DNA of 64,000 nucleotides. Source: an uncultured Acetobacteraceae bacterium (GTDB lineage Bacteria; Pseudomonadota; Alphaproteobacteria; Acetobacterales; Acetobacteraceae). The notes under the pieces were generated by a model that was not told the origin of the DNA, did no database searches, and worked only from the letters and a program-made list of their open reading frames with translations. Within the stretch, counting starts at the first letter, position 1; each line of letters starts with the position of its first letter. The stretch spans positions 14,007 through 78,006 of the forward strand of contig CAXSGE010000011.1 in assembly GCA_964236715.1 (NCBI GenBank), in the 5' to 3' direction. A program made the translations under genes and the position numbers. Below, piece by piece: positions 1 to 64,000 of the stretch.

Positions 1-183
1 ACGATCGGCGCTTGGTGGCGGTTCCTGCAGGGCAATTTCGGCACCATCGAGACCGGCGGCCAATACTCTTACACGCGGCGAACCATCTTTCCCGGCGTCG
101 GCCCGACACCCGGCACACGCTTCACGCCCACGACCTCCGACAATATGTTCCTGTTCAGCTTCCGCTATTTGCCATTCCAATAG
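1..183 (+). CDS. 3' end of outer-membrane porin-like beta-barrel protein (partial)
   Basis: Frame 1 reads TIGAWWRFLQGNFGTIETGGQYSYTRR...NMFLFSFRYLPFQ*; alternating aromatic beta-strand pattern and C-terminal FSFRYLPF. Confidence 0.65.
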   Translation, partial: TIGAWWRFLQGNFGTIETGGQYSYTRRTIFPGVGPTPGTRFTPTTSDNMFLFSFRYLPFQ

Positions 184-316
184 GCTGCGCCCGCTGCCCG
201 CAGCAGGGTGAGCGCCCCTTTCACTCGTTGCCGCCCACGCTGCTGTCCTCGACGTAGAGCATCCGCATCACGACAAGCGCAGCCGCCGCCAGCCGCTTGC
301 CAAGAACGATGTCAGG

Positions 317-580
317 CTACTTCTTCACCTGGCCGGCCGTTGGCTGGCTCGTCGTGACGCCTTGTGCGCCCGACCTCGCCTGCTCGGCCGCGGAACCAGC
401 CGTCCCAGTTTGCCGCTCCGTCGAAGGGTTCGTATCGGCCGGCTGCGCCGTGCCCCCATTGGTGACGGACGGGGCCGTAGTGGTGTCGCGAGGCGTCCCA
501 GTCTGGATTTGCTGCGCCATCGCAGGCGAGACGGCCAGCGCGGCGACGCACGTAGCGGCGAAAAGGAACTTCAACATCAC
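317..580 (-). CDS. small secreted low-complexity protein
   Basis: Signal peptide ending AMA-QQ, Thr/Gln/Ala-rich mature part; 27 nt downstream of the cupredoxin gene. Confidence 0.7.
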   Translation of the reverse strand: MMLKFLFAATCVAALAVSPAMAQQIQTGTPRDTTTAPSVTNGGTAQPADTNPSTERQTGTAGSAAEQARSGAQGVTTSQPTAGQVKK

Positions 581-607
581 ACTTGCCTCCGATTGGGCTG
601 GTTCAAG

Positions 608-1153
608 CTAGCGGCGCGCATCGACCTTTGGATCGCGCACCACGATCCCAGGCGCTTGCGCCGCCTGGTCGACCTTCAAGTCCACGTACATCCCCTGCAC
701 CCCGTGGCCGGGAACGCCGCAGAATAGCCAGTATTCGCCGCCCTCGGCCGGCGTGCGGAATGAAAGCGTATCCTTCTGATTCGGGCCGAGCCCGCCCACC
801 GGGTTGTCGGTGTAGGCTTTGTTGATGGCCACCTGGTCCGCTCCCGCTTCCGGCGGAATTTCGTCCTGCGGATACCGTTTCGTCACCAGCAGCGAGTGGG
901 GCAGCATGCCGTCGTGGTTTTCCACCGCCATCCGAACCGTCCAGCCCGGCGGCACCACGACCGTCATGTCGCTTTCGTAATAGCCGTTGAAATTCAGCGC
1001 CCCGTTGTTCGGGTTCCAGCCGGCCACGATGTCCAGCGACACGGTCTTGGCGCCTGCATCCACCTTCATCCAGCTCGGCGTCGTGGCCTGTTGGGCAAGC
1101 GCCGGCATGGCGAGGAGCACTGCGGCGCAAGCGGCAGCAAAAACAGGTTTCAT
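608..1153 (-). CDS. sulfocyanin-like blue copper (cupredoxin) protein
   Basis: Signal peptide MKPVFAAACAAVLLAMPALA; LNFNGY motif; His in LPHS; C-x4-H-x4-M loop (CGVPGHGVQGM). Confidence 0.85.
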   Translation of the reverse strand: MKPVFAAACAAVLLAMPALAQQATTPSWMKVDAGAKTVSLDIVAGWNPNNGALNFNGYYESDMTVVVPPGWTVRMAVENHDGMLPHSLLVTKRYPQDEIPPEAGADQVAINKAYTDNPVGGLGPNQKDTLSFRTPAEGGEYWLFCGVPGHGVQGMYVDLKVDQAAQAPGIVVRDPKVDARR

Positions 1154-1213
1154 GCGATCATCTCCCGCAAGGGGCAACGGCCGGGTCACGCAACCCGGCC
1201 GCGCCGAATGCAC

Positions 1214-2890
1214 TCAGAGGCCAAACACGAAGATCGCGTCGCCCAGCTTGTAGTTCAGTTGGAAGTTGCCGCCTGCCGCCACGGCGACATACGGCTTGCC
1301 GTCCACCTCGAACGCCACCGGCGCCGAGTTCATGCCCGCGCCTCCCTGGAAGCTCCACACGACCTTGCCGTTCTTGGCGTCGTAAGCCTTGAACAGCCCG
1401 TTGCCCTCTCCCGCGAACACGAGGCCGCCGGCGGTGGTCAGCGCCCCGCTGATCATCGGATTGTCGGTCTTGGCGGTCCAATCGATCTTGCCGGTATCGA
1501 CGTTCACCGCGCAAACGTTGCCCCATTGCTCCTCGCCAGGGATCGCAGTGAACGCGCCGGCGAGCCAGAGCCGGCGTTGCTGCCAGGGCTCGGACTTGAC
1601 CACATAGTTCATTGGCTGGTGCAGGTTCACGTAATACACGTCGCGCGTCGCCGGGTTGAATGCGCCGGGCGACCATTCCACGCCGCCATTGGCCCCGGGC
1701 AACATCCGCACGCCCTCTGCCGTGGGCTGCGCGAACAGGTTCTCTTGCGGGACCATCGGCGGCGAGCGGCGAAGGAGCTTGCCGCTCTGCCGGTCATGCA
1801 CGTAGGCGAACCCGGTCTTTCCGCCGGTGATGACGCCCGGCACGGTCTTGCCGGTATCGTCCAGCACGTCGGCCAGGATGGGCGGGGAAACCGCGTCCAA
1901 GTCCCAAACGTCGTGCGGGACGTATTGATAGCCCCAGACCAGCTTGCCGTTGCTCGCATCGAGGGCCACCAGGCTGTCCGACCAGAGGTTGTCGCCGGGC
2001 CGGATGGCGCCGTTGAGGTCCGGGGAAGGGTTGCCAAGGGTCGCGAACATCAGCCCGGTCTTCGGGTCGATGGTGTTGGTCATCCAGTTCGACGCGCCGC
2101 CACGTTGCCAGGCGTCGGCGAATTTGCCGCTGGCGGCGGCTTGCTTTTCGGCTGCGATGTCGCGGTGCAGCGGGTCGCGGCCGTCCGCCTTCTCGGCAAA
2201 CGCGCCTTCCCAGCCCTTGGTGCCGTCGGGCTGTGCCTCGCCGGGTTCGGGGACGGTGTACCAGCGCCAGGCCTGCGTGCCGTCCTTGACGTTATAGGCG
2301 GTGATCATGCCGCGGATGCCGTATTCGGCGCCGCCCATGCCGACGATGACCTTATCCTTGAAGATGACCGGCGCCATGGTGAGCGAGTAGCCCATTTGCG
2401 GGTCCGCGACCTGCTGCTCCCAAAGCTTGTCGCCGGTCTTCTTGTCGATCGCGACCAGCATGGCGTCGAGCGTCGCCATGAACAGCGTGTCGTCCAGAAC
2501 CGCGACGCCGCGGTTGTTCGGCCCGCAGCACAGCGGCACCGTCCCGAGCTTCTGCTGGTAGTGCCAGAGCTGCTTGCCCGTGCGCACGTCGATGGCGAAC
2601 ACATGGTTGTAGGGCGTGGTCGCATACATGATGCCGTTCTCGACCAGGGGCGAGGTCTCGAAGCTGCCGAGCACGCCGGTCTGGAACACCCACTTGACCT
2701 TAAGCTGGTCCACATTCTGCGGAGTGATCGCCTTCGAGGGCCAGAACCGCGCCTGGGCCAGGTCGCCGCCATAGTTCAGCCAGTTGGCGCTCTGGTTGCC
2801 GGCGTTGACCAGGTCCTCCCAGGTCGCGGCCTGCGCCCCTGCTGTTCCCAGCACAAGGCCGGCCGCAATGAGCGTGGTTTTACCGATCAT
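1214..2890 (-). CDS. PQQ-dependent dehydrogenase, methanol/ethanol family
   Basis: Signal peptide, NWLNYGG, vicinal Cys pair (LCCGPNNRG), GAEYGIRG, GNPSP, PHDVWDLD, Trp-docking repeats; GGAGGA RBS. Confidence 0.93.
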   Translation of the reverse strand: MIGKTTLIAAGLVLGTAGAQAATWEDLVNAGNQSANWLNYGGDLAQARFWPSKAITPQNVDQLKVKWVFQTGVLGSFETSPLVENGIMYATTPYNHVFAIDVRTGKQLWHYQQKLGTVPLCCGPNNRGVAVLDDTLFMATLDAMLVAIDKKTGDKLWEQQVADPQMGYSLTMAPVIFKDKVIVGMGGAEYGIRGMITAYNVKDGTQAWRWYTVPEPGEAQPDGTKGWEGAFAEKADGRDPLHRDIAAEKQAAASGKFADAWQRGGASNWMTNTIDPKTGLMFATLGNPSPDLNGAIRPGDNLWSDSLVALDASNGKLVWGYQYVPHDVWDLDAVSPPILADVLDDTGKTVPGVITGGKTGFAYVHDRQSGKLLRRSPPMVPQENLFAQPTAEGVRMLPGANGGVEWSPGAFNPATRDVYYVNLHQPMNYVVKSEPWQQRRLWLAGAFTAIPGEEQWGNVCAVNVDTGKIDWTAKTDNPMISGALTTAGGLVFAGEGNGLFKAYDAKNGKVVWSFQGGAGMNSAPVAFEVDGKPYVAVAAGGNFQLNYKLGDAIFVFGL

Positions 2891-2920
2891 GTTTCCTCCT
2901 GTTTGCGTGTCGTCTTGCAG

Positions 2921-3556
2921 CTACTGCTTCGCAGACTCGATCTGTTCCGCGATGGCGGCGCCGAGCAGCCGTGCCTTGTGGGCGGTGTAGTCGAGCCGGT
3001 GGCACAGCAGTTCCGCGTCCTCTGCCCGGTCGCCAAGCGCGGCCCGGTTCCGCCGCTGCGCCTGTTCAATCGCCGTCCGCCGCTCGGGAGGGTCGTCCGC
3101 CCGAAGCGACGCTATGGCGCGGTCGCCGCCGGCCACCTCGTCCGCGAGCAGATGCGATTGCGCCACCTTGTCCGTGACCCCGTCCTCGATGAAACCGCGG
3201 AGCTGGTTGGTGCGGGCGATGACGCCGTCGAGGACGAGCGGCAGTGCCTGGGTGTTGCCGGACCCGGCCTCGCGCGCCAATGCGGCAATGCGGGCGACCC
3301 CCAAGTCCGGCACGTTCTCGGGCGCTGCCGCAAAATCGACCACCGCCCGGACGCGCGGGTCCGCCTTCCAGGCATTGCCGTCGTGGGCCGGCATGGCCAA
3401 GGGATGCGGCAGCAGAGTGGCGGCCGTCAGTGGGTCGGCGTCCACCCCGCGGCACGGCCAGTCCGGAAGCGGCCCAGACTGCGGCGGCGCAGCAAGAACC
3501 AGGCCGGCAGACCAGCCCATGAGGACCAGCGTCGACATGGCGAGACGGTTGTTCAT
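2921..3556 (-). CDS. exported helical protein with DWPC motif
   Basis: Signal peptide, PDWPC...WKADP...LLCHRL; GGAGGAG RBS upstream; directly precedes the PQQ dehydrogenase. Confidence 0.7.
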   Translation of the reverse strand: MNNRLAMSTLVLMGWSAGLVLAAPPQSGPLPDWPCRGVDADPLTAATLLPHPLAMPAHDGNAWKADPRVRAVVDFAAAPENVPDLGVARIAALAREAGSGNTQALPLVLDGVIARTNQLRGFIEDGVTDKVAQSHLLADEVAGGDRAIASLRADDPPERRTAIEQAQRRNRAALGDRAEDAELLCHRLDYTAHKARLLGAAIAEQIESAKQ

Positions 3557-3685
3557 CCTTGCCATCTCCTCCCAAGCTCGAACCAGCAACTCTCGCCCGC
3601 CACGATCTTTGCCCGTCTCAATCTTTGCCCGCCACAATCTTTGAAGGTATGATCTGCGATGTCAATTCTGTAGGGCCGCGGCACC

Positions 3686-3973
3686 ATGACGAAAGCGTTG
3701 ATCTCAACCGCATCCTGCGTCCTGCTCCTGTCTGTTGGAGTTGCGAGGGCTGCGGATGTAGCCGACCCGGACCTGGTCAAGCTATGCGTTGATGAACTCA
3801 AGTCCCGGCAGCCGCCGAGCGAGGTCCAGGAGAACACGGAGGTGGTTTTCTCGCACGTCGAGCGCACGGACTTACAGCAGGTTGTGGACGTGCAGGTGAC
3901 AGAAGCCGAGGGGCGGCGCGTCACTGGCCGGTGCGTCGTGCGCAACGGCAAGGTATTTGACTACAAAGGCTAG
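3686..3973 (+). CDS. small secreted hypothetical protein
   Basis: Signal peptide ending ARA-AD; two Cys in mature part; divergent from the PQQ operon. Confidence 0.7.
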   Translation: MTKALISTASCVLLLSVGVARAADVADPDLVKLCVDELKSRQPPSEVQENTEVVFSHVERTDLQQVVDVQVTEAEGRRVTGRCVVRNGKVFDYKG

Positions 3974-4019
3974 GAGTCCGGTGACGGGGCATCTCCGGCT
4001 ACGGCAGACGGCCGGCATC

Positions 4020-4082
4020 GAGGTCACCCTGGCCATACGCCTTCACGCGCAAGACGCAGAACCCGCTGTCCTCGTTGTGGAA
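4020..4082 (-). pseudogene. fragment of RecD2-like helicase N-terminus
   Basis: Minus strand reads FHNEDSGFCVLRVKAYGQGDL, like the RecD2 N-terminal motif FHNxxxGFCVLRVKARG; no intact ORF. Confidence 0.6.
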
Positions 4083-4146
4083 CCGGCCTTCCTGCCTCCC
4101 CTGCCCGCGGGCCGCCAGCAAGATCGGCTTCAGCCGCTACGCCCGG

Positions 4147-5778
4147 CTAAGCTGACCCGCTAACGATCCGGTCCGCGGTGCGCATCGCTATCGCGCTGAT
4201 GGTCAAATGCGGGTTCACGCCGCCCACGGTAGGGAACACCGAGCCGTCGCAGATCCAAAGGTTCGGGATGTCCCAACTGCGGCAGTTGGCGTCCACCACG
4301 CTGCTTTCACGGTCGAAGCCCATGCGCGCCGTGCCGCCCAGGTGGTTGGTGTCGTTCTCTTGGCGGAACACGTCGCGGGCGCCGACCGCCTCCAGGCTGG
4401 CCTGCATCTCGCCCAGCGCGTGCTGGATCATCGCCTTGTCGTTGTCGCCCCAGCTATAGGTCACGCGCGCGACCCGTAACCCATACTGGTCGACGTCGTC
4501 GTGCAAGGTCACCCGGTTGCGCTCGTTCGGCAGCATCTCGCCCACCATCTTCAGCCCGACCTGGTGGTTGTACTTGGCCATCTCGTCAACCAGCGCCTGG
4601 CCCCACAAACCGCGGGAGCCGGTCTGCACCGTCACCCACTCGATCGGCATCGGACCCTGCGCCATCCAGCAATAGCCGCCGTGGAAATCCTTGCGGTCCT
4701 CATAGTTCCAATGCTCGGTGATGGACAGCGAGGGCGGCCCCTTGTTCCAGCGCACCTCCTGCTCCATCGTGCCGAACACGGCCTGGTTGGATTGGGTCAT
4801 CAGGTTCTTGCCGACCAGGCCGGAGCTGTTCGCCAGCCCATCCGGGTAGCGGTCGGTTGCGGACGCGAGCAACAGCCGCGGCGTCTCGATCGCGTAGCCG
4901 GACACCACCACGTTGCGGGCGCGCTGGAACCGCCATTTGCCCTCGCGGATGTAATGCACCCCGGTCGCGCGCCCGTCGCGGCCCACCTCGATCCGTCCGA
5001 CCATGGCGAGGTCCCGGATCTCCGCCCCGGCCTTCAGCGCGCGCGGGATGAAAGTCACCAACTGGCTCTGCTTGGCGTTGGTCGAGCAGCCGAAACGGCA
5101 GAAGCCGCGGTAAACGCAGGACGGTGAATGGCCGCGCGGCGCCGACACGGTGGCCAGCGGCGTCGGCGTCCACTTATAGCCCATCGCCTCGGCGCCGCGG
5201 GCGAGCAGCTCGGCCGCGCCGTTCAGTTCGTGCGAGCGATACGGGTAGCGCGGGCGCTTCGGCCCCCATGGATAGTTCACTGGCCCCGAGATACTCAGCG
5301 CTTTCTCGACGCGGCCGTAATAGTCCCACATCTCGCGCCAATCGAGCGGCCAGTCGGCGCCATAGCCCAGCAGGCTGCGCGACTTGAACCACTCGGGGCG
5401 GAACCGCAGCGACACCATGGCGAAGTGCACGGTGCTGCCGCCGACCGCCTTGCCGCTGTTCTTGCCGCCCATCACCATGGGGTTGGCGCCGTCGACGACC
5501 CGCTCGTCGTTCCAGTAGATCTTGTTCTGCTCGGTCTCGTCGGACGCGAAATCCTCCAATGGGCGGAAATACGCGCCGGCGTCGAAGCCGACCACGGAGA
5601 GCCCGGCCTCCGCCAACCCGGCGAGCATCGGGCCGCCGCCTGCGCCGGTGCCGACCACGACGAAATCGACCTCCTCGTCGTCGCTGTGCTGCCGCATCGG
5701 CACCCAGCCGCCGACCTTGAACACGTCGGGCGCGCGGCCATAGGCGGCGCGCGGGGCGGCGAACGGATCAGCCGACAC
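4147..5778 (-). CDS. GMC family oxidoreductase (flavoprotein subunit)
   Basis: VVVGTGAGGG FAD motif, AVGGST, CVYRGFC, ETPRLLL, HLGGTARMG, DGSVFPT; GTG start overlaps upstream stop. Confidence 0.92.
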   Translation of the reverse strand: MSADPFAAPRAAYGRAPDVFKVGGWVPMRQHSDDEEVDFVVVGTGAGGGPMLAGLAEAGLSVVGFDAGAYFRPLEDFASDETEQNKIYWNDERVVDGANPMVMGGKNSGKAVGGSTVHFAMVSLRFRPEWFKSRSLLGYGADWPLDWREMWDYYGRVEKALSISGPVNYPWGPKRPRYPYRSHELNGAAELLARGAEAMGYKWTPTPLATVSAPRGHSPSCVYRGFCRFGCSTNAKQSQLVTFIPRALKAGAEIRDLAMVGRIEVGRDGRATGVHYIREGKWRFQRARNVVVSGYAIETPRLLLASATDRYPDGLANSSGLVGKNLMTQSNQAVFGTMEQEVRWNKGPPSLSITEHWNYEDRKDFHGGYCWMAQGPMPIEWVTVQTGSRGLWGQALVDEMAKYNHQVGLKMVGEMLPNERNRVTLHDDVDQYGLRVARVTYSWGDNDKAMIQHALGEMQASLEAVGARDVFRQENDTNHLGGTARMGFDRESSVVDANCRSWDIPNLWICDGSVFPTVGGVNPHLTISAIAMRTADRIVSGSA

Positions 5779-6409
5779 GGCTGTTCTCCCGCCGGGCGCG
5801 GGCTTCCTCGCCGGGCTTGGCCTCGGCCGCCTCCCATGGGTCGCGGCGGTCCAGTTGCATGCGGACGTAGCCGCGCGGGCTGGCCGGGCCGCCGAAGCCC
5901 AGCTCGTTCCACGACACCGGATGCGCGTAATAGGCATGGGTGATATCGGCGATCACCCGGTGCTCGAAGAACGGCTTGGGGGGCATGCCGCCCCACGCAT
6001 CGCACTTCAATTCACCCTCCTGCATGCGGTGGATCAGCGTGTCCTGCTGATCCCCAGGCAGGAGGTGAAATCGGCTGCCGTGGGCTGCCTGCGCCTCGGC
6101 ATCAAGTGCGGCCAGGCCGCGCTGCCAGGCCTCGCCCTGCGGCGGCAATGCGGCGTAGCGGTAGCCGTCCATGTGCTTTTCAGTGATCTTGCTGTCGACA
6201 TAGGCCGGCAATGGGATCGGCTCGCGGCCCGCCGGTTGCGGCATGATGCGGTCGCACAACGCGCTCAGCGTTTCCCACTCGGCGGCGGTGAAGAAGCGAG
6301 GATGCCGCGGGACATTGAGCCGGCGCTGGATCACCTCGCGCGTGATCTCGTTCCAAGACACCCCGTCCTGTTTCGCCATGACGTCGTAGCCGGGGTAGCG
6401 TTCAGTCAT
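5768..6409 (-). CDS. gluconate 2-dehydrogenase subunit 3 family protein
   Basis: RYPGYDV start, FFTAAEWETL, AYYAHP..WNELGFGGPASPRGY; adjacent to GMC gene. Confidence 0.85.
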   Translation of the reverse strand: MTERYPGYDVMAKQDGVSWNEITREVIQRRLNVPRHPRFFTAAEWETLSALCDRIMPQPAGREPIPLPAYVDSKITEKHMDGYRYAALPPQGEAWQRGLAALDAEAQAAHGSRFHLLPGDQQDTLIHRMQEGELKCDAWGGMPPKPFFEHRVIADITHAYYAHPVSWNELGFGGPASPRGYVRMQLDRRDPWEAAEAKPGEEARARRENSRVG

Positions 6410-7373
6410 CGGGGTGGTCCTCCATCAGGCCGAGGGCGGCGAGACCGGCCATCGCCAGGCCGGTGAAGCTTGGCGGCGCCGGGATGGGTGGGCCGTCGAG
6501 CACGTTCTGGCTCCAGTTGCGCCAGCCGCCCATGTTGCGGGCGACGCCCATTATGTGGAAGCCGGCCCCGGCCCAGCCCATGACGGCTGTCAGCCGCAGC
6601 CAAAACCGGGTCCAGCCGCGCTTGCGCCGGGTCGCCCCAGCGGCGGCGTTGCCCAGCAGTGCCGCCGTCAACGGCGGGATCGTCACCGGCAGGTACATCA
6701 GCGGGTTGTGGTAGGCGCCGCGGAAGTGCAGCAATCCCGCCTCCGCGACCGTGCCGATCAAGCCGACGCTGGAGGCGAGTCCCACCACGCGCCCCGCCGG
6801 CAGGCCCAGAATGGTCGGCGCCACTCCCGGCGTGGTGTCGCGCACGCGTTCGGACAGGAAGCCCAACGCGCCGGACAGCGTCAGCGCGGCCGGGGCGCCG
6901 AGCGGGGCGGAATAGAACAGGTTCTGCCACGAGAAGCCGCCGGGCCGCTTCGCCACGTTGTAAACGTGGAACGCGGTGCCAACGAGGCCGGTCAGCCCCG
7001 CCAGAACATAGACGCTGTCGCGGGCGCGATGTGCGACCGACCGTCCGTCATTGTTGCCGTGCGCGCTGACAGCAAGCGAGAGGCCCGCAGTCACCAGCGG
7101 CGTGAACATCGCCCGATTATGGAACAGCCCGCGGTAATGCTCGACCGCGCTATCCGCGAGCACGGAGGCGGCGATCAGCCCGGCCGACCGGTTCAGCCGC
7201 TGCGCCGCCCGCAATGCCGCCGATGGATCCAGTTCCTGACGCCGGACCGGAGCGACAAGCCGCGGAACGCGCGCGTTGACGATTGCCGGCGTGGAGCGCC
7301 GGGTCACCGCCATCGCGGCAAGACCCAGCAGCGCCGCCCCGGAGGTTGCGAGCGCGGTCGTGTTGCGTGCCAT
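6402..7373 (-). CDS. conserved membrane protein of the TPP/GMC cluster
   Basis: Several TM segments; internally duplicated motifs (EHYRGLFHN/LHFRGAYHN; GFSWQN/NWSQN). Confidence 0.8.
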   Translation of the reverse strand: MARNTTALATSGAALLGLAAMAVTRRSTPAIVNARVPRLVAPVRRQELDPSAALRAAQRLNRSAGLIAASVLADSAVEHYRGLFHNRAMFTPLVTAGLSLAVSAHGNNDGRSVAHRARDSVYVLAGLTGLVGTAFHVYNVAKRPGGFSWQNLFYSAPLGAPAALTLSGALGFLSERVRDTTPGVAPTILGLPAGRVVGLASSVGLIGTVAEAGLLHFRGAYHNPLMYLPVTIPPLTAALLGNAAAGATRRKRGWTRFWLRLTAVMGWAGAGFHIMGVARNMGGWRNWSQNVLDGPPIPAPPSFTGLAMAGLAALGLMEDHPDD

Positions 7374-7376
7374 GCT

Positions 7377-7469
7377 TTATCCTTTGGCGCCGGCGGAAAA
7401 CTGCTCGGCATCGGCCGGGACCGTGCAGGCTCGCGCCCGCACGTCCCGCACGGCCAGATCGCTCGCCAT
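7377..7469 (-). pseudogene. internally deleted enolase/mandelate-racemase family gene (30 aa remnant)
   Basis: MASDLAVRDVRARACTVPADAEQFSAGAKG*; fills the operon gap with 3-nt spacers; resembles N- and C-termini of the enolase usually found here. Confidence 0.55.
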
Positions 7470-7472
7470 CGC

Positions 7473-9263
7473 TCAGTGCTTGCCGGGCAGCACGCTGGCG
7501 ATGACCTGCTTGACGCTGTTCTTGAGCACGCTGCCCAGTTCAGGTTCGGTCGCCATCATGGTCAGGAAGTTCTTGGCGTCCTTGAACGTGATGTGCGGCG
7601 GCAATGGCGGCACGTTCGGATCGGCATAGACGTTCATGATCACCGGACGGTCGGCCGCGAACGCCTCGTCCCAAGCGGCGCCCAGTTGCTCCGGATCGCG
7701 CACCACGATTCCCTTGAGGCCGAGCAGTTCGGCATAGGTGTGATAGGCGAAGTCCGGGATGCTCTGCGTCGACTCGGTCTTGCCGTCACCGAGCTGCACG
7801 CGCTCCTCCCAGGTCACCTGGTTGAGGTCCTGGTTGTTCAGCACCATCACGATCAGCGTCGGGTTCGACCACTGCTTCCAGTATTTGGAGATGGTGATCA
7901 TCTCGTTCAGCCCGTTCATCTGCATCGCGCCGTCACCGATGAAGGCGATCACCACACGCTCGGGAAACGCCATCTTCGCGCCGATCGCGTACGGCGTCGC
8001 CGCGCCGAGCGATGCCAGGCTGCCCGACACCGACCCCATCATGCCGCGGCGCATCTTGATGTCCCGGCCATACCAGTTGGCGACCGAGCCGCTGTCGACG
8101 GTCATGATGCAGTTCTCGGGCAGGCGCTTGGAGCACTCCCAGAACACCCGCTGCGGATTGATCGGCTCGGCGGCGATCATCGCCCGGTCCTCCAGCGTCT
8201 GCCACCACTTCGACACGCCCTTGGCGATATCGGCGCGCCAGCTCCCGGCCTCTTTTTGCTCCAGCATCGGCAGCAACGCCCGCAGTGCCGTGGCGCTGTC
8301 GCCGGCCATGCTGACCTCCATCGGGTAGCGCAGGCTGAGCCGGGTGGGGTCCAGGTCGATCTGCACGCCGCGGGCCGAGCCGGGCTTCGGCAGGAACTCG
8401 CTGTACGGGAACGATGAGCCCACCATCAGCAGAGTGTCGCAATCCTGCATCAGATCCCAGGACGGCGCGGTGCCGAGCAGCCCCAGGCCGCCAGTGACCC
8501 ACGGCAGGTCGTCCGGCAGCACCGCCTTGCCGAGCAACGCCTTGGCGCAGCCAGCCTGCAGGCGGTCCGCGACGGCCATCACCTCGTCGGTGGCGTTCAG
8601 CGCGCCGGCGCCGACCAGCATGGCGATCTTCTTGCCCGCGTTCAGCACCGCGGCCGCCTGTCGCAGCGCCGCCTCGTCCGGCATCTTGGCCGGGCCGGCA
8701 TGCCCGACCCCGGTGTGGGTGGTCCCGTGCACCAGCGGCGGGTCCTCGTAGGGCAGCAACTGCAGGTCATTGGGGATGATGACGCAGGTGACGCTGCGGG
8801 TGGCGGACGCGATGCGGACGGCGCGGTCAATAAGCTGGCGAACCTGTTCCGGCACCATGACGGTCTCGACGAACTCGCTGGCGACGTCCTTGAACAGGTT
8901 CTGCAGGTCGACTTCCTGCTGGTAGTTGGCGCCAATGGCGGTGCGCGCCTGCTGTCCGACGATCGCAACCACGGGCACGTGGTCCATCTTGGCGTCATAC
9001 AAGCCGGTCAGCAGGTGGATCGCACCAGGCCCAGAGGTGGCGTAGCAAAGCCCGACCTCGCCGGTGAACTTGGCATGGGCTGACGCCATGAAGGCTGCCA
9101 TCTCCTCGTGGCGGACCTGGACATACTGCATGGTGTCCTTGGCCCGCTCCAGCGCCAGGTCGAGCCCGCCAACGCCGTCGCCGGGATAGCCGTAAACGCG
9201 CTTCAGGCCCCACTCGCCCAGCCGTTTCCAGACGAACTCGCTCACGTTCATGCTCACAGCCAT
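7473..9263 (-). CDS. thiamine pyrophosphate-requiring enzyme (pyruvate oxidase/dehydrogenase-like)
   Basis: YGYPGDG, RHEEMAAFMA, TSGPGAIHL, GDGAMQM...NN TPP motif. Confidence 0.93.
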   Translation of the reverse strand: MAVSMNVSEFVWKRLGEWGLKRVYGYPGDGVGGLDLALERAKDTMQYVQVRHEEMAAFMASAHAKFTGEVGLCYATSGPGAIHLLTGLYDAKMDHVPVVAIVGQQARTAIGANYQQEVDLQNLFKDVASEFVETVMVPEQVRQLIDRAVRIASATRSVTCVIIPNDLQLLPYEDPPLVHGTTHTGVGHAGPAKMPDEAALRQAAAVLNAGKKIAMLVGAGALNATDEVMAVADRLQAGCAKALLGKAVLPDDLPWVTGGLGLLGTAPSWDLMQDCDTLLMVGSSFPYSEFLPKPGSARGVQIDLDPTRLSLRYPMEVSMAGDSATALRALLPMLEQKEAGSWRADIAKGVSKWWQTLEDRAMIAAEPINPQRVFWECSKRLPENCIMTVDSGSVANWYGRDIKMRRGMMGSVSGSLASLGAATPYAIGAKMAFPERVVIAFIGDGAMQMNGLNEMITISKYWKQWSNPTLIVMVLNNQDLNQVTWEERVQLGDGKTESTQSIPDFAYHTYAELLGLKGIVVRDPEQLGAAWDEAFAADRPVIMNVYADPNVPPLPPHITFKDAKNFLTMMATEPELGSVLKNSVKQVIASVLPGKH

Positions 9264-9394
9264 CTCCCGCGCTGGTGCCTAGTGGCGCCATTACGCGCGC
9301 CGTTCGGCACTAGTTTTCACGGCTATCGTGTTTTTGCTGGCGTATCCCGCAGTGGCGCCGGCGAGATGCTACAGAAGCAGCATCGGAGTACGCC

Positions 9395-10276
9395 GTGACC
9401 AATATCGAGGTTGTATTGGATGCAAGGGCCACGATCGGCGAGTCACCGACTTGGTCGCCGGACGAGGCAGCGTTGTATTGGATCGACATCAAAGCGCCGG
9501 CCCTCTACCGTTTCGAACCCGCCACGGGTCGCCAGCGGACCTGGCGCGTGCCCGCCGACATCGGCGCTTTCGCCTTGGAGCCTGACCTGGCGGGGGCGCT
9601 GGTGGCGCTGCGAACCGGGCTGCACCGGCTGGTGTTCGCCACCGGCACGCTGACGCTCGTGGCGCCTCCGCCATTCGACCCGGCAATGCACCGGTTCAAC
9701 GAGGGCGGCTGCGACCCGGCTGGCCGCTTCTGGGTCGGCGTCATGTTCGATCCGGTCGATCCCAGCAGCCCCGCCCACCCCGGCGCCTTGCACAGCTACA
9801 CGCGCGCGGACGGGCTGCGTCCGGCGTCCGACGCGTCCGAGCTGCATAACGGCATGGCCTGGAGCGCCGACGGCAACCGCATGTTCCTGTCGCACAGCCA
9901 AATCGGCGAGATACGCGCCTTCGACATCCAGGACGGACGCCTAGGGTCGCCACGGCTGTTCGCCACCATCCCGTAAGCCGACGGTATTCCTGACGGTGCG
10001 GCGATCGACACCGCCGGCGGCTATTGGTGCGCGCTCCACGGGGGCGGCAAGCTGCGCCGCTTCCACCCGGACGGCACGCCGGACCGCGACATTGCCTTGC
10101 CGGTCAGCCAACCGACGATGTGCGCGTTCGCCGGCGCGGGGCTGGACGAGATGTATGTCACCAGCGCCACCGACAAGCTGACGCCGGCACAGTTGCTGCG
10201 CGAACCCCACGCCGGCGCCTTGTTGCGCTTGCGTCCGGGCGAACGCGGCGTCGCGCGCCGCTGCACGGCGGCCTAG
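9395..10276 (+). pseudogene. SMP-30/gluconolactonase with internal stop
   Basis: GESPTW, RFNEG, NGMAWS; TAA at 9974-9976; frame continues (PDGAAID, PTMCAF, MYVTSA) to TAG at 10274-10276. Confidence 0.88.
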
Positions 10277-10383
10277 TGGTCCGATCCCAACGCTTGGTTC
10301 TCAAGCGTTAGGTGAATTGGTCCACCAAACAAAGGCTGGTGGTGCAAATCGGACGGATGCTTCCGTCTGATTTGCACCACTAG
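10273..10383 (+). repeat. CTAG-bounded two-module palindromic element (MITE/RIME-like), copy A
   Basis: 67-bp module 1 plus 48-bp hairpin module 2 (22-bp arms, 2 mismatches); module 1 matches reverse complement of 38138-38202. Confidence 0.85.
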
Positions 10384-10436
10384 GGGCCTCGTGCCAGATG
10401 GTTGGCAATACGGCGCCTTGCCCGGACAGGCCCAGC

Positions 10437-11003
10437 TTAGGCTATTTCGCTGCCAGGCGTTGGTTTGGCCAGCACTACATCCAAATGCACCGGATTATGC
10501 AGCGTGTTGGCGACTGGCGACCAAAGCGTCGCGTGCTTGATAAGCGCCTGCAGCACCTCATCGGACGCATCCGCCTGTATTTGAACCGAAACCCGGATCG
10601 CCTCGAAGCCGAGGGGCTTCGGGGTGTTGTCACCCGTGCCCCAAACCGCCGTGGTGTTGAGGTCGGCCTCGAGCACGAGTTCGAGCGACCGGATTGGTAT
10701 GTATCGCGCGACCGCGTTCGCGTGGATGCCGATTGCGAGGCAGGACCCGAAGGCGACGAGCAACGCTTCGTTCGCGTTTGGAACGCTGTCGTCACTGAGC
10801 AAGCTTTCTGGCTCGTCCTCCCCGACAGGCTGCGCTGGCAGGTCGCGGACGTAGCTAAGTTGGCGGAAACGCCCTTGCGCGACCGTGCGGCAGCGCAGCG
10901 TCCGGATGGCGGTTGGATCGGCACGGCCCTTGGCGGCCATCGCGTCAAGAGCGGGCTTGGGGACGGGCGCCAACAATGGGTCCCGGGCCGGTTGTTTCAT
11001 CAT
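10437..11003 (-). CDS. OsmC family protein
   Basis: PNANEALLVAFGSCLAIG, LELVLEADL, WSPVANTL. Confidence 0.85.
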   Translation of the reverse strand: MMKQPARDPLLAPVPKPALDAMAAKGRADPTAIRTLRCRTVAQGRFRQLSYVRDLPAQPVGEDEPESLLSDDSVPNANEALLVAFGSCLAIGIHANAVARYIPIRSLELVLEADLNTTAVWGTGDNTPKPLGFEAIRVSVQIQADASDEVLQALIKHATLWSPVANTLHNPVHLDVVLAKPTPGSEIA

Positions 11004-11236
11004 GGGACACGATCCTCTTTGCAGCCTGTTCGCTTGACTGGGGTTTGCGCCGAAAAGCCATCCAGAGCTGCCCGACATTTGTCGGCACCAGGAGTTATCA
11101 CAGCCAGTTGAATGACCTCCCTATCCGTGGTAACAATGATACTAGAACCTCTACGCTAATAACGTAACACTTCCGTCACGCGCCTCAGAGGCCCAAAGCC
11201 GCTAAGCGGGAATGCAGAAACGCACGGCACTTACCT

Positions 11237-12154
11237 ATGCTCGACTGGGATGACCTGCGCTTCTTCCTCGCCATTGCCCGGCACGGCAGCCTGTCGGCTG
11301 CGGCCAAGGAACTGCATGTCGCCCAATCGACGGTCGGGCGCCGGCTTGCCTCCCTGGAGGCGGGCTTGGCGGTGCGGTTGCTGAACCGCACCCCGAACGG
11401 CTATGTGCCGACCCTCGCCGGCCAGAGCGTCCGGGAGCAGGCGGAGCGGCTGGAAGCCGAGGCGCTTTCCCTGGAACGCAATGTGGGCGGGCACGACAGC
11501 CGGCTGGTCGGGCTGGTCCGTGTCACCTGTGTGGAAACCGTTGCCAGCCATATCCTGGCGCCCTGCCTTGCAACCCTGCGCCGGGAACACCCGGATATCA
11601 TGGTCGAGCTGGCCTCCGACCCGAGGGATCTCAGCCTTTCGATGCGCGAGGCGGATATCTCCGTGCGGCTCACGCTGCCTGAGCAGCACGACTTGGTCGT
11701 CCGCCGCATCGGCGACTTGGCCTTTGGCCTGTACGCCAGCCCAACATACCTGGAACGGCACGGCGAGCTGGATTTCGAGGGCGGCTGTCCCGGGCATTAC
11801 CTGATCACTCAGCTCGATGATGTCCATGATGCTGCACAAACGGGCTGGTTGGCAGACCTAACTTCGCGTGCCCACATTGCCGTGCAAACCAATAGTCACG
11901 AAGCGGCCGTGTCCGCGGCCCTGCACGGCGCCGGCTTGGCCTGCCTGGCCCGATTCCGGGCGGATCGGGAAGCCGGGCTGCGGCGAGTGCCTACTCCCAC
12001 CACCGTTCCGGCCGCCAGCATTTGGCTGGTGGTCCATAAGGACAATCGTGGCAGCGCTCGGATCAGGGCTGCCCTAACCCACATCACGAACTCGGTCCGA
12101 AGCCAGGCCGGCATCCTGCACCCCGAGGTTGCCGGGTCCCCAATCAAAGCCTAA
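11237..12154 (+). CDS. LysR family transcriptional regulator
   Basis: LDWDDLRFFLAIARHGSLSAAAKELHVAQSTVGRRL HTH; divergent from the OsmC gene. Confidence 0.95.
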   Translation: MLDWDDLRFFLAIARHGSLSAAAKELHVAQSTVGRRLASLEAGLAVRLLNRTPNGYVPTLAGQSVREQAERLEAEALSLERNVGGHDSRLVGLVRVTCVETVASHILAPCLATLRREHPDIMVELASDPRDLSLSMREADISVRLTLPEQHDLVVRRIGDLAFGLYASPTYLERHGELDFEGGCPGHYLITQLDDVHDAAQTGWLADLTSRAHIAVQTNSHEAAVSAALHGAGLACLARFRADREAGLRRVPTPTTVPAASIWLVVHKDNRGSARIRAALTHITNSVRSQAGILHPEVAGSPIKA

Positions 12155-12629
12155 GTCAGCAGAGTAGCAGGCCGATACAACGAGAAGGCCGCGTGTATGC
12201 GGTTTCGCATAGCCACTCGCCGCCATTGCAGCGCAAGTTCACTGAACTAGCCGTCCGACTCACGTTAACATGCACGAAACCTGTTTGAGGCCTGGTGCCG
12301 AAGCCATCGCGTCCGGGTCAGCAGCGGCAACGCCCGGGGTGGCTAAGCCGAAGGCGTATGTAACGGAACACCGAGACCGGCGCCGTCCGATTACCGGTGC
12401 TGTGGAGATCGACGATGCCGAGCAATGCGAGGCCTACCCGTAACTGGCTGTTCACATCGCCCTTCCTCGATACCCATGGCATGGACGGTTTGCCGCGAGC
12501 GGCGGACACAGTGGCGTTCGGTTTCTCGGCCAAGGCGGCGAACCATCCCGGCCGGGCCAGCCCCATCAACCAGGGACTGACGAGGGCGCCTCGTTGGCGC
12601 ATCGTCTTGCCCCATCCGGGAAGCGAATT

Positions 12630-13496
12630 ATGAGCTTGCTGACAAACTCCACCGATATGGCGGCTGCATCGCTTGCACCGGGCAATTACGTTGACCCGGG
12701 CCTTCCTCTTACGATCACGCACTGGCGGCATGGGGATGCCGAGGTCGCCGCCGGCGGCGACGGCATTGCATGCCTCACGCTGATCCTGTCCGAAGGACAG
12801 ATCGTCGAGCGCAAAAGCCGCGGCGCATGGTCGCATCGGCCGTCGAGGCTGGGCCTGGTGACAGTGAAGGATCCCGAAGAACTGACGAGGTTCTCCATAC
12901 GTGGGCAGACCAACGTCGCCAAGCTCCTCGTTCCCGTGGCGAACTTGGCGGATGCGGCCGGGCTGAACCGGCGCCCCAACATCAAGGCCCGGTTCATCGA
13001 GCCGGAACCGGAACTCGCGCGGTGCGCGCAACGTGCCCTCGTCGCGCTGCACCAAGGCGACGGCGCGGACCCTTTGCTCTTGTCCAGTATCGTCATGGAG
13101 CTTTCCAAAACGATGATCGAGCAACCGTTCGGGGGCAGCAACCGCGCGGTCGGCGGGCTTTCGCGGCGACAATTGCGGCGAGTGGAGGAACTCATCGAAT
13201 CCCGCCTATCCGCCCCGGTCGCATCATCCCCGTCGCTCAGCGACCTCGCGGCCGAGGCGAGCCTGAGCCTGCACCATTTCGCCCGCGAGTTCCGAAGGAC
13301 GACGGGCGTCACGCCGTATGCCTACATGCTCCGGCGCCGGTTGGAACGGGCGCGGCGGCTTGTCATCCATTCGACCCTTTCGCTGGCCCGGGTCGGCAAG
13401 CTCTCGGCCTTTCCATCCGCCGCCCATTTTGCCGACCGCTTCCACCGCCAGATGGGCGTTCCGCCAGGGGCGTTGCGGCGCGCCGCACAAGCTTGA
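12630..13496 (+). CDS. AraC family transcriptional regulator
   Basis: GGLSRRQLRRV, LSLHHFAREFRRTTGVTPYAY, second HTH at the C-terminus. Confidence 0.9.
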   Translation: MSLLTNSTDMAAASLAPGNYVDPGLPLTITHWRHGDAEVAAGGDGIACLTLILSEGQIVERKSRGAWSHRPSRLGLVTVKDPEELTRFSIRGQTNVAKLLVPVANLADAAGLNRRPNIKARFIEPEPELARCAQRALVALHQGDGADPLLLSSIVMELSKTMIEQPFGGSNRAVGGLSRRQLRRVEELIESRLSAPVASSPSLSDLAAEASLSLHHFAREFRRTTGVTPYAYMLRRRLERARRLVIHSTLSLARVGKLSAFPSAAHFADRFHRQMGVPPGALRRAAQA

Positions 13497-13580
13497 TAAT
13501 TAAGGCGCGCCGCGTAAGCTTGAATACCAATCGAGCGCTTACGTGTTTCCCCTCGTAGCGTGCTGGTTCTCAGGCTCGTG

Positions 13581-13629
13581 CTAGTGGTCTGACGCAGGCT
13601 GCTCGCTTCGTCTGCGTCAGACCCACTAG
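13581..13629 (+). repeat. CTAG-bounded hairpin module, copy B
   Basis: ctagtggtctgacgcag-gctgctcgcttcgt-ctgcgtcagacccactag; near-identical to reverse complement of 38094-38141. Confidence 0.85.
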
Positions 13630-13771
13630 CAGCAGGATCGCGATAGGCCGGCTTACCGAAGCAAGAGGCGTTCCGTGTTATGATAACCACGGAAACAGTG
13701 AATCACTCGCTGGCAGCGGGAACTTGTGGATGGGCGATCGTGGGGGCTTGAGCGGCAATCATCGGGAAGCG

Positions 13772-14995
13772 ATGGGGGACTTCCATGGCGCCGCGAGCGA
13801 CGCGGCACTGCTTGCGGGCGAGCCTATGCACGACATGGAATTGCTGCGGCAAAGCTTGCTTGCTGGATTCGGCCGGCAGGCCCTGTGCGCCGAAACCCTC
13901 GACCCATTGATGCATCAGGCCAGTGCCATCGCAGCAGAAGCCCTCCAGGCCGACTACGCATGGGTGCTTGAACACATTCCGGAAGACGCGGCGTTGGAAG
14001 TCAAGGCGAGTGCCGGCTGGGGTGCAGCCGTGACCCACGGCCTTCGCATCAGCGCCGGCGCGCACAGCGTCGCAGGAAGCGCAATTCAGACTGGCACATC
14101 CAGCATCTGGACGCAGCCTGCCATGGGAGGCGTGCCGCAAGCTGTCAAGCTCTGGCACGAGCATGGGATACGCGCCGCCATTTGCGTGCCGATCGGCGTG
14201 GGCGGCGCCGCGCCGTTCGGAGTCCTCGAGGTCTGCAGCCCGGAGGATCGCACTTTCGGCGAGCACGAAGCGACCTTCCTCCAGACGTTGGCAGACATGC
14301 TGGCGGGGGCGGTCGCCGCGCACCGGCAACGGCAGGCGTGCGAAAGGCAGCTCGCGGCGCAGGAGGCCAAGCTCCGTGCGGCGGAAGAGGCTTTGCTGTT
14401 GAAGGACGTCCTGGTTCAGGAGGCCCACCACAGGATCGCCAACTCATTGCAGTTGCTCCGTTCCCTCCTGCATGTCCAGGCGAGGAACGTGGCGGACCCC
14501 GAATGGCGGGAGCAGATCGAGGGCGCAGGGCGGCGAGTCGCCACGGTTGGCGCCTTGCATCGCCGCATGTGCGAAACCGGCGCCGGCCTGGATGCCGATG
14601 CCAAGGACTACCTCCAGATCATGCTCGACGAAATGCGCGCGAGCCTTCCGGACTCCAGTGATCGCCCGCTGTTGCTGCAGATGGACTCCTTCATGCTGGC
14701 CGCTGGCGACCTGACGGCAATGGGCTTGATCACGGGGGAGTTGGTGACCAATGCGATCAAGTACGGGCATGGCACGGTCACCGTGCAGGTCCGGCGGCAA
14801 TCGACGGGACTCGAGATCCGCGTTTCGGATAACGGCGGCGGTTTCCCGCCCGACTTCGATCCCGCCACATCCAGCGGCCTGGGAATGCGCCTCGTCAGCG
14901 CCCTGGCGAAGAACTCGGGCGGAGACGTGGTCAGCGTGGACCGTTCGGTCAGCTATGGCCAGATCGTCGTGCGGACCGGGTTCGGCGGAGCCTGA
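13772..14995 (+). CDS. GAF-domain sensor histidine kinase (HisKA_2/HWE-like)
   Basis: GAF (PFGVLEVCS...FLQTLAD), H-box EAHHRIANSLQ, ELVTNAIKYG, DNGGG, GLGMRLV; start uncertain. Confidence 0.9.
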   Translation: MGDFHGAASDAALLAGEPMHDMELLRQSLLAGFGRQALCAETLDPLMHQASAIAAEALQADYAWVLEHIPEDAALEVKASAGWGAAVTHGLRISAGAHSVAGSAIQTGTSSIWTQPAMGGVPQAVKLWHEHGIRAAICVPIGVGGAAPFGVLEVCSPEDRTFGEHEATFLQTLADMLAGAVAAHRQRQACERQLAAQEAKLRAAEEALLLKDVLVQEAHHRIANSLQLLRSLLHVQARNVADPEWREQIEGAGRRVATVGALHRRMCETGAGLDADAKDYLQIMLDEMRASLPDSSDRPLLLQMDSFMLAAGDLTAMGLITGELVTNAIKYGHGTVTVQVRRQSTGLEIRVSDNGGGFPPDFDPATSSGLGMRLVSALAKNSGGDVVSVDRSVSYGQIVVRTGFGGA

Positions 14996-15161
14996 GCGCC
15001 AGCGCGCGGGCCTGCGGCGCATTCCATCGTGGGGACGGCTGCCTTAATCTGCCGGGCACCGTTAGGGCATGCCGGCGGGGGCGTTGCTGAGGCCGCGTAT
15101 TATCGGCACCGTGCATCGAGTTGGCCGCCACTTTCCAACTTCAGCGCCAAGGAGTTTCCGC

Positions 15162-16127
15162 ATGACGATCCTCAACAGGCGCACGCTGCTGGCCGGCGTT
15201 GCGTTCGCCGCCGGGCTGGGCTTGGCAGCCGCACCCAGCGCGTGGTCGGCGGGTCCGAGCTTTGCCCCGAACTTTGCAATGATACAGATCAACGAACAGG
15301 CACTGTTCTTCAAGCAGATGCAGGAGGGCGCCGAGGGCGCGGCAAAGAAAGCCGGCGCCATCCTGGACGTGTTCAACGCCAACGACCGCCCGGCCGAGCA
15401 AAACAACGCGATCGAAACCTACATCCAGCAAAAGGTCGCGGGCCTGCTTGTCGACGCGATCGACGTGAACGGGCTGATGCCGGCGATCCAGCAGGCCGCC
15501 GCCGCGGGCATTCCGGTCGTCGCCGTGGATTCCGTGCTGCCGTCCGACGGGCCGCAGAAGGCGCAGATCGGCGTCGACAACGCAAAGGCCGGGCAGCTCC
15601 TGGCCAATGCCTTCCTGCCGTATGTGCAGTCCGCCATGGGCGGCAAGGCGAAGGTCGGCGTCGTCGGCGCGCTGAATTCGTTCATCCAAAACCAGCGGCA
15701 GAAGGCGTTCCTGGACGCCATCGCCGGCAAGCCCGGCATCTCGCTGGCCGGCGTGGTCGATGGCCGCAACATACAAGACAATGCCCTCTCGGCCGCCGAG
15801 ACCCTGATGACCGGCAACCCGGACATGAACGTCATCTACGCGACCGGCGAACCAGCCCTGCTGGGGGCCATCGCGGCGGTGGAAAGCCAGGGCAAGCAGG
15901 ACAGCGTCAAGGTGTTCGGCTGGGACTTGACGGCGCAGGCCATCAAGGGCCTCGACGCCGGCTACGTGGTCGCGGTGGTCCAGCAGGACCCGGCGGGTAT
16001 GGCGGCGGCAGGGATCAACGCGCTGGTGACGCTCAGCAAGGGCGGCACCGTGGACCGCAACATCGCCGTTCCGGTCACCATTGTCACCAAGGCGAACGTC
16101 GGGCCGTACCGTTCGGTGTTCAAGTAA
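15162..16127 (+). CDS. sugar ABC transporter substrate-binding protein (RbsB-like)
   Basis: NRRTLL Tat-like leader, IPVVAVD, GVDN, QQDP. Confidence 0.92.
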   Translation: MTILNRRTLLAGVAFAAGLGLAAAPSAWSAGPSFAPNFAMIQINEQALFFKQMQEGAEGAAKKAGAILDVFNANDRPAEQNNAIETYIQQKVAGLLVDAIDVNGLMPAIQQAAAAGIPVVAVDSVLPSDGPQKAQIGVDNAKAGQLLANAFLPYVQSAMGGKAKVGVVGALNSFIQNQRQKAFLDAIAGKPGISLAGVVDGRNIQDNALSAAETLMTGNPDMNVIYATGEPALLGAIAAVESQGKQDSVKVFGWDLTAQAIKGLDAGYVVAVVQQDPAGMAAAGINALVTLSKGGTVDRNIAVPVTIVTKANVGPYRSVFK

Positions 16128-16135
16128 GGGCCTCG

Positions 16136-16876
16136 ATGGAGGCATCGGCGCCGTTGATGTCGCTGCGCGGCATCGGCAAGGCCTTCGGTTCGCTGACCGC
16201 GTTGCGCGACGTTGATCTCGACCTGTATGGCGGCGAATGCCTGGGCCTGGTCGGCGACAATGCCGCCGGCAAGTCCACCCTCAGCAAGGTCATGTCCGGG
16301 GCCTGCATTCCCGATTCCGGCAGCCTGGCCCTGTCGGGCAAGCCAGTGCGGCTCGACGGCCCGGCCGAAGCGCGAGCGCGCCGCATCGAAATGGTCTATC
16401 AGGAGCTGAGCCTGTGCGACACGATCGACGTCGCGGGCAACCTGTTCCTCGGCCGCGAGATCTGCCGCGCCGGATTTCTCGACAAGGCGGCGATGGCGCA
16501 GCAAGGCCGCCAGATGCTGGATGCGCTCGGCATCCGGATTCCGCGCATGAGCGCCAAGGTCGCGCGGCTGTCGGGCGGCCAGCGCCAGTCCATCGCCATC
16601 GCCCGTGCCGCCTCGTTCAACCCGCGCGTGCTGCTGCTGGACGAGCCGACATCGGCGCTTGCGGTGGCCGAGGTCGAGGCGGTGCTGGCCCTGATCAACC
16701 GCGTCAAGGCGCAAGGCGTCGCGGTGGTGCTGGTGACGCACCGGCTGCAGGACCTGTTCCGCGTCTGCGACCGCATCGCGTTCATGTATGAAGGCGCCAA
16801 AGTGGCGGAACGCTTGATCGGCGAGACCAACTTGGAGGAGGTGGTGCAACTGATCGTCGGCGGGGCGCGGGCATGA
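16136..16876 (+). CDS. sugar ABC transporter ATP-binding protein
   Basis: GDNAAGKST, LSGGQRQ, LLLDEPT. Confidence 0.93.
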   Translation: MEASAPLMSLRGIGKAFGSLTALRDVDLDLYGGECLGLVGDNAAGKSTLSKVMSGACIPDSGSLALSGKPVRLDGPAEARARRIEMVYQELSLCDTIDVAGNLFLGREICRAGFLDKAAMAQQGRQMLDALGIRIPRMSAKVARLSGGQRQSIAIARAASFNPRVLLLDEPTSALAVAEVEAVLALINRVKAQGVAVVLVTHRLQDLFRVCDRIAFMYEGAKVAERLIGETNLEEVVQLIVGGARA

Positions 16877-17880
16877 GCCGCAGCTTGGCGGTCGACGACG
16901 GCGCGGCGCACAGCCGGGCCGACTTCCTGCTCGAACATGCGCAGGTCTTGTCGATCGCCGCGTTCTTTGCGGTGTGCTGTGTCATCTTCGCCGCGGTCTC
17001 GCCGGTGTTCCTGCTGCCGGGCAACCTGCTCAACCTGCTGCGGCAACTGGCGCCGATGCTGATCGTGGCGTCCGGCATGACCTTTGTCATCACCACCGGA
17101 GGGATCGACCTGTCGGTCGGCTCCATCGTTGCGTTGACCAATGCCTTGACGGCGATCGCCCTGGCCGCCGGGCTGCCCTGGCCGCTGGTGGCAATGGCTA
17201 TGCTGCTGCTGGGCGCCCTGGTCGGCGCATTGCAGGGATGGTTCACCGCGTATCAGCAGATTCCGTCCTTCATTGTTACCCTGGCCGGGCTGTCGATGCT
17301 GCGTGGCTTCGCGTTGCTGCTGACCCAGGGCTACTCGATCCCCATCGCCGGCGCGCCGGGGTTCATGGCGATTGGACGCGGCTGGGCGTTCGGCGTGCCG
17401 GTGCCCGCCGTGCTCGCCGCCGGGGTGGCCGTCGTCTTCTATGTCGTGCTCGGCCAGACCCGCTACGGCCGGCAGATCACCGCGGTCGGCGCCAATGCCG
17501 AGGCGGCGCGCCGGGTTGGCATGCCGGCCCGGCTAGTGGCGGCCTCGGCCTTCATGCTGACCGGCGTCACGTCCGCGATGGCCGGTTTGATCATCGCCGC
17601 GCGGCTCGGGTCCGGCTCGTCCAATGCGGCGGTCGGGTTCGAGCTTGACGTGATCGCTGCCGTGGTGCTGGGCGGCACGTCGCTGCTAGGCGGCAGCGGC
17701 ACGATCATCGGCACGGTGCTCGGGGCCTTGACCATCGCCGTCATCGGCAACGGGCTGATCCTGGTCCACACCTCGCCCTTCCTGGTCCAGATCGTTACCG
17801 GCGCCATCATCCTGGCCGCCATCTGGCTCAACACCCGCGTCTTCGCCCGGCTGACCAATCGCCGGCGCGCTGGCGGCTAG
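16873..17880 (+). CDS. sugar ABC transporter permease (RbsC-like)
   Basis: GGIDLSVG, ELDVIAAVVLGGTS; ATGA overlap. Confidence 0.93.
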   Translation: MSRSLAVDDGAAHSRADFLLEHAQVLSIAAFFAVCCVIFAAVSPVFLLPGNLLNLLRQLAPMLIVASGMTFVITTGGIDLSVGSIVALTNALTAIALAAGLPWPLVAMAMLLLGALVGALQGWFTAYQQIPSFIVTLAGLSMLRGFALLLTQGYSIPIAGAPGFMAIGRGWAFGVPVPAVLAAGVAVVFYVVLGQTRYGRQITAVGANAEAARRVGMPARLVAASAFMLTGVTSAMAGLIIAARLGSGSSNAAVGFELDVIAAVVLGGTSLLGGSGTIIGTVLGALTIAVIGNGLILVHTSPFLVQIVTGAIILAAIWLNTRVFARLTNRRRAGG

Positions 17881-17893
17881 GGGGAATAGCATC

Positions 17894-18955
17894 ATGTCGG
17901 AACTCTCGCCCGCGCATGTCGGTTCCGGCCAGGCGATGACCGTGGCCGGCCCCATTGCGGCGGCCGACCTCGGCGTCACGCTGATGCACGAGCACCTGCT
18001 GAACGATTGCCGCTGCTGGTGGAACAAGCCGAAGGACCCGCGGCGTTCACGGCTTGCCTGCGACCCGGTGCATCCGGGCATCCTGGGCGAGCTGCGCATG
18101 GACCCGTTCGTCAACCTCAGCAACTGCACGCTGGATGACGAGCGCCTGGCCATCGCCGAGCTGGCCGACGTGGCGGCGCTGGGCGGGCGCACCGTGGTCG
18201 ATCCGACCTGCCAGGGCATCGGCCGCGATCCGCGTGCGCTGCTGCGCATTTCGCAGGCGACGCAGCTCAACGTGGTCATGGGCGGCGGCTTCTACCTGCA
18301 AGCCTCGCATCCCGAACGGGTGCACGCCATGTCGGCGGGCGACATCGCCGACGAGATCGTCCGGGAGGCGGTCGAGGGTGTCGCGGGCACCGGCATCCGC
18401 ATCGGCCTGATCGGCGAGATCGGCATCTCCGCCGATATGACGGACGAGGAGCAGAAATCGCTCCGGGGCGCCGCGCAGGCGCAGCGCCGCACCGGATTGC
18501 CGTTGATGGTGCATCTGCCCGGCTGGTTCCGCGTGGCTCACCGCGTGCTGGACGTGGTGGCCAACGAGGGCGGCGACCTGCGCCACACCGTGCTGTGCCA
18601 CATGAACCCGTCCGGCGGCGACGTCGAATATCAGGTGGCGCTCGCGGAACGCGGCGCATTCCTGGAATACGACATGATCGGCATGGATTTCTGGTATGCC
18701 GACCAGGGCGTGCAATGCCCGTCCGACGAGGACAATGCGCGCGCCATCATGGGGCTGATCGAGCGCGGCTGCCTCGACCGGCTGCTGCTGTCGCAGGACG
18801 TGTTCCTCAAGATGATGCTGACCCGGTATGGCGGGTTCGGCTACGCCTATCTCCAGCGGCATTTCCTGCCGCGCCTGCGCCGTCACGGCGTCACCGAGGC
18901 TCAGGTCGCGCAGATGATGGCCGGCAATCCCCGCCGCGTCTTCTGCTCGGTTTGA
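17894..18955 (+). CDS. phosphotriesterase-related (Php/PTER) metallohydrolase
   Basis: GVTLMHEHL, GIGRD, IGEIG, MVHLP, LCHMN, LLSQDVF, NPRRVF. Confidence 0.9.
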   Translation: MSELSPAHVGSGQAMTVAGPIAAADLGVTLMHEHLLNDCRCWWNKPKDPRRSRLACDPVHPGILGELRMDPFVNLSNCTLDDERLAIAELADVAALGGRTVVDPTCQGIGRDPRALLRISQATQLNVVMGGGFYLQASHPERVHAMSAGDIADEIVREAVEGVAGTGIRIGLIGEIGISADMTDEEQKSLRGAAQAQRRTGLPLMVHLPGWFRVAHRVLDVVANEGGDLRHTVLCHMNPSGGDVEYQVALAERGAFLEYDMIGMDFWYADQGVQCPSDEDNARAIMGLIERGCLDRLLLSQDVFLKMMLTRYGGFGYAYLQRHFLPRLRRHGVTEAQVAQMMAGNPRRVFCSV

Positions 18956-18977
18956 GGCCGCGCTTGACCATGCGCCG

Positions 18978-19850
18978 ATGACCACGGTGTTCGTGCTGGG
19001 CAACGCGGGGATCGACCTGTCGCTGGCCTTGCCGCATCTGGCGCGTCCCGGCGAGACCGCCGTCGCCACGTCGGCGATGCGTTCGCCGGGCGGCAAAGGG
19101 CTGAACCAGGCCGTTGTCGCGGCCCGCGCCGGAGCGCGCGTGCGGTTCTGCGCGCCGGTGGGCGCCGATGCGGATGCGGGCGTCGTCGCCGTGGCGCTGG
19201 CGCTTGAGCCGCTGGCGGAGCTGCGGTTGCTGGCCAAGCCGGTCCCGACCGACCAGTCGATCGTCATGGTTGCCGCCGATGGCGAGAACAGCATCGTCAG
19301 CCTGTGTGGCTGCGCCGACGCGCTGACCGCCGCCGAGGCGGCGTCCTTCGCCGCTGAGTCGACGCGCGAGGACTATCTGCTGCTCCAGGGCAACCTGACC
19401 GAGTTGGCGACATTGGCGGCTGCCCGTGCTGCGGCGGCCCGCATCGTGCTGAACGCCGCCCCGTTGCGCTGGCCGATGACGGGACTGCTGCGGTTTTGCG
19501 AGGTGGCGGTTGTCAATCGAGGCGAGGCGGAGGCGATCACAGGTTTGTCCGACCCGGAGGCGGCAGCGTGGCGGCTACGTGCGCTCGGTTGCGCAACGGC
19601 CATTGTCACGCTGGGCGCCGGCGGCTGCCTTTGGGTGGATGCAGGAGGCGCGGGCCACATGGCGGCCGTAGCCGTGACGCCGCTCGACACCGCCGGAGCC
19701 GGGGACACGTTCTGCGGCGTGCTGGTGGCGCAGTTGGGGAGGGGCACCGCCTTGCCGGACGCCATCGCCGCCGCCCAAGCAGCGGCAGCGCTGTCGGTGA
19801 CGCGCCGTGGCGTCTTTGCGGCGTTGCCGCGCGCAGTGGAGCTGGGCTGA
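18978..19850 (+). CDS. PfkB/ribokinase family sugar kinase
   Basis: PGGKGLNQAVVAARAG, DTAGAGDTFCG. Confidence 0.92.
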   Translation: MTTVFVLGNAGIDLSLALPHLARPGETAVATSAMRSPGGKGLNQAVVAARAGARVRFCAPVGADADAGVVAVALALEPLAELRLLAKPVPTDQSIVMVAADGENSIVSLCGCADALTAAEAASFAAESTREDYLLLQGNLTELATLAAARAAAARIVLNAAPLRWPMTGLLRFCEVAVVNRGEAEAITGLSDPEAAAWRLRALGCATAIVTLGAGGCLWVDAGGAGHMAAVAVTPLDTAGAGDTFCGVLVAQLGRGTALPDAIAAAQAAAALSVTRRGVFAALPRAVELG

Positions 19851-20150
19851 GCGGCCACCCACCATTCAGGCTATAGCGGACCCGCGGCTGCATCGAGGAG
19901 ATTTCTGGACTTCAGTCGGGGTTGGGATCAATGCGCCCGCATCCAGCAGGAGAGCGCGACATCTTAGTCGCTGTATGCGGCAGCTCGGCTTCGCTCGCTA
20001 CGGACCGTTTTAATTGCCGTTCCCAAAGGAGGCGCAGACCGAGATCGTCATCATCGGCCCGAACCGCAAAGTTGCGATAAAGAACCGCAAAGCGCTGCAA
20101 GGCCGCAAACGCCCGGCGCGCTAAGCCGTATTCGCGGTGGTGAGGGCACG

Positions 20151-22325
20151 ATGCGGCAGTTATCGATCTACTCGAAAATCATCCTGACCTTGCTCATAAC
20201 GGGCCTGGTTTGTTTAGCGGCGGGCGGCGTCATCGGCTACCGCTCCGGCGAGCAGGCTTTGACGGAGTCCGTGAGCGTGCAGCTCACGGCGCAGCGCGAG
20301 CTTAAGCGCCAGCGGGTCGAAAGCTACATCCGCAACCAGCTTCGCTTTACCCAGGCGATTGGCAGCGCCCCCGAGACCGCCGCGGCCACCAAGGCCCTGA
20401 TCGCCGCGTTCCGGGACATGCACGCGGATGTGCAAGCCGGCACGCCGGGCGCGCAAGCCGACACCGCCGTCTTGGAGGCTTGGTACAACAAGGAGTTCTT
20501 GCCCCATCTGGACAAGATCGCCGGCGACCACACGCCGCTTGAAGGCTTGATGCCTGCCGACCCCGTCGCCCGGCGGCTCCAAGCCGACTACATCGCCAGG
20601 AACCCCGCTCCGACCGGCCAAAAGGGCTTGCTAACCGCCGCGCCGGGCGGCTCGCGGTATGACGCCGCCCACGAGCGCTTTCATGCCATCATGAAGCGCG
20701 CCGCACAAACGGTCGGGTTCTATGACATCAACCTCATGGATGCCGCGACCGGCGACGTCGTTTACACCGTCGCCAAGGAACCCGACTTCGCCAGCAACAT
20801 GTATCACGGCCCCTTCGCCCGCTCCGGCTTCGCCCGTGTGGCGCAGCGCGCCCTCGATCCCGAGAATGGCGGCAAGGCAGTCGTGGAGGACTTCTCGGCA
20901 TACTTGCCTTCGGCCCTCGCGCCGCAGATGTTCACTGCGGTGCCGATCATCGCCGACGGGCAGACCATCGGCGTCTTCGTGGCCCAGATCGACATCAGCA
21001 CCCTCAATTCGCTGCTCACCGACGACGGCGCGTGGCAAAGGACCGGCCAAGGCGAAACGGGCGAGGTGCTGATGGTCGGCGAGGACCGTCTGCTCCGCAG
21101 CCAGTCGCGCTTCATGGCAGCCGATCCCGAGAAGTTCCTCGCCCAGGCGCGGGCGAACGGGCTGCCGTCGTCGGTTGCCGACCAGATACGCACCCTTGGC
21201 ACCACGATCCTCTATATGCCGGACCGCAACAACGCGGTGGAGGGCGCGTTCCACAACAAATCGGGGATCGCTCGCTTCCTCGATTATCGCGGCGTCGAGG
21301 TGGTGTCGGCCTACGGACCCATCGAGATCGCCGGCCTGCGCTGGGCCATACAGGCGAAACAGGACACCGCGGAGGCATTCGCCCCAGCGGCCCGGCTTGA
21401 GCGCAACCTGCTGGTCGCCGCCGCAGCCGCCGCGATCGCGTTGACGTTCCTGGCCCTCGTTTGCGCCCGCCTGTTCATGCGCCCGCTGCAGCGGGTGATA
21501 CGCGCCATGCAGCCGATATTATCGGGGGCTGCGGGGACCAGCGTCGAACCGGTCGAGGTCCACGGCAGCGATGAGTTCGCGGCCCTGGGCCGAGGCTACA
21601 ACGCCATGGTCGCGACCATCGGCATGCGGGAACAGCAGGTCAAGGCGGCGGAGCTGAAATCGGACAGCCTGCTGCGCAGCCTCTATCCCGCCGGGCTCGT
21701 CGAGCGGATGCGCAGCGGGACCGCGCTCACGGCGGAGACGATCCCGAACGTCACGGTCGCGGTCACCTGGATCGACGGACTCGATGCGCTTTCCATGGAC
21801 CGCAGCGCCGCGGAGATGAGCGAAGTGCTGAACACGCTGCTGGACGTGATCGGCGGATCGGCTGCGAGCCACGGCGTCGAGCCGGTGCGCTCGCTGGGCG
21901 AAAGCCACATCCTGGTCTGCGGCTTGTCCTCGCCCCAGCTCGACCATGCCATGCGCACCCTGGCGTGGGCGCAGAGCGCAACCCAAGCGGTGCAACGCCT
22001 CGGGACCGGGTGGGCGTCGTCGATCACGTTGCGGTTCGGCCTTGCGTCGGGCGAGATCGACGTTCTGCTGCTAGGACACGGCAACAGCCTGTATGACATT
22101 TGGGGCCGGACCCTCAGCATCGCCCGGCTTATCGCGCTCCAGGCAGAACCCGGCTTCGTTCGGGTCAGCGAGAGCACTTACAACTTGCTGACCGGCGTCG
22201 AGGGTTTCGAGGCCGTCCCGCCGATCGTGGCCCCGGCGTTCGGCGCCGTGCAGACCTGGGCGCGGCAGGCGGCGCCAGCATCGGCCAGGATGGTATCCGG
22301 ACCGCAAACCCAAGCGGCGGAGTAG
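20151..22325 (+). CDS. membrane sensor: periplasmic Cache-like domain, HAMP and degenerate class III cyclase domain
   Basis: Two TM segments, YTVAKEPDFASN, DYRGVEV, HAMP DEFAALGRGYNAM, cyclase-like LRFGLASG...YDIWG. Confidence 0.85.
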   Translation: MRQLSIYSKIILTLLITGLVCLAAGGVIGYRSGEQALTESVSVQLTAQRELKRQRVESYIRNQLRFTQAIGSAPETAAATKALIAAFRDMHADVQAGTPGAQADTAVLEAWYNKEFLPHLDKIAGDHTPLEGLMPADPVARRLQADYIARNPAPTGQKGLLTAAPGGSRYDAAHERFHAIMKRAAQTVGFYDINLMDAATGDVVYTVAKEPDFASNMYHGPFARSGFARVAQRALDPENGGKAVVEDFSAYLPSALAPQMFTAVPIIADGQTIGVFVAQIDISTLNSLLTDDGAWQRTGQGETGEVLMVGEDRLLRSQSRFMAADPEKFLAQARANGLPSSVADQIRTLGTTILYMPDRNNAVEGAFHNKSGIARFLDYRGVEVVSAYGPIEIAGLRWAIQAKQDTAEAFAPAARLERNLLVAAAAAAIALTFLALVCARLFMRPLQRVIRAMQPILSGAAGTSVEPVEVHGSDEFAALGRGYNAMVATIGMREQQVKAAELKSDSLLRSLYPAGLVERMRSGTALTAETIPNVTVAVTWIDGLDALSMDRSAAEMSEVLNTLLDVIGGSAASHGVEPVRSLGESHILVCGLSSPQLDHAMRTLAWAQSATQAVQRLGTGWASSITLRFGLASGEIDVLLLGHGNSLYDIWGRTLSIARLIALQAEPGFVRVSESTYNLLTGVEGFEAVPPIVAPAFGAVQTWARQAAPASARMVSGPQTQAAE

Positions 22326-22329
22326 CTCG

Positions 22330-23763
22330 ATGACCGATCTTCTGCCCTGGCCCTCATTCTCGGGCAACGCCGTATGGGCGCTCGTGCTGATGCTGGGCTA
22401 TCCAACGGTGGCGATCGGGTTGATCGAGGCCTCCCGCGCGCTTGGCGCCCGCAACGAGTTCACGTCCGACATCCTGCGCCAGCTTGCCTATCTGCTGCTG
22501 CCCACAGGCGCGGCCTGGCTGATCCTGCGGGTGCTGGCCGAACTGCCGCCCGACAATTGGGCTGTGCGCACCGTCGAAACCGCGTTCGCGCTCACCAGCC
22601 TGTATCTCCTGCTCCGGCTTGCCCAGGCAGGGCTGATGCGCCTGCTCGATGAGCAGATGAGCGCGCCGAAACTGCTGCTCGACATCCTGCGCATTGGCCT
22701 GTCGCTGGTTTGGGGCGCGGTGGCGGTGTCGAGAATCTGGGATGTCGATCTCGCCAGCCTGTTCGCCGCGGTGGGCGTTGGCTCGATCGTGCTCGGCTTT
22801 GCCCTGCAGGAGTTCTTGGGCAACCTCCTGTCCGGCCTCGGGCTGCTCTCGGCGCACAAGTTCGGCATCGGCGACTGGATCGTCATCGACGGCAAGGCCG
22901 CCCGGGTGGTGGAGATGGACTGGCGCACCGTGACGCTGGTCAACAACGACGGCAGCCGCCTCGTCGTCGCCAACAGCACGCTCGCGAAGGGCAACCTGGT
23001 CATCGCCGCCCGCTCGAACGACCCCGCCGCCATCACCATTCCGCTGACGTTCGGCGTCGACATCCCGCCCGAATTGGTCCGCGAGGCCGTGCTGGAAGCC
23101 GGGGGCGCGCTCCCGGGCATGGTCGGCGCCGGAAGCGTGAAATGCCGTGTGACCGCGATCTCGGACACGGCAATAAACTATGCGGCGGTACTGCCCGTCG
23201 CAAACCCAGGAATCCTTTCAGGCCCGCGCGACGAGTTCCTCAGCCGGTTCTGGTATGTCGCCCAGCGTCGCGGATTGCGGCTGCAGATTGGGCCGGCGCC
23301 TGACGGAGCGGCCGCGCCCGACGCGCAATCCCGCCTCCGGATGCTCACGACGGCGGGCGTTTTCCACGGCGACGCCGACGTCCTGTCACAGCTCGCGCAG
23401 GCCAGCGCCTTCCGCCGTTACCGCCGCGGCGACCTCGTGATGTCAGCCGGTGCGGTCGCGCCGGATGCCGTCCTGGTGTTGGCGGGCGAGCTCGCCGTGT
23501 CGGTGCCGAACACGGGCGTCGAGGCCCGGCTTGAATTGGTCGGGTCGGGACAGCTTTTTGTCCTGCATGAAATCTTGGCCGGCGGCTCCTGCCCTGTTCG
23601 CGTCGTGGCGGAAGCGGACGCCGACGTGCTGGCGATCCCTGCTGCGGCCCTGGCCGACGTGATGGAGCGCAACCGTGTCATCCTTCGCGACGTGAATGCA
23701 CTGGCGGAGGCGCGGCGCCTCGCCATCAAGCCGCTGAACCGGGGCCTGCGCACCGCCGCGTGA
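22330..23763 (+). CDS. MscS-family mechanosensitive channel with C-terminal cNMP-binding-like domain
   Basis: LGFALQEFLGNLLSG, FGIGDWI, MDWRTV, ANSTL; C-terminal YRRGDLV...VLAGEL CNB fold. Confidence 0.9.
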   Translation: MTDLLPWPSFSGNAVWALVLMLGYPTVAIGLIEASRALGARNEFTSDILRQLAYLLLPTGAAWLILRVLAELPPDNWAVRTVETAFALTSLYLLLRLAQAGLMRLLDEQMSAPKLLLDILRIGLSLVWGAVAVSRIWDVDLASLFAAVGVGSIVLGFALQEFLGNLLSGLGLLSAHKFGIGDWIVIDGKAARVVEMDWRTVTLVNNDGSRLVVANSTLAKGNLVIAARSNDPAAITIPLTFGVDIPPELVREAVLEAGGALPGMVGAGSVKCRVTAISDTAINYAAVLPVANPGILSGPRDEFLSRFWYVAQRRGLRLQIGPAPDGAAAPDAQSRLRMLTTAGVFHGDADVLSQLAQASAFRRYRRGDLVMSAGAVAPDAVLVLAGELAVSVPNTGVEARLELVGSGQLFVLHEILAGGSCPVRVVAEADADVLAIPAAALADVMERNRVILRDVNALAEARRLAIKPLNRGLRTAA

Positions 23764-23942
23764 AGCCGGAGCATCGAGTTGCACGATGGATGGCGGCGGC
23801 CTGGGCGAAGTGCCCCAGCCCGAAGATCGGCGTCGTGGCGACGCCGCCTATTCCCTTCGGCGGGCTGAGATGCTTGTCTTGATGCCCGCGATATTGCCGC
23901 CGGGGCCAGCACGCGCCGCAGCCGGATCAAGGAGGGCCAGCC

Positions 23943-25343
23943 ATGTCGTCCGCAGACTTGCATTACCTGCCGCTGCTCGAAGTCTCGGAGCGCATCCGGC
24001 GGCGGGAGCTCTCGCCCGTGACGGTGGCCGACGCGATCCTTGACCGGATCGCCCGGCTGGACGGGCAGGCGCGCAGCTACACGGCCGTGCTGGCGGACCG
24101 TGCCCGTACCGCCGCCGCGCGTGCGGAGGCGGAGATCGCCGCCGGCTTCTGGCGCGGCCCGCTGCACGGCGTCCCGCTTGCGGTGAAGGACCTCTGCGCC
24201 ACCAGCTTCGCGCCGACCACCGGCGGCATGCCGCTGCGGCGGAACTCGACGCCTGACCACGACGCGACGGTCGTGCGCCGCCTTGAGGACGCCGGCGCGG
24301 TGATCCTCGGCAAGCTGCAGATGACCGAGGGCGCCTACACCAGCCATCATCCGGACGATCCGCCGCCGCTCAACCCTTGGAATGCCGCGCACTGGGTCGG
24401 CTCGTCGTCGACCGGGTCGGGCGTCGCGACGGCGCTGGGCCTGTGCTTCGGCTCGCTCGGCTCGGATACCGGGGGATCGATCCGGTTCCCGTCGGCCACC
24501 TGCGGGCTGACCGGGATCAAGCCGACCTGGGGGCGGGTCAGCCGGCATGGCATCCTGCCGCTGGGGGCGTCGCTCGATCACGTCGGGCCGATGGCGCGTA
24601 ACGCGGCCGATGCGGCGGCGATCCTGGGCGTCATCGCCGGCGCCGATGCGGACGACCCGACCGCGATCCAGCAGCCAGTGCCCGATTATCTCGCAGAACT
24701 GGGCCGGGGCATCAGCGGCGTCACCATCGGGATCGACCGCAGCTACAACGGCGACGGCATCGACCGCGAGGTCACCGAAGCCGTGCGGGCCGCGGAGGGC
24801 GTCTTGGCGGCCCTCGGCGCGCGAATCCGCGAGATCGAGTTCCCGCCGACGGACGCGCTGCTGCGCGGCTGGATTCCGTTCTGCGCCGTCGAAACAGCGA
24901 TCGCGCACCAGGGCAGCTACCCGGCGCGCGCCGGCGAATATGGCCCGGACCTCGCCAACCTGATCGAGCACGGGCGGCGGATGTCGGCGACCGAGTTCGG
25001 CGGGATCATGCACGAGCGGCTGGAGTTCTCCGGACGGCTGGCCGCGGTGTTCCAAGACGTGGACCTGCTGCTGATGCCGACCATGCCGGTTCCGGTGCCA
25101 AGCCTGGACCGCATGGCGGAGTATGGGCAGGACGATGGGGTGCTGCTGCGGATGCTGCGCTTCACCGCCCCGTTCAACTGGGCGGGCAACCCGACCATCA
25201 CCCTGCCGAGCGGCATGGACGCGGCGGGCCTGCCGCTCAGCCTGCAGCTTGTCGGGCCGCACGTGTCGGAGGCGCTGCTGTGCCGCGCCGGACACGCGTT
25301 CCAGCAGCGCACCGATTGGCATACGCGGCGCCCGCCGGGGTGA
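23943..25343 (+). CDS. amidase (amidase signature family)
   Basis: GPLHGVPLAVKD, GSSSTGS, GSDTGGSIRFPS. Confidence 0.95.
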   Translation: MSSADLHYLPLLEVSERIRRRELSPVTVADAILDRIARLDGQARSYTAVLADRARTAAARAEAEIAAGFWRGPLHGVPLAVKDLCATSFAPTTGGMPLRRNSTPDHDATVVRRLEDAGAVILGKLQMTEGAYTSHHPDDPPPLNPWNAAHWVGSSSTGSGVATALGLCFGSLGSDTGGSIRFPSATCGLTGIKPTWGRVSRHGILPLGASLDHVGPMARNAADAAAILGVIAGADADDPTAIQQPVPDYLAELGRGISGVTIGIDRSYNGDGIDREVTEAVRAAEGVLAALGARIREIEFPPTDALLRGWIPFCAVETAIAHQGSYPARAGEYGPDLANLIEHGRRMSATEFGGIMHERLEFSGRLAAVFQDVDLLLMPTMPVPVPSLDRMAEYGQDDGVLLRMLRFTAPFNWAGNPTITLPSGMDAAGLPLSLQLVGPHVSEALLCRAGHAFQQRTDWHTRRPPG

Positions 25344-25367
25344 TGGCTGGGTCGCGGCAGCTTCCAT

Positions 25368-25383
25368 CGGCACGAAAGTCGCA
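25368..25383 (+). promoter_or_regulatory. candidate sigma54 promoter
   Basis: CGGCACGAAAGTCGCA: GG-N10-GC spacing, about 40 nt upstream of the SDR start. Confidence 0.45.
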
Positions 25384-25422
25384 TTGATATCCAAAAGCTG
25401 CACAAAGCCGGAAGGATGGTTC

Positions 25423-26184
25423 ATGGATCTCGGGCTCAAAGGACGCCGCGCGCTCATCACCGGCGGCACGAAGGGGATTGGCCGCGCCATTGCGGAGTGC
25501 TTCGCCCAGGAGGGCGCGAATGTGGCCCTGTGCGCGCGCAATGCGGGCGAAGTCGCCGACGCCGTTTCCGCGTTGCGCGGCAAAGGCGTGGCAGCATTCG
25601 GCCAGGCGCTCGATGTTGCGGACGGACCCGGGCTGCACAGTTTCGTCGAGGCAGCCGCAGCCGCACTGGGCGGGCTGGACATCGTGGTGGCCAACGTCAG
25701 CGCACTGGCGATCGGCCAGGATGAAGCCGCCTGGCGCGCCGAGTTCGAAACGGACCTGATGGGGGCGGTGCGCCTGGTAGAGGCCGCCCTGCCCCACCTG
25801 GAGCGGTCCGGCGCGGCCTCGATCACTTTCATCTCCAGCGTGTCCGGTCGCGAGATCGACTTTGCTGCAGGCGCCTACGGGGCGATGAAGGCGGCACTGG
25901 TGCACTACGCCCAGGGCCTCGCCTTCCAGCTCGCGGGCAAGAACATCCGGGCCAACACGGTTTCGCCGGGCAACACCTATTTCGACGGCGGCGTATGGGC
26001 GCGGATCGAGCGCGACAACCCGGCGTTCTTCGCCCAGGCATTGGCGCTCAACCCCACCGGACGCATGGGGAAACCCGAGGAGATGGCTCGCGCAACCGTG
26101 TTCATTGCAAGCCCGGCCGCGAGTTTCGTCAGCGGCACAAACCTGGTCGTGGACGGAGCGTTGACGCGAGGGGTGCAGCTTTGA
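25423..26184 (+). CDS. short-chain dehydrogenase/reductase
   Basis: TGGTKGIG, YGAMK, NTVSPG. Confidence 0.93.
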   Translation: MDLGLKGRRALITGGTKGIGRAIAECFAQEGANVALCARNAGEVADAVSALRGKGVAAFGQALDVADGPGLHSFVEAAAAALGGLDIVVANVSALAIGQDEAAWRAEFETDLMGAVRLVEAALPHLERSGAASITFISSVSGREIDFAAGAYGAMKAALVHYAQGLAFQLAGKNIRANTVSPGNTYFDGGVWARIERDNPAFFAQALALNPTGRMGKPEEMARATVFIASPAASFVSGTNLVVDGALTRGVQL

Positions 26185-26192
26185 CGGGGAGG

Positions 26193-27782
26193 GTGCAGCG
26201 TCGTGAACTGCTGAAGGCCGGCATGGCCGGAGCAGCGGGTTTGGCCGCACCGCGGCTCGCACGCGCCGCCGGGGCTGATACGTTGATCTTCGCTCCGCAG
26301 GCTGACCTGGCCCAGCTCGACCCGGTGTGGGTGACGGCATACGTCACGCGCAACCATGCCTTCTTGGTCTTCGACACGCTCTACGGCCTCGACGAGAATT
26401 ACCAGCCGCAGCCGCAAATGGTGGAGGGCCATGTCGTCGAGAACGACGGCAAGCTGTGGACGCTCACCCTGCGCCCGGGCTTGAAATTCCACGACGGCAC
26501 GCCGGTGCTGGCGCGCGATGCGGTGGCGAGCATCCGCCGCTGGGCGTCACGCGACGCGTTCGGCGCCTCCCTGCTGGCGGCAACCGACGAGCTTGCGGCG
26601 CCTGACGACCGCACGATCCGGTTCCGCCTGAAGAAGCCGTTTCCTGCCCTGCCGTTGGCCCTCGGCCGCGGCAGCAACGCAATGCTGCCGGTGATGCCGG
26701 AGCGCCTGGCCAACACGCCGGGCTCGCAGCAGGTCACCGAGATGAACGGCAGCGGCCCCTACCGCTTCATCGCCGGCGAACGCGTGCCGGGCTCGCGCGC
26801 CGTGTATCAGCGCTTCGACGGCTACGTGCCGCGCCCGTCGGGCGTATCGAGCTTCACGGCAGGGCCGAAGCTAGCCACGATCGAACGGATCGAGTGGCGG
26901 ACCATTCCCGACGCGGCAACCGCGGCGGCGGCCCTGCAGGCGGGCGAGATCGACTGGTGGGAGGCGCCGACGGCGGACCTGCTGCCCATGCTCCGGCGCA
27001 ACCGCTCGATCACCACGGAGATCATCGACCGGGCGGGCAACATCGGTTTCCTGCGCATCAACAGCCTGTATCCGCCGTTCGACAACCCTGCCGTGAAACA
27101 TGCGCTGCTCGGCGCGATCGACCAGTCGGACTTCATGGCGGCCGTGGTCGGCACTGATCCGCAGATGTGGCGTCAGCCCGCGGGCGTGTTCACGCCGGGC
27201 ACGCCGCTGGCCACCGATGCAGGGCTGGAGGTGTTTGCCGGCCCACGCGACTACGAGCGCGTCAAGCGCGACCTCGCTACGGCCGGGTATGGCGGCGAGA
27301 AGGTGGTCATGCTGGCCGCCACCGACTTTCCCGCGGTCAACGCGCTGTGCGAGGTCAGCGCCGACATGTTCCGCAAAAGCGGGATCAACCTCGACTACCA
27401 GGCGCTGGACTGGGGCACGGTGACCAGCCGGCGCAACAGCCAGGAGCCGCCGGACAAGGGCGGCTGGAACGCGCATTGCACGTACACGGCCGGCTACGAC
27501 TTGTTGAATCCAGGGTCCAATCCGTCGCTGAACGCGGTCGGGCGCGCGGGCTTCGTCGGTTGGCCGACCGACCCGCGGCAGGCGGAGCTGCGCAGCGCCT
27601 GGTTCGACGCGCCCGACCTCGAAAGCCAGCGGCGAATCTGCCGCGACCTCCAGGCCCGCTTCTTGGAAAACCCCGGCTACTACCCGCTCGGGCAGTTCTT
27701 CCAGGCGACGGCATACCGCAGCAACATCAGCAACATCCCACGCGGCTCGTTCAGCCTGTTCTGGGGCATCAAGAAGGCCTGA
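26193..27782 (+). CDS. ABC transporter substrate-binding protein, family 5 (Tat)
   Basis: GTG start after GGGAGG; QRRELL Tat motif; LDPVW, FDTLYGLD, KFHDG, GSGPYRF. Confidence 0.92.
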   Translation: MQRRELLKAGMAGAAGLAAPRLARAAGADTLIFAPQADLAQLDPVWVTAYVTRNHAFLVFDTLYGLDENYQPQPQMVEGHVVENDGKLWTLTLRPGLKFHDGTPVLARDAVASIRRWASRDAFGASLLAATDELAAPDDRTIRFRLKKPFPALPLALGRGSNAMLPVMPERLANTPGSQQVTEMNGSGPYRFIAGERVPGSRAVYQRFDGYVPRPSGVSSFTAGPKLATIERIEWRTIPDAATAAAALQAGEIDWWEAPTADLLPMLRRNRSITTEIIDRAGNIGFLRINSLYPPFDNPAVKHALLGAIDQSDFMAAVVGTDPQMWRQPAGVFTPGTPLATDAGLEVFAGPRDYERVKRDLATAGYGGEKVVMLAATDFPAVNALCEVSADMFRKSGINLDYQALDWGTVTSRRNSQEPPDKGGWNAHCTYTAGYDLLNPGSNPSLNAVGRAGFVGWPTDPRQAELRSAWFDAPDLESQRRICRDLQARFLENPGYYPLGQFFQATAYRSNISNIPRGSFSLFWGIKKA

Positions 27783-27816
27783 CGGCGCGACTCCCCTCAT
27801 CACCAAAGGAGCGTCC

Positions 27817-28175
27817 ATGTCCGACGCCGCCATCGGCTTCCTGCCAGCCTCTGAACTCGCGGCGTGCTACCGGACCAAGTCGCTTTCCCCTGTCGAGGTC
27901 ATCGATGCGGTGCTGCGCCACGTCCCGCTCGCGACGCTGCTGGGCGAGGCCAACTTCGTGATCTGCCTCGCGCTGGCTACGACCGAGACGGAAAACCTGA
28001 TGGATGCCGCCGCCTTCGCCCGCATGAAGCGCGGCGCGTTCTTCATCAACCTGTCCCGCGGTGGCCTGGTGGACGAGGCGGCGGAGCATCAGGCGTTCGA
28101 TACGGTGCGGCAGGTCGGGGGATTGGCGCAGGGCCGTGTGCCGTTGGGCGCAGTGAATGCGGAGCCCGCATCCGG
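27817..28175 (+). pseudogene. chimeric remnant: amidase N-terminus fused to D-2-hydroxyacid dehydrogenase fragments
   Basis: aa 1-35 amidase-like (ELAACYRTKSLSPVEV); then FARMKRGAFFINLSRGGLVDEAA; then EHQAFDTVRQV...GAVN; AGGAG RBS. Confidence 0.75.
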
Positions 28176-28188
28176 GACGGTGGAGCGG

Positions 28189-29664
28189 TTATTTGCCGAT
28201 CGTGTCCGCGATTTCCCAGCCTCCGCCAAGGGACCGATACAACGCAACCAGGTCCGTTGCGATTTGAGTGTTGATGTTCGCCAGGTCGCTCTGGCTTTGC
28301 AGCAGTTGCGCCTGCGTGGAAATGACATTCAAGAAGTCGATGGCCCCCGCTGCATACCGTTGCCGCGCGGCGCCTAGGGCGATTTCGTTTTGCTTCGCGG
28401 ACTCTGCCAACTGGAGCTTCTGGCGCTGCGCCTGGGCATAAGCCGTAAGGGCGTCGTCCACCTCCTGATAGGCCTGCAGCACCGTCTTCTGGAAGCTGAT
28501 CGCCGCCTGCCGCTGTTGTGACTCCCGCAAGCGCAACGTGCCGCGCAACTGGCCGCCCTGGAAGATAGGAATGGAAATCGACGGCCCTACCTGGAAGGCG
28601 CTGGAGTACAGGTTGAAGGCGTCCTTGAACCGCAGGCTCTCGAGGTCGAAGCTGCCCGTCAGCTTAATGTCAGGATAGAAATTGGCGACCGCCACCCCCG
28701 TCTGCGCGGTGGCGGAGTGCAGGTTGGCCTCCGCCTGCCGAACGTCGGGACGGCGCCGCACCAGCGTGCCGGGCAAGCCGATCGGCACGCTCGGCGGCAC
28801 GTCAGGTTGGGCGACTGGAGTTTGCAGCTCCGGTTGCAACGCTCGGGGCAGCTCGCCCAGGAGCAGGCCGATGGCGTTGATCAGTTGCGCCGCCTGGGTG
28901 CGAAGCGGCGGCAGGGTGGCGGCGATGGTCGATAGCTGCCCCTGCGCCTGCGCCATGTCGAGCGTCGTGGCGACGCCGTTGGCAAAGCGGTTCCTGACCA
29001 GCCGCAAGTTCTCGCCCGCCAATTGGGCGTTGCGTTCCGTGATGGCCAGCCGCGCCTGCGCGCCGCGCAATTGCAGATAGTCTTGGGCAAGATCGGAGAT
29101 CGCCGACAGGGCAACGCCGCGCCGATTCTCCACCGAGGCCAATATATCCGCGTCGGCCGCCTCCACGCCCCGGCGGACCCGGCCGAATAGGTCCAGCTCC
29201 CAGGATGAGGACAGCCCCTCCTGGAACAGGTCATATTCCAGCGGCGCGCCCGGTGCGGGCGTCTCCAGCGAAATAATGCCCGTCGGGCTCGCGCGATTGC
29301 GGGTATATGAGCCCTGCCCGTTGATGTTCGGCAAACCCTGTGAAGCCGTGACCTGGCGCTGCGCCCGGCCCTGGAAAATCCGTTCCAGCGCCGTCTTCAG
29401 GTCGAGGTTTTGGCGTGCCAACCGCTCCACTAGCGACGACAGTTCCGGGTCGTTAAAGCTCCGCCACCAATGATCGTCGACTTCGCTGGAGACGGTGACG
29501 CTCGGCACGTCCAGAGGTTCAGACCCATAGGCGCCTGGCGCGTTCACCGCCGGAGGATGGAAGTCCGGCCCGACCGTGCAGCCAGCAAGGAAGCCGGCGA
29601 GCATGATGGATGCGACTATCGGCGTCGTTCCCCGCCCAGCCACGCGCTGCTTGTGCACCGTCAT
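28189..29664 (-). CDS. efflux outer membrane lipoprotein (NodT/OprM family)
   Basis: Lipobox LAGC-TVGP, WWRSFND, SWELDLFG, RRPDVRQAE, LYRSLGGGW. Confidence 0.93.
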   Translation of the reverse strand: MTVHKQRVAGRGTTPIVASIMLAGFLAGCTVGPDFHPPAVNAPGAYGSEPLDVPSVTVSSEVDDHWWRSFNDPELSSLVERLARQNLDLKTALERIFQGRAQRQVTASQGLPNINGQGSYTRNRASPTGIISLETPAPGAPLEYDLFQEGLSSSWELDLFGRVRRGVEAADADILASVENRRGVALSAISDLAQDYLQLRGAQARLAITERNAQLAGENLRLVRNRFANGVATTLDMAQAQGQLSTIAATLPPLRTQAAQLINAIGLLLGELPRALQPELQTPVAQPDVPPSVPIGLPGTLVRRRPDVRQAEANLHSATAQTGVAVANFYPDIKLTGSFDLESLRFKDAFNLYSSAFQVGPSISIPIFQGGQLRGTLRLRESQQRQAAISFQKTVLQAYQEVDDALTAYAQAQRQKLQLAESAKQNEIALGAARQRYAAGAIDFLNVISTQAQLLQSQSDLANINTQIATDLVALYRSLGGGWEIADTIGK

Positions 29665-29667
29665 CGC

Positions 29668-30903
29668 TCAGCGCGCCGATATCCGCGCCGGGTCATTGCG
29701 TTGCTCGCCCTTTACGTTCGCCAGCCCGGTGTCGACCATCGTTTCGACGGAAAAGCCCAGGCGCAGCAGCTTCGCCTCATCCTGGCCCGGCGTCACCACG
29801 ATCTTCACGGGCAGGCGCTGCACGATCTTGGTGAAATTGCCGGTCGCGTTGTTCGGCTGAATTGCCCCGAATGCAGCGCCGGAGGCCGGAGGCAAGCTGT
29901 CCACGACGCCGTCGAGCGTGATGTTGTAGGCGTCGACATGGATGCGCACATGCTGCCCTGGAAGCATGTGCCGCAATGCTTCCTCGCGATAGTTCGCCTC
30001 GATGTAGATGCGGTCGAGCGGAACCACGGCCATGAGCGACACGCCGGGACCGACGTAGTTGCCGACTTGCACGGTGCGCTGGGCCACCATGCCGTCCAAC
30101 GGCGCCACAATGCGAGTGTACGACAGGTTGAGCTTGGCCTGCTGCACCTGCGCCTCATCGGCTTTCACCGTAGCGGCTGCCGCCGCGCGCTGCGCCTCCA
30201 AGATCGGTATCTGGCGCTTACCCGACTCGGTTGCCGCTTTCGCTTGGTCGACCGCCGCCTGCGCCTGCTCCACCGCCTGGTCCGCCTGTTGGCGCTCTTG
30301 CACCGTGCCTGCCCCAGTCGCGGAGAGGCTGCGGTAACGCTTTTGGTTGGCCAGGGCAAAAGTGAGCTGCGCCTGGGCAGATGGCACTTGCGCCTGCGAC
30401 TGGCCGATGACCGAGGGCTGCCGCTGAATGGAGCCGGCCGCGTTGTTCACTTGCGCCTGGTCGCGCTCCAGCACCGCCTCGGCGTTGGCTAGCGCCGCAA
30501 GGTAATCACGGTCATCAACCGTCACGAGCACCTGGCCGGCGCGCACCTGCTGGTTGTCCTCGACGTCGACGGAGGTGATCTTGCCCGAGATTTGCGGCGC
30601 AATCGTCGAGTAATGCGCCGTCATGTAGGCATCGTCCGTGTAAACCGTGGAACGCGGAACGTAGATGATCGCCAACACCACGGCCACGAAACCCACGCCG
30701 ACCACTCCGGCAACGACCCACGGCCAGACGGGCTTGCGCTTGGCGGGCTTGCCGTCGTCCTTGCCCTTGGCTTGCTGCTTCCCCTCGGACCCGCCATCCT
30801 GATTTTTGGCCCCGTCCTGCTTGGAGCCGTCCTGGCCGGAACTGTCCTTCTTGGGCGGTTCCTTGTTGCCATCGTCCTTTGCTTCGTCGCTCGCGGCTGC
30901 CAT
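29668..30903 (-). CDS. HlyD/EmrA-type membrane fusion protein
   Basis: YTDDAY, LSYTRIVAPLDG, NATGNFTKIVQRLPVKI. Confidence 0.93.
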   Translation of the reverse strand: MAAASDEAKDDGNKEPPKKDSSGQDGSKQDGAKNQDGGSEGKQQAKGKDDGKPAKRKPVWPWVVAGVVGVGFVAVVLAIIYVPRSTVYTDDAYMTAHYSTIAPQISGKITSVDVEDNQQVRAGQVLVTVDDRDYLAALANAEAVLERDQAQVNNAAGSIQRQPSVIGQSQAQVPSAQAQLTFALANQKRYRSLSATGAGTVQERQQADQAVEQAQAAVDQAKAATESGKRQIPILEAQRAAAAATVKADEAQVQQAKLNLSYTRIVAPLDGMVAQRTVQVGNYVGPGVSLMAVVPLDRIYIEANYREEALRHMLPGQHVRIHVDAYNITLDGVVDSLPPASGAAFGAIQPNNATGNFTKIVQRLPVKIVVTPGQDEAKLLRLGFSVETMVDTGLANVKGEQRNDPARISAR

Positions 30904-30915
30904 TCTTCGTGTCCG

Positions 30916-32415
30916 TCAGTTCTTGGCCAACTCAATGCGGGGCGGATAGGTGCGAACCGGCAGCACCAGCAGCACGACCATCAAGACGACGGTAAGCGCC
31001 GCGATCACGAAGTATGCGTCGCTGAGCGCCATGACGGTCGACTGCGCCTGAACCGCCTGCGAGAACACCGCCAAGGCGGCCTGCGAATGATGCTGCAGCG
31101 CGCTGAACGATCCCAGCCCGGATTGGTCGACGATGTCATTGTAATGGAAGGCTCCACGCCAGCGCATGATCAGTTGCAGCAGCCATACTCCCACCGGCTC
31201 GGCGACCGCGCGCATGGTGTTGACCAAGGTGGAGGCGAACGGCCCGTCCGCCGGGTTCCTGATCGTGTTGGTCGCAATCATCAGCAGCGGCATCACGATC
31301 ATCGGCTGTCCGACGAGCTGAAATCCTTGCCAGAGCAAGAAACCCCCGCCGTCCACGACGGACGTCAGCAGCGTGCTGCCAAGGCAGGACACCAGGATGC
31401 ACGCCATCCCGATGAAGCTCACGACGCGCGCGTCCACGCGCTCGAAGTTCAGCAGGAACGCCACGGCTGGAAGCATGACGAACTGCCCTGCAGCAACCAC
31501 GAGGGTGACGACGTAGGATTGATTCGGCCGATAACCCTGAACTTCCTGCAAGAACTGAAGTGGGATGGTGGACGCGGACAAACCAAGCAGCAAGAAGATG
31601 AACAAGGCGACGAGCGAATAGGTAAAATTACGCTGTTTCAGCAAAGAAAATTTGTAGAGCGGCAATTCGTGGTGCAGCTCGTTGACGACCAGCAACGGGA
31701 GCGTCACCACACTGATCAAGGCCAAGACACAGATCATCTTGGAGTTGAACCAGTCGTAGCGGTCGCCCTGCTCCAGCATCGTCGTCAGCGCGCCAAAACC
31801 AATGGCGACCAGAAGCGCGCCGCGCCAGTCGAACAGCCGCAGCCGTTCGTATTTCGGCGGGTCCTGCTCCACGCCGTACCAGACCAGCACGGCGGCAATC
31901 GCGCATAGCGGCAGGTCCTCCCAGAACACGAACTGCCAGCCCACCGCGTCGGTCCATAAGGCCGCCAAGGTGGTGGAGATGCTGGGGCCGAACGTCGCCG
32001 TGAGCGCATACAGCGCCAGGCCGTATAGCCGGATCGGCGGCGCCAGCACCCGCAGCCCGATCGTCAAGAGCAGCGGGATGGTGAACCCGGCCGAAACGCC
32101 CTGGATGAACCGCAAGCCGTAAAGCAGGATCAGGTCCGATGTCGTCGGTATGAGAAGCGTGCTCACGCAGCAAAGGGCGATAGCGAACAGCGCGAATCGC
32201 CGGATCGACACCGTGACCGCCCACCACGTCGCCATGCTCATTCCGATCACCTCGCCCACGGCGAACAGACTCGTGAGCCAGGTGCCGGGATCGTGGCTGA
32301 TCCCGAGCCCGCCTCGCACGTCAATAAGCGCCGCAGACGTAACCCCGTCGTTGAATTCGACGTTCAGGGCAGCAATCAGCACGCCCACAAGGCCAATAAG
32401 CGGCTTAATGTCCAT
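30916..32415 (-). CDS. MFS efflux transporter (DHA2/EmrB-like)
   Basis: Many TM segments, LRFIQG, GWQFVFW, LEQGDRYDWFNS. Confidence 0.9.
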   Translation of the reverse strand: MDIKPLIGLVGVLIAALNVEFNDGVTSAALIDVRGGLGISHDPGTWLTSLFAVGEVIGMSMATWWAVTVSIRRFALFAIALCCVSTLLIPTTSDLILLYGLRFIQGVSAGFTIPLLLTIGLRVLAPPIRLYGLALYALTATFGPSISTTLAALWTDAVGWQFVFWEDLPLCAIAAVLVWYGVEQDPPKYERLRLFDWRGALLVAIGFGALTTMLEQGDRYDWFNSKMICVLALISVVTLPLLVVNELHHELPLYKFSLLKQRNFTYSLVALFIFLLLGLSASTIPLQFLQEVQGYRPNQSYVVTLVVAAGQFVMLPAVAFLLNFERVDARVVSFIGMACILVSCLGSTLLTSVVDGGGFLLWQGFQLVGQPMIVMPLLMIATNTIRNPADGPFASTLVNTMRAVAEPVGVWLLQLIMRWRGAFHYNDIVDQSGLGSFSALQHHSQAALAVFSQAVQAQSTVMALSDAYFVIAALTVVLMVVLLVLPVRTYPPRIELAKN

Positions 32416-32456
32416 GCTAACCTCAACGCCTCGCGCGCAAGCCCATCCACGAACCA

Positions 32457-32530
32457 CTAGGCTTGGAGTCAATGAACGGCGAGGTCCGAACATCGTTGCG
32501 CTTGAACTGTCGCGTTCTTGCTGCGGCTAG
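32457..32530. repeat. degenerate CTAG-bounded intergenic element
   Basis: ccaCTAG...ggCTAG boundaries between the two efflux operons; interior divergent from the other copies. Confidence 0.35.
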
Positions 32531-32563
32531 GCGGCGCGCCTGCCAGGCTTGCGAAAGCGGGCT

Positions 32564-34129
32564 CTATTGCGGCTGAGGCATCGTGCCGGTGGAACTCAAC
32601 CGGGATGCTAAACCATTCGCGTCCTGGGTCGATGTTAGCTGCCCCGTGGCGAATGCGAGCGCGGCGGCCGTGGTGAGAACCTGGGAGTGGACAGCCGCAA
32701 CCGTGCTTTTCGCCGTGGCAAGCGCCGTCTGTGCGTTGCTCGCATCCGTCAGCGTCCCCACCCGGTGCCGGTATGCATCCGAAGCTGAGTCGAACGCGGT
32801 CTGGGAGGCGGCCTGCAACGCGACAGCGGCATTATACTGCGTGAGGCCGGTCGTCAGCTCGTCGTAATTGAGCGCCACTTGCCGCATCGCTTGGTCCTGG
32901 CCCTGCTGCAGCGTGTCCGCCGCTTCGGCGGCGGCGGACTGGGCCAGCTTGATCTGGTTCTGCAGCGAGCCACCCTGGTAGAGGCTCCAGCTAAAGTCGA
33001 GGTAGGCCCCGACTTCCGTCCCGCGGATAGGGGTGGAGGGCAGGTCTTCGGTCGATATCTGCCCATACTTCCCGCTCCCCTTGATACTGATGAGAACCTT
33101 GGGGAACAGGGCCGACCGCGCAGACGCGACCTGGGCCTCGCTGGCGCGGAGCTTGGCCAAATCGGCCAGCAAATCCGGCCTGCGTTCCAGCGCAGTCTGC
33201 ATGAGCTGCTGGACCGTTGCGCCGACTTGGCGCGGCAGCGGCTGACCGGACGGCAACGCGACGCGCAGTTTAGCGTCCGGCGGCGACCCCATGGCCGCGA
33301 GCAGGCTGTATAGGGCTGCGTTCCGGGCGCTGGCGGCTTGGGCTATCGCGTAGCGGGCCTGCGCCACGGAGCGCCGTGCCTGGTCGACATCGGTCACCGT
33401 GCCCTCGCCGTGGCGCAGCTTCTGTTCAGCCGAGTCGAACAGGAGCTGGGCGTTCTTGAGCGATTGCGCCGCGCTCTCGACCTGCGCGTCCGCCGCCCCA
33501 AGCGAGAAGTACGCTCGCGATACGTCGAGGATCACCGTTTGGTGGGCGGCAGTGAAGGAAATGTTGGCGGCAATGGATGCCTGCTTGGCCGACTGCACAT
33601 TGGCCGCCCGCCCGCCGAAATCGAACAGCAGGTAGCTCATGGTCACCGCAGGGAACAGCCCCTCGGCGTCTGACGTGATGTAACCCTTTTTGCTGAGAAA
33701 GGTGGGGAACGGCGTGACCGAGCGCTGGTATCCCCCAAGCACGTCCACGGTGATCTGCGGCAGGTAGGCGGCCCGGCTGATTCCCACGCTGATCGCAGCC
33801 TGGCGCGCCTCCTCCCAAGCAATTCGGGTCTGCTTGTTGCTGCGCTGGGCGATGTCGATCAGCTCGACCAAGCTGTATTCATGCGAGGCGTCGATCACTG
33901 GGTGACTGTCCGGCCATGGCAGGGCGGGATCCCTCGGCAGGTCGTAGCGGCCCGGCACCGCGCCGGTAACGAGGGCTGCGGGCGGGGTGCGGAGAGACGC
34001 GGTGTCCGGCGGTGCGCCCGGAGCGGATACGGTGGTCCGCCACGGGGCTTCCGGTGAAGCAGGAGCCAAGTCGCTCGTGTCGTTGCAGCCATAAAGCGGC
34101 AACGCCAGCAAAAGAAGCATCCGTCTCAT
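32564..34129 (-). CDS. TolC family outer membrane lipoprotein
   Basis: Lipobox LYGC, LVELIDIA, YLLFDFGGR, ALERRPDL. Confidence 0.9.
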   Translation of the reverse strand: MRRMLLLLALPLYGCNDTSDLAPASPEAPWRTTVSAPGAPPDTASLRTPPAALVTGAVPGRYDLPRDPALPWPDSHPVIDASHEYSLVELIDIAQRSNKQTRIAWEEARQAAISVGISRAAYLPQITVDVLGGYQRSVTPFPTFLSKKGYITSDAEGLFPAVTMSYLLFDFGGRAANVQSAKQASIAANISFTAAHQTVILDVSRAYFSLGAADAQVESAAQSLKNAQLLFDSAEQKLRHGEGTVTDVDQARRSVAQARYAIAQAASARNAALYSLLAAMGSPPDAKLRVALPSGQPLPRQVGATVQQLMQTALERRPDLLADLAKLRASEAQVASARSALFPKVLISIKGSGKYGQISTEDLPSTPIRGTEVGAYLDFSWSLYQGGSLQNQIKLAQSAAAEAADTLQQGQDQAMRQVALNYDELTTGLTQYNAAVALQAASQTAFDSASDAYRHRVGTLTDASNAQTALATAKSTVAAVHSQVLTTAAALAFATGQLTSTQDANGLASRLSSTGTMPQPQ

Positions 34130-34133
34130 GCCA

Positions 34134-36380
34134 TCAACCGCCCGCAACGGCCGGCTCCAGCGCCGGAGTTCCCACATGGGCTGCGTCGGCGCCAACCTCC
34201 CTGATCATGGTGGTGGCGTCATCATGAAGGAGGCCATACCACGCAGCGCAAGCGGCTAGGTGCGCCTCAGCGTTGCCCTCCGGCCCCGCGTGCGCGAGAT
34301 CGGGGGGCCTGGGCAGCGTTGCCAGCAGCGCGCCTCCCCCGGTCCCATCCTGCATCCAACGGGCGCAGCCGCGGAACCAATCCGCCATCGCGCCCTGATA
34401 GTCGGCGGTTGCGACTTGCGCCGCCTTCGGCATGGACGCCTCGGTGCCGCCGGGCTGCTGCTGAAGCGCCACGATCATCGAGACCGGCAGCACCAGCGCC
34501 TGCACGCTAGCGACGGAGCCAGCGTCGATGAGCCGGTGTTCGCGGTCTCGGTCGCGCCGGTCGGGCCGTATCCTGGTCGTCTCGTAGCGGTCGTTCACAA
34601 GGCTGGCTTGGGTGCCCGCGATCGCCTTGTCGAAGCCTTGCCGCAGCTTCCCAGGATCTGGGGCATGTTCCTGCGTGTCCGATGGGCGGGTCGAGACCAG
34701 CAAGTCGGCCAGGCTTTTGAGCGCCTGGCCCAGGTTCTTGCGCACGCCGCTCACGATGCTGACGGGCCAAATCGTGGTGAAGACCACATAAACCGTCACG
34801 TCGCCCAGCAAGATGCCGATGATACGGTCGCGCCCCGCCTCCATGCTAGTGGTCGGACCATAGCCCGACAGCACGCAGGCGAAGTAGGCGATCGCGATCT
34901 GCTGGCCGGCGTAGTTGGTCCGCTCGCTGCCGTTCTTGATCCAAGCCGCCAGCAGCAGCGGCCCGGCCATGACCAGCAGGAGGTCGGCCAGCGTGGTCAT
35001 GAACGGCATCAGAAGCAGGATGGTCCCGATGCCGAGCATGGCGCCTATCAGGCATCCCGCAATGCGCAGCAGCGCCTTGTGGATCGTCTCGCCAGTCGAC
35101 TCGAACGAGACGACGAAGACGGTGATCAGGCAGGTGGCGATGCCCGACCAGTTCGTCAGCCGTTCGACTCCGTAGCAAAACATCGCGCAAAGGGTGAGCT
35201 TTAGGCCGAATTGGACATAATACGGATTGGTCCAGGCGTCGGCGAGGAAGAACCCACTGGACCCCTTACCTGCTTTCGGCTTGCTTTGCTTCCCGGCGGG
35301 TTCGTTGCTCAGGATACGCCGGATCTCCCTCAGGACGTCCGCCAACTCCGCCGCGAGCGGAAGCACGGCAGGCGGGGGCTTGCTGTCCCCACTCCCGGAA
35401 CCCGGCGTCGCATCGCCGGGCTGCTCCTGGAACGGGGTATTCTTCCGCAATGCCCGCCCGGCAGCCCGGCAAGTGCGAGCCGCGTGGGCAAGCGTCGCTC
35501 CAGGGGAATCGGTTGCAACCCGATGCCATGCCAGTATGAGAAGGCCGAGCCGGTCGACCTCGCCGATCAGCTTTTCGGCGTCTTCGTGCCGGGGCGAACC
35601 GCGGTGCCACATCTTGGCCGCGCCTTGCAGCTTGAGCGGCTTGGCCGTGCCCTGCCTCGCGAGCTTGGCGAGTTTGGGCACGGCGTCGCGGTCGCCATCG
35701 CAAACCCGTGCCGCCGCATCGAGGCGATCGGCCAAGTCGGAGCGGAGAACTTGCGCCGGGTCACGCCCTAAAGCTTGATTGTACAAATAGAGCAGCACCA
35801 CGGCCACAACCAATTCAAACGTATTCCACAGCACGCTTTGGAGCAGCGATTCCTCCGGCGACATGAACAGGATGTTGGGCAGCGTGTTCTCGGTTGTGTT
35901 TCCCGACACGTAGGTCTGCTCCAGCGCGCCCTGCAGCAGCAGGTCGCCCGATGGAATATTATAGACAGTCCACATCCCGAAAATCTGCAGGGCGTGGCCG
36001 AGCTTGGCACTTTTGGTCACGAACCCGGTGACGAAGGTCAGCAGGGCCATGAGCGGCAGTCGCAGGGCAGGCTGCGACAGGCTCACCATGAACACCAGGA
36101 TGATGAGGCCGGTCGACGCGACGACAGCGGCTGCGCCGGCCAGCGAGGTGGTGGTCGTCGAACCCGCGTCAGTGCTGAAAACGATGAAACCAGTGTAGGC
36201 GAATAGCAGGATGTCCGGCAGGCGGAACATCTCGCCGATGGTGATGGTCGCCAAGCCGAACAGGGTCAGCCGCAGCGTGTTGCCGAGCCGCCCGGGCGTG
36301 GGCCGCAACTCGTGGCGCAGCAGCGCGAGCATCGCTGGCGGGTCGCCGACATCGACTGCGGGCGGCCTGTCCTTGCTCAC
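34134..36380 (-). CDS. FUSC-family (MdtO-like) efflux membrane protein
   Basis: ELRPTPGRL, WSGIATCLIT, LRIAGCLIG, RDRIIGILLG; GTGA overlap with mdtN. Confidence 0.88.
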   Translation of the reverse strand: MSKDRPPAVDVGDPPAMLALLRHELRPTPGRLGNTLRLTLFGLATITIGEMFRLPDILLFAYTGFIVFSTDAGSTTTTSLAGAAAVVASTGLIILVFMVSLSQPALRLPLMALLTFVTGFVTKSAKLGHALQIFGMWTVYNIPSGDLLLQGALEQTYVSGNTTENTLPNILFMSPEESLLQSVLWNTFELVVAVVLLYLYNQALGRDPAQVLRSDLADRLDAAARVCDGDRDAVPKLAKLARQGTAKPLKLQGAAKMWHRGSPRHEDAEKLIGEVDRLGLLILAWHRVATDSPGATLAHAARTCRAAGRALRKNTPFQEQPGDATPGSGSGDSKPPPAVLPLAAELADVLREIRRILSNEPAGKQSKPKAGKGSSGFFLADAWTNPYYVQFGLKLTLCAMFCYGVERLTNWSGIATCLITVFVVSFESTGETIHKALLRIAGCLIGAMLGIGTILLLMPFMTTLADLLLVMAGPLLLAAWIKNGSERTNYAGQQIAIAYFACVLSGYGPTTSMEAGRDRIIGILLGDVTVYVVFTTIWPVSIVSGVRKNLGQALKSLADLLVSTRPSDTQEHAPDPGKLRQGFDKAIAGTQASLVNDRYETTRIRPDRRDRDREHRLIDAGSVASVQALVLPVSMIVALQQQPGGTEASMPKAAQVATADYQGAMADWFRGCARWMQDGTGGGALLATLPRPPDLAHAGPEGNAEAHLAACAAWYGLLHDDATTMIREVGADAAHVGTPALEPAVAGG

Positions 36381-37387
36381 CGGTCGACCAATAAGACGAC
36401 GCTGGCGCCAATCCGCATCAGCGGCGCCGGCGGATTGTCCAGCAGCACGCGTACTGGGAACCGCTGGGCGATGCGCACCCAGTCGAGGCTTCGCGGGATG
36501 GCCGGGAGGCCGCCGCTCGTGGAAGCCTCGTCCGGCGAGACCCCGCCGCCAATGCTTTCGACCACGCCATGCACCGCCTGCCCGCCGAAGCTGAGCACGA
36601 AGGCCGTAGCGTGGAGGCCGGACCGCAGGCCGGATAGGTCGGTTTCGCGGAAGTTGCCGATCGCATACCAATGTTCGGTGTCGATGATGGTGAACACCGC
36701 CGTTCCCGTCGTGGCATACTCGCCCGCCGCCACCTTCAATGAGGTGATCTGCCCATCGCACGGCGACCGCACCACCGTGAGCCTCAGGTTGCGTTCGGCC
36801 AAGGCAAGCTCGGCTTGGGACGCCACAACCTGCGCTTCGAGCGACGCGACGTTTGTCACCGACTGCGCCGCAGCCCGGGCCTCGTCCCTGGCCGTCTGGA
36901 CCGATACTTGCGCGGTGCGCGCTGTCGTGCGGGCCTGATCAACCTGTTCGGTGCTGACATAGCCGCGCGCCCCGAGTGGCGCGAGCCGCCCCACAGTCAC
37001 GTTCGCCAGTGCGGATTGGGCCTCGGCGCTCTTGACCGCTGTTGCCGCAGCCTGTGCCTTGGAAACTTGCGAGGCAACTTGATTGATGTCGGTTGCGAGT
37101 TGGGCCTGGACGGAGGCCAACTGCGCCTTCGCCTGGGCAACGTGCTCGATGAACAGCTCCTGGTCGATGACGAACAGTTCATCGCCACGATGCACGAACT
37201 GGTTGTCGCGCACGTTCAGGCGGGTGATCCGTCCGCTCACGTCCGGCGCCATATGGATGATGTCCGCTTGAAGATAAGCGTCGTCGGTGCGCGGCCTGGT
37301 ATCGAGACGCCCGACTGCCAGGAACAGCAGGACTGCCACTGCTGCCAGCACGAGGAGGCTGATGACGATGCCGAGTGCCTTTCGCAT
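36377..37387 (-). CDS. mdtN: multidrug efflux membrane fusion protein MdtN
   Basis: PRTDDAY, APDVSGRI, GNFRETDL, LDWVRIAQRFPVRV; lies between ytcA and the FUSC gene. Confidence 0.85.
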   Translation of the reverse strand: MRKALGIVISLLVLAAVAVLLFLAVGRLDTRPRTDDAYLQADIIHMAPDVSGRITRLNVRDNQFVHRGDELFVIDQELFIEHVAQAKAQLASVQAQLATDINQVASQVSKAQAAATAVKSAEAQSALANVTVGRLAPLGARGYVSTEQVDQARTTARTAQVSVQTARDEARAAAQSVTNVASLEAQVVASQAELALAERNLRLTVVRSPCDGQITSLKVAAGEYATTGTAVFTIIDTEHWYAIGNFRETDLSGLRSGLHATAFVLSFGGQAVHGVVESIGGGVSPDEASTSGGLPAIPRSLDWVRIAQRFPVRVLLDNPPAPLMRIGASVVLLVDR

Positions 37388-37392
37388 CCGCC

Positions 37393-37704
37393 TCAGTGCC
37401 CGAACCAGAAGAGCCACGCCGCAAGCGCAACGGCTATTCCGATGCCGACGTAGGTCAATGGTGGAAACAAGAGCTGGTCGCTTAGCCCGGCGAACTTGAA
37501 GATGAAGCGGCACAGAACGGCCGCGCAGAGGCCGATGATGGAACAAACCAGCCAGGACGGGACAAAAGAACCGAACACGTTTTGCGCAGGCGCGGCGCTG
37601 CAAGCCGAGCAGCCAGATGCGATCAAGGCTGCCGTAGAGCGACGAACCCATTTGGACGCCGACGCACGAGCCCGGAAACGGCTGAATGACGAAAGGCCGC
37701 TCAT
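37393..37704 (-). CDS. ytcA: YtcA family lipoprotein
   Basis: C.AAPAQNVFGSFVPSWLVC motif and position before mdtN; start uncertain. Confidence 0.78.
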   Translation of the reverse strand: MSGLSSFSRFRARASASKWVRRSTAALIASGCSACSAAPAQNVFGSFVPSWLVCSIIGLCAAVLCRFIFKFAGLSDQLLFPPLTYVGIGIAVALAAWLFWFGH

Positions 37705-38093
37705 AGCTAACGGGGCTATTATTTCCAGGGTTTTATCGCAGCATGAAAAGCTTTCACTCAAGTCTCCCATTGTGGCGGCGATGGAAATCGGGCGCGGTCC
37801 CGAGCGTGGCAGTCCTGAGGTCAAGACTCTCGCCGCGGCTACGCCGTCCAACAGGACCATGGCCTGGAATGCGGCCGTCAAGGTTGTGGAGTTGCGGTGT
37901 AGTTGGCTTGGCCTCGCTGATTGCAGAGTGATGGACGGCGCACCATTGTTGCATTGAGTTATGGTGCGCGGGGCGGCGCGGCAATCGCCTGTGTATCGCG
38001 ATCTTGCTGCTCACTGTCCGCAGCCGGGTCAGGCCGTCGCAGCCGCATGGCCTGAAATTACCGTTTGGAATGGCCGGCCGATTGGACCACGCT

Positions 38094-38202
38094 CTAGTGC
38101 TCTGACGCAGACGAAGGAAGCAGCCTGCGTCAGAGCACTAGCCTTGTTTGGTGGACTGATTCAGCCAACGCCATGAAGCGGGCGTTGGCATCAGGCCACT
38201 AG
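38094..38202 (-). repeat. CTAG-bounded two-module palindromic element, copy C
   Basis: Three CTAG (38094, 38138, 38199); 48-bp hairpin with perfect 17-bp arms plus 65-bp module homologous to 10273-10339. Confidence 0.88.
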
Positions 38203-38256
38203 GCGTTCAGTCCCGGAATATGATGCTGCAAACTTACCCCCCGGCCCGTCAGTTCC

Positions 38257-38769
38257 TCATCGCAGCATGAGGCGGGCCAGCACGTAGCCGAACCCTGCCG
38301 CGATGAGCAGCGCCGTCATCGGGCGCGCCGCCATGAAGCCGTCCAGTTCAGCACCCATGGTGGACCCGTCTCCACGGATCGTCCTTCTGGCTGAGGCAAA
38401 GGTGTCCCGAACCTGTCCGGCACTCTGCTTTGCCTTGCCCTTAACTTGGGATTCGCCCTTGCCGCGAAGGTGGTTGCTCGCATCTCTGATCCGAGTTTCG
38501 TCCCCACTCTTAGAGGCGCGAGCTGATGCCGGGCCATCCGCGGCCGATTGGTGGACAGGCTCGTGAACGGGATGAGCCTCGAAGCCCTCATTGGCGAGGT
38601 GGACCACCACCCGATGCTCCTCGGGATCGCCGCTTACGAGAACTTCGCCGCGCTCGGGATCGACGACGACGCCTTGCACGTCAGCAACGAGGCCCAGCGA
38701 CCGCTTGAGCGCCGCCACACGGATTTCGTCATCTAGGCCAGAGATCTTCAGCCGCAGCGTCCGGGACAT
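38257..38769 (-). CDS. HMA-like domain fused to CsbD-like and ElaB/DUF883-like segments
   Basis: LRLKISGL...VQGVVVD...GEVLV (no CxxC); QVKGKAKQSAGQVRD; RPMTALLIAAGFGYVLARL tail anchor. Confidence 0.65.
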   Translation of the reverse strand: MSRTLRLKISGLDDEIRVAALKRSLGLVADVQGVVVDPERGEVLVSGDPEEHRVVVHLANEGFEAHPVHEPVHQSAADGPASARASKSGDETRIRDASNHLRGKGESQVKGKAKQSAGQVRDTFASARRTIRGDGSTMGAELDGFMAARPMTALLIAAGFGYVLARLMLR

Positions 38770-38844
38770 TGGTTTACCTTCCATCGATCATGCCCTGCTT
38801 AACTGGGAATAGAGCCGCATCCAACGCACAGACTGATGCCATCA

Positions 38845-39099
38845 TCAATACAGCATCCCGCGCGCCAGCACGTCCTCCGGCGCCGGCAGGTCCCACAAGA
38901 TGTCGGCCTGGGCGAGCCCATCCCGCCACGCGGCCAGCATCGCGCCGGTGCGGGCGAAGGGCGCGCCCTTGTGGTCGTTCGCGTAGCGCACTGGCGGCAG
39001 CAGCTCCGGCCGATGCACCACCTCGAGCGCGGGGTCGAGCGCCCGCAGCCGGCCGACATTCGCAGGCTCCAGCGGCGAGCAGATGAACAGGACGGGCAT
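38845..39099 (-). pseudogene. truncated D-2-hydroxyacid dehydrogenase (N-terminus only)
   Basis: Coupled to the ABC ATPase stop; CSPLEPANVGRL...PELLPPVRYANDH...ADILWD, then ends at 84 aa. Confidence 0.6.
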
Positions 39100-40076
39100 C
39101 AGGCCTCCACGAGATGGCAGGCGGCGCCATGGCTCGAGCGCACGCGCATCGCCGGACGCTCGACCCGGCAGCGGTCGAACGCCTGCGGGCAGCGCGGATG
39201 GAACGGGCAGCCTGGCGGCATCTGCAGCGGGCTCGGCAACTCGCCGCGCACCGCGCTTTCGGCGTCGCGCCGCCGGGTGTCCAACGTGGGTGCGGCGCGT
39301 AGCAGCGCCTGGGTGTAGGGATGCAGCGGCGCATCGAACACGCGCTCCGTAGGGCCGTGCTCGACGACGCGGCCGAGATACATGACCGCCACCTGATGGG
39401 CCAGATGCCGCACCACCCGCAGGTCGTGCGAAACGAACAGGATGGCAAGGCCCAGCCGTTCCTGCATGTCCAACAGCAGGTTCAGCACCTGGGCCTGCAC
39501 GGAGACGTCGAGCGCCGATACGATCTCGTCGGCGATCAGCAGCTCCGGCTCCACCGCCAGCGCCCGGGCGATCGCGATGCGCTGGCGCTGCCCGCCGGAA
39601 AACTCGTGCGGCTGGCGGTCCGCCGCGCCTGCCGGCAGCCGCACGAGGTGCAGCAGCTCCTTGATCCGGGCGTCAACCTGGCTCTCCGGAACCATGCGAT
39701 GCACCCGCAGCGCCTCGCCGATCGTCTCGCCGACCGTCATGCGGGGGTTGAGCGAGCCGTACGGGTCCTGGAACACCATCTGCACCCGGCGGTTATAGCG
39801 GCGCAGCGCCTCGCCTCGCAGCGCCCGCACGTCCTGCCCGTCATAGTCGACCTGCCCACCATCAAGCGTCAGCAGCCGTACCAGGGCGCGGGCCAGGGTG
39901 GACTTGCCGCAGCCGGACTCGCCCACCACGGCCAGCGTCTCGCCCCGGTTCACCGCCAATGTCACGCCTGCCAGCGCCTGCACGGTGCGCCTGCCCCCGC
40001 CGCGGAGCGTATCCAGCAGGCCGCGCCGCACGGCGAAACCCAGGGTCAGGTCGTCGGCCCGCAGCAGGACGCTCAT
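39099..40076 (-). CDS. oligopeptide/dipeptide ABC ATP-binding protein (DppF-like)
   Basis: GESGCGKST, FSGGQRQR, HPYTQALL, GCPFHPRC. Confidence 0.93.
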   Translation of the reverse strand: MSVLLRADDLTLGFAVRRGLLDTLRGGGRRTVQALAGVTLAVNRGETLAVVGESGCGKSTLARALVRLLTLDGGQVDYDGQDVRALRGEALRRYNRRVQMVFQDPYGSLNPRMTVGETIGEALRVHRMVPESQVDARIKELLHLVRLPAGAADRQPHEFSGGQRQRIAIARALAVEPELLIADEIVSALDVSVQAQVLNLLLDMQERLGLAILFVSHDLRVVRHLAHQVAVMYLGRVVEHGPTERVFDAPLHPYTQALLRAAPTLDTRRRDAESAVRGELPSPLQMPPGCPFHPRCPQAFDRCRVERPAMRVRSSHGAACHLVEA

Positions 40077-41062
40077 GCCGCCGCCTCGGCGCGAGCCGCC
40101 GCACGGACCGCGCCGGCCCGGATGCAGGCGGTGGCGTGGCCGGGCGCTATCCCCGCCAGCGGCGGGATGGCGGCCTCGCAGTCCGGGCGCACGAAGCCGC
40201 AACGCGGCGCGAAGCGGCAGCCCGGCGGCAAGGCGGACGGGTCGGCCAGGTCGGACGGGCTGCCGGGAATGCCGGCCAGGCGCTGGCGGGCCTGCCGCGC
40301 GCTGGGCAGCGAACCCAGCAGGCCCAGCGTGTAGGCGTGGGCAGGGTCGCGCAGGACCGTCTCCACGCCCCCGGTTTCCAGCACCCGCCCGGCATACATC
40401 ACCGCCACGCGGTCGCACGTGCTGGCAACGACGCCGAGGTCGTGGGTCACGATCGCGACCGCCATGCCTAGCTCCGCTTTCAGCCGCAACAGCAGTTTGA
40501 GGATCTGGTCCTGGATGGTCACGTCCAGCGCCGTGGTCGGCTCGTCCGCGAGCAGCAGCTTCGGGCCGGAGGCCAGCGCGATCGCAATCATCGCCCGCTG
40601 CCGCATCCCGCCGGAGAACTCGTGCGGGTAGCTGCCCAGCCGGCCGGTGGCGCCAGGGATGCCGACCAGGTCGAGCAGCTCGGCCGCACGGCGCCGGGCT
40701 GCCCGGCCGCGCAGGCCGAGATGCTCATTGAGGCTCTCGGTGATCTGCAGGCCGACGGTCAGCACCGGGTTCAGCGCGGTCATCGGTTCCTGGAACACCA
40801 TCGCGATCTCACGCCCGCGTATCGCGCGTATTGCCGGTTCCGTCAGCGCCGTGAGGTCCTGCCCCCGCCACAGCACCTGGCCCGACAGGGTGGCGGACGG
40901 GGGCAGCAGGCGCAGGATGGCGCGGAGGGTCAGGCTTTTGCCCGAACCGGACTCGCCGACGATGCCCACCACCTCGCCGGCGCCGATGTCGAGGTCGACG
41001 CCATCCACCGGGCGGGCACCGCCGATGCCGACGCCGACGTTGCGCAGGGAAAGCAAGCTCAG
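40073..41062 (-). CDS. oligopeptide/dipeptide ABC ATP-binding protein (DppD-like)
   Basis: [35 protein letters not shown]; start is CTG 41062 or TTG 41056. Confidence 0.9.
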
Positions 41063-41904
41063 GCCCGGCGCCCCAGCCAGCCGGCCAGCCCGTCGCCCAG
41101 CAGGCTGAACCCGGTGCCGGCGATGACGATGGCAATGCCCGGGAAGATCGACATCCACCAGGCCGTCGTCATGAAGTTTTTGCCGTCGGCGATCAGCACG
41201 CCCCACTCCGCCGCCGGCGGCTGCGCGCCGAGGCCGAGGTAGCCAAGCGAGGAGCCCAGCAGGATCGCCAGCGCCATGTCCGTCATCCAATAAACCACCA
41301 ATGGCGACACCGCGTTCGGCAGCAAGTGGCGGAACATGACGCGCAGCGTGCCATAGCCCATCACCCGTCCGGCCGCCGCATAGTCCAGCCTCGCTTGCGC
41401 CCGCACCTCTGCCCGCATCAGCCGCGCGTAGATGATCCAGTTCACCGCGGAGATGGCGACATACATGTTGCGCAGCCCCGGCCCCAGCACGGCGACGATG
41501 GCGATCACCAGCACCAGGAACGGGATGGTCACGAACACGTCGACCACGCGGCGGAAAATTGCGTCCGCCCAGCCGCCGGCATAGCCGACGACGCAGCCCA
41601 CGAGCGTGCCGAACACGGCGGCGAACACGGTCGAGAACACCGCGATCTGCAGGTCGATCCGCGCCGCCCAGACCGTGCGCGACAGCACGTCGCGGCCGAA
41701 GTTGTCGGTGCCGAACGGATGCGCGAGGCTGGGCGGCTTGAGCAGCGCGCGGAAGTCGAAAGCGTTGGGCAGATAGGGCGCGATCCGCTCGGGCACCACG
41801 GCGCAGGCGAGGAAACCCAGTAGGATGAATACGCCGGCCGCCGTGGCGAGGCGCGGGCGGCGCCAAACCCGCCTTGGCCGCAGCGCAATCGCTGTGACGC
41901 TCAC
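41059..41904 (-). CDS. peptide ABC permease (DppC-like)
   Basis: HPFGTDNFGRDVLSR, RHLLPN, LGLGAQPP.AEWG. Confidence 0.93.
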   Translation of the reverse strand: MSVTAIALRPRRVWRRPRLATAAGVFILLGFLACAVVPERIAPYLPNAFDFRALLKPPSLAHPFGTDNFGRDVLSRTVWAARIDLQIAVFSTVFAAVFGTLVGCVVGYAGGWADAIFRRVVDVFVTIPFLVLVIAIVAVLGPGLRNMYVAISAVNWIIYARLMRAEVRAQARLDYAAAGRVMGYGTLRVMFRHLLPNAVSPLVVYWMTDMALAILLGSSLGYLGLGAQPPAAEWGVLIADGKNFMTTAWWMSIFPGIAIVIAGTGFSLLGDGLAGWLGRRA

Positions 41905-42839
41905 GCGCCAGACCTGGGGTCGAGCATCGCCTGAATTGCGTCGAGCAGCAGGAACACCACCGAGACCAGGATGGCGAGCACCATCGTCAGCCCCTGCATC
42001 ACGGCGTAGTCGCGGGCGAAAATGCTGTCGATGGTCAGCCGCCCTATGCCCGGGATGGCGAACACCGTCTCGGTGATGACGGCGCCGCCGACCAGCGTCC
42101 CGATGTTCAGCCCGAGTAGCGTGACCGTCGAGATCCAGGCATTGCGCAGCACGTGGCGTCCGAGCACCACGCGCCGTCGCAGCCCCTTTGCGGTGGCGAA
42201 GCCGACATAATCGGCGCGCAATGCCTCGATCAGCGCGGCCCGCAGATTCCGCAGCAGGACCGCCGAGAGCGACAAGGCGAGCGTCAGCGCCGGCAGGAAC
42301 AGGTAATACAGGTCCTGCACGAAGCCGTTGCCGATGCCGCCGACCGGGAACCAGTGCAGCCCCGCCGCCAGCGTGATCAGCAGCACCAGCCCGATGTAGA
42401 ACACCGGCATCGACAGGCTGATTTGCGACACGGTCCGGATCAGCAGGTCGGCCCAGCTCCCCTGGCGCAGCGCCGCCACGAAGGCGAGCGGCACCGCAAT
42501 CAGCAGCGCCAGCACGGCCGCCATCCCGGTCAGCATGAGGGTGATCGGCAGCCCGTCGCGGATCAGTTGCGACACCGGCACCCGCAGGGTCAGCGAGTCG
42601 CCGAGGTCGAGCCGGACCGTGTGGGCCAGGAACTCCCAGAACTGCGCCGCAATCGAGCGGTCGAGGCCGAGCTCGTGGTGCAGGTGCGCGATCTGCGCGT
42701 CGGACGCCCGCTCGCCCAGCAGCGCCACCGCCGGGTCGCCCGGCAGCACCCGCATCAGCCCGAACACCAGCAGCGCCACCAGCACCACGGTCACGGCGAC
42801 CTGGATCACGCGGCGGCCCAGGATCACGAGCACGGGCAT
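41901..42839 (-). CDS. peptide ABC permease (DppB-like)
   Basis: LPGDPA, DLGDS, AKGL..RHVLRNA, TETVFAIPGIG. Confidence 0.93.
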   Translation of the reverse strand: MPVLVILGRRVIQVAVTVVLVALLVFGLMRVLPGDPAVALLGERASDAQIAHLHHELGLDRSIAAQFWEFLAHTVRLDLGDSLTLRVPVSQLIRDGLPITLMLTGMAAVLALLIAVPLAFVAALRQGSWADLLIRTVSQISLSMPVFYIGLVLLITLAAGLHWFPVGGIGNGFVQDLYYLFLPALTLALSLSAVLLRNLRAALIEALRADYVGFATAKGLRRRVVLGRHVLRNAWISTVTLLGLNIGTLVGGAVITETVFAIPGIGRLTIDSIFARDYAVMQGLTMVLAILVSVVFLLLDAIQAMLDPRSGA

Positions 42840-42851
42840 GGCCGGGCGCGC

Positions 42852-44450
42852 CTATTTGTCGACCGAGGCCTCGACGAACATGTTGTTGCCCAGCGGGATC
42901 TGCACGAATCCGTGCACGGCTTTGCGCATGGCGACGGGATACGGGACCTCCATCGCGAACACGATCGGCGCCGCTTCGGCGAAGCGCTCCTGGATTTCCT
43001 TATACTCCGCGGCGCGTTTCGCAGGGTCCAGTTCCTCCTGGCTCTGCTCGAACAGCGCGTCGACCCGCTTGTCCTGCCAGCCGGAGTGGCCGGACTGCCG
43101 GGTCAGGTAGTAGGCCAGGATGGAGGTGACCTCGTTCGGATCGTTAATGTCGTTGGTCCACAGCGACGCCCGCATCTGGAAGTCGCCGGCGTTGAAGCGG
43201 GCGAGACGGGTGGCCGAGTCGAGTTGCTCGATCTGGAGCCGCACGCCCACTTGCTCCCACAATTGCTGCAGCACCGTCAGCTTAGCCGCATCGTCGGCGC
43301 TGCCCGCGAGCGCCATCGAGGTGATTTCGAAACCGGATGCGTAGCCCGCCTGCGCCAGCAACGCCTTCGCCTTCGCGGGGTCGTAGGGGTAGAGCTGGGC
43401 CGGGCCACTGGCGAGCGGCGTCGACATAGGCATCAGGCTGCGCTGCAACGTGCCGGTGCCGTAGCTGACGGCCTGGATCAGCGCCTCCTTATCGGTGGCG
43501 TAGTTTAGCGCCTGCCGCACGCGCCCATCGGCCATCGGGTTCTTCGACCCGTCCTTGAACGTCGGCCGCACGTTGAGCGAGAAGTAGTTCACCTGGGCGG
43601 CTGGGAACAGCACCATGTTGAGCTTGGGATCCGCCTTCAGCTCCTCGACGCGCGAGTACGGCACGAACTCGGCGACGTCCAGCTCGCCCGCGCGCAGCTT
43701 CAGGATGCGGGTCGCGTCGTCGGGGATGATCACCAGGCGCACGCTGTCGAGGTAGGGGAGTGGCTTGCCGTCCTCCGCCTTGCGCCAGTAATGCGGGTTG
43801 CGCGCCAGCACCATCTCGCTGTTGCGCTTCCAGCTTTCCAAGGTGAAGGGGCCGGAGCCTACGGGATGGTCGGCGAAGGCCTTGGTCTTTTCCTCAATTG
43901 TCGCGCCCGGCGCCGCCATCAGCAGCTTCTCCGGCATGATGCCCGCGTTGAAGGTCGACAGCGCCTGCAGGATCACCGGGTCGGGGTGGGCCATGTGCAG
44001 CACCACGGCGTCGGCGCCAGTCTTGTTTGCAACGTCGATCGACGCGATCGAGGCCAGCAGGAAGGCGAATTCGCCACCGCCAGGCTTGGCGCGGGCACGG
44101 TCCAGCGACCATTTCACGTCGCTGGCCCCGAGCGGCGAGCCGTCGGCGAATTTCAGGCCGGGGCGGAGCGTCAGCGTGACGGTCTTGCCGTCCTCCGACA
44201 CGGTCCAGGCGCTCGCCAGGCCCGGCTGCACGCCGGCGCCGTCCGGAGTCGGCTGCAGCAGCGTGTCGTAGATGTTCAGCGAAATCCAAATGTCGGCATT
44301 CTGCGACGTGCGGGTGGGATCGAGATACTGGCTCTCGATTTGACGGCCGAATACCAGCGTGCCGCCACGGGTCACGGCAGCGGACGGGCGGGCTGGCAGG
44401 ATGGCGACGGCAAGCAGCAGGGCGGCGGCAATCCAAGGCGTGCGTTGCAT
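42852..44450 (-). CDS. peptide ABC substrate-binding protein (family 5)
   Basis: Signal peptide, RGGTL, LDP, KFADGSPL, PVGSGPF, PYLD. Confidence 0.93.
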   Translation of the reverse strand: MQRTPWIAAALLLAVAILPARPSAAVTRGGTLVFGRQIESQYLDPTRTSQNADIWISLNIYDTLLQPTPDGAGVQPGLASAWTVSEDGKTVTLTLRPGLKFADGSPLGASDVKWSLDRARAKPGGGEFAFLLASIASIDVANKTGADAVVLHMAHPDPVILQALSTFNAGIMPEKLLMAAPGATIEEKTKAFADHPVGSGPFTLESWKRNSEMVLARNPHYWRKAEDGKPLPYLDSVRLVIIPDDATRILKLRAGELDVAEFVPYSRVEELKADPKLNMVLFPAAQVNYFSLNVRPTFKDGSKNPMADGRVRQALNYATDKEALIQAVSYGTGTLQRSLMPMSTPLASGPAQLYPYDPAKAKALLAQAGYASGFEITSMALAGSADDAAKLTVLQQLWEQVGVRLQIEQLDSATRLARFNAGDFQMRASLWTNDINDPNEVTSILAYYLTRQSGHSGWQDKRVDALFEQSQEELDPAKRAAEYKEIQERFAEAAPIVFAMEVPYPVAMRKAVHGFVQIPLGNNMFVEASVDK

Positions 44451-44673
44451 GGCGGCTCCATCGATCCCAAGACTTGTGGCAATGCCATGCAAGACCTGTG
44501 CAACTGGGCGTGACCGAAATCGGCCGGGACACCGTGCCAGCGGCCTAGGGAGATGAGTTCGGCGCCTTGCGACGCCGCTTCGTGGAGCATGCGGCGGGCG
44601 CGTCGACCGTAGCCGATGCCGCATCATTCGCTGCGATTGCGGGCCGGCCCATTTCCCGCAGTCGCGAGCCGGT

Positions 44674-45024
44674 CTAATCCGGCGTGCTGGCGACGATCCG
44701 GAACAGCAGTTCCTCGCCGTCGGGCCGCCCTAGCCGGACCAACTCGCCGGGGCGGAACACGTGACCCTCGAACGCCCAAAGCGGGTCGTCCTCGCTGACC
44801 AGGCTTTGCAAGGCCCAGCCCTCGTCGAGGCGGATCAATTCCGATTGCCTGTCATCAACGCCACGAAGGCTGCGGATTGCGAGCCAAGGAAACGGATCGC
44901 TGTCATAGGCCGCCCAGTCGATCTGGCCTTGGGTGTTGAGGGCCAGCCGCACCGTCAATTGATCTTCAAGATCGCCCTCCGGACACCCCGGCCCTTTGGC
45001 CAGCAGCATGGTCAGCTTTGCCAT
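44674..45024 (-). CDS. conserved hypothetical protein
   Basis: LAKGPGCPEGD...HVFRPGELV...FRIV; GAGG RBS; downstream of kup. Confidence 0.75.
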   Translation of the reverse strand: MAKLTMLLAKGPGCPEGDLEDQLTVRLALNTQGQIDWAAYDSDPFPWLAIRSLRGVDDRQSELIRLDEGWALQSLVSEDDPLWAFEGHVFRPGELVRLGRPDGEELLFRIVASTPD

Positions 45025-45188
45025 CACCTCGCCTTAAACGCGCCCGTATGGTGATCGGCGTGCGCGGTTGCCCTGTCGGTCCCGAGCGCTGTCTCGTTAC
45101 GCTCGCTTGATCCTAGTTAGACCCTATTACATGACAATGCGAGAGGCTTCGCCTGGTTTTGGTCCGAGATGCTGCGGCCATGTCACAG

Positions 45189-47084
45189 CTAGATTGCAAC
45201 CCGGACGCCGAGTTCCACGACACGGTCGCTCGGAATACGGAAGAATTCGGTCGCGGGCACGGCATTTCGTGCCATGAATAAGAATAGGAACAGCCGCCAG
45301 GCCGGCAGCTTCGGCACCATGGCGCGCACCAGCACCTCGCGCCCGAGGAAAAAGCTGGCCTGCATGGCGTTGTATTCGACCCCGTGGGCGCTGAGCTCCT
45401 CAAGGCCGCGCGGGATGTTGGGGCTCTCCATGAAACCATAGCGCAGCACGACCCGGTGCACGCCGGGCGCAAGCTGCGACACCTCGATCCGCTCGTCGGC
45501 CGGCGCTTGCGGCATGTCCACGTTTTGCACCGTCACGAACAGGACCTTTTCGTGCAGCACCTTGTTATGCTTCAAGTTATGCAGCAAGGCCGCCGGCACG
45601 TAGTCCGGGTTGCCGGTCAGGAACACCGCCATCCCCGGGACCCGGACAGTGCGGGACTGCGGCAGGCGTGCAAGGAACGAGGCGAGCGGCAGGCTGTCCT
45701 GCTTCCATCGCGCCAGCATCAGCTCGCGGCCCTGATTCCACGACGTCATCATCGCCATAAGCCCGCAGCCCAGCAGCAAGGGCACCCAGCCACCCTCGGG
45801 GATCTTCAGGGCGTTAGCCGCGAAAAACATCAGGTCGACGGCAAAGAAGAAGCCGAACACCGACACGGCGAGGCTGCGCGGCCAATGGTACTGACGGCGA
45901 AACACCACCATCGCCAGCACGCAGGTGCAAAGGAACGTCCCCGTGACGGCGATGCCATACGCGGCCGCCAGGGCGTCGCTGCTGCGGAACGCCAGCACGA
46001 GGATCAGCACGCCGACCAGCAACGCCGTGTTGACCTGCGGGACGAAGATCTGCCCTTCCTCGGAGTGGCTGGTGTGCAGCACTGCCATGCGCGGCAGGAA
46101 TGCCATCTGCATGCACTGCCGGGCGACTGAGAATGCGCCGGAGATCAAGGCCTGGCTGGCGATGACGGTCGCCGCGGTGGCAAGCCCCACCAAGGGCAGG
46201 CGCAAGCTCTCGGGCACCATGAGGTAGAAGGGGTTCTCCAATGCGGACGGGTCGGCCATGACCAGGGCGCCCTGGCCGAAATAGTTCAGCACGAGGCAGG
46301 GCAGGACGAAGAACACCCAGGCGAGCCGGATCGGCTGGGCGCCGAAATGGCCCATATCGGCATAGAGCGCCTCGGCGCCCGTGACGGCCAGGACGACGGA
46401 GCCGAGAGCGACGAAAGCCAGCCAGCCGTGGTTGAGGCAGATCATGCCCGCATAGTGCGGCGATATCGCCATGAGCACGCCGGGGTTGCGGGTGATCTGG
46501 AACATGCCCATCGCCGCCAAGGCAATGAACCAGACCGCCATCACCGGGCCGAACAGGCGTCCGATGGTGTCGGTGCCCCGCACCTGCACGGCGAACAGCC
46601 CTACGATCACGATGATCGACAGCGGCAGCACCAGGCTTTTGAAGGTCGGCGACACGACCGCAAGCCCCTCGACCGCGGACAGGACCGAGATGGCGGGCGT
46701 GATCACGCCGTCGCCGAAGAACAGGCAGGCGCCGCCAATGCCGATCAGGCCCAGCGCCGCGCGCATGGCGGTGCTGGATGTGCCGCGTTGGGCCAATGCC
46801 ATGAGCGCCAGGATGCCGCCCTCACCATGGTTATCGGCGCGCATGACGAGCATCACGTATTTCACGGTCACGATCAGGATCAGCGACCAGAAAATCAGCG
46901 AAAGTATGCCCAGGATCTCGATGGGGCCGAGGCCGACGCCGGTGAAATGGATCAGGCTGGCCTTGAATGCATAAAGCGGGCTGGTGCCGATATCGCCATA
47001 GACGACGCCCAACACGCCCAGCAAGGCGGCGGCCCGCAACGGACGGGCGGCAACGTGGGGGACGGCGCTGACGGCCACGCTCAT
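45189..47084 (-). CDS. kup: KUP/HAK/KT potassium transporter
   Basis: [48 protein letters not shown]. Confidence 0.97.
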
Positions 47085-47278
47085 AGGCTTGGTCCCTTAG
47101 GCAAGGCGGCTGCGCTGCGCTGCAACGTCATTCGATATCCATCAATCGCGGAACTGGCATCACGCTGCACCTGCGGCGGCGGCCTCATCCCACGAACATC
47201 TTGCACACAGAGATGCCATAATTCGGTGGAGGTGCAAAGCGCAAGGTGGGCCGGGGTTCCTGCACCGGCACTCCCGGC

Positions 47279-48577
47279 CTAGCGCAGCCGCTCGAACGCC
47301 GTTTCACGGAACGTCGCGATGGTGGCGGCTGAAACTAGGCCGGCCGCGATCAGGTAATAGGTTGGCGCGATCGGGGTTCCGGTCGCCTGGATCAGCCAGG
47401 TGGCGATGAACGGTGCGAAGCCGCCGAAGATCGCGACCGAAAGCGCGTAGCCCACCGACATCAGCGTCGTGCGCGACCGCGTGGGGAACAGCTCAGCCAA
47501 GGCCGCCGGGCCAGGGCCGGAAAAGGCGGAGATCACCAGGTTGAAGCCGATCTGCACAAGCGCCACGCCCCAAGCGGACAGGCCCGACAGCATCAGCCGG
47601 AAGCCGGGATAGGCCAGCGCAACGAAGGTCAGGCAGCAGAATATCAGCATCGGCTTGCGCCCGATCCGGTCCGACAGCGCGCCCATGGCGGGGATCGCCA
47701 CCAGCAGCGCCAGCAGCCCGGCCGTGTTGGACCACAACGCCGCCGTCGCCGACAGCCCGGCGTATTTCTGCGTGAAGGTCGGCAAGTAGGTCAGCATCAC
47801 GTAATACGACACGGTCCACAGCACGGTGAAGCCGAACGCCTTGGCCATCAGCCCGAACGGCGTGCCGAGGTCGGCGAGGCCGGACGTCTCGCCGGCCTGC
47901 TCCGCCCGGAAGCGCGGGGTCTCGTCGATGCCGCGCCGCAGCCACAGGCCAACCGGCAGCAGCGTTGCACCCAGCAGGAACGGCAAGCGCCAGGCCCACG
48001 CGTCGATGTCAGCGGCTGAGAAAAAGCTATTCAGCAAGGCAGCGACGGCCGAGCTCATCAGCACCCCGCCGACGACCGACGCCTGGCTGTAGCTGCCGAA
48101 ATAGCCACGGCGCCCCTCCGGCGACCATTCCACGATGAACGAGGTCGCGTTGCCCCACTCGCCGCCCGCCGACAAGCCCTGCAGGATGCGGCACAGCACC
48201 AGCAGGACCGGCGCCAGCACGCCGATGCTGGCGTGGCTGGGGATCAGGCCGATGCCGACGGTGCCGACCGCCATCAGCAGGATCGTGGTCACCAGCGCCG
48301 ACTTGCGACCGCGGACGTCGCCCAGCCGGCCCAGCACGATCCCGCCCAATGGCCGTGCCAGGAACCCCACCCCGAACGCCGCGAAGGTCGCCAGCAGCCC
48401 GGCGACCTCGTCCGTGCCGGGGAAGAACTTGCGGGCGATCACGCTGGCGAGGAAGCCGTAGATGCCGAAATCGTAGTACTCCAGCACGTTGCCGATGCCG
48501 GCCGCGGTGATCGCGCGCCGCGCCGACATGCCGGATGCGCCTGTGGCGGCGCCGTAGCCTGCTGCAACCACGCCCAT
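47279..48577 (-). CDS. MFS transporter, metabolite:H+ symporter (ProP-like)
   Basis: GNVLEYYDFGIYG, RPLGG, QGLSAGGEWG, ELFPTRSR, IFGGFAP. Confidence 0.92.
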   Translation of the reverse strand: MGVVAAGYGAATGASGMSARRAITAAGIGNVLEYYDFGIYGFLASVIARKFFPGTDEVAGLLATFAAFGVGFLARPLGGIVLGRLGDVRGRKSALVTTILLMAVGTVGIGLIPSHASIGVLAPVLLVLCRILQGLSAGGEWGNATSFIVEWSPEGRRGYFGSYSQASVVGGVLMSSAVAALLNSFFSAADIDAWAWRLPFLLGATLLPVGLWLRRGIDETPRFRAEQAGETSGLADLGTPFGLMAKAFGFTVLWTVSYYVMLTYLPTFTQKYAGLSATAALWSNTAGLLALLVAIPAMGALSDRIGRKPMLIFCCLTFVALAYPGFRLMLSGLSAWGVALVQIGFNLVISAFSGPGPAALAELFPTRSRTTLMSVGYALSVAIFGGFAPFIATWLIQATGTPIAPTYYLIAAGLVSAATIATFRETAFERLR

Positions 48578-48710
48578 CGCCCGCACTCCCTGATCCGCGG
48601 GGAGAACGCTACCCACGCTTTCCCGTGCCGCACAACCCTGGCACTACCCGGCCAGTTGCCGCCCCCGCCAGCCTCGCGCAAGATCGCGGCACGACACGAT
48701 GGAGCGGAGA

Positions 48711-49616
48711 ATGACCGAGGCCAGACACCCCGACGGCGAGCCCTGGCAATGGACCGAGCCGACCTGGCGCCGCATCGTCGGCCGCGCCCGGGCCGGACGC
48801 AGCCTGGCGCCGAAAGCCTGGCCCGGCGGCGCGCGCTGCGCTTTCGCGGTCTCGTTCGACGCCGACCACGACACCATCCCGCTGCGCGACAGCGACGAGA
48901 GCCCGATGCGCATCAGCCAGGGCCAATACGGCAACCGCCAGGCGGTGCCGCGCATACGCCGGCTGCTCGAACGCGAAAGCATCCCCGCCAGCTTCTTCTA
49001 CCCCGCCGTCTCCGCCCTGCTGTATCCCGACGAGGTCCGCGCCGTCGCGGCGGATGGGCACGAGATCGGCATCCACTCGTGGATCCACGAGGCCAACACC
49101 ACCCTGCCGCCGGGGGTGGAGCGCGACCTGACCTTCCGCGCCGCCGACACGCTGGAAAAGATCGCGGGCGTCCGGCCCGTTGGCATACGGACCGCGAGCT
49201 GGGACTTCTCCGTCGACACCATGTCGATCATCCGCGAGCTTGGCCTGCTGTATGACAGCTCGCTCATGGCCGACGACGACCCCTACGAACTGGAAGCGGA
49301 CGGCGAGCCGACCGGCGTCGTCGAGCTGCCGCCCGAATGGATACGCGACGACGCCGTTTACTACAATTTCGTCCGCTTCAGCGCGCTGCGGCCCTACACG
49401 CCGCCCAGCGCGGTGCTGGAGATCTTCACCGCCGAGTTCGATGCGGCCTGGGAGGAGCGCGGGCTGTTCCTGCTCACCCTGCACCCGCACGTCTCGGGCC
49501 ACCGCTCGCGCCTGCCGGTGCTGGAGAAGCTGATTGCCCACGCCAAGGCCCGCGGCGGCTGCTGGTTCGCGACCCATGCGGACATCGCCCGATGGTGCCG
49601 GGATAGTGCCGCGTAG
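48711..49616 (+). CDS. polysaccharide deacetylase (CE4, PuuE/PgdA-like)
   Basis: WPGGARCAFAVSFDAD, HEIGIHSWIHE, YDSS, LHPHVSG. Confidence 0.9.
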   Translation: MTEARHPDGEPWQWTEPTWRRIVGRARAGRSLAPKAWPGGARCAFAVSFDADHDTIPLRDSDESPMRISQGQYGNRQAVPRIRRLLERESIPASFFYPAVSALLYPDEVRAVAADGHEIGIHSWIHEANTTLPPGVERDLTFRAADTLEKIAGVRPVGIRTASWDFSVDTMSIIRELGLLYDSSLMADDDPYELEADGEPTGVVELPPEWIRDDAVYYNFVRFSALRPYTPPSAVLEIFTAEFDAAWEERGLFLLTLHPHVSGHRSRLPVLEKLIAHAKARGGCWFATHADIARWCRDSAA

Positions 49617-49651
49617 CCGGGCCTCGTAGCCTGGCCCCGCAGCAGGGCGTC

Positions 49652-50575
49652 ATGCCTGCAACCCGCACGCTGTATCAAGGCCCGATCATCGACGCGCACC
49701 ACCACTTGTGGGACCTCGCCGGCGGGCGCTACCCGTGGCTGACGGTGCCTGAGGCGGCGGTCGGCGCGCTGGGCGATGTCGGCTTCCTCCGGCGCGACTA
49801 CCTGCCGCCCGACTACGCAGCCGACAGCGCCAGGCAGGGCGTGGCAGCGTCCATTCACGTCGAGGCGCTGTGGGACCCGGCGCGCAACCCGGTCGAGGAG
49901 ACCCGCTGGCTGGATGCCCTGCCGCGCCCGCCCGGCGTCGCCGCGCGCTATGTGGCAGCCGCCCCGCTCGCAGCGCCGGATGTGGCCCGGACCCTCGATG
50001 CCCACGCCGAGTCGCCGCGCGTCGCCGCCGTGCGCGAGACCATCCGCTGGCACCCCGATCCCGCCAAGCGCTGGACCCGGCGCGGGTTGGTGAACGAGCC
50101 GGCCTGGCGCCGAGGCCTGGCGCTGCTGGCCCGGCACGGCTGGGCGCTCGATTTGCTGATGAACGCGCACCAGGCGGAGGAGGTGGCGGCCCTGGCGCGC
50201 GACACCCCGGCGCAGCGCTTCATCGTCAATCATTGCTGCACCCCGAACGACCGCGACGCGGAGGGAATGGCGCGCTGGCGGGCCGGGCTGCGCGCGATGG
50301 GGGAGCAACCCAATATCGCCATCAAGCTCTCGAACTACGCGGCCTACGCGCCGGACCGCACGTTCGAGGCCGACCGCGCCACGCTGCGGACCTGCATCGA
50401 CGCGTTCGGGCCGCATCGCTGCATGTTCGGCAGCGACTACCCGGTCGCCCGCCGGACCATGACCTATGCAGCGCTGTGCGATCGGTTCCGCGAGGTTGCG
50501 GCCGAATACACGGCGGCCGAGCAGCGGGCGCTGTTCCACGACACCGCCGCCCGGCATTATGGGATTGGGGCATGA
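49652..50575 (+). CDS. amidohydrolase_2 family protein
   Basis: IIDAHHHLWD, IVNHC, IKLS, MFGSDYPV. Confidence 0.9.
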   Translation: MPATRTLYQGPIIDAHHHLWDLAGGRYPWLTVPEAAVGALGDVGFLRRDYLPPDYAADSARQGVAASIHVEALWDPARNPVEETRWLDALPRPPGVAARYVAAAPLAAPDVARTLDAHAESPRVAAVRETIRWHPDPAKRWTRRGLVNEPAWRRGLALLARHGWALDLLMNAHQAEEVAALARDTPAQRFIVNHCCTPNDRDAEGMARWRAGLRAMGEQPNIAIKLSNYAAYAPDRTFEADRATLRTCIDAFGPHRCMFGSDYPVARRTMTYAALCDRFREVAAEYTAAEQRALFHDTAARHYGIGA

Positions 50576-50729
50576 TCGCCGAACCGCTCGCCGTCATCGG
50601 CGCCAGCGGCCTCGCCGGCCTGCTATGCGGCAAGTCGGCGCCGCTGGCCTGCCTCTTGCTCAACTCGTTAGCGTTGCGCAGATTGCTCGGGCCTGGGACG
50701 GTGCCAGCATGATGGGAGGCATTATAGCA

Positions 50730-50945
50730 ATGCGGTGGCTCGCAATTCTTCCTTTCCTCGGCATCCTGGCCGGGACCCCGTTCTTCAACAGCGTTGCGCC
50801 GTCCGTTCTCGGCTTGCCCACCATCCTGGTGTGGCTGGTGTCATGGGTCGTCGCCACGTCCATCATCATGGCCATCGTGTACCAGAGCGATCCGGTTAAC
50901 CGCCGCGACGCGCCCGATCGCGTGCTGCCGGGATCGGCGCCATGA
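50730..50945 (+). CDS. DUF3311 small membrane protein (SSS transporter partner)
   Basis: MRWLAILPF...PSVLGLP..LVW...DPVN; GGAGG RBS; ATGA overlap with the symporter. Confidence 0.85.
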   Translation: MRWLAILPFLGILAGTPFFNSVAPSVLGLPTILVWLVSWVVATSIIMAIVYQSDPVNRRDAPDRVLPGSAP

Positions 50946-52417
50946 ACGTCGCGCTCGGCATTATCCTGGCCTTCATTGTCGTGGCCCTCGCCCTTGGCAT
51001 CCGCGCGCGCGGCGGCAGGGACATGGACCTTGAGCAATGGTCGGTAGGCGGGCGCGGCTTCGGCGCCATCTTCGTCTTCCTGCTCATGGCGGGCGAAATC
51101 TACACCACGTTCACCTTCCTTGGCGGCAGCGGCTACGCCTATGGGCATGGCGGGCCGGCGCTGTATATCCTGTCCTACGGCTGCCTGGCCTATATCCTTT
51201 CATACTGGATGCTGCCGCCGATCTGGCGGTTTGCGAAGCAGCACCGCCTGATCTCGCAGTCCGACTTCTTCGCCCGCAAATACGACAGCCCCGGCTTGGG
51301 CATCCTGGTGGCGGTGGTGGGGGTGATCGCGCTGCTGCCGTATTTGGTGCTGCAGCTCAAGGGACTGGGCATCATCATGTCCGTCGCATCCTATGGCAGC
51401 ATTTCCGCGACCGTCGCCATCTGGATCGGCGCCGCGGTCATCACCGCCTATGTCATGCTGTCCGGCATCCATGGGTCGGCTTGGAACTCCGTGCTGAAGG
51501 ACTTCTCGATCCTGGCGGTCGTGCTGTTCCTGGGCATCTATTTGCCGCTGCACCTTTATGGCAGCTACGCCAGCATGTTCGCTGCGATCGAAGCGGCCAA
51601 GCCCGGCTTCCTGGCCCTGCCGGCGCACGGCGAAAGCATCGTCTGGTTCGACTCGACCGTGATGCTGACCGCGCTCGGCTTCTACATGTGGCCGCACACC
51701 TTCGGCTCGCTGTACACCGCCCGGGACGCCCAGGTGTTCCGCAAGAACGCGGTCGTGCTGCCGCTGTATCAGCTCGTGTTGCTGTTCGTGTTCTTCGTGG
51801 GCTTCGCCGCGATCCTCAAGGCGCCGGGCCTGACCGGACCCGAGATCGATTTGTCGCTGTTCCGCTTGTCGATCGCCAACTTCGATCCGTGGTTCGTTGG
51901 CGTGATCGGCGGGGTTGGCGTGCTGACCGCGCTGGTGCCCGGGGCCATGATCCTGATGGCGGCGGCGACCCTGCTGGCCAACAACCTTTACCGCGCGGCC
52001 CATCGCGGCGCGACCGATGCGTCCGTTTCCCGGGTCGCCAAGCTGATGGTCCCTTTGGTGGCGCTCGTCGCCGTGCTGTTCACCCTGCAAGGCGGCAATA
52101 CGATCGTGGCGCTGCTGCTGATGGGATACAGCTTCGTGACCCAACTGTTCCCGTCCTTGCTGGCGAGCCTGCTGCCGCGCAACCGCGTCACCGCGCCGGG
52201 CGCGATGACCGGCATCGTGGCCGGCGTCGCCACCGTCGCGGCCACGGTGCTGACCCATACGACGACCCGCGACCTGCTGCCGTGGCTGCCGCAGCCGTTG
52301 CAGGACCTCAACATCGGGATCGTGGCCTTGGCCCTCAACCTGCTCGCCATGGGCCTGGTGAGCGCGGTGACGCAGCCGCGGGCCGGCCGCCAGCAGGCCA
52401 TGCAGCGGCCCGGCTAG
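50942..52417 (+). CDS. sodium:solute symporter (MctP/YhjB-like)
   Basis: LEQWSVGGRGFG, GEIYTTFTFLG, GFYMWPH. Confidence 0.92.
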   Translation: MNVALGIILAFIVVALALGIRARGGRDMDLEQWSVGGRGFGAIFVFLLMAGEIYTTFTFLGGSGYAYGHGGPALYILSYGCLAYILSYWMLPPIWRFAKQHRLISQSDFFARKYDSPGLGILVAVVGVIALLPYLVLQLKGLGIIMSVASYGSISATVAIWIGAAVITAYVMLSGIHGSAWNSVLKDFSILAVVLFLGIYLPLHLYGSYASMFAAIEAAKPGFLALPAHGESIVWFDSTVMLTALGFYMWPHTFGSLYTARDAQVFRKNAVVLPLYQLVLLFVFFVGFAAILKAPGLTGPEIDLSLFRLSIANFDPWFVGVIGGVGVLTALVPGAMILMAAATLLANNLYRAAHRGATDASVSRVAKLMVPLVALVAVLFTLQGGNTIVALLLMGYSFVTQLFPSLLASLLPRNRVTAPGAMTGIVAGVATVAATVLTHTTTRDLLPWLPQPLQDLNIGIVALALNLLAMGLVSAVTQPRAGRQQAMQRPG

Positions 52418-52431
52418 GCGCGTCCGCAGCG

Positions 52432-53334
52432 TCAGGCCGCGGGCGGCGCGTCGCCCTTGACCTGAGTGCGGTGCATCACCCGGCGCGCATCGGCGCTGAA
52501 CGGATCGCGGCGGTGCATGGTGGAACGGTTGTCCCACAGCACCAGGTCGCCCACCCGCCAGCGATGCCGCCACGCGATGTCGTCCGTCGTGGCGCGGCGC
52601 CAGACTTCGTCGAGCAGCGCCTCGGACTCCGCGAGCGGCAGGCCCTCGATGTAGGCGTTGCGGCGACGCCCGAGGTAGAGCATCCGGGTCCCGGTTTCGG
52701 GGTGGCGGCAAACCAAGGGATGCACCGTGCCCGGCGAGGCATGCGGGTCGTCCGTCGGCGTCACGCCCGCACGGACGAAGCCGCCGCTGTTGTAGGTGCC
52801 GTCGTGCTTGACGCGCAGCCCCTCGATCCGGTGTTTCAGCGCTTCCGGCAGGCGGTCATAGGCGGCGCGCATGTCGCTGAACCAGGTGTCGCCCCCGGTC
52901 GGCGGAATTTCCAAAGCGTAGAGCATGCTCGCCTTGGGCGGCTTGGGCAGATAGGACATGTCGGTGTGCCAGACAGCCTCGCCGGCGCCCAGGCTGCCGA
53001 TCGGCGCGCCGTCGGCGCCGAGCACGTTGGAGACCACATAGATCTCCGGACGCCCTTCCACGGAGGCGCGGCCATTCTCCTGCACCGGCGCGAGGTCGAG
53101 GTCGCCGAGGCGGCGGCTGAAGCCGGCCAGGTCGTCATCCGAGAGCGCCTGCCCACGGAACAGCAGCACGGAATGGTCGAGCCAGGCCTGATGGATGACG
53201 CCGAACGCCGCGTCATCGATCCGGCGCAGGTCGACGTCACGGACCTCGGCGCCGAGCACCGCGCCAGTCGGCACGACGTCGATCCCTGCAGCGGCGGCGT
53301 CGCGGCCGGTAATCTGGGCTGTTGTGGCGCTCAT
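52432..53334 (-). CDS. TauD/TfdA family Fe(II)/2-oxoglutarate dioxygenase
   Basis: WHTD (HxD), GGDTWF, HPLV..HPETG, WDNRSTMHRR. Confidence 0.93.
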   Translation of the reverse strand: MSATTAQITGRDAAAAGIDVVPTGAVLGAEVRDVDLRRIDDAAFGVIHQAWLDHSVLLFRGQALSDDDLAGFSRRLGDLDLAPVQENGRASVEGRPEIYVVSNVLGADGAPIGSLGAGEAVWHTDMSYLPKPPKASMLYALEIPPTGGDTWFSDMRAAYDRLPEALKHRIEGLRVKHDGTYNSGGFVRAGVTPTDDPHASPGTVHPLVCRHPETGTRMLYLGRRRNAYIEGLPLAESEALLDEVWRRATTDDIAWRHRWRVGDLVLWDNRSTMHRRDPFSADARRVMHRTQVKGDAPPAA

Positions 53335-53416
53335 CAGGCTCTCCCGTTGACTAGGCGCCGGATGATAGCGCTTAGGCCCGGATTTGTCGTGCCCCGGCTG
53401 CCGCGGAGTGACGCGG

Positions 53417-54682
53417 TCATGGGCGCGGCGTCGAGTTGGCAGTGGGGGAACGCTTGAACGTCTGGATGTCATAGGACGCCAGCAGCGCAGCCACGCTCAT
53501 CAGCAGCGCGCATGCGCCCAGTCCCAACGCGCGCTCCGTGCCGATCAGGTTCGCCACGGGGCCGCAGAGGGCGAATCCGATTGGGCCAAGGCCCATCGCC
53601 ACCAGGCCGAATATCGAGCTGACCCGCGACAGGAAGTCGCGGGGGATGCTCTCCTGGAGCGACGTTTGGACCAGGACGTTCACGACCGCGAGGGCGATGC
53701 CGAACGTGGCGCTCCCCAGGGCCAGCAGCGGCACGGGCGCATGCAGCGCGAGCATGATGAGGGGGGTTGCCAGCAGCGCGGTGGCGATCTGCACCGCCAA
53801 AAGCGGCCGTGGTATGTGGACGCGCAGGACCAGCAGGCCACCCGCGATCCCGCCCACGCCAGTCGCCGAAGCAATGAGGCCCCAGGTCCGGGCGCCATCG
53901 GGCACAGAGGCGAACAGGGCCGGGCCGAGCACGAATAATGGCGCAAAGGCGAGCAGGTTGAGCACGCCATGCTGCATGGTCACCAACTGCAGCCAGCGGT
54001 GGCGGTTGAACTCGCCCCAGCCAAGCTGCAGGTCGGTGACGAGCGAGGCACGGGGCGTGACCGCGTGGGGCGCGAGGCGCAGCGATGCGAGGCACGCAGC
54101 ACTGACGGCGTAGGACGCCGCGTCCAGGCCGAACGTGACCGATGCGCCGCCGAAGCTGACGAGCAGGCCGCCTAGCGCCGGTCCCAATATCGCTGCGAGC
54201 GAGCCGGACAGGCTGACGAGGCTGTTGGCGGTTTTGACCTGTTTGACGCCGGCGACCTGCGGGATTAGGCCGCTTTCGGCCGGTCCGTAGAAAGCGGTGC
54301 CGACGCCGCAGCACGCGGCCAGCATCATGAGGGCGGGAAGGGTCGGATGGCCGAGGGCCAGCAGGGTTGCCAGCGCCGCTTGGGTCACGCAGCGCAGCAG
54401 GTCGGCCGCAATCATCAGGCGGCGCCGGGGCCACCGGTCGCCGACAACGCCGCCGGCGAGCATCAGCAGCACCATCGGCGCTGTCTGCGCCGCCAGCACA
54501 GCGCCGATTGCAGAGGGGGAATAGCCGGCGCTGAGCAACGCGAATGTCAGCGCGACCGGGACCGCGGCGGTGCCGAGCGTCGAAATGCTATACGCCGTGA
54601 AGAACAGGGCGAAGTTGCGATGGCGCAGCAACGCGCGGTAGCCGCCATCCGCGGCTGCTGGGGACAGGAGCATCGATGCCAT
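53417..54682 (-). CDS. MFS transporter (DHA3/MFS_3-like)
   Basis: LRHRNFALFF, GGVVGDRWPRRRLMI, DAASY, LQESIP...RVSS. Confidence 0.88.
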   Translation of the reverse strand: MASMLLSPAAADGGYRALLRHRNFALFFTAYSISTLGTAAVPVALTFALLSAGYSPSAIGAVLAAQTAPMVLLMLAGGVVGDRWPRRRLMIAADLLRCVTQAALATLLALGHPTLPALMMLAACCGVGTAFYGPAESGLIPQVAGVKQVKTANSLVSLSGSLAAILGPALGGLLVSFGGASVTFGLDAASYAVSAACLASLRLAPHAVTPRASLVTDLQLGWGEFNRHRWLQLVTMQHGVLNLLAFAPLFVLGPALFASVPDGARTWGLIASATGVGGIAGGLLVLRVHIPRPLLAVQIATALLATPLIMLALHAPVPLLALGSATFGIALAVVNVLVQTSLQESIPRDFLSRVSSIFGLVAMGLGPIGFALCGPVANLIGTERALGLGACALLMSVAALLASYDIQTFKRSPTANSTPRP

Positions 54683-54798
54683 GAGCTAGCCGCGGTAGCA
54701 GAACATGCAGGCATCCGGAAGCCTGCAATCGAGAGGCGGAACGTGCCGCTTGGGATTCATTACCCGGCCATTATCCGCCGCCGGCGGCACGTTGCCGC

Positions 54799-56229
54799 TC
54801 AAGCGGTCGAGCCGGCGAACACGTTCTTTTTGATGATCGCGTGCACCCCCCAGTTGCCGTCCACCACCTGAGTGATGCCGAAATCCACCGCCACCGACAT
54901 CAGCGAGATCGCTTCGTCCTCCGTCAGCTTCTTCGTGCCCATCAGGAAGCTGCGCATCTTGCGGAACGCGTCCCGCATCGCAAGGTCGATCGAGGACTTG
55001 GTGAAGATCTCGCTCTGCGCGTTGGCGCCGAGGTCGGCGAGGTAGTTCGGGTAGCTGAAGCCCGACATGACCCAATCGTCCTGCGTCTCGATCAGCGGGA
55101 AGTTGAGCGCCTCCAACGCCGTGCCGCCAAGGTCGGCCTGCTTGTGCAGAATAAGCTGGAACGTGCCGGTCAACGAGCACTCGATGGCCGTGCCGCACAG
55201 CTCTGAGTCGCCCTGGCCGGCATGCGGGTCGCCGACGGAAAGCAGCGCGCCATCGACGGCGACCGGGTAGTACATCGTCGCGCCCTTGCCGATGCGCCAA
55301 TTGTCGATGTTCCCCCCGGTATAGCTCGGCGGGATGGAGTTGACGTAATCAGCCTCTTTCGGCGCCAGGCCCATGGTGCCGAAATGCGGGCGGATCGGCA
55401 CGCGGATGTTCTTCAGCACGTCCCAATTGCGCTGCGTCCGCGCATGGTCCACCAGCAGCCCGGGATAGTCGATCGTCGGATGCACCTTCCCCGTCGGGTC
55501 GGTGACCGGGACCCACTTGAAATTATAGATCGCGCGGGCCCAGTTGCGCTCGCCGGTCGCGTCCATCTCATAGATCGTGACCACCTCGCGCGGCTTGTCG
55601 CCGGTGATCAGGTCCTTGTACTGGAAGCCCCAGTTGGCGGCGGCGTTGCTGCCGAAGCACAGGCCCTTGAACTCGGGGTTGGCGGACGGCCTCGGCTTCA
55701 CGTCGAGGATGCGAACCTCCAGCACGTCGCCCGGCTCCGCCCCGCGCACCGCGACGGGGCCGGTGCAGATGTGCACGCCCAGTCCCCCGCCGTCGCCGGC
55801 GCCAGCGCCCCGGCGCATGACGCCCTTCTTGTCCTTGGTCCAAAGGTAAACGCTCTCCGCCCCGGGATCGCCTGTGATCATCCGCTCGGCGTCGTCGCTG
55901 GCCTGATGGGTCAACGTCTCGATGGTGACATAATCGCCCGAGTTCACCTCTACCTGCGGCTTCAGCAGCTTGCTGAAGTATCCCCAGTGCACGGTGTCGG
56001 CGTTGGCGGGCAAATGGAAGTAGGCGGGCTGCCCCGGCTGCCGCGCCGCCGAGGTTTGCGCAAGGGCCGGGGACACGAGGGAGATGCCGGCGGTCGCCAC
56101 CGCGGCCGCGCCGCCGGTCGCGGCGAAGCTGGACTTGAGGAACGCCCGGCGCTCCCTGGCCATGTCGGTGCGGAAATCGATCCGATGCTTCTCGAATTCC
56201 GCGCAGGCGGGATCGTCACCTTGGCACAT
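54799..56229 (-). CDS. acetamidase/formamidase family protein with Tat-like leader
   Basis: RRAFLK leader, TVHWGY, HICTGPV..GAEPGD, GGNIDN, GDPH..QGDSE. Confidence 0.92.
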   Translation of the reverse strand: MCQGDDPACAEFEKHRIDFRTDMARERRAFLKSSFAATGGAAAVATAGISLVSPALAQTSAARQPGQPAYFHLPANADTVHWGYFSKLLKPQVEVNSGDYVTIETLTHQASDDAERMITGDPGAESVYLWTKDKKGVMRRGAGAGDGGGLGVHICTGPVAVRGAEPGDVLEVRILDVKPRPSANPEFKGLCFGSNAAANWGFQYKDLITGDKPREVVTIYEMDATGERNWARAIYNFKWVPVTDPTGKVHPTIDYPGLLVDHARTQRNWDVLKNIRVPIRPHFGTMGLAPKEADYVNSIPPSYTGGNIDNWRIGKGATMYYPVAVDGALLSVGDPHAGQGDSELCGTAIECSLTGTFQLILHKQADLGGTALEALNFPLIETQDDWVMSGFSYPNYLADLGANAQSEIFTKSSIDLAMRDAFRKMRSFLMGTKKLTEDEAISLMSVAVDFGITQVVDGNWGVHAIIKKNVFAGSTA

Positions 56230-56258
56230 TTGCTTCTCCCCTATGATGGGGCGGATAG

Positions 56259-56274
56259 TGCAGGAATTATGCCA
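56259..56274 (-). promoter_or_regulatory. candidate sigma54 promoter
   Basis: Minus strand TGGCATAATTCCTGCA = TGGCAY-N5-YTGCA, 30 nt upstream of the acetamidase ATG. Confidence 0.6.
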
Positions 56275-56316
56275 TGCGCCGTTCAGGTGATGCGCGCCGT
56301 GCTTCCGCGTTGGGCA

Positions 56317-56331
56317 GGTCCTGCTTTGTTC
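56317..56331 (+). promoter_or_regulatory. candidate alphaproteobacterial LexA box
   Basis: GGTC-ctgcttt-GTTC, one mismatch to GTTC-N7-GTTC, 35 nt upstream of dinB. Confidence 0.55.
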
Positions 56332-56366
56332 TCAAACGCGGCGCTTAGTGCTATCATTCCTGCCGT

Positions 56367-57473
56367 ATGCCGTCCGACCCCGACCAGGCTGACCAAGTCC
56401 CTGTGCAACGCCGCATCATCCACGTCGACATGGACGCGTTCTATGCCTCCGTGGAGCAGCGCGACGACCCGAGCCTGCGCGGCGTGCCGCTTGCGGTCGG
56501 CGGCTCCCGCGAGCGCGGCGTGGTCGCAGCCGCAAGCTACGAGGCGCGCCGGTTCGGGGTGTACTCGGCCATGCCCTCCGTCATCGCCCGGCGGCGCTGC
56601 CCGGCCTTGGTGTTCGTCCGCCCGCGATTCGACGTCTACAAGGCGGTGTCGCAGCAGGTCCACGCCATCTTCGCCCGCTATACCCCGGCCATCCAGCCGC
56701 TCTCGCTGGATGAGGCCTATCTCGACGTGACCGCGCCCCTGCTGGACCGTGGCTCGGCGACCGCCATCGCCGCCGAGATCCGGGCGGCGATCCGGCGCGA
56801 AACCGGCCTGACCGCCTCCGCCGGGGTGTCCTACAACAAGTTCCTGGCCAAGCTCGCGTCCGACCACCGCAAGCCGGACGGCTTGTTCGTCATCACCCCG
56901 CGCATGGGGCCGGGCTTCGTGGAGACGCTGCCGGTCGGCAAATTTCACGGCATCGGACCCGTCACCGCGGCCCGGATGCAGGCGCTCGGCATCCACACCG
57001 GGCTTGACCTGCGCCAGCAGTCGCGCGCGTTCCTGGCCGAGCACTTCGGCAAGTCGGGCGACTACCTTTACGGGGTCGCCCGGGGCGTGGACGACCGGCC
57101 GGTGCAGGCCGACCGGGTGCGCAAGTCGGTCGGCGCCGAGACCACCTTCGAGCGCGACCTCCTGCATTGGGACGAGGTGACGCCGGCGTTGGCGCCGGTG
57201 TTCGCCAAGGTTTGGGACGCGTGCAGCCGGGGCGGGCACGCCGGGCGTACGGTGACGGTCAAGCTGAAGCACGCCGACTTCCAACTGGTCACCCGCGGCC
57301 GGTCCTGCACCGAGCCTGTCGCGACGCAGGCGGCGCTCGAGCGGATCAGCCTCGAATTGCTGCGGCCGTTGTTCCCGCCGCCGCGCGGGGTGCGCCTGCT
57401 CGGGGTCACCCTATCTAACCTGCAGGCCGACGTACACTCTATTCCTGCACAGCTTGCACTCGGCCTAGGGTAG
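56367..57473 (+). CDS. dinB: DNA polymerase IV
   Basis: IIHVDMDAFYASVEQRD, SYEAR, SLDEAYLD, KFLAKLASD..KPDG, RKSVGAETTF. Confidence 0.97.
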   Translation: MPSDPDQADQVPVQRRIIHVDMDAFYASVEQRDDPSLRGVPLAVGGSRERGVVAAASYEARRFGVYSAMPSVIARRRCPALVFVRPRFDVYKAVSQQVHAIFARYTPAIQPLSLDEAYLDVTAPLLDRGSATAIAAEIRAAIRRETGLTASAGVSYNKFLAKLASDHRKPDGLFVITPRMGPGFVETLPVGKFHGIGPVTAARMQALGIHTGLDLRQQSRAFLAEHFGKSGDYLYGVARGVDDRPVQADRVRKSVGAETTFERDLLHWDEVTPALAPVFAKVWDACSRGGHAGRTVTVKLKHADFQLVTRGRSCTEPVATQAALERISLELLRPLFPPPRGVRLLGVTLSNLQADVHSIPAQLALGLG

Positions 57474-57503
57474 CGGCGAGGCGCAACGCTGCCATGTTCT
57501 CGT

Positions 57504-57890
57504 TCATGGCTTGCGGGTTTCAATCTGTCGTGCGCGATCCTGTTCACGCAACTCCGCCGGGGTAAGCCCTTTCGGCATTTTCGGGATTGGAACGCCGCAA
57601 GCCTTCATCCGGAGGTCAATATCAGTGCAGGATGCCTCTGAATAATCCTGCAGCGCTTTCGCGCCGGGGCTGAAACGCGCGATGCACCTGGATTTTGTCC
57701 CATATAGGCTCTCACGCAGCCCGGGACAGTTCGGCCCGCTCTTTTCGACGATCGCCTGGTAAGACGCGCGTCCGTCGGGGCCTTCGGCGTAACCCTGGCC
57801 AGGAAGCGCCTGCGCCGATGCCGTCAACGACAACTGGAGAACAGCGGCCAACGCAACTGCTAGAGGCAAAGAGGAAGCCTGGTTATGCAT
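57504..57890 (-). CDS. secreted hypothetical protein (4 Cys)
   Basis: Signal peptide ending AQA; somewhat lower GC with an AT-rich upstream region. Confidence 0.55.
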   Translation of the reverse strand: MHNQASSLPLAVALAAVLQLSLTASAQALPGQGYAEGPDGRASYQAIVEKSGPNCPGLRESLYGTKSRCIARFSPGAKALQDYSEASCTDIDLRMKACGVPIPKMPKGLTPAELREQDRARQIETRKP

Positions 57891-58068
57891 AATGCAATAT
57901 CTTTCGAACTGGCATTGAGATGCTCCGCAATCCGGCAGCGCCGTCCTGAGCCATATTATTTCGATATTGTATCAGGATAGGCTTTCACAACGCAAGGCGG
58001 CGCGCCCGTGCTGTGTCCGAGCGTTATGCTGCCACAAGCCTCCACATCGAATCGAAAGACCCACAGCC

Positions 58069-58311
58069 ATGCCGGCCACAGCGCAAATCATCTACCAGCC
58101 CTACGTGACCGGTGCGCGCGGGGCGCTGAAGCCCGGCATCCCCATCGTCTGCCGCACGGCCGAAGAAGGAGTGCGGCGGGCGGAAAAGGCGCTGGCCGGA
58201 GGCTCGATCGTTGGCGCGCGGGTCGTACGGGTGCTCCATGACGGCGACGCGGACGAGTTCGGCCCGCCAGAATATCTCGGTGAGTTCGGGCAAGTGCCGG
58301 AGGAGGCGTGA
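58069..58311 (+). CDS. conserved hypothetical protein
   Basis: IYQPY...RRAEK...DEFGPPEYLGEFGQVP; GC-rich third codon positions. Confidence 0.7.
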   Translation: MPATAQIIYQPYVTGARGALKPGIPIVCRTAEEGVRRAEKALAGGSIVGARVVRVLHDGDADEFGPPEYLGEFGQVPEEA

Positions 58312-58354
58312 GCGCGATGGATAACGCTCCTCACGCCATTCATGGCGCGTTAGG

Positions 58355-58660
58355 CTGCTGGCCGCCTCCGCCGTGATGGCCGAGACCACCCTGCCCTGCA
58401 TCAACCTGATCATCCCGGGGTTCGTCGCCAGCCTGTCGACCGGCGGCTTGTTCATGGCCGGGCTGGCGCCGGCGGCGCTGATCATCGTCGGGCCGCCGCT
58501 GGGCCTTGGGCTGTATGGCGCGTGCCTGATCGGCGGGGCGCCGATCGAGGTGACGGCCAAGCCGATGCTGGCCTACCTTTCGTTGCTGCTCGCCTGCCTG
58601 CTGGTGATCGCCTTCGTGCCGGGCCTCGCCATGTGGCTGCCGCATGCAATGGGGTATTAG
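58355..58660 (+). pseudogene. TRAP transporter large permease (DctM) remnant
   Basis: LLAASAVMAET.PCINLII...GGLFMAGL joined directly to PPLGLGLY...FVPGLAMWLP; about 100 of about 430 aa. Confidence 0.75.
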
Positions 58661-59529
58661 CGATAGGCGCTGCCATCCTCTGCGCGTTGCGGGGCATCGA
58701 CGTAGCGTCCATGCTCCGGCACGGCGAGCCGGTCGAAGTCCTGCGCCAGCGTGTGCAGCGCCGCCCGCATCGCGGCGCCCCGCATGGCCCGTCCGTGGCC
58801 GGTGATCACCAGTTCCGGCTCCAGTTGCGCCAGGCGCATGACGGACTCGCGGGCAGCCTGCCAGTCATGGGTGAAATACTTGGGCGGGCCGTGCAGCTCC
58901 GGCTCCTGGGTGACGGCGGCATAGGCCGACTCCTGCGCCGTCGTGACGAAGGCGTCGGCGGCGATCAGGCTGCGGCCGGCGTCGCGCCACAACGCGACCT
59001 GGCCGACCGAATGGCCCGGCACATGGACCCAGCGCCAGGCCGGCATCCCCGGCACGCTGCCGTCGGCGGGCAGGGGTTGCAGCCGTTCCTTCACGTCGAC
59101 GGGGCTGCGGGGGAACAATGGCGACAGCAGCGCCGTGAGGCCGCCGCCCACCGTCGGATCGGGCGGCGGATACGACGCGCTGCCATCGAGATACGGCATC
59201 TCCAAGGGATGCGCATAAACCGGCACGTCCCAGCCGCGGGCCAGGTCTTCCAGCGTGCCGACGTGGTCGAAGTGCCCATGGGTCAGCACGATCGCGGCGG
59301 GGGGCACACCGGCGCCGAAGCGCTCGGCCGCCGCGCGCCTGATCCGCCCGGCCATGCCGATGACGCCGGTGTCGACGAGCACCCAGCCGGGCGCGCCGGG
59401 CTTTCCGTAGAGAACGGCGTTGACGATGGCGAGGCGTAGGTAGGCGAGGTCAGGCGCAACCTCGATCGTGCCGTCGTCCTGAGCCTCGCCGGTGGTGTCG
59501 GACTGGCTCATTGGTATCTGCTGGGCCAT
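58657..59529 (-). CDS. MBL-fold metallo-hydrolase
   Basis: LVDTG, THGHFDHVG, PGHSVG, ITGHG. Confidence 0.93.
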   Translation of the reverse strand: MAQQIPMSQSDTTGEAQDDGTIEVAPDLAYLRLAIVNAVLYGKPGAPGWVLVDTGVIGMAGRIRRAAAERFGAGVPPAAIVLTHGHFDHVGTLEDLARGWDVPVYAHPLEMPYLDGSASYPPPDPTVGGGLTALLSPLFPRSPVDVKERLQPLPADGSVPGMPAWRWVHVPGHSVGQVALWRDAGRSLIAADAFVTTAQESAYAAVTQEPELHGPPKYFTHDWQAARESVMRLAQLEPELVITGHGRAMRGAAMRAALHTLAQDFDRLAVPEHGRYVDAPQRAEDGSAYR

Positions 59530-59644
59530 GGCTTTCCCTTTCTATTTGCTGTCGTCAACGCATTGGCGGTCGAAATGCCATGACCGAGTTCGCAAACAAC
59601 GTCGTGACACGGCACGCCTTTTCTCTGGGATGCATGAGGATCGA

Positions 59645-59713
59645 CTAAGCAGGGTTGCGTGGCCTGGGACACAGATGAGTCTTTGAAGGTCCAAGCCACG
59701 CAACCCTGCTTAG
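59645..59713. repeat. 69-bp palindrome / MITE-like element
   Basis: Perfect 19-bp inverted repeat ctaagcagggttgcgtggc...gccacgcaaccctgcttag, extending imperfectly to about 25 bp. Confidence 0.75.
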
Positions 59714-59917
59714 GTTGTTGTCTGTGCGCAGACTGATAGGCGTCTGCTTAGCCGGGTTCCAAGACTCTGGCAGCGGCCTCATGCGTTTGTCCTGATGTGA
59801 CCCCAAGGGGCTGTGGCCGTTGGTGGGCGTCGGATGGAACTATGCCGTTGACGGGCGTTTGTTGCCCAAAAGGGCACGCCGGATGTCCCGGAACTCTCAA
59901 ACAACTTCGGGTGCGAG

Positions 59918-60847
59918 ATGGATGCTGTGGCGGGCGGGTACGACGGCGGGCCAGGCGACATCGCCAACAAAGCCCTGTTCCCCGGCTTCAAGCAAAGTTT
60001 CATCGAGGCGCCTGGGGCTACCATCAACACGCTTGTGGGCGGCGACGGCCCGCCGTTGCTGCTGCTGCATGGCCACCCGGAAACGCATGTCACCTGGCAC
60101 AAGGTCGCGCCGAAGCTGGCTCAGCGCTTCACCCTCGTGCTGACGGACCTGCGCGGCTATGGGGACTCCAGCAAGCCGGATGGCGGCCCCGGCCACGCCA
60201 ACTATTCCAAGCGCGCGATGGGCAACGATCAAGTGGAGGTCATGCAGTCGTTGGGCTTCGACACGTTCCAGGCCGTGGCGCACGACCGGGGCGCCCGGGT
60301 CCTGCACCGCATGATGCTGGACCATCCCGACGCGATCACCCGCGGGGTGACGCTGGACATCGCGCCGACTGATAAGATGTATGAGGAAACCGGGCAGGCC
60401 TTCGCCACGAAGTATTTCTGGTGGTTTTTCCACATCCAGCCGGGGCCGTTGCCGGAAACGATGATCAATGCCTCGACCGAGGCATACCTGAAGGCCCATC
60501 TGGACGCGCAGTGTGGAACGGCCGGGGCGATTACGCCCGGTTGCTATGCGGAGTATTTACGCGGCTACCGCGATCCCGCATGCGTCCACGCGGTTTGCGA
60601 GGACTATCGCGCGTCGGTGACGGTCGACATGGACCACCTTCGTGCCGATGCCGGACGGAAGGTTCCGCAGCCTTTGCTTGCCTTGTGGGGCGCCAAGGGA
60701 ACGGTGGGGAAACTGTTCGACGTCCTCGGGCTGTGGCGGACCGCCGCGGAGAACGTGCAAGGCCATGCCCTGCCATGCGGGCACCTGGTGCAGGAAGAAG
60801 CGCCCGATGCGTTGCTTGACGCGGTGCATCCATTCTTGGCGGCTTGA
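59918..60847 (+). CDS. haloacetate dehalogenase-like alpha/beta hydrolase
   Basis: LLHGHP, DLRGYGDS, YSKRAM, HDRGARV, LDIAPT, CEDYRA, CGH. Confidence 0.9.
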   Translation: MDAVAGGYDGGPGDIANKALFPGFKQSFIEAPGATINTLVGGDGPPLLLLHGHPETHVTWHKVAPKLAQRFTLVLTDLRGYGDSSKPDGGPGHANYSKRAMGNDQVEVMQSLGFDTFQAVAHDRGARVLHRMMLDHPDAITRGVTLDIAPTDKMYEETGQAFATKYFWWFFHIQPGPLPETMINASTEAYLKAHLDAQCGTAGAITPGCYAEYLRGYRDPACVHAVCEDYRASVTVDMDHLRADAGRKVPQPLLALWGAKGTVGKLFDVLGLWRTAAENVQGHALPCGHLVQEEAPDALLDAVHPFLAA

Positions 60848-60957
60848 CGTGACCGCGAGGCTGCAGCGCGGCGTCCTGGCTATGGCCGAAACAGCGCCGG
60901 TCCATTGCCGGATGCAGCCCTGACTCGAACTGTCCCAGCAGCCCGTTGCGACCTGTA

Positions 60958-61767
60958 ATGGACCAAGGGCCAACCGGTTCCGCCAAACAAGCGGTTCAAC
61001 GGCGCGCGCAGCGATGGGCCGCGCTTCATTCCAGCACGCGCCTGCTGATTGCCGCCGCTGCAAGCTGCGCCCTGACCATCGCCGGTGGGATGTTGGATGC
61101 TTGGGTTTACATGGCCCATGGGAACGTGTTCGCCACGGCGCAAACCGGAAACGTCGTTTTGTTCGGCATCGCTCTGGCGAACGGCGATGGGGCCGGCGCA
61201 TTGCGGCAGGTGCCCTCGATTGCCGCGTTCGTGGTCGGCCTGCTGTTTTCTCGCGTGTCGGGAACCCTGCTGAAACGGAGGGGCCTGAACTCCCGGACGA
61301 TCCGGTTGACGGCGGAGTGCGGTTTGTTGGTTGTCCTTGCAGCCTGGGCGGATCGCCTATCCAACAATATCGTTACAGCTTCTGTCGGATTCTTGGCTGC
61401 CTTGCAGATCACGGCCCTGTCCCATATCGGCGGCTGGTCATTCAACACCGGCATGACGACGGGCAACTTGCGAAGCGCAGTGTCCGCCTTGTCCAAGGCT
61501 TTGTTCGATCCGCACTCGTCAGAAGACTGGCTCCACACCGCCGTCCTCGGGCTGCTCTGCGCTTCCTTTGCGGTAGGCGCAGTCACCGGCGGTTATCTCA
61601 CGCCACGGTGGCACGGCTGGACACTGCTTGCGGTCGCCGGAAATGTCCTTGCGGCTGCCCTTGTCAGCATGTTTGCACCCGATCCCCTTTCCATTGACCC
61701 GCCTGAGGAGGATCATGCCCCTGGACGCGACGCAGGGGACGGTCAGCGCATTGAACCGTCCGTATGA
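60958..61767 (+). CDS. YoaK (DUF1275) family membrane protein
   Basis: GGMLDA, FATAQTGNVV, NTGMTTGNL; start uncertain. Confidence 0.88.
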   Translation: MDQGPTGSAKQAVQRRAQRWAALHSSTRLLIAAAASCALTIAGGMLDAWVYMAHGNVFATAQTGNVVLFGIALANGDGAGALRQVPSIAAFVVGLLFSRVSGTLLKRRGLNSRTIRLTAECGLLVVLAAWADRLSNNIVTASVGFLAALQITALSHIGGWSFNTGMTTGNLRSAVSALSKALFDPHSSEDWLHTAVLGLLCASFAVGAVTGGYLTPRWHGWTLLAVAGNVLAAALVSMFAPDPLSIDPPEEDHAPGRDAGDGQRIEPSV

Positions 61768-62666
61768 GGACGCCGCCGCCGGCTCAGCTCCGTCGCCAAC
61801 TCCAACAATCCATCCCGTAAGCTGACCCGAGGCCAATAGGCGAGGTCCCGCTGGGCTGCGTCGATCACGAGCGGGCCGAGATGGCCTTCGTTCCAAGCCG
61901 GAGGACCCGGCACGGTGGCCAAGCCGGGCACCATGTCCTGCAGCATCGCTGCGAGCGCAGCCTCGGTCACATACGTGCCGCCGGTGACGTTGTAGAGGAG
62001 TTGCGGCGGATCAGCCGCAGCCAGCGCCAGCAAGACTGCTTCCGCCGCATCATCCACGTGCAGGTATTGGCGAAAGCTGGTGCCTTCGGCCGCGACCGCG
62101 ACGGGCCGGCCAGCCAGCCCGGCCTCGATCACCTGCCGCAGCCCATACTCGGTTCGCCGCCGCAGGCCGAACACTGAGGAAAGGCGCAGCGCCACCGCCG
62201 GCAGGCCGTAACGCGCGGCATAGGCGCGGAGCAGGACCTCCCCGGCCGCCTTCGTATGGCCGTAAAAGCTTTGCGGGTTGACCGCCGTGGTCTCCGGAAT
62301 GGGCTCCAGCGTCGGCTGGTCGCCATAGACCGCGATCGACGACAGCCACACGAGGCGACGCACCCCCACCTGGCGGCAAGCCTCGAACACTCCCATCGCG
62401 CCACCCAGGTTGGCTTGCGCGATGCCGTAAGGGTTGTCCAGCATGAGCATCGGACCCGAAACCGCGCCGGAATGCACCACGTTGGGGCGGCCCTCGACCA
62501 GTCGCCGCATGAGCGGCAGGTCCGCCGCGTCGCCGGCGACGGAAGGGAACGGCCCGGCGGTGGCCAGCAGGTCCACCCCCAGCACATCCGCCCCGGCCTC
62601 GTGCAGGCGCTCGGCAACGCGGTAGCCGACGAGTCCGCTGCTGCCCGTCACCAGAACCCGGTCCAT
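61743..62666 (-). CDS. NAD-dependent epimerase/dehydratase
   Basis: VLVTGSSGLVG, SSIAVYG, YGHTK. Confidence 0.92.
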   Translation of the reverse strand: MDRVLVTGSSGLVGYRVAERLHEAGADVLGVDLLATAGPFPSVAGDAADLPLMRRLVEGRPNVVHSGAVSGPMLMLDNPYGIAQANLGGAMGVFEACRQVGVRRLVWLSSIAVYGDQPTLEPIPETTAVNPQSFYGHTKAAGEVLLRAYAARYGLPAVALRLSSVFGLRRRTEYGLRQVIEAGLAGRPVAVAAEGTSFRQYLHVDDAAEAVLLALAAADPPQLLYNVTGGTYVTEAALAAMLQDMVPGLATVPGPPAWNEGHLGPLVIDAAQRDLAYWPRVSLRDGLLELATELSRRRRPHTDGSMR

Positions 62667-62734
62667 TCGGCCTCCCTGCACATAGTTTGAGCATCATCTG
62701 CCGGCGGCAGGCCGAACTGCTCAGTTTCGGCAAG

Positions 62735-62753
62735 GCTTGCTTAGAATGCAAGC
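62735..62753. promoter_or_regulatory. palindromic candidate operator
   Basis: GCTTGC-ttagaat-GCAAGC between the divergent epimerase and Rieske genes. Confidence 0.4.
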
Positions 62754-62793
62754 AGCTTTCATAGTACGGGGGCAACGGTGAACGGAGAGCGAA

Positions 62794-63957
62794 ATGTCGT
62801 CCATCTCCAGTGTCCTCAGCCCTGCGGTGCTTCGCGCCATCAATCAGCCGGTCACCGAAGCCCGGGGCTTGCCGCGTGAAGCCTACACCGACCGTGACTT
62901 CCTTGCGCTCGAGCGGGAACACGTCTTCGACGCAAGTTGGGTATTCGTGGGCGCGGCCGAGAGCATTCCTGATCCCGGCGACACGATGCCGCTCGATCTG
63001 CTCGGCCGCCCCGTCGTCGTCGTGCGGCAACGGGACGGCGGCATCAAGGCGTTCCACAACGTGTGCCGCCATCGCGGAGTGGTGCTTGTCGAGAGCGCGC
63101 AGCAGCGGCGTCCGACCCTGGTCTGCCCGTATCACGCCTGGGCCTATGGCCTGGATGGGACCCTGTTGAAGACCCCGCACTTCAGCGGCGACGGCAACCA
63201 CGGCACCGGGCCGATCGAGCGCGACTGCCTCGACCTCAAGGCCATCCGTTGCGACACGTGGAACGGGCTGATCTTCCTCAACCTGTCCGCCGCCGCGCCG
63301 CCGCTTTCCGAGCACATGGCGCCCATCGAACGCCGCTATCCCGAGCACGACTTCGCCACCATGCGCCTTGGCCGGGTCATGGATTTCGAGCTGGCCGCCA
63401 ATTGGAAGCTGCCGATCGAGAACTTCATCGAGGGGTATCATCTGCCCTGGACGCATCCGTTCCTCAACTCGGTCTCGTCGATGGCGAACCATTACAGCGT
63501 CGTCGAAGAGCCGATCGCCGGGCAGGGCAGCGACCTTTATGAGCGGGACAAGGCCGGGCATGGCGAGCTGCCGATGTTCCCGCGCCTCGGCGAACATTGG
63601 CAGATCCGGGCCGAATATCCCTCGCTGATGCCCAACTTGCTGCTCGGCGTCCATGCCGACCACATCAACGTATGGGGCCTCTATCCGATCGGCCCTGACC
63701 GCGTGCTGGAACGGGTCCATTTCTTCTACGCGGGCGATGCGGCGATGACGGCGGAGATGGCCCGCGCGCGGAAGGTGGTCGAGACCAACCTGCACAGCAT
63801 CAACCTTGAGGACGTCGGCGTGGTGGAGGCGATGCAGCGCGGCCGGTCGTCGCCGGGTTACGTGGACCCGCGCTTCTCGCCCTATCACGAGGCCTGCGTG
63901 CATTCGTTTGAAAAGCGCATCGCCAACGCCGTGGGGGCGGGGATGGGCCTTGCCTGA
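62794..63957 (+). CDS. Rieske non-heme iron oxygenase alpha subunit (choline monooxygenase-like)
   Basis: CRHRG...CPYHAW; NWK..ENFIEGYHLPWTH; ED motif. Confidence 0.93.
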   Translation: MSSISSVLSPAVLRAINQPVTEARGLPREAYTDRDFLALEREHVFDASWVFVGAAESIPDPGDTMPLDLLGRPVVVVRQRDGGIKAFHNVCRHRGVVLVESAQQRRPTLVCPYHAWAYGLDGTLLKTPHFSGDGNHGTGPIERDCLDLKAIRCDTWNGLIFLNLSAAAPPLSEHMAPIERRYPEHDFATMRLGRVMDFELAANWKLPIENFIEGYHLPWTHPFLNSVSSMANHYSVVEEPIAGQGSDLYERDKAGHGELPMFPRLGEHWQIRAEYPSLMPNLLLGVHADHINVWGLYPIGPDRVLERVHFFYAGDAAMTAEMARARKVVETNLHSINLEDVGVVEAMQRGRSSPGYVDPRFSPYHEACVHSFEKRIANAVGAGMGLA

Positions 63958-64000
63958 CCTCCCCTTCGACGACCGCGACTACGTCGGCTACGCGGACGAC
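63950..64000 (+). CDS. start of probable PuuE-like polysaccharide deacetylase (partial)
   Basis: TTG start overlapping the Rieske stop: MPDLPFDDRDYVGYADD, like the RDxxGY start of PuuE-type proteins. Confidence 0.45.
   Translation, partial: MPDLPFDDRDYVGYADD

Follow-up and report, generated by a model that had tools for sequence, protein, structure and literature searches.

A periplasmic PQQ dehydrogenase from a soil Acetobacteraceae bacterium and its co-encoded SoxE-family copper protein, the probable direct electron acceptor

The genome of a soil Acetobacteraceae bacterium encodes an eight-bladed type I PQQ dehydrogenase immediately upstream of a SoxE-domain type 1 blue-copper protein. Analysis of this locus, which lies in a 64,000-nucleotide stretch of DNA (the window), indicates that the dehydrogenase probably passes its PQQ electrons directly to the co-encoded cupredoxin, the two proteins forming a periplasmic two-component module for alcohol or aldehyde oxidation. 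Because the same pair recurs in two phyla and exists as a fusion elsewhere, the electrons most likely exit via copper and not via haem. In textbook accounts, a dedicated cytochrome c is part of the definition of type I PQQ alcohol and methanol dehydrogenases. The use of a cupredoxin in place of that cytochrome had been proposed in a preliminary description of the locus and is now supported in silico by gene linkage, co-occurrence, equivalence of the genetic slot, natural fusions and a model of the complex.

The operon consists of four genes on the minus strand. The first (positions 2921-3556) encodes a protein of 211 residues from the start MNNR, here called DWPC, and its listed open reading frame extends to 3637. 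It is followed by the dehydrogenase (1214-2890, 558 residues, PF01011 at 7e-84), the cupredoxin (608-1153, 181 residues from MKPVF, with a listed open reading frame extending to 1213) and, as last gene, a small secreted low-complexity protein of 87 residues (317-580). The successive gaps are 30, 60 and 27 bp, each gene is preceded by a GGAG-type ribosome-binding site (GGAGG ahead of the small protein gene), and all four products carry a hydrophobic N-terminal signal peptide. The haem motif CxxCH is absent from the four proteins and from every open frame of at least 60 residues in positions 1-4000. The open reading frames, signal peptides and motif scan bear out the original account of four co-oriented genes for secreted proteins without CxxCH. 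A divergent gene on the plus strand (3686-3973) encodes a secreted 95-residue protein with two conserved cysteines, C34 and C83, and an EGR...GK-FD end. The intergenic region between this gene and the operon (3557-3685) is the probable promoter region; it holds one sigma-70-like site on the plus strand (3625-3653), a consensus match only, and terminator and promoter scans of the locus gave no signal above chance.

The dehydrogenase has a Sec signal peptide with predicted cleavage at about A21/A22. Its score against TIGR03075, the PQQ-dependent dehydrogenase methanol/ethanol family, is 460.6 bits (453.9 bits in a six-frame search), just under the cut-off of 480.05. The same genome encodes two further type I PQQ dehydrogenases, on contigs C68 and C42, and both of these paralogues pass the cut-off, with 769 and 555 bits, respectively. 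Among solved structures PedH (6zcv, 282 bits) matches best, although the enzyme is only about 33-35% identical to PedH and to the XoxF-like paralogues. Aligned with PedH, the enzyme displays the hallmarks of a type I alcohol dehydrogenase (ADH), namely the PQQ propeller, the vicinal cysteine pair and the Glu/Asn/Asp metal ligands. The residue pair C121-C122 (in CCGPNNRG), the Glu of GAEYG, the Asn of GNPSP and WDLD are kept throughout the clade, and the active-site loop PHDVWDLDAV aligns with PHDGWDFDGV of PedH. The additional, lanthanide-type Asp of the D-x-D motif, opposite WDFD in PedH, is found as WDLD in 55 of 55 cupredoxin-linked sequences, and on the evidence of this motif the active site probably holds a lanthanide ion. 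Two better known classes do not accommodate the enzyme: the operon has neither a CxxCH motif nor an SBP_bac_3 gene, as would belong to a XoxF system, and the 558-residue protein has no CxxCH and hence no C-terminal haem c domain of the type II quinohaemoprotein ADH kind.

The cupredoxin is likewise provided with a Sec signal peptide and matches the Pfam SoxE family PF06525 at 1e-15 (58 bits, cut-off 21). Two homologue alignments, of 23 and 42 sequences, show no variation at the copper ligands H86, C145, H150 and M155 or in the NFNG motif, in agreement with the His and C-x4-H-x4-M ligands noted at the outset. Judged by its sequence, the protein is a type 1 (blue) copper protein, with the ligand set His, Cys, His, Met and the C-terminal Cys-xn-His-xn-Met loop. 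Its earlier designation as sulfocyanin-type is sustained as far as the SoxE domain is concerned, but the equivalog cut-offs were failed for sulfocyanin (TIGR03094, 53.3 bits, cut-off 168.4) as well as for rusticyanin (TIGR03095, 34.3 bits, cut-off 146.7). A profile of the cupredoxin matched the rusticyanin structure 1rcy with about 40 bits. The PF06525 domain and the His...Cys-x4-His-x4-Met pattern are shared with SoxE of Sulfolobus and rusticyanin of Acidithiobacillus, along with the weak matches to both equivalogs and to rusticyanin structures. Besides lying far under both cut-offs, the cupredoxin differs from these proteins in being soluble, Sec-exported and bacterial and in standing outside the archaeal SoxM oxidase complex and the iron-oxidation chain; its hosts are not known acidophiles. 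The suggested adaptation to acidity is not borne out by the host range, which includes Azospirillum and many diverse soil MAGs, and the proteins bear no sign of low pH.

A cupredoxin-seeded survey covered 66 genome loci with at least 1.9 kb of upstream sequence. The dehydrogenase gene lies upstream of the cupredoxin gene on the same strand in 51 of these, within 400 bp in 43. The hosts of linked loci belong to Acetobacteraceae, Stellaceae, Azospirillum, Rhodospirillaceae and Kiloniellaceae, with one Vulcanimicrobiota MAG and many Gemmatimonadota, and the operon is also found in the cultured species Azospirillum soli and A. canadense. The pairing is kept across two phyla, Alphaproteobacteria and Gemmatimonadota, with cupredoxin identities of 38-60%. 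In an evenly drawn sample of 400 alphaproteobacterial genomes, the dehydrogenase found a match at E <= 1e-120 in 12. Five matches in the sample reached at least 60% identity, every one of them with the cupredoxin directly downstream, and the cupredoxin search returned those same five genomes only, with a single copy each, adjoining the dehydrogenase. Some Gemmatimonadota copies have one or two genes between cupredoxin and dehydrogenase, and 12 Gemmatimonadota members of this cupredoxin family are unlinked to it, so that members of the family are not confined to this role.

The preliminary description had treated the four genes as one module. Its core, dehydrogenase plus cupredoxin, stands, but the four genes are not conserved as a unit: DWPC occurs in Alphaproteobacteria only, the small protein is lineage-specific, and the divergent 95-residue gene had not been included. 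The DWPC gene lies upstream of the dehydrogenase gene in alphaproteobacterial loci, with 27-45% identity between its products and conserved residues W33-P34-C35 and C185. Its predicted structure is a long helical hairpin (pLDDT 90.5); searches of Pfam, NCBIfam and, by Foldseek, the PDB gave no match, and the ESM Atlas gave only clusters of 'hypothetical protein'. The 95-residue gene is a conserved neighbour in alphaproteobacterial loci; tblastn placed it in an equivalent, divergent position in 17 loci, and the protein is predicted as a helix plus a four-stranded sheet (pLDDT 77). A PepSY/NTF2-like fold was considered for it and set aside, the only PDB matches being weak NTF2/SnoaL-like ones with E >= 0.04. 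DWPC and the 95-residue protein are alphaproteobacterial accessories assigned to no fold family. The small protein is not a core part, since homologues occur in no more than the two closest relatives, loci L001 (87%) and L002 (78%, with the gene at another place in the locus); like DWPC it has no Pfam match, and NCBIfam gave only a sub-threshold 'His-rich BRANT' match.

The slot occupied by the cupredoxin gene is filled by a cytochrome c gene in related operons. In the sister clade from Alphaproteobacteria, which has about 50% identity and branches beside the cupredoxin-linked clade in the tree, a di-haem cytochrome c takes this place. Both paralogues of the bacterium itself are followed by a PF13442 cytochrome c, the one on C68 additionally by an SBP_bac_3 XoxJ-like gene. 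A conserved cytochrome gene was not found in the cupredoxin-linked loci. At locus L024 a di-haem cytochrome c follows the dehydrogenase, with a divergent cupredoxin 0.5 kb off. The idea that the system serves to spare iron is unsupported, because the genome retains two PQQ dehydrogenases with cytochrome c partners.

Natural fusions were found among about 2,000 relatives of the dehydrogenase at E <= 1e-30. The two best 50%-cluster representatives, P0125 (752 residues) and P0129 (741 residues), consist of a PQQ dehydrogenase with a C-terminal SoxE domain in which all four copper ligands are present, and Pfam reports no haem motif between propeller and cupredoxin domain. P0129 is identical on 9 contigs, one of them a 363-kb NCBI MAG contig. 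A Chloroflexota protein (P0131) joins a PQQ dehydrogenase to a plastocyanin-type domain, and further relatives have cytochrome c fused at either end. A search from the cupredoxin side for longer fused proteins gave four long matches, none with a PQQ domain.

Structure prediction of the dehydrogenase-cupredoxin pair gave scores of 0.65, 0.65 and 0.62, and the best of three controls scored 0.00; solved complexes attained the score mark in 58 of 80 cases and mismatched pairs in 2 of 110, a calibration that is rough here, as own alignments were used. The runs have at least 91% of contacts in common, with a cupredoxin pLDDT of at least 91. On the enzyme side the modelled interface comprises residues 117-121, 123-124 (the Cys-Cys loop), 400-401, 425-452 and 543-549, and on the cupredoxin side residues 45-53, 79-85, 119-126, 147-149 and 152-153, in loops flanking H86, C145 and H150. 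The pair passes its controls, and in the model the copper-ligand loops of the cupredoxin sit on the Cys-Cys loop with the copper site facing the PQQ funnel. Partner-specific residue switching relative to the di-haem sister clade was also considered. G75E, V448K, A449V, F543T and L549R differ, yet under the strict rule only 1 of 22 switches falls among the 33 interface residues, about 1.4 being expected, and the interface is not enriched.

These observations suggest the following route. The dehydrogenase, probably lanthanide-loaded, would oxidise an alcohol or aldehyde substrate in the periplasm, and the reduced PQQ would deliver its electrons directly, one at a time, to the type 1 copper of the SoxE-type cupredoxin. 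The cupredoxin would dock at the opening of the PQQ funnel, its His150 patch covering the Cys121-Cys122 loop. Once reduced, it would diffuse away and give up its electron to a respiratory acceptor, for which CuA of a haem-copper oxidase is the most likely candidate. By this PQQ-to-Cu-to-oxidase route the cupredoxin would assume the role that cytochrome cL/XoxG or c550 has for MxaF, XoxF, ExaA and PedH. A COX1 fragment is present in the assembly of the bacterium. The gene pqqC is present in a near-identical relative and three other host genomes; in the 83%-complete assembly itself it gave no match, and control genomes were likewise unmatched in that search.

Because soluble cytochromes c are encoded elsewhere in the genome, one of these, unlinked to the operon, could take the PQQ electrons directly, with the cupredoxin as a later carrier that relays them onward to the oxidase in the same pathway, in the manner of azurin. 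There is precedent in azurin as natural acceptor of type II ADH, whose haem c lies between PQQ and copper (PMC8348568), and the arrangement at L024 also fits. Nevertheless, such a relay appears unlikely when set against cupredoxin-linked loci without a conserved cytochrome gene, fusions that join the cupredoxin domain straight to the propeller, and a model that places the copper loops on the PQQ funnel.

Still less probable is a non-redox or maturation role of the cupredoxin, in copper handling or in oxidative maturation of the Cys-Cys disulfide or of PQQ, with another electron acceptor for the enzyme. The accessory proteins DWPC and the 95-residue protein do suggest maturation functions, but Gemmatimonadota retain the dehydrogenase-cupredoxin pair without accessory genes, the invariant and complete His-Cys-His-Met site is a signature of electron carriers, and it is a cytochrome c that fills the same slot in related operons. 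The unlinked or loosely spaced Gemmatimonadota copies could further be taken to mean that the adjacency is historical hitch-hiking of functionally uncoupled genes. This explanation is hardly credible in view of the conservation of the pair in two phyla at 38-60% cupredoxin identity, its strict co-occurrence in the 400 sampled genomes and the existence of independent fusions. Direct transfer from PQQ to the cupredoxin remains the preferred reading.

PedH, ExaF and XoxF with their cytochromes (PedF/ExaB c550 and XoxG) share with the operon the eight-bladed PQQ propeller, the Cys-Cys pair, the Glu/Asn/Asp ligands, the D-x-D aspartate, the periplasmic location and, directly after the dehydrogenase gene, a gene for a small secreted one-electron carrier. 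The carrier here, however, is a SoxE-family type 1 copper protein instead of a c-type cytochrome, and the operon lacks the XoxJ-type binding protein of the XoxF system, whereas the C68 paralogue has both a cytochrome and a XoxJ-like gene. Periplasmic quinoproteins with a dedicated, co-encoded cupredoxin as direct acceptor are represented by methylamine dehydrogenase with amicyanin and aromatic amine dehydrogenase with azurin; these enzymes carry protein-derived TTQ on the small subunit and show no sequence relationship to PQQ propeller enzymes. Among PQQ alcohol dehydrogenases, electrons from the type II quinohaemoproteins ADH IIB and IIG reach the blue-copper azurin (PMC8348568). A blue-copper acceptor is common to both systems, and P0125 and P0129 have the same layout of enzyme followed by C-terminal carrier, but the type II enzymes interpose a haem c domain between PQQ and azurin whereas the operon is haem-free, and azurin and the SoxE/rusticyanin-like cupredoxins are separate families. 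A full-text literature search yielded no account of a PQQ dehydrogenase with a sulfocyanin-like partner, the nearest being a speculative line on cytochrome-less Thaumarchaeota (PMC7300363) and the azurin of type II ADH (PMC8348568).

More broadly, and with somewhat less assurance than for the pair itself, we favour the view that the operon represents a widespread haem-free 'quino-cupro' ADH class, in which a lanthanide-type PQQ enzyme would reduce a SoxE-family copper protein directly, either as a separate protein or fused C-terminally, and in which the alphaproteobacterial DWPC and 95-residue families may serve maturation or metal supply. The claim is directly testable, since cultured A. soli and A. 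canadense have the operon. If it is true, a natural PQQ-to-copper transfer pair and natural fusions would be on offer to enzyme engineering and useful in bioelectrocatalysis, and annotation screens for methylotrophy or alcohol oxidation that seek xoxG-type cytochromes would miss the cupredoxin branch. The sister operons would present a clean evolutionary case of a cytochrome swapped for a cupredoxin in one genetic slot, and the respiratory models of abundant soil Gemmatimonadota and Rhodospirillales would change.

Four closely packed minus-strand genes, separated by gaps of 30, 60, and 27 bp, occupy positions 317-3556. ORF listing identified them as a 211-residue secreted protein with a PDWPC motif (the DWPC protein, 2921-3556), a 558-residue PQQ dehydrogenase (1214-2890), a 181-residue cupredoxin with the true start MKPVF (608-1153), and an 87-residue low-complexity secreted protein (317-580). 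Each is preceded by a GGAG-type ribosome-binding site and encodes a signal peptide, and CxxCH was absent from the four proteins and from every open frame of at least 60 residues in window 1-4000, which confirms the operon as it had been described from the sequence. A fifth gene, for a secreted protein of 95 residues, runs divergently from the operon (3686-3973, plus strand). The window corresponds to C11:14007-78006 of a 4.9-Mb, 83%-complete assembly, and a complete Acetobacteraceae MAG chromosome (L001) carries the same locus, with 92-97% protein identity for the DWPC protein, dehydrogenase, and cupredoxin; the two small proteins are 87% and 85% identical. A convergent gene reaches into window 1-183 (plus strand) with its 3' end, and the last residues of its product, FRYLPFQ, are typical of the C-terminus of an outer-membrane beta-barrel or porin. 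The adjoining minus-strand operon at 4147-9263 encodes a TPP enzyme (NF006129, 1009 bits), a 323-residue membrane protein without family, a gluconate 2-dehydrogenase subunit-3-like protein, and a GMC oxidoreductase; a cytochrome subunit is absent. It is a unit apart from the PQQ operon, and the adjacency is not kept in other hosts.

The dehydrogenase matches PF01011 at 7e-84 and scores 460.6 bits against the methanol/ethanol family model TIGR03075, slightly below the cut-off of 480.05. Its closest solved structure is the lanthanide enzyme PedH (6zcv, 282 bits), with XoxF and MxaF structures scoring somewhat lower. Residue-by-residue alignment with PedH showed the vicinal Cys121-Cys122, the Glu of GAEYG, and the Asn of GNPSP to be present, and the loop PHDVWDLDAV (PHDGWDFDGV in PedH) shows the D-x-D pattern that marks lanthanide enzymes. 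All 55 cupredoxin-linked relatives in the alignment retain these residues. Judged by the conserved D-x-D motif alone, lanthanide use is likely.

The cupredoxin matches PF06525 (SoxE) at 1e-15 but falls far below the cut-offs of the sulfocyanin (53 bits versus 168) and rusticyanin (34 bits versus 147) models. In homologue alignments His-86, Cys-145, His-150, and Met-155 never vary, nor do the NFNG and N-x-D-x3-PHS motifs. When the PDB was searched with a profile, the matches were distant cupredoxins only, namely the N-terminal domain of Hyphomicrobium nitrite reductase, 6kol, and rusticyanin. Judged by its sequence, the protein is a predicted type 1 copper protein of the SoxE family and is "sulfocyanin-like" by domain only.

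A cupredoxin-seeded scan of one genome per species yielded 80 loci, 66 of them with at least 1.9 kb of upstream sequence. The dehydrogenase, at 45% identity or more, lies upstream on the same strand in 51 of the 66, within 400 bp in 43 of these, and on the other strand in three (two divergent at less than 1 kb, one 7 kb off). The remaining 12, all from Gemmatimonadota, have no dehydrogenase; in the cupredoxin tree the unlinked copies are confined to one derived Gemmatimonadota sub-branch, and all alphaproteobacterial copies with enough flank are linked or nearby. Among the carriers of the alphaproteobacterial form are the cultured Azospirillum soli and A. canadense. One unlinked Gemmatimonadota SoxE paralogue (L085:8544-11024) belongs to a cluster of five genes that also encodes a PF00127 copper protein and three uncharacterized small proteins and adjoins a PAS-GerE regulator; it is apparently a different cupredoxin module. 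Two loci, L067 and L030 (Candidatus Cybelea, Vulcanimicrobiota MAG), contain the alphaproteobacterial-type trio of DWPC protein, dehydrogenase, and cupredoxin at 70% identity, and their sequences nest among alphaproteobacterial ones in the tree, which points to horizontal transfer or mis-binning.

Seeding was also reversed, without bias, by searching an even sample of 400 alphaproteobacterial genomes for the dehydrogenase at E <= 1e-120. Twelve genomes had a match. In all five with at least 60% identity the cupredoxin gene is directly downstream; in all three with about 50% identity and intact flanks this slot holds a di-haem cytochrome c of about 210 residues, assigned by Pfam; the other four matches are truncated by contig ends. 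A cupredoxin search of the same 400 genomes found exactly those five, with a single copy each in that very place, and none in the others. The co-occurrence profile is as clean as can be, and is given without a p-value because related genomes are not independent.

Elsewhere in the same genome, the slot after the dehydrogenase holds a cytochrome c. The genome encodes two further type I PQQ dehydrogenases, both with D-x-D and both above the TIGR03075 cut-off, and a PF13442 cytochrome c directly follows each (contig C42, L081:802-3171; contig C68, L082:186-3573). The C68 copy also has an SBP_bac_3 gene, giving the classic xoxF-xoxG-xoxJ order. A DUF4142 protein and a PCuAC copper chaperone are encoded beside the C42 dehydrogenase. 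In a maximum-likelihood dehydrogenase tree rooted with these two paralogues, a Gemmatimonadota (SH-aLRT 97) and an alphaproteobacterial (99) cupredoxin-linked clade were recovered, together with a di-haem-linked alphaproteobacterial clade (100) that is sister to the latter (96). The sister clade (L092:1447-3751, L093:776-3177, L094:1507-3808, and L024:5911-7494) has about 50% identity and keeps WDLD. The tree and the slot contents together indicate that, within one family branch, the slot gene is either a cytochrome c or a cupredoxin. At L024 a divergent SoxE cupredoxin gene lies 0.5 kb from the dehydrogenase start, so that both carrier types are present at one locus.

HMMER, run exhaustively against 1.84 billion cluster representatives, found 1,976 dehydrogenase relatives at E <= 1e-30. 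The top two, P0125 (752 residues, 45% identity) and P0129 (741 residues, 44%), consist of a PQQ propeller and a C-terminal SoxE domain in which the His, Cys, His, and Met residues and the FNG motif are kept. P0129 is letter-identical on nine contigs from independent samples and is a single gene on one of them, a 363-kb NCBI MAG contig, so it does not stem from a gene-calling artefact. The SoxE domain is attached exactly as haem c is attached to the enzyme in type II ADH. Other relatives carry a plastocyanin-type domain instead of SoxE (P0131, Chloroflexota, MBV9175216.1) or a cytochrome c fused N-terminally (P0132, P0158) or C-terminally (P0175). In a tree, the fused forms fall just outside the core clade. 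SoxE domains also occur with TonB-dependent receptor domains (P0122, 875 residues) and with a catalase domain (P0123, 494 residues); these may be gene-calling fusions, since each is known from no more than two sequences, on a single contig.

The dehydrogenase-cupredoxin complex, which the preliminary description had put forward for modelling, was predicted from mature chains with 42-row alignments of paired orthologues. The runs scored 0.65, 0.65, and 0.62, and the best of three controls 0.00; these values are the model's own confidence and not a measurement. In calibration, 58 of the 80 solved complexes and 2 of the 110 mismatched pairs had reached the mark, counts that are only a rough guide for custom alignments. 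Contacts agree between runs to at least 91%, with partner pLDDT of at least 91. In the confident interface the cupredoxin segments that surround its copper ligands (45-53, 79-85, 119-126, 147-149, 152-153) meet two parts of the enzyme, the Cys-Cys loop (117-121, 123-124) and the rim of the funnel (400-401, 425-452, 543-549), where, for example, P124 and F543 contact cupredoxin P148, two residues ahead of His-150. The modelled geometry is as would be expected for electron transfer from PQQ to copper. A PQQ propeller bound to a cupredoxin is, to our knowledge, not among the solved structures, so it seems unlikely that the predictor reproduced a known complex. Residues that distinguish the cupredoxin-linked clades from the cytochrome-linked sister clade did not cluster at the modelled interface.

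The DWPC gene precedes the dehydrogenase in alphaproteobacterial loci (27-45% identity) but not in Gemmatimonadota. Its product keeps W-P-C near the N-terminus and a second cysteine at position 185, and is modelled with high confidence as a long helical hairpin (pLDDT 90.5) for which PDB and Atlas searches returned nothing informative. The 95-residue divergent protein, kept in 17 loci with two invariant cysteines, is modelled as a helix packed against a four-stranded sheet, with no significant structural match. Roles of these two proteins in maturation or metal supply are only a guess. The 87-residue protein is lineage-specific. Some Gemmatimonadota loci have a TAT-exported plastocyanin/azurin-family protein between dehydrogenase and SoxE protein, together with a TTHB210-like protein, and in others the dehydrogenase is preceded by a second SoxE paralogue of divergent type (extra-cupredoxin loci L049:6781-8465, L076:7150-8456, L026, L031, L036, L043, L047, L052, L071, and L075), which suggests a multi-cupredoxin chain.

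The gene pqqC was found in the near-identical relative and three other host genomes and was not found in the window's own 83%-complete assembly, which contains a fragment of haem-copper oxidase subunit I. Because the operon neighbours vary between hosts, the substrate cannot be inferred from them. TTQ enzymes have the blue-copper acceptors amicyanin and azurin. Type I PQQ dehydrogenases have been described with the cytochromes XoxG, MxaG, and c550 (PMC10875860; bioRxiv 10.64898/2026.07.10.737718), azurin accepts electrons after the haem domain of type II quinohaemoprotein ADH (PMC8348568), and a blue-copper route from PQQ dehydrogenases was suggested in passing for cytochrome-less Thaumarchaeota (PMC7300363). 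A full-text search of a collection with few subscription journals found no account of a bacterial PQQ dehydrogenase paired with a sulfocyanin-like protein. The cupredoxin is probably the copper partner of the dehydrogenase, as first proposed, while the accompanying suggestions of acid adaptation and iron sparing found no support. The operon is classed as a dedicated-acceptor PQQ dehydrogenase system with a SoxE-family cupredoxin as the acceptor module. Across this dehydrogenase branch the electron acceptor is an exchangeable module, and the modules that have become covalently attached include the SoxE cupredoxin.

Follow-up and report, generated by a model that had tools for sequence, protein, structure and literature searches.

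In the KCNH (EAG/hERG) channels, which are eukaryotic, tetrameric and voltage-gated, a channel-attached domain with the cNMP-binding fold no longer binds nucleotide and regulates gating through protein-protein interaction, the partner being an intramolecular PAS domain. In Mycobacterium tuberculosis, the product of Rv2434c, the gene beside Rv2435c, is MscS-like and has a cNMP-binding domain. Rv2435c itself is reported to have a dCache_1 extracellular domain (PMC4822843) and a class III cyclase domain (PMC3961136). The bCNG channels are bacterial cyclic-nucleotide-gated homologues of MscS (Caldwell et al., 2010; Malcolm et al., 2012; both cited in PMC13591265), for which there is no structure and for which the physiological role and the effect of nucleotide on gating are not understood (2026 review, PMC13591265).

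Here we analyze a gene pair of a lichen-associated bacterium in which a sensor protein of 724 residues, with a cyclase-homology domain, is encoded directly upstream of an MscS-like channel of 477 residues with a cNMP-binding-homology domain (Table 1; positions refer to the window, that is, the whole 64,000-nucleotide stretch of DNA that was analyzed). The original prediction described the genes as 4 nt apart, full length and intact in frame, and both the open reading frames and the junction sequence agree with that description. The sequence GGAG stands 7 nt ahead of the channel start codon, and, judging from the layout of the junction, translational coupling of the two genes is likely. Scans for promoters and terminators upstream and downstream of the pair yielded nothing informative, and a search for a conserved third gene around the pair across related loci found none. 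The sole recurring neighbor is an SDR paralogue, of ~30% identity, the position of which varies between loci.

Table 1. Sequence features of the sensor-channel gene pair
Feature	Position	Strand	Basis or content
Sensor pseudo-cyclase gene	20151..22325	+	TM1, periplasmic dCache-like domain, TM2, HAMP, degenerate class III cyclase-homology domain
Periplasmic dCache_1-like sensor domain, ~residues 31-412	20241..21386	+	partial Pfam dCache_1 match
HAMP domain, residues 439-489	21465..21617	+	Pfam PF00672, 26.6 bits
Cyclase-homology domain, residues 528-687	21732..22211	+	Pfam PF00211 (Guanylate_cyc), 65.6 bits
Gene junction	22319..22332	+	GGAG, stop TAG 22323-22325, 4-nt spacer ctcg, ATG 22330
MscS-like channel gene with C-terminal cNMP-binding-homology domain	22330..23763	+	ORF, Pfam, AlphaFold2 model
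Transmembrane helices	22363..22854	+	model helices 12-69, 77-106, 114-137, 142-175; pore helix GVGSIVLGFALQEFLGNLLSG conserved
cNMP-binding-homology domain, residues 362-448	23413..23673	+	Pfam PF00027, 39.4 bits; beta-roll in AlphaFold2 model
Phosphate-binding cassette remnant, residues 407-427	23548..23610	+	alignment to Thermus CRP 4ev0, column statistics
Long C-terminal helix, residues 449-476	23674..23757	+	AlphaFold2 helix, column statistics

Catalytic site of the sensor protein and nucleotide pocket of the channel

The sensor protein has 120 homologues of 56-98% identity, typically 722-726 residues long. Its periplasmic domain, for which the dCache_1 match covers residues 239-399 and scores 37.9 bits, below the 45-bit curated cut-off, is strongly conserved among homologues; a sequence search with this domain for a solved homologue found none, and the domain has no evident amino-acid-type motif. 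The same sensor is joined to other output domains in many genomes (L019-L080).

The cyclase-homology domain belongs to its family both by Pfam score (cut-off, 21.9 bits) and by comparison with solved cyclases (E = 1e-20 to 1e-15). We mapped the catalytic hexad by aligning the domain with the solved mycobacterial Cya structures 5o5k and 4p2m; all six catalytic positions are replaced: D by W540, K by R580, D by E584, D by R653, N by S656, and R by L660. The metal-binding aspartate pair is absent (W540 and E584), the substrate-specifying pair, Lys/Asp for ATP or Glu/Cys-type for GTP, is absent (R580 and R653), and the transition-state Asn and Arg are absent (S656 and L660). The six-position alignment thereby agrees with the original prediction that the domain lacks catalytic residues, a prediction based on the motifs VTVAVTWIDG at residue 534, VRSLGESH at residue 579, and WGRTLSIARLI at residue 651. 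Column statistics show Asp at position 540 in 0 of 121 homologues; within the window's clade Trp, Leu or Phe always occupies this position, and neither transition-state position is fixed (S, G or A at 656; R, C or L at 660). Other replacements are conserved, namely R580 (115/121), E584 (117/121), and R659 (114/121), as are D542 and D649. From the known roles of the replaced residues, we infer that the window's cyclase domain would carry out no catalysis. The residues R580, E584, R653, and R659 form a conserved charged pseudo-site at which a phosphate-bearing ligand might bind.

The channel has the pore and cage of MscS homologues (MS_channel_2nd, PF00924, 45.3 bits), and sequence comparison with the PDB matched MSL1, MscS, and YnaI. 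In the AlphaFold2 model (mean pLDDT, 87.6), for which the best structural matches are YnaI, MscK, and MscS (Foldseek probability, 1.00), the channel core is intact, with an MscS/YnaI fold and with extra N-terminal helices as in YnaI. The pore columns A147, G149, G151, S152, A158, L159, Q160, L163, G164, N165, S168, and G169 are invariant.

The C-terminal domain of the channel has the cNMP-binding fold, both by Pfam score (cut-off, 27.5 bits) and by its modeled beta-roll and helices, and lacks the phosphate-binding cassette of bCNG channels (Gly-Glu ... Arg-Ser/Thr-Ala). Alignment to Thermus CRP places V411-L412 at the cassette Gly-Glu and C421-P422-V423 at the Arg-Ser/Thr-Ala; the cassette consensus in the window's clade is GQLMVLQEMLAGGSSPVRVVA. 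The original prediction, which read the cassette as missing from the motif GQLFVLHEILAGGSCPVRV at channel residue 407, was right about the absence and wrong about the location of the Gly-Glu: the Thermus CRP alignment matches V411-L412 to it and assigns G407-Q408 to the upstream GxxF turn. As in the cyclase domain, there are conserved replacements: E414 in 121 of 121 sequences and P422-V423 in 120 of 121, with R424 also conserved among homologues. In the window's clade the C-terminal helix is conserved to the last residue (R462, R463, A465, I466, P468, L469, R474). We considered the C-terminal tail as a KCNH-type intrinsic-ligand strand and rejected this assignment, residues 449-476 being a single helix in the AlphaFold2 monomer model. 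Judging from the known roles of the residues lost, the window's channel domain would not bind cNMP.

The conservation of these replacements, which are not random (R580, E584, R659, D542, and D649 in the one protein; E414, P422, V423, and R424 in the other), is consistent with a non-canonical small ligand: the Arg-rich pseudo-site would bind, or slowly convert, a phosphorylated metabolite or nucleotide, and the variant cNMP-like domain would bind that or another small molecule. Many CRP/FNR-type domains bind other small molecules, and four pairs in the family that combine a canonical cyclase with a Ser-Pro-Val cassette fit a low-affinity local messenger in part of the family. However, the presence of Trp, Leu or Phe in place of the first metal Asp and the variability of the transition-state positions argue against chemistry at the site, the cassette Gly-Glu is also gone in the window's clade, and the gene neighborhood points to no candidate. 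We regard a non-canonical ligand as unlikely.

Selection on the degenerate domains

For the cyclase domain dN/dS is 0.06-0.36, and for the cNMP-like domain 0.16-0.32, values similar to those for the Cache and MscS parts of the proteins. Both frames are also intact in variants of ~98% identity from other lichen and rock metagenomes; the 40 best-supported strain-level differences listed comprise 30 synonymous and 10 non-synonymous changes, and the one insertion among strain variants is in frame. The same substitutions are kept in more than 100 homologues of 56-98% identity, 120 homologues having been examined for each protein. In a domain-wise comparison, the stem of the window's clade shows only a modest excess of divergence in the cytoplasmic domains. 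Two MAGs (L007, L009) have frameshifted copies, which may be assembly errors.

Because the same substitutions recur in 120 homologues per protein and the pair recurs in four phyla, the degenerate motifs are not a product of chance. The original prediction had named relaxed selection as the sign of decay; we find the opposite, with dN/dS across homologues and the synonymous excess at strain level refuting decay. We conclude that both degenerate domains are under purifying selection.

A search of the organism's own assembly, which is 83% complete, for a working cyclase found none, and no class I or class IV cyclase; the only other PF00211 match (G000:C5, L082) is degenerate too (KLTGNSL, WGDVIRTAELM). 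Elsewhere the genome encodes one protein (G000:C23:46020) whose cassette is of the canonical Gly-Glu...Arg-Ser-Ala type. Given this cassette and the 83% completeness of the genome, use of cAMP by the organism is possible.

These results bear on the reading that the two genes are decaying remnants, as the frameshifted copies might suggest, or that catalysis is restored by pairing with another cyclase-homology protein, for which the second such protein in the genome would be available. We find this reading scarcely credible: purifying selection is clear at both the deep and the strain level, which largely refutes decay; the window's protein has neither the metal set nor the substrate/transition-state set, so that neither half-site could be supplied to a heterodimer; and the second cyclase-homology protein is degenerate itself.

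Linkage of the two genes and evolution of the pair

Our survey comprised 114 channels, 39 with a sensor gene directly upstream and 75 unlinked, with the window's channel in addition. The linked loci, which come from Pseudomonadota, Acidobacteriota, Verrucomicrobiota, and Cyanobacteriota, each have a full-length sensor gene (HMM coverage, 7-714 of 719) immediately upstream on the same strand, and in ~21 of the 39 the genes overlap (ATGA and similar) or are no more than 8 nt apart. The window has the same arrangement, with a co-oriented dCache-HAMP-cyclase-homology gene upstream at a spacing of 4 nt. Among sampled cyanobacterial genomes, ~7% carry the linked pair.

The cassette Arg is absent from all 39 linked channels and from the window's channel; among unlinked channels, 54 of 75 have it and 21 do not. 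This association goes back to what is essentially a single evolutionary origin and should not be counted as 39 separate events. In the channel tree, 44 rows of linked, Arg-less channels are set apart from 70 unlinked channels by a single split (SH-like support, 100), and the window's channel lies inside the linked clade, in a subclade of 11 rows (support, 100). The cyclase tree yields the same subclades as the channel tree, and from this congruence we conclude that the sensor and channel genes are co-inherited. A literature search, which covered sources other than the primary bCNG papers, found no account of the linkage or of the Arg loss.

The partner cyclases range from canonical to fully degenerate: 4 of the 39 have all six residues (DKDDNR), and five keep five residues. 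The original prediction of matched loss at both ends holds for the window to the extent that both sites are degenerate there, but loss is not strictly matched, since the Arg is absent also where the partner keeps all six residues (four pairs) or five (five pairs). Since the Arg is absent from every linked channel examined, whatever the state of its partner, the linked family inherited the channel-side loss from its ancestor. The cyclases lost their catalytic residues later, gradually, and more than once, in several lineages. The window falls in the most degenerate subclade, in which the cassette Gly-Glu has been lost in addition to the Arg and which has spread horizontally among soil and lichen bacteria.

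MscS-like channels can function alone, and four members of the linked clade (L167, L175, L177, and a tandem copy in L168) lack a partner gene within ~5 kb, as would be expected if the two proteins acted independently and were merely co-transcribed. The receptor would then signal elsewhere, and the channel would be an ordinary osmotic safety valve that retains a vestigial domain. Against independent action, the receptor carries no further output domain, the two genes are co-inherited in four phyla and have moved horizontally as a unit, gene overlap is common, and the loci have no conserved third gene. Independent action is, in our estimation, highly improbable.

A proposed sensor-channel module and its relation to known systems

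The pair probably signals without ordinary cAMP. According to the reading that we favor, to which we assign a probability of roughly one-half, the pair would constitute a two-gene sensor-channel module in which a periplasmic ligand gates the channel by direct protein contact, without a diffusible cyclic nucleotide. We infer the direct contact, the direction of signaling, and the physiological role of the module, as follows. The sensor protein would be a dimeric membrane receptor, with a periplasmic dCache-like sensor and a HAMP domain, and its cyclase-homology output would be unable to make cAMP or cGMP, since Trp stands in place of the first metal Asp and the five remaining catalytic residues are also replaced. 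The channel, the sole effector of the module, would be of MscS type and presumably heptameric, with a C-terminal domain that has the cNMP fold without the residues that hold the ribose-phosphate. The periplasmic ligand would alter the conformation of the HAMP and cyclase domains of the receptor, the change would pass by direct protein contact to the cNMP-homology domain of the channel (or to its membrane paddles), and the outcome would be changed gating of a solute-release pore. We know of no citable precedent for a dimer-to-heptamer interface of this kind.

The ancestor would have been a pair of a receptor cyclase and a cNMP-domain channel, in which the channel lost the cassette Arg a single time, when the linked family arose, and catalysis was lost from the cyclase afterwards, in several lineages. 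The four pairs that combine a canonical DKDDNR cyclase with an Arg-less cassette imply that the cNMP-like domain might still read nucleotide in some members. More tentatively, and with the balance somewhat against it, a second-messenger circuit may have been hard-wired as a protein-protein switch, with the cyclase-homology dimer and the cNMP-homology domains serving as a dedicated docking and allosteric interface. If so, the gradation of partners from canonical cyclases to dead ones, each beside an Arg-less channel, would record the steps of the conversion, a large part of the "bCNG" family would be ligand-gated two-component channels that use no nucleotide, and the Rv2435c/Rv2434c pair would possibly be another such channel.

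Direct coupling could instead run through the membrane, with the two transmembrane helices of the receptor touching the peripheral helices of the channel and with the cyclase-homology and cNMP-like domains serving only as scaffolds for dimerization and for capping of the cage. The predicted YnaI-like extra N-terminal helices of the channel would suit such coupling, as would the fact that both products are integral membrane proteins, presumably from one coupled transcript, and the C-terminal domain of bCNG channels reportedly restricts mechanical gating. Membrane coupling nevertheless leaves unexplained both the exact coincidence of Arg loss in the cNMP-like domain with acquisition of the cyclase partner and the selection on the cytoplasmic domains, which is as strong as elsewhere in the proteins, and we judge it decidedly unlikely.

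The results divide cNMP-domain MscS-like channels in two: unlinked channels, mostly with a canonical cAMP pocket, and a single, widespread linked clade, in which the pocket Arg is never present and which stands behind one particular receptor "cyclase" that has repeatedly lost catalysis yet has stayed under selection. The result provides a tangible and testable example of a pseudo-enzyme retained together with a pseudo-receptor domain as a signaling pair, and the family is a natural series in which to study how a diffusible messenger becomes dispensable. A cultured host for genetics is Roseiarcus fermentans DSM 24875, in which the pair is present (L012). If the mycobacterial pair falls in the same clade, the results also bear on an uncharacterized M. 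tuberculosis cyclase.

The likeness to KCNH channels is one of analogy only, the channels being unrelated: the partner proposed here is a separate pseudo-cyclase, and the modeled tail of the window's channel is one long helix, with no strand-type intrinsic ligand. By its described domain content, Rv2435c/Rv2434c has the same architecture and gene order as the window's pair. With active dCache-HAMP receptor adenylyl cyclases (among them L015, L016, and the Nostocales-type partners L159, L161, L162, and L166) the window's sensor protein shares whole-length homology at 29-33% identity; those cyclases have the canonical hexad (FADIVGF or FSDLHxF, KT[VI]GD, WGDTVNxAxR), whereas the window's protein has 0 of 6 residues. 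With bCNG channels the window's channel shares the MscS-homologous pore and cage and the C-terminal cNMP-binding fold; in contrast to them, its whole linked clade lacks the cassette Arg and its subclade also the Gly-Glu, and channels with the canonical cassette fall on the unlinked side of the channel tree.

Gene pair and residues of its two sites

ORF calls bear out the original prediction of two adjoining, co-oriented reading frames 4 bases apart: the gene for the sensor, a dCache-HAMP-cyclase-homology protein, ends in a TAG stop followed by 4 bases before the gene for the channel, an MscS-like protein with a C-terminal cNMP-like domain, and GGAG lies 7 bases 5' of the second ATG. An NCBIfam scan of both proteins gave no assignment more specific than Pfam, and no solved homologue of the sensor domain was found by sequence. 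The flanking genes, named from their translations alone, look unrelated to the pair; none of them is conserved beside the pair in other genomes, and the neighbourhood holds no other conserved gene.

Coordinates of the pair, its flanks and a second cyclase-homology protein of the host assembly (G000)
Feature	Position	Strand	Properties
Sensor ORF	20151-22325	+	724 aa; Pfam: partial dCache_1, HAMP, Guanylate_cyc (65.6 bits)
Channel ORF	22330-23763	+	477 aa; Pfam: MscS domains, cNMP_binding (39.4 bits)
Upstream flank	window 16873-19850		ABC sugar-type permease, phosphotriesterase-family protein, PfkB-type kinase
Downstream flank	window 23943-26184		amidase, short-chain dehydrogenase
Second cyclase-homology protein	G000:C5:97552-101010 (L082 1-1971)		~650-780 aa; Cache-like N-terminus; motifs MKLTGNSL, WGDVIRTAELM

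Aligned to solved adenylyl cyclases of mycobacteria, the window sensor has W540 and E584 at the first and second metal Asp, R580 and R653 at the Lys and the substrate Asp, and S656 and L660 at the Asn and the Arg, and thus retains 0 of the six canonical catalytic residues (DKDDNR). Alignment of the channel C-terminal domain to Thermus CRP places F410-V411-L412 at Phe-Gly-Glu and C421-P422-V423 at Arg-Ser-Ala of the cassette, the phosphate-binding Gly-Glu...Arg-Ser/Thr-Ala motif of cNMP domains; the Glu and Arg are both absent, as predicted, but the 'GQ' quoted for this site is a turn 4 residues upstream. Given the established roles of the cassette Glu and Arg in cNMP binding and of the six cyclase residues in catalysis, these substitutions imply a sensor predicted to lack cyclase activity and a channel predicted to lack canonical cNMP binding.

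Conservation and selection

Each protein has >100 database homologues (56-98% identity), with many sensor and channel matches on the same contigs. Among 121 aligned sensors, position 540 is Leu or Trp, never Asp; R580 is found in 115 and E584 in 117; and positions 653, 656 and 660 are Arg or His, Ser, Gly or Ala, and Arg, Cys or Leu, respectively. Across 121 channels, the cassette remnant is GQLMVLQEMLAGGSSPVRVVA, with E414, P422 and V423 nearly invariant. A reading in which the pair works through a non-canonical small ligand is possible but unlikely.

By the Nei-Gojobori method, pairwise dN/dS comes to 0.06-0.36 in the cyclase-homology domain and to 0.16-0.32 in the cNMP-like domain, and the Cache and MscS parts lie in the same range as these two degenerate domains. 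In ~98%-identical copies from lichen and rock metagenomes, both frames are intact, with a single 3-nt in-frame insertion, and 30 of the 40 best-supported differences among these variants are synonymous. Both degenerate domains are under purifying selection, and decay of the pair is excluded. The alternative of decay, or of catalysis rescued by a heterodimer, is contradicted by these selection data, and we give it almost no weight. The region 20151-23763 occurs in lichen and rock metagenomes of three studies, with at least half of sampled words in five runs (one of them maybe the source of this DNA), which suggests that the host is a lichen- or rock-surface-associated organism.

Linkage, graded cyclase loss and distribution

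Searching 1.84 billion representatives with a profile returned 2,828 channel relatives at E <= 1e-30; of the 138 best full-length ones, only ~15 have the canonical cassette, Ser taking the place of the Arg in most. From sampled genomes of Pseudomonadota (400), Cyanobacteriota (300), Acidobacteriota (250) and Verrucomicrobiota (250), we retrieved ~10 kb around each of 100 channel genes. The cassette Arg is absent from all 39 linked channels surveyed, that is, those with a co-oriented sensor gene directly upstream, and from the window's own channel, whereas it is kept in 54 of 75 channels without an upstream cyclase-homology gene (Fisher p ~2e-15 for Arg loss vs. linkage, representing essentially one evolutionary event). 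A 114-channel tree groups the Arg-less linked channels in a single split (SH-like support 100) of 44 rows, 40 of them linked, and places the window channel within it in a subclade of 11 rows that has a long stem. Each of the 39 linked partners is homologous to the window's sensor over its full length, and the sensor tree repeats the channel-tree subclades, indicating that the pair is co-inherited. Alphaproteobacteria, Acidobacteriota and Verrucomicrobiota are interleaved within the window's subclade, indicating joint horizontal transfer of the two genes. That these co-inherited proteins have independent functions is highly unlikely.

Three cyanobacterial channels of the linked clade (L167, L175, L177) lack the Arg and have no sensor gene within ~5 kb; they are orphans whose partner may have been lost or relocated. 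Unlinked Pseudomonadota channels (L113-L115, L118, L121, L127) have recurrent cassettes, Gly-Glu...Trp-Gln-Ala and Gly-Glu...Glu-Val-Cys, conserved within families; such variants (21/75 unlinked channels lack Arg) show that Arg loss occurred also outside the cyclase-linked clade.

The original prediction of matched loss holds in that both sites are degenerate in the window, but not in timing. All six canonical residues (motifs verified) are present in 4/39 linked partners, five in 5/39 (usually with just the transition-state Arg missing), four in 6/39, and three or fewer in 24/39, with replacement residues that differ from subclade to subclade. The channels partnering canonical linked cyclases have the cassette Gly-Glu...Ser-Pro-Val, indicating that Arg loss is ancestral to the linked family and that cyclase decay came later and repeatedly. 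The window's subclade is the extreme, with no more than a single canonical residue out of six (Arg at 660, in some members) and with Gly-Glu lost as well. This strengthens the case that pairing is independent of catalysis.

A genome-collection scan identified close relatives (52-74% identity) in Rhodopila and other Acetobacteraceae, in Roseiarcus (including cultured R. fermentans DSM 24875), in Terriglobales/Acidobacteriaceae and in Verrucomicrobiae, and distant full-length relatives (~30%), with Pfam architecture identical to that of the window pair, in a Waterburya cyanobacterium, one Acidobacteriota genome and one further cyanobacterial genome. Among sampled genomes, the linked pair occurs in ~20/300 cyanobacterial, 2/250 Acidobacteriota, 1/250 Verrucomicrobiota and 0/400 other Pseudomonadota genomes. 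The channel gene is 3' of the sensor gene in every locus long enough to judge, and the genes overlap or lie <=8 nt apart in ~21/39 linked pairs. Two loci (L015, L016) share the sensor architecture, have no channel neighbour, and encode fully canonical cyclases. A cyanobacterial locus (L168; G685:C5:96800-109800) is a tandem duplication: on one strand it has two genes for sensor pseudo-cyclases (EKSENA, EKSENE) and, 3' of them, two channel genes. Two Verrucomicrobiota MAGs have a cyclase-homology region broken into two or three frames (L007 6439-7034, L009 7492-8177), reflecting either assembly indel error (one MAG is long-read) or real sensor pseudogenisation with the channel intact.

Proposed control of the pore and relation to solved channels

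Conservation extends to both degenerate domains, which always occur together, and the pair has no effector other than the channel. The evidence best supports a reading, to which we assign a probability of about one half, in which a ligand-sensing receptor would control an MscS-type pore with no diffusible cyclic nucleotide involved; the simplest route for the signal would be contact of the pseudo-cyclase with the cNMP-homology domain, as originally proposed.

The host's own assembly (4.9 Mb, 83% complete) encodes a single further cyclase-homology protein, which is degenerate too, and it has neither a class I nor a class IV cyclase. The gene for this second protein runs into the beginning of a gene for a 266-aa membrane protein, and an ATPase-like ORF comes next; the locus may represent another pseudo-cyclase module, one that includes a transporter. 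Of ten cNMP-fold proteins in the assembly, one has a canonical cassette, and cAMP use by the host is therefore possible. In other genomes, canonical-cassette channels lie 0.15-1.2 kb from unrelated DKDDNR cyclases (L202, L204, L205 in Acidobacteriota; L208 in Verrucomicrobiota), with one gene between them in three of the four; these may be genuine messenger-using (cAMP-gated) arrangements, and they are useful controls.

With a pLDDT of 87.6, AlphaFold2 models the channel confidently. The model combines the beta and alpha-beta domains of MscS with extra helices like those of YnaI; its cNMP-type beta-roll has a cassette helix of four residues, and a long helix at the C-terminus extends to the last residue. 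Coupling of sensor and channel via membrane helices is quite unlikely, and contact between the two degenerate domains remains our preferred reading. No MscS-cNMP channel was found among solved structures; those nearest to the model are YnaI, MscK and MscS.
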